This document shows, piece by piece, positions 1-10,912 of a stretch of DNA of 10,912 nt (position 1 is its first letter; every line of letters begins with the position of its first letter). The notes beneath the pieces are model-generated. The model was not told the DNA's origin, ran no database searches, and saw nothing but the letters and a program-made list of their open reading frames with translations. The position numbers were made by a program, and so were the translations under genes. Origin of the DNA: Azolla caroliniana (lineage: Eukaryota; Plantae; Polypodiophyta); NCBI GenBank assembly GCA_043228905.1, contig JBHGNT010001215.1:1-10912 (forward strand), in the 5' to 3' direction.

Positions 1-147
1 AGTCGGTAGGTGTATTGCCGGCTTGGTCGAGTTCAATTGTTTGTCGAATCTCTGATTCGGCCCGGTGAAAAGCTGCACTTAAATAAGTGAAATTTTGCAC
101 CCTTTGAATTTCCATCCTCGACATTTACAACAAAATTATCACCAACA
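1..147. mobile_element. Possible terminal part of an LTR cut by the window edge
   Basis: Ends in ...TCACCAACA at 147 (TGTTGGTGA on the minus strand), like the TGTTG/CAACA termini of the other LTRs here. Bases 1-120 are CpG-rich relative to the DNA to the right. The second terminus and TSD are not visible. Confidence 0.3.
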
Positions 148-1256
148 TATACAACATCACTCAAAGTGTCTCCAAAACCTCGATACGTGAATGATTGGTT
201 ATTATTTTCCTACTTTGCGTTAGTTAATTCCTTGTCCATTAATGTATGGTACACCCAAATGTGTGTGTTTGGACACTACATCCAATCTACCTATACTCTG
301 ATAACAAAAACGTGTAAATTCTCTAACTGTAATATAATGACCATCATTCACAGAATAACCATGAACAAAGTTCAGAGATCATATCTCAAGGGTTTCGTAA
401 AAATCCCAAGTCTTTTCCCTATTTACTTTGTGTAGCCTCATTTCCTAAAATACTCATTTAATATCTCAAACTTGTCAAGAGTAAACAATGATACTCTACT
501 ACATGAGCAACACAATTCATACGCATACCATCAACATTTAGTTATTCAAGGGTAAGTGCTTGCTTTACTGTTGCACCTGCTCCATCATGTTTACCTTTTT
601 CATGGCCAAACTCAAAAAAGTTCCACATTATCTCCCCTCTTGTAACACGACTCTTTTGGACTACACCCAATGTTGTGTAACCTCTAGATGTTGATCTAAT
701 AATCATTTTCAATGTAATTTAAAACAATGTTAGACAAACAATGTGTCATGCTTCTTATCATTACATTATAGAAATTAATTACTTTATTTACATAATGTTA
801 GACTCGATAAAAAGTTATATAAACAAAATTGTTATGTGTCTTGACCATCAATGCATGGATTGAATTTCATTTTTCTCTTTGAAAGTATATTTTTTTGCAA
901 AGATTACTATTGACATGGCTATGTCACTTGGGAAATTAGATATGCTAGACTTGAATTGATTGGTTTAAAAAACTTTCTTACTAGCCTTTAAAAGTTGCCC
1001 CACATTTTCCAACAACTTAACATGGATTAAAATTTTCTTACATCTTTTTTGGACATCATATAAATCTAGATCAAGTATCACATTTTTTACATATACCAAT
1101 GATGCACTTGTAATTATCATATGGAAGATAATCTCAAAATCCTCTAGGACATAATACTGAATCTAAAAGCCCAATCATTGATGTGTAAGCATGTCCTATT
1201 GAATTACATTTTTTTACATTGTTTAATTGACAAATTGGACATTTACAAGTGCATAA

Positions 1257-1537
1257 TGTTGAGAATCGACCAACCACAACCGGTTTCATGTATGCGTTCG
1301 GGTGCACAAAATACTCAATAGATAGTACACAGACAGAATAACGAAAAATGCAGAAAACGAGAATCGAGATACAGAGACACAAGATTTACCGTGGAAACCC
1401 AAATTGGGAAAAACCACCTGGAGTCCACAAACTCCAAAACATATCGCTATATGTGGAGAGGAAGTACAATAAGAAACTTAGAGGCAACGACCTCGAGATC
1501 TTCTTCGTCAACAAACAGTTGCACAGTTACACTCTAA

Positions 1538-1580
<43 letters not shown>

Positions 1581-1855
1581 TTGTTATATCACAGAGGCAA
1601 CTACCTCATTCTAACTTTTTAACAAAAACGATCAACTACTTTTTTCTCTCTACAACATAAAGTTTGCCCTAGTTGTATATATACTCATACAACTTTATGG
1701 CTATTTACATACATAGCCCACATGGAGCACATTTCAACTATTTACAAATATAGTCTCCTGAGTTGGCTATATCCTCGATTTCGATTTCGGCCTCGACCGA
1801 GTTACTCATCGACTCGACTCTTCTCTTTCCATCCGGAGGGACTTGTTTCCCAACA
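1257..1855 (-). mobile_element. Solo LTR, copia-like (599 bp), no matching TSD
   Basis: The minus strand reads TGTTGGGAA...TTCTCAACA. It has TATATATA at 1676-1683 and U5-type motifs GTGGTTTTTCC and GGTTTCCACGGTAAATC. 1737-1770 matches 3583-3616 at 33/34 nt in reverse complement. No PBS or PPT adjoins it; the flanks are CATAA and AACTA. Confidence 0.85.
1540..1577. repeat. (CA)19 microsatellite inside the solo LTR
   Basis: Directly visible perfect dinucleotide run. Confidence 0.97.
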
Positions 1856-2164
1856 AACTACATCCTAAACTGAGGATCTATGATGATGGAATAGGTTAAT
1901 TGAATCCTTAAGAGAACACCTTATATGTAATAAATATCTGTAAATCGGTTCTGCATGTGTTTCACCAAAAATGGTTTGACAGACTCGTATCTTTGTAGTG
2001 GAACTTTGATTTTTAGATGCATTCGCTTAAACCTAATAAATAAATCAACCTTCACTACCCTTATTTGTGGTTTTCATAGGTCATCAAGGCTAGAGCCATT
2101 GCAATGTTTTTAGCCTAACCATTTTGTCATGTATGCAAAATTATATTAATGAAGAATATTTTTT

Positions 2165-2200
2165 AGAAAAAAGAAAAGAAAAGAAAAGAAAAGAAAAAAG
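2165..2200 (+). repeat. (AAAAG)n A-rich simple repeat, possibly an old retroposon tail
   Basis: AGAAAAAAGAAAAGAAAAGAAAAGAAAAGAAAAAAG, preceded by TTAATGAAG. Confidence 0.85.
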
Positions 2201-2244
2201 GATTACGTAAGTTCAAAGTAAACGTTATTGATCTTAGCTTATTA

Positions 2245-2260
2245 GCTAATGTTCCTTTTT
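2245..2260. repeat. LINE target-site duplication, left copy
   Basis: GCTAATGTTCCTTTTT is identical to 2868-2883 (17 bp if the next A is counted). Confidence 0.93.
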
Positions 2261-2867
2261 ATTTTATTTTATTCCAAAACATTACTACTTCCATTAGTTA
2301 AGAAAAAGTACATAGGATAATATACAACTCATATGTTACAAGCCAATTTGCATGGCTACAAGAAACAACATGTATAAATGAAGCAACAAAGACTCAACAA
2401 AGTATTACTCGAAAGAATCCCCTCAACATGAGCCTCACACAACCCACATTCAGCAAAGACATCCTCCAATCTCGTCACAATTCAACACCCACCTCTATGT
2501 TTGATACCCTTGGAGGAAACAACCATCGGGGTGGCTGATAAATCCACTTTGCATTGCCATCCACCATCTGTAGCATCGGAGAACCTCTCCATTTTAGAAG
2601 GGAGCAGTATCTAGCTTCTTCACTTGCGTTAGAGGGCCCCTGAAGGCTGTCAAACTTTCCTTGTAGCATAGAAATCAAATTAAACCAAACCATCATTAAA
2701 CTCTCAGCCGATGGGGTTCGCTTCCGGGTAAACGACTCCTTGCACCTAGATACCCACACTTCCCAAACAGTAAGGCCAGCCACTAAAAAACCAAATATCT
2801 ACGTACCGTTCCTATATGTAAAATGAACCTCCTTGACTTGAAGTTTGTACAGTTCCATTCACCACCT
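2261..2867 (-). mobile_element. 5'-truncated L1-type LINE (ORF2 C-terminus, 3' UTR, (TAAAA)n tail)
   Basis: Flanked by the direct repeat GCTAATGTTCCTTTTT at 2245-2260 and 2868-2883. The minus-strand 3' end is AATAAAATAAAAT running into the TSD A-run. The target reads TT|AAAAA on the minus strand. It encodes a WxxWxxRC...F motif. Confidence 0.9.
2475..2867 (-). pseudogene. C-terminal fragment of LINE ORF2
   Basis: ORF 2783-2475 (AGLTVWEVWVSRCKESF...WIYQPPRWLFPP) fits the WxxWxxRN/C...F motif of plant L1 ORF2 C-termini. The upstream part needs a frameshift near the A-run at 2785-2790. Confidence 0.75.
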
Positions 2868-2883
2868 GCTAATGTTCCTTTTT
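2868..2883. repeat. LINE target-site duplication, right copy
   Basis: Identical to 2245-2260. Confidence 0.93.
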
Positions 2884-2884
2884 A

Positions 2885-3363
2885 ATCTTTAGTTAAATGT
2901 CAATGAATAGTTTATTGACCTTCGCTTGTTGGTTAGCTCATAATACCCATTACTATTTGTGTTAATTGTTAACCCTTAGTTATCTACTACCTAATTTGTT
3001 ATTTAATTTGCAACTAATCAATTTGTTAATTAAAACTAATTAGATATTTAATGCTAATAGTGTGTAATAGCTAATATAGCTAATGATGTTAGCTTATTAG
3101 CTATGAGCTACAAACACACATACACACACACACATCAAGTGAATTAGCTCTACCTAATAGCTAATATAGTTATTTAATAGTAGAGAGTGATATTAACTCA
3201 TTCATCATTGGTTGTGGATTAACTAATTAGTTATAGCTAAAAGCTTTAAATCTAATGTAAGTATCTTATTAACTATTAGTAGCTAATGTAGTGTGAGTAG
3301 CTTATTATTTATTAGTAGCTAACGATAATACTAAGATAAATAATAACTTGTATTATTAGGGAC
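2885..3363. repeat. TAGCTA/AGCT-rich degenerate repeat tract (continues at 2231-2250 and probably 4032-4080)
   Basis: TAATAGCTAATATAG at 3065-3079 and 3155-3169; TATTAGTAGCTAA at 3274-3286 and 3310-3322; TTAGCTTATTAGCTA at 2234-2248 and 3089-3103. Confidence 0.65.
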
Positions 3364-3368
3364 CATAA

Positions 3369-4026
3369 TGTTGGGAATATGTCCCTCTAGTGGGAGGATG
3401 ATCCGATTGTTCGGAAAGCCGACATGCGAAGAGTCGGAAAACAGTGAGTCGATTGTTTGAGAATTCGACTATTATTATTATGATGATAATAATAATGATG
3501 ATGCTAGGAAACAGGTCTCTCCGGATGAGGAGAGAGAGGAGCCGAGTTGATGAGGCCGAGGCCGAAACCGGAATTGTGTATAATAGCCAACTCGGGAGAC
3601 TATATTTGTAAATAGTCTAAGTGTGCGCCCCATGAGGGCTACGTATGTAAATAGACGGAAGTTGCGTAAGTATATATACAACTAGGACAAACTTTTAGAG
3701 TGTGATGAACAGAGTTAGAACTGCAGAAGTAGTACGACTGAGAGAGAGAGAGAGAGAAGCGAGAGCCGCGCCATAGCTATGTGTGTAACAGCAGACACGA
3801 AGAGCCCTGTGCGGCTGATACACTCAACAGAGTGTTGTAATCATCTCTGTGTTGTATATCCACTATTTGTATAGTGAAGTTCTATTCCCGTGGTTTTCCC
3901 CGTTTCAAGGTTTCCACGTAAATCTCTGTGTACATCTGTTTATCTTGCCTTGTCTGGTAGATTTGTGATTCGTATTTCAGCGCATTATTTGTCTATTGTG
4001 ATTGATTTTGCGACGATTTCTCAACA
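3369..4026 (+). mobile_element. Solo LTR, copia-like (658 bp), 5-bp TSD CATAA
   Basis: TGTTGGGAA...TTCTCAACA termini; CATAA at 3364-3368 and 4027-4031; TATATATA at 3671-3678; motifs GTGGTTTTCC and GGTTTCCACGTAAATC; homologous to 1257-1855. Confidence 0.93.
3740..3757. repeat. (GA)9 microsatellite inside the solo LTR
   Basis: Directly visible. Confidence 0.9.
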
Positions 4027-4723
4027 CATAACTATTAGTCATCGATCATCTAATTAGTTGTGGCTAATATTATAATTCTAACACCTAGAAATATTAATGG
4101 TGGATGATTCTTGGATGTAGAGAGAATAGAGCATGGTTGAGAGAATGACAACAGCCCAAGCAACAATGGGAGGGTCTCGTGAATCGCTTCTCAATTTTCA
4201 ACCTGTTGTGGGGATGATGAGCTTCAATTATCAGAGCAAGAAGAAGTACAGATGAGACAAGAGATCCACTGATTGCAACAAATTTTTTTAATCATACAAA
4301 TTTTAAGTCTCTGGCCAAATTGCCAAGAGTTGAGGCACTTGCAATAGGCTCAATTGTAGGCAAAAATTGGCCGTATTGAAATGTGCAGTTTCTTGGAAGA
4401 GGCTATTACCATGTCGAGTTTCAAGATGAGGCATCTGTCCAGGTATTACTTGCTATGAAATTTCTTGAAATACGAGGAGCATGGGTTAAATTTCAGGAAT
4501 GGAAGCATGGTTTTGATCCCATGAGAGAGACCTGACATGATTTTTTAGTTTTAACTATGAGTTTTCTGGGATTGCCTAAGGAATGTCATCATCTATTGCA
4601 TCAATTGGGGGGGCGTTGTCGTGGAGGACTCGGTAATTAGGAGAAAGATTCGTCAGATGCGTGTGAACAGGGGTGTTCCACCCACACGAAACGGGTCTTA
4701 TGTATAAACTAATTATAAATATT

Positions 4724-4751
4724 GAAGTATTTAGAAGTATTTAGAAGTATT
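4724..4751. repeat. 10-bp tandem repeat (GAAGTATTTA) x2.8
   Basis: Directly visible in the putative U3 of the solo LTR. Confidence 0.9.
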
Positions 4752-5162
4752 AGGTAGAGTGTTTAATAGGTACTTTTAAGATCCCATAAAAAGACAGGAA
4801 TAAAGTGTGTGATGGGAAGAAATCGAGGGGAGGATCACTGACATGAAAATGGTTGTCATAAAGCTAATGTAACCAACGCTCCTTGGGCTACATATAAAAG
4901 CAAGGAAAGAAGACCGTTTTAGGCATTAGTCATTTTGGAGGGAGAAGTGTTATCAGTTTGAGGAGTCTGTCGGTTTTTTGTTCTCTGTGGATTCGGATAG
5001 CTAGGGTGAGGTCCTTCGCATAGGAAGCCTGTATGCTCCCGACCAGAGGCTCACTAACGTGTGTGGGTCTGTCTGAAGAGCTCAAAGCTCTGTTTCCTAG
5101 CTGGCAGGCCATTCTTTGTATTATTTTTCTCGATAGTTAATTATTTCTTTGTTGTATTTGTT

Positions 5163-5165
<3 letters not shown>

Positions 5166-5197
<32 letters not shown>
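5166..5197. repeat. (TG)16 microsatellite inside the solo LTR
   Basis: Directly visible. Confidence 0.97.
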
Positions 5198-5199
<2 letters not shown>

Positions 5200-6454
5200 G
5201 TTTCGACATTGGTATCTCCGTTTGTGTCTGAGGAGGCATTGTTCTCCTCTCCCTCTTTGTTCTACGCATTTCTACCTGAGTCTGTGAGCTCGTGCGCTCC
5301 TTTCTGGAGTCCGATGATAGGGCCGGATTGGTTACAAGATCTCTAAGCCTGTGTGCTCAGTGAAGAACCCTGGCAAACGAGCCAGTTAGGTCATTGCAAG
5401 TGTAGTAGCCTCTCTACCTCCGAGTCCCTAGTCCAAGACCCCCGTGGTCCCACCCGATCCGACACGTACACACGGAAATCCGCGGCACCGTTTAATTGGA
5501 GTTGTATTAGATGCCTATATACATAACAAAGACAGACAAATATTTGGAATACTAGTAATTAAATTATTACGTACTAGAGGAAAACCATTGCCGGCATATG
5601 TGAAATTACATTGTTTGGAATATGGGGGATGTGGAAAGAGACAAAAAAATTTATATGTTGGTTTACCAAATCAATGTTTTTTATGTAAAAGAATGAGATA
5701 TTTAGCTAAGGAATGTTCCTTGTCAAGGAAAGGTCCGATACATGCTGTAAATGATGAGCCACAAATAAGTGTTGGCGGCTCTTGGGTTCATGTTGCCAAA
5801 AGACACATGATAAAAAAGACAAGTCATGATAAATCCAAATGGTAACCTAAGGATAATATATACAATTTGTTAACAAAATTATGTAGAAGATGGACAAACT
5901 CAATTGATGGAAATTTTGGGAAATACAGAAGTACCTGACTATAGGTGTCTTGGCAAGGAGATTGTGGAAGGAATACAATAAAGACCAAATGATCCCAAAC
6001 TTGACGTTCAAGTATATAATAACAAACATCAGGAAGGATGTAGTTGTGAAATGGTTTTATATGCTAAGAATGCTATCATTCCGATAAATGTATCGGAAAC
6101 AATGAATGGACAAGAGATTGTAGGGGAACTACAAACTAAAAATCGAGTAGTTGACATAGGACCCTTGCGTTTGTTTGAAGGGAGGTGGACAAAATCCATG
6201 TCCAAGCACTTGCCAAGGGATCATAATCCTTTCATGAATGATGCTAATGATTGGAGAACTTCCACGAAATCATTAATTGAAAAATTTCAAGAAAGTGATT
6301 GTAAGATTTCCTCTCAAAGAGTACATAAACAAACTAATGCATTTAGTAAAGATTACATAGCTTTTAGAAGAATGATTAAGTCCTAAGATATGTCTCAAGA
6401 AGACAGGAATAGATGTTTGAAAGAAAAAAGATTACTATCTAAATTTGTGTAAAT

Positions 6455-9400
6455 ATGAAGATTATTTCTTGGAATGTTCAGGGTCTTGGGAGATCCTTAT
6501 GTAAACAATATAAACAGAGACTTCAACAAGAGTTGCATAAATGTATAATTGGGCAAGTGGAGATAATGATGTTACAAGAACATAATCTAAATGAAAGGCA
6601 TACTAAATTCTATGGTTCATTATTGCATGGAAATTGGGAAATGTTGTGGGTTCCAACATATGGAACAACACAACTTCAAGGTGGATTATGTATGGCTATT
6701 CATGATATATGGCAAGTAAAGATGTTGGATGTAGGAAATTTGTTGCTAGGAAGAGCGCAATATGTAATCATGAAATTTCATAATAAAAAAGGTTGGCTTT
6801 CTGAATTTGTATGCTCCTAATTATTCTAGACAACTATTAAAGATGTGGATTGAGTTGGATAGTTCATTGCTAGTTGTAGATCATTGGTGTGTAGCAGGAG
6901 ACTTTAATATGATTGAGGATCCTAAGGATAGGAGTGGTGAAGGTGGAGTAACACTGCATGGTTTAGAATTATCAACATGAGAAAAATTTACTATAAGTAG
7001 AAGGTTGTTGGATGTTTGACATTTACTATCCTTTGGAAAATTGCATAATTCTTTAAAGTTTTCTAGGTTTGATAGAAGATTAAATGGGGCAAATTTGTCA
7101 AGAATTCATAGGATTTATGTTGAGGATTTATTTGTGGAGATAGGAGGGAGTGTTGACATTTATCTAGGTACGACTTTCTCCGATCATGCCCCAGTTGTGT
7201 TACAAGTTAATGATGGGAAAAAACGTAAGCAACAAGGGAGAATAAGTATTCCACCTGAATTGTTTACAAAACCTATAATTACTGAACAAGTTATGTATAT
7301 ATGGAGACAACCTTTATTGCAAACTGGAAATGTGGAAGATAATGTGGCCTTGGCAATGTTACATATTAGTAGTTTCTTAATCTCTTGGGCTCAAGGGAAA
7401 AGGGAAAGATATACACAGAAAATTATCAGTATGCACCGTGCCTTGACATCGATGCAACATTTTCAAGAAAGGGATCCATTGTGTGAATGGACGGGAAATG
7501 CTTTACATAATGTGAAATGGGAATTAAGAAATATTGAGGACAACATTTTACAACTTCAATATCAAGCTTCTGCGTCAAAATGGACACAAGTAGGTGACAG
7601 AGTAAACAAAATGTTTTTTTCCCAAATTGCACCGAAATGGTCGGCAATAGGGATTAAATAACTGAGGAGAGAAGATGGCTCCTTAACAGAAGATGAGTCA
7701 TAAATTGTAAAAATTGCTACTAGTTACTATACTAAATTGTTGTCCATTGGAGTTGTTACCGAATCTGTTCACACAAGTAGGAAATGTGTGTGGGACAAAA
7801 TTAAGCCTAAAATCACAAACGAAATGAAGATTGCATTACTGAAGCACTTTGGCATTATGGAAATACATAATGCAATTAGAGCTTTAAGTCTTATGTCTTG
7901 TCCACGAGAGGATGGAATTACTGCACATTTTTTCCTCAAATATTGGGAATATATTGGGGAAGACTTAATGAAAGCTCAAAGAATTTTTTACACTGGGTAT
8001 ATGCCTCATATATAGTATGGCAGTTGGCTTGATTTATTTAATACCTAAGGGTGAAGGTATATAAGATGATATTAGAAAATGAAGACCAATAACTTTGCTA
8101 AATACAATATATAAAATCTTCGGAAAAACATTGTCATTGAGAGTGCAACCCTTCTTACATTATTTGATTCATATCACCCAAACAGGTTTTATTTAGGAAA
8201 GAAGTATACTGGATAATTTGTTCTTTTTTTGGGAAGCCATTGCCTTGGCTCGTAAAAAACAGAGGATTTAGTGATTTTGTTACTTGACTTTGAAAAAGCA
8301 TATGGTCGAGCTGATTGGGAGTTCCTTCATGGTACTATTGTAAGACTGGGTTTTCCGGAGAAATGGGTGATAGGAATGTCTTCTTTGTACAATTTAGCGT
8401 ACAATTTTGTTTTGGCAGGAGGGGTTAAAGGCGATGGGTTAAAAATTTCCCGAAGTGTATGACAAGGTTGCCCACTTGCACCATATTTATCTTTGTTTTT
8501 TGTTGAAGCGATGAGTTTGTTTTTGACTATTGAAGAGGTTGCATTGAAAGGAATAACAATGCCCCTTGATGGGACAAATGTTGTCAATGTAGAATTTGTT
8601 GATGATACAAGTTTGTATCTAGATGGTCAGATTAATAATTTGAAGAAAATGTACACAATAGTGCGAACATTTTGTATGGTTTCAGGTGCATCAATTAGTT
8701 GGAATAAATCAGTGGGGTTTTGGGCGTTGTCGAATTCCACAACTCCACAATGGAGTCCTCATCCAGATTTCCAATGGATTCCCAAGGGCACTTCAATTAG
8801 ATATTTGGGATGCCAAGTAGGTTTGAATATTTCTTCAAAAATTCAGGTTGCTTCTTTGCTATGGAAAATTAGGAAAAAACTTTTGTTTTGGAGTAAAGCT
8901 AAACTATCATTTGCGGGTAGAGTGATAGTTGTTAATCAAGTTCTGTTGTCTAGCCTATGATATATTATGTCATGTTGGAGTTTTTCCAATCATACATGGG
9001 ACAAACACAAAGATTGATCCAGAATTAGTTGTGGTTTGGTAATGATGGAAGCCATGCCAGGGCAAAGGTCTCTTGGTTCACGATTGTTAAGCCATTGGAT
9101 CGGGGTGGATTAGGGATTGTAGATACATTACAATAGTCCAAAGCTTTGACTGCAAAATTGGTGATTCGAGGATTGTTGCTAGGATTAGAACCTTGGAAAC
9201 AATTGTTGTTATATGAATCGCAAAAGTTTTGTCCCAAAACTGATGGGGATTGGAGGCCTAGTTTTAGATGGGCTTTTATGGAACATAACAAGTTGACTAT
9301 TGCCAGAAATTGGGAATACATATTTGTGCGATGTGTTCTTAATGCATGGAAAGGTGTTTCTCTTGATTTAGTTAAGAGATTGCCAAGAATAGAATCTGAA

Positions 9401-9785
9401 TTCTATAGACAACCCCTGATTTGGAATTCATGGTTAACTGACTAGAGAGGATTGATGTTGGGGAGGCTAGGGCAAAATTAGATGGTGGCCCAACACAATC
9501 TATAGGTGCATGGACAACATTTCTGTCTAAACCTATAGATAAACAAATGTTACTAATTAGTAATATAAGGGGTGGGAAGATAATGTATTATGTAATACAA
9601 AAACCCTTTCTAATATTTAGATGCAAAGTGGATCTGCTACACAGAAGTGAATGGTTTTATTTACTCCATTGGATGTTTTAATTGGAGTTAATGCCTATAT
9701 TGGGGAACAAGAGTGTATGATTTTTTATGTAGAAGATGATGGTAGGTTAATCTTTACACATAAGGAAAATAATTTGTTTAGGTTT
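6455..9785 (+). pseudogene. LINE ORF2 remnant: APE-type endonuclease plus reverse transcriptase
   Basis: EN motifs: MKIISWNVQGL, LQEH, NLYAPN (after a frameshift at the A-run 6785-6790), AGDFN, SRIHRIY, FSDHAPV. RT motifs: CPREDG, LIPK, *RPITLLNTIYKI, QTGFI, LLLDFEKAY, V*QGCPLAPYL, FVDD (8595-8606), ISWNKS, YLG, LSFAGR, KVSW...RGGLGI. Confidence 0.96.
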
Positions 9786-9800
9786 TGTCATGATATGGCA

Positions 9801-9855
9801 AGACTCGAACCCATGACCTTAGGTTATATGGGTCGAGCTCTTGACCATTAGACCA
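9801..9855 (-). promoter_or_regulatory. tRNA-like Pol III internal promoter (A box plus B box), antisense in U3
   Basis: Minus strand: TGGTCTAATGG (9855-9845), then 33 nt, then GGTTCGAGTCT (9811-9801). This is tRNA-like spacing, but the cloverleaf stems are degenerate. Confidence 0.65.
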
Positions 9856-9916
9856 TCTATTGTAATACGTAAGATATTATTTTCATTTACATTTTATTAT
9901 AGGAAATTAGTGTATA

Positions 9917-9954
9917 TTCCAGATTTCTCTGGAACATTCTAGAAGCTTCAGGAT
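9917..9954. promoter_or_regulatory. Heat-shock element array
   Basis: Perfect GAAcaTTCtaGAAgcTTC at 9932-9949, extended in the same 5-bp register by TTC (9917), GAT (9922), CTC (9927) and GAT (9952). The perfect core ends 20 nt upstream of the TATA box. Confidence 0.75.
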
Positions 9955-9969
9955 TACTCCTGAAAACAC

Positions 9970-9976
9970 TATAAAA
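9970..9976 (+). promoter_or_regulatory. LTR TATA box
   Basis: TATAAAA, 33 nt upstream of the start site predicted from PBS complementarity (10003). Confidence 0.75.
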
Positions 9977-10221
9977 GAGGGCACTAGGCATTATGTTGAA
10001 CCAAATTGGTTCAACGCCAGTCTTAAGCCTTTTAGCCACCGTTGTATATTCTCTTCATATAATAAATATCTTTCTTATCATCACTCTCTCTCCCTCTCTC
10101 CCTCTCTTTCTCTCTGTCTCGCTCACTTCTTCCTTCTCTCGAAGAAGTTCCACACCTCTCATAGTACTAATCCTTCGTTTAGTACTAATTCCTTCTCTGT
10201 CTCAGTACTGTTCATGACAAT

Positions 10222-10233
10222 TTGAACCAATTT
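10222..10233 (+). other. Self-priming primer-binding site
   Basis: TTGAACCAATTT begins 2 nt after the LTR end and is the exact reverse complement of AAATTGGTTCAA (10003-10014). It lacks the TGG start of a tRNA-type PBS. Confidence 0.85.
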
Positions 10234-10292
10234 CCCTACCTTCTGTCTCTCTCATTTCCTACTAATCTTTTATTCCTCTTTTCTTTCATCCC

Positions 10293-10912
10293 ATGGCCAC
10301 TGTTAGCGCTGAAGAATATCAATCTGTTTTCTCGGAATTCCAATGCTTGAAGGAGAAGTTCCATGCTTTGGAACAAGAAAACCAACGGTTGCTGGGGGAT
10401 CTTTAGCAAATCTCCTTAGAAAAGCAGCAAACGCAACAACAACATGGGGAACTTGCGTTACGCGTGCAACAACTCGAAGCCACCATCGTAGCGATGCAAC
10501 AACATGGGCCCGGAACACAAGGGATTCATAAAGAACCTAAGATTGGCCTTCCCACGAAGTTCGATGGAACGCGATCGCAGTTTAGAGGGTTCCTTAACCA
10601 GGTACGATTAGTTATTCAAATGCATCCTTCCCGATATCCCACCGATGCATCACGAGTGGGTTTAGTAGGCACTTTGTTAAGTGGCTCAGCGTTGTCATGG
10701 TTCGCTCCACTATTAGAAAAGGAATCTCCGTTACTCAACAATTTTGAAGAGTTTCTAGGTGAGTTTAAAGCATGTTTCGGAGATACTGACAGCATCAGGA
10801 CCGCAATCAACAAAATCCGGCGATTACGCCAAGGTGACCGTCCAGCCTCCGCATACGCTGCAGATTTTCGCCTACTCGCCGCCGATATCCCTTGGGATGA
10901 TCAAGCGTTGAT
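10293..10912 (+). pseudogene. gag: gag of the gypsy element, with one premature stop, truncated by the window edge
   Basis: MATVSAEEYQ...LLGDL*QISLEK...KEPKIGLPTKFDGTRSQFRGFLNQVRLVIQMHPSRYPTDASRVGLVGTLLSGSALSWF...FGD...IRRLRQGDRPASAYAADFRLLAADIPWDDQAL. It has an N-terminal coiled coil and the PxxFDG, GxAxxW and LRQG..YxxxF capsid motifs. The stop is TAG at 10404-10406. Confidence 0.93.

What the first reader, a model, noticed from the sequence alone, without database searches (positions are those of the whole stretch)
9786..9862. Antisense tRNA-like Pol III module built into the tip of a gypsy LTR
Seen: the first ~75 bp of U3 read on the minus strand TGGTCTAATGG-tcaagagctcgacccatataacctaaggtcatg-GGTTCGAGTCT. 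This is an A box and B box 33 nt apart, with a 3/4 D-stem (GTCT/AGAG) and a middle resembling tRNA-Met anticodon/variable regions. It lies inside the LTR terminus and points outward. Known: Cassandra TRIMs carry 5S-derived Pol III promoters in their LTRs, and TFIIIC-bound B boxes can act as chromatin barriers. Inference: this family may have captured a tRNA/SINE head that shields the LTR promoter from flanking heterochromatin or makes Pol III RNA (into the flank from the 5' LTR, antisense to the element from the 3' LTR). I do not know of this being described for Tcn1-type elements but cannot check.
Basis: partly seen in the sequence, partly recalled or inferred. Interest (0 to 1): 0.8.

Follow-up and report, generated by a model that had tools for sequence, protein, structure and literature searches.

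The report
Backward tRNA promoter in retrotransposon ends
A whole lineage of jumping genes, likely from a moss-like plant, keeps the control signals of a tRNA gene back to front at the outer tip of its terminal repeats, and these signals likely recruit the host's tRNA-gene machinery, which would help keep the element's own promoter open inside silenced chromatin.

Summary
Real, and wider than reported. Window 9786-10219 is the 5' LTR of a self-priming, chromodomain-bearing (Tcn1-type) gypsy element. Its minus strand carries an A box (9855-9845) and a B box (9811-9801) 33 nt apart, facing outward. In 80 related loci the module sits at the U3 tip of 11 of 12 LTR clusters whose tips are only 49-68% alike, and in 33 of 33 LTRs anchored without the boxes, always antisense, always 32-33 nt apart. 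A-box core, variable-loop AGGT and B box are conserved (0.83-0.91), the middle is not (0.50), and there is no cloverleaf. This fits selection for a DNA-level TFIIIC site. No fixed terminator. Binding, transcription and barrier activity are untested; the barrier/promoter-aid role is inferred (0.45). It is not Helenus or Cassandra: the element is autonomous, the module antisense, priming tRNA-free. One clade has a second antisense module inside pol. No paper describing this turned up in 7 searches. The scan noted tRNA-type boxes in LTRs of probably fungal elements before (e1-10420520, e1-9852194; unchecked).

The parts
9786..10219 (+). 5' LTR (434 bp, TGTCATGA...TCATGACA) of a Tcn1-type gypsy element
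   Evidence: termini; depth step and loose ends at 9786; 98% match to LTR in L003
9791..9862 (-). tRNA-length module (tRNA positions 1-72), antisense to the element, facing out of the LTR
9845..9855 (-). A box TGGTCTAATGG; its 3' half (A14-G19) is the conserved part
   Evidence: (0.89 across 11 clusters)
9815..9819 (-). Variable-loop motif AGGTC (tRNA positions 44-48), as conserved as the B box
   Evidence: 0.91; AGGT in 28 of 32 rows; PMC11724288 passage on TFIIIC contacts at +44 to +47
9801..9811 (-). B box GGTTCGAGTCT
   Evidence: 0.83; G53, T54, T55, A58 invariant in 17 rows
9863..9902 (-). A/T-rich stretch upstream of the module, where TFIIIB would sit (inferred)
   Evidence: 85% A+T here; 72-88% in 11 clusters, module 51-67%; plant tRNA genes have such a stretch (PMC11700998 passages)
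9796..9848 (.). Imperfect palindrome covering the module; strong only in this cluster and L059
   Evidence: z -4.4 to -4.7; z below -3 in 2 of 11 clusters
9931..9950 (.). Heat-shock-element-like array (GAAnnTTCnnGAAnnTTC; consensus recalled)
   Evidence: 6 of 12 cluster representatives; 0.96 conserved in 11 close copies
9970..9977 (+). TATA box of the predicted Pol II promoter
   Evidence: sequence; TATA precedes the R-start motif in all 38 LTRs by construction of that search
10003..10014 (+). Predicted RNA 5' end and self-primer, complementary to the PBS
   Evidence: 12 of 12 nt; primer and PBS change together between families
10222..10233 (+). Self-priming primer-binding site, 2 nt behind the LTR
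   Evidence: (found in 21 of 33 LTRs; several of the rest are 3' LTRs or end with the contig)
10293..10912 (+). gag (runs off the window; in-frame stop at 10404-10406 in this copy)
   Evidence: Retrotrans_gag, Ty3_capsid, DUF4939; 99% to P0002
6443..9785 (+). Decayed LINE into whose 3' part the gypsy element inserted
   Evidence: endonuclease E 0.008, below cut-off; RVT_1 E 1e-7; low, separate depth up to 9785

Best explanation
The U3 tip of these autonomous Tcn1-type retrotransposons holds a conserved, outward-facing set of tRNA-gene promoter boxes that likely binds TFIIIC (and would place TFIIIB and Pol III), which likely works as a portable chromatin barrier and opener for the element's own Pol II promoter just inside it. 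Shown: the boxes, their fixed 32-33 nt spacing, antisense orientation, tip position and conservation across diverged families, loss of the cloverleaf, self-priming, and a chromodomain on the integrase. Inferred: descent from a tRNA gene or tRNA-derived SINE head; TFIIIC binding; TFIIIB landing on the A/T-rich stretch about 70-110 bp upstream of the heat-shock-like array and TATA box; protection from heterochromatin, into which a chromodomain integrase is expected to insert (recalled). The outward direction would keep Pol III from reading through the Pol II promoter; any RNA made would be a by-product.
For: 11 of 12 tip clusters carry the module, 10 with 0 of 100 shuffles reaching the score and one with 2 of 100. 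33 of 33 LTRs anchored by TATA plus R-start motif score >=16 of 19 on the minus strand, 0 of 33 on the plus strand, spacing 32 or 33 in all although 30-35 was allowed; 26 of 28 when anchored by the PBS. In 304,174 bases of loci only 37 sites score >=17: 31 antisense in U3, 3 antisense in pol, 2 real tRNA genes, 1 inverted LTR; 6 of 7 E. coli tRNA genes score 18, as the window does. Conserved columns are A14-G19 (0.89), 44-48 (0.91) and B box (0.83) against anticodon arm 0.50, upstream 0.53, 63-72 0.53, over elements whose integrase C-termini are down to 56% identical. Positions 44-47 lie outside the B box but are contacted by yeast TFIIIC and change its binding and transcription, and 32 bp is the commonest A-B distance (PMC11724288 passages). 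B-to-tip distance varies 10-39 nt while A-B does not. No consensus RNA fold, no fixed terminator. TFIIIC-bound tRNA genes and ETC sites are heterochromatin barriers (PMC12409998 passages); the fission-yeast one needs TFIIIC and Pol III and is orientation-independent (PMC2040200 abstract). pol of 5 of 5 relatives scanned ends in a chromodomain.
Against: No occupancy, chromatin or reporter data. TFIIIC tolerates 32-93 bp spacing, so the strict 32-33 nt is more than binding alone demands. D-stem pairs covary more than family swaps give (23 Watson-Crick cells against 15.3, P 0.002; pair 11:24 kept in 15 of 17 rows), which hints at an RNA-level role; this control ignores relatedness. Among 11 close copies the boxes are only slightly more conserved than their neighbours (B 0.91, A 3' half 0.96, A 5' half 0.77, anticodon arm 0.89, upstream 0.89). 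The Selaginella SM-Tcn1 LTR shows no such module by eye (PMC2864245 supplement S3), so Tcn1 elements can do without it. A barrier would not need one fixed orientation. 79 of the 80 loci come from one series of assemblies, so host breadth is unknown. TE DNA in plants is usually methylated, which could block TFIIIC (recalled).
Confidence: 0.45

Rival explanations
1. The module is a working Pol III promoter whose product matters: from the 3' LTR it makes antisense RNA across the polypurine tract into the integrase-chromodomain end, limiting or timing the element's own activity; from the 5' LTR it reads into the flank.
For: Complete promoter anatomy with A box and A/T-rich upstream stretch, not a lone B box. 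Orientation is antisense in every case. A second antisense module lies inside pol of one clade. In 8 of 17 3' LTRs the first T4 is 290 nt or more away or absent within 600 nt, allowing long antisense RNA.
Against: Predicted lengths run from 66 nt to over 600 nt, with T4 inside the LTR in 6 of 17. The lower A4 count at the pol 3' end is matched by a lower T4 count, so it is not strand-specific. The transcribed middle is unconstrained.
Confidence: 0.2
2. The motif acts in the genomic RNA, where the U3 tip follows the polypurine tract: it anneals to host tRNA loops or forms a small structure used in packaging, dimerisation or strand transfer, as the 3' part of the Ty3 bipartite primer site does (recalled).
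For: Strict tRNA-length spacing. The D-stem register is the best of 11 five-pair helices that passed the 50% filter in an unbiased scan (P 0.001-0.002); cloverleaf covariation score reached by 4 of 500 shuffles. Strong hairpins in 2 of 11 clusters.
Against: The elements self-prime and need no tRNA. RNAalifold finds no consensus pair; acceptor and anticodon stems are 43% and 38% paired. The module does not pair better with its own family's RNA 5' end than with others (P 0.95), and the primer changes between clades while the B box does not.
Confidence: 0.15
3. The TFIIIC site serves integration rather than expression: it tethers the cDNA end to Pol III sites, or makes the LTRs landing pads or decoys for tRNA-gene-targeting elements.
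For: The B box lies 10-39 nt from the att end. One contig joins position 9882 plus three letters to a new LTR start, about 23 nt upstream of tRNA position 1.
Against: 0 of 12 host flanks (178-250 nt) beside 5' LTR tips hold a module scoring >=16. The 4 tRNA genes called in the 80 loci do not abut LTR ends. The single joint is one of two self-nesting joints listed from a cut table.
Confidence: 0.1
4. The module is a neutral relic of an old tRNA or SINE insertion, or a chance match.
For: Weak contrast among close copies; absent from SM-Tcn1 by eye; no Rfam score.
Against: Boxes stay while the sequence between and around them falls to about 0.5 majority share, and spacing is fixed while tip distance drifts. 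Background hits are practically nil.
Confidence: 0.04

Closest known systems
Helenus (TRIMp3; Kojima 2024, PMC10886601; read parts 1-4 of 6, figure legends, one supplement passage)
   Same: tRNA-derived sequence in an LTR, conserved around boxes A and B, mostly without a working cloverleaf; one family is from a non-seed plant (Selaginella).
   Different: Helenus is non-autonomous (311-1263 bp), primes with tRNA, and in Helenus-1_SMo the tRNA part is in sense orientation in mid-LTR, where it is thought to transcribe the element. Here the element is autonomous (gag plus about 1200-aa pol), self-priming, has a TATA-type promoter, and the module is antisense at the U3 tip. The paper notes that 'not a few' Repbase LTRs hold part of a tRNA but describes only the TRIMs.
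Cassandra and Ajax TRIMs (as described in PMC10886601)
   Same: Pol III internal promoter from a small-RNA gene carried in LTRs over long evolutionary time.
   Different: 5S-derived (A, IE, C boxes), non-autonomous; the Cassandra promoter makes the element's own RNA.
Tcn1 clade chromoviruses (SM-Tcn1, PpatensLTR; PMC2864245 passages and supplement S3; PMC6317226 passages and one table row)
   Same: Overlapping gag and pol frames, type I chromodomain, self-priming; gag, pol start, R-start motif and PBS resemble SM-Tcn1 closely by eye.
   Different: No Pol III module is mentioned in the passages read ('polymerase III' occurs 0 times in PMC2864245) and none is visible by eye in the SM-Tcn1 LTR.
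tRNA-gene and ETC heterochromatin barriers (PMC2040200 abstract; PMC12409998 passages)
   Same: A and B boxes at the edge of a domain that has to stay active; proposed working principle.
   Different: Known barriers are fixed host loci; this one would travel with a retrotransposon. Activity is untested here.
Plant tRNA-derived SINE heads (SINE-Finder motifs as quoted in PMC7315354, one passage)
   Same: RVTGG, 25-50 nt spacer, GTTCRA are all met.
   Different: No SINE body, poly(A/T) tail or target-site duplication inside the LTR; the LTR ends 10-39 nt behind the B box.

Membership tests
Tcn1 clade chromovirus | gag, then protease-RT-RNase H-integrase with a C-terminal chromodomain | tested here: met
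   (pol taken from relatives L004, L005 with 81-90% gag identity; the window ends within gag)
Tcn1 clade chromovirus | self-priming instead of a tRNA PBS | tested here: met
   12-nt complement; primer and PBS change together; feature from PMC6317226
Tcn1 clade chromovirus | phylogenetic placement with reference Tcn1 RT-RH-INT | tested here: inconclusive
   No tree with references. By eye close to SM-Tcn1; named RT relatives are chytrid (62%), amphibian (up to 61%), fish and basidiomycete elements, as expected for the Tf1/sushi group
Tcn1 clade chromovirus | 5-bp target-site duplication | not testable with these tools
   The 3' end lies outside the window and no genome is held
Helenus / TRIMp3 | tRNA-derived A and B boxes inside the LTR | tested here: met
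Helenus / TRIMp3 | short, non-autonomous, no coding capacity | tested here: not met
   Intact gag and pol frames of about 380 and 1200 aa next to module-bearing LTRs
Helenus / TRIMp3 | tRNA-complementary PBS | tested here: not met
   PBS is complementary to the element's own R start
Helenus / TRIMp3 | Pol III promoter oriented to transcribe the element | tested here: not met
   Antisense in 33 of 33 LTRs; sense in Helenus-1_SMo
tRNA gene | cloverleaf with acceptor, D, anticodon and T stems; covariance-model score | tested here: not met
   a real tRNA-Arg in L046 scores 65 bits in the same search
Pol III type 2 promoter | A box and B box with suitable spacing | tested here: met
   18 of 19 recalled consensus positions in the window, 33 nt apart; same score as 6 of 7 E. 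coli tRNA genes
Pol III type 2 promoter | TFIIIC, TFIIIB and Pol III occupancy; transcript | not testable with these tools
   Only poly(A) libraries of a related species were on hand
tRNA-derived SINE insertion | head followed by body, poly(A/T) tail and TSD | tested here: not met
   Head motifs match, but only 10-39 nt of non-conserved sequence lie between B box and LTR tip

The most novel reading that the evidence does not exclude
Heterochromatin-seeking Tcn1 chromoviruses carry their own Pol III barrier: a captured tRNA promoter, turned outward at the LTR edge, that lets an autonomous retrotransposon insert into silent chromatin and still be transcribed. It was gained more than once (two LTR types and a third copy in-frame inside pol), and scatters TFIIIC sites through the host's heterochromatin with every insertion and solo LTR.
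Probability: 0.3. Interest if true: 0.87.

Novelty: new variant of a known kind. Interest (0 to 1): 0.72.

Why it matters
How retrotransposons that aim at heterochromatin still get transcribed is an open question; a TFIIIC site fixed at the LTR edge of a whole chromovirus lineage gives a concrete, mutable answer that can be tested in a moss reporter. It extends Pol III promoters in LTRs from tiny non-autonomous TRIMs to autonomous elements and to a role other than making the element's RNA. Because the LTRs are high-copy, they could also be a large unrecognised pool of TFIIIC sites in the host genome that tRNA finders miss.

Tried and rejected
Functional tRNA gene: no ARAGORN or Rfam call on any module. 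tRNA-Met origin: not distinguishable from shuffles outside the variable loop (only 5 tRNAs compared in those calls, so the donor isotype stays open). Hairpin as the conserved feature: z below -3 in only 2 of 11 clusters, no consensus fold. Cyclisation with the self-primer, suggested by its B-box-like GGTTCAA: own-family duplexes no better than swapped ones. Conserved short RNA: terminator position varies; CAA near the start in only 4 of 11 clusters. CpG asymmetry in the B box (tolerated CA 12, untolerated TG 3, CG 14, TA 2, other 1 of 32 rows): suggestive, but rows are related and one is counted twice, so not used. Targeting next to tRNA genes: 0 of 12 flanks. RNA: no RNA holder listed; three poly(A) runs of a related species gave 44-46 reads each from about 12 million records, both strands, no start or end peak: uninformative for Pol III. 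Wider distribution: three outgroup elements from IMG/VR (RT 55-61% identical) have no module scoring >=16; pattern scans gave 6 viral and 81 prokaryotic matches, taken as chance from their record types and not examined one by one. No own genome is held, so all genomic copies could not be aligned. Literature searches that found no description of this module: (listings only, except papers named as read). The Neumann 2019 element table and FASTA and the Novikova .doc supplements could not be read; they may bear on distribution and on prior notice.

Full report
What is in the window. Bases 6443-9785 are a decayed LINE. At 9786 a gypsy element has inserted: its LTR runs 9786-10219 with inverted ends TGTCATGA...TCATGACA, summed contig depth rises about 100-fold across 9786 in all four DNA runs laid (depth is no copy number), and the same tip follows a polypurine tract in relatives. 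Two bases behind the LTR a 12-nt site (10222-10233) is the exact complement of 10003-10014, just downstream of a TATA box: a self-priming site. gag starts at 10293, has an in-frame stop at 10404-10406 in this copy, and runs off the window. No whole genome is held. The host is not identified; Tcn1 elements are reported from mosses and club-mosses (PMC6317226 passages), so a non-seed plant is likely.

The observation. The minus strand has TGGTCTAATGG at 9855-9845 and GGTTCGAGTCT at 9811-9801, 33 nt apart. A strict pattern occurs once in the window and in 2 of 300 Markov controls; with a looser B box 8% of controls have a hit, so the single copy is suggestive only. Rfam and ARAGORN see no tRNA. 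The likeness to tRNA-Met rests on the variable loop; positions 20-43 are at shuffle level. The stretch is a strong palindrome in this family.

Relatives. They hold elements with gag 44-99% identical to P0002 and pol frames of about 1200 aa with RT, RNase H, integrase and chromodomain (5 of 5 scanned). I located LTRs three ways without using the boxes, then scored 19 recalled A/B consensus positions. (1) By polypurine tract: 28 tips, one dropped as too short, plus the window, gave 12 clusters 49-68% alike over 140 nt; 11 carry the module on the minus strand (scores 15-18; 0 of 100 dinucleotide shuffles reach the score in 10, 2 of 100 in L017); L056 scores 13 and is rearranged at the A box. (2) By TATA plus R-start motif: 38 hits, 5 dropped for short upstream sequence; 33 of 33 score >=16 on the minus strand, 0 of 33 on the plus strand, spacing 32 or 33 in all. 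These rows include near-identical copies, and L065 passes although its A box is deleted. (3) By PBS: 26 of 28; the two misses are one copy whose U3 tip is cut off by another element. Over all 304,174 bases, 37 sites score >=17: 31 antisense in U3, 3 antisense inside pol, 2 real tRNA genes and 1 inverted LTR. The module is present in every main branch of an integrase tree of 24 rows, down to 56% identity.

What is conserved. In tRNA numbering over 11 clusters the majority share per column is 0.89 for A14-G19, 0.91 for 44-48 (AGGTY), 0.83 for the B box, against 0.50 for the anticodon arm, 0.53 upstream and 0.53 for 63-72. A-B spacing is fixed while the B-to-tip distance varies from 10 to 39 nt. 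The AGGT motif is the telling detail: it lies outside the classical boxes, yet yeast TFIIIC contacts this stretch and changes at +44 to +47 alter binding and transcription; 32 bp is the commonest A-B distance (PMC11724288 passages). The 40 nt upstream are 72-88% A+T, as at plant tRNA genes (PMC11700998, PMC3082873 passages), but CAA near the start appears in only 4 of 11. The cloverleaf is gone (RNAalifold: no pair; acceptor 43%, anticodon 38% paired). Against a pure DNA reading: the D-stem covaries more than family swaps give (P 0.002; best helix of an unbiased scan; pair 11:24 kept in 15 of 17 rows), with a control that ignores relatedness. Among 11 close copies the contrast between boxes and neighbours is weak. 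A T4 terminator lies inside the LTR in 6 of 17 3' LTRs and 290 nt or more away in 8, so no fixed RNA is selected.

How it likely works. The LTR reads, from the tip: att end, B box, variable loop, A box (all antisense), A/T-rich stretch, heat-shock-like array (6 of 12 representatives; consensus recalled), TATA, RNA start with self-primer. It is a back-to-back Pol III/Pol II arrangement. The conserved positions are those TFIIIC reads, so TFIIIC binding is the most economical cause of the constraint (inferred). TFIIIC would place TFIIIB on the A/T-rich stretch next to the Pol II promoter. tRNA genes and TFIIIC-only sites block heterochromatin spread (PMC12409998 passages), in fission yeast through a full Pol III complex and in either orientation (PMC2040200 abstract). 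An element whose chromodomain integrase is expected to favour heterochromatin (recalled) would gain from carrying such a barrier. I put this at 0.45; antisense Pol III RNA from the 3' LTR at 0.2; a role in the genomic RNA at 0.15; an integration or landing-pad role at 0.1; neutral relic at 0.04. Poly(A) RNA-seq of a related species could not decide. Pairing with the self-primer and insertion next to tRNA genes (0 of 12 flanks) were tested and not supported.

Origin. One clade (L015, L022, L023, L026, L028, L048, L068, L069) has a second, different antisense A/B module as an in-frame insert in the protease-RT spacer; 3 copies score >=17, and all 9 rows keep the codons CGA ACC/ACT CAR that spell the B box in an otherwise variable peptide (the rows were picked by a B-box pattern, so this is no independent test). 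The Selaginella SM-Tcn1 sequence (PMC2864245 supplement S3, read whole) shares gag, pol start, R motif and a self-complementary PBS with these elements, looks by eye closer to the window's group than the L059-L066 group does, and shows no module by eye; three IMG/VR outgroups lack it too. So the module was either lost in SM-Tcn1 or gained more than once; no tree tests this. L046 shows a route by which whole antisense tRNA copies enter LTR elements: a complete tRNA-Arg with CCA directly abutting what appears to be the LTR end of another element.

Comparison with the known. Closest are the TRIMp3 elements Helenus, Ajax and Cassandra (PMC10886601, parts 1-4 of 6 read). They are short, non-autonomous, tRNA-primed, and their promoter points into the element; this case fails those three features, so it is not a member. 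That paper says autonomous partners must use Pol II and notes in passing that not a few Repbase LTRs hold part of a tRNA, so tRNA-like bits in LTRs have been seen. Seven searches found no description of a conserved antisense Pol III module in autonomous gypsy LTRs; most subscription papers are not in the library, and two large supplements could not be read. The scan's own notes hold similar observations in probably fungal elements (AI notes, unchecked, not counted as support).

Verdict. The feature is real and constrained across a lineage; its function is inferred. New variant of a known kind; interest 0.72.

Noticed in passing
L023 2953-3005 (-), L048, L068, L015, L022, L026, L028, L069 (protease-RT spacer of pol): A second antisense tRNA-like A/B module, unlike the LTR one, sits as an in-frame insert of about 10-25 codons in pol of one clade; spacing 31 nt in the three best copies.
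   Followed up: partly
L046 87-162 (+); a similar junction in L056 near 4545: A complete tRNA-Arg(TCT) with CCA (65 bits) directly abuts what looks like the LTR end of another retrotransposon on the opposite strand, as if its primer-binding site were extended to a whole tRNA copy.
   Followed up: partly
window 10003-10014 and 10222-10233; L015, L016, L021 and others: Self-priming site with compensatory changes between families; SM-Tcn1 shows the same complement by eye although its paper reported no self-priming evidence.
   Followed up: yes
window 9931-9950; L015, L036, L050, L059, L060 LTRs: Perfect heat-shock-element-like arrays in U3, tandemly expanded in some families; families without them carry other palindromic repeats there.
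   Followed up: partly
window 3369-4026: Solo LTR of another family with a CATAA target-site duplication; a related LTR lies inverted at 1257-1855 (80% over 197 nt) without matching duplication.
   Followed up: partly
L048 1090-6350 (+): Array of degenerate tRNA-Tyr-like copies next to a 5'-truncated element.
   Followed up: no
window 9882-9886: One contig in run X5 joins this place to a new LTR start, a possible same-family insertion about 23 nt upstream of tRNA position 1.
   Followed up: no
L030 and L075 near the LTR 5' part; L056: U3 tips cut off by oppositely oriented elements of other families close to or at the module.
   Followed up: no
window about 4660-5500: GC-richer insert with TATA box and (TG)n tract interrupting the LINE 5' region; perhaps another LTR.
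   Followed up: no
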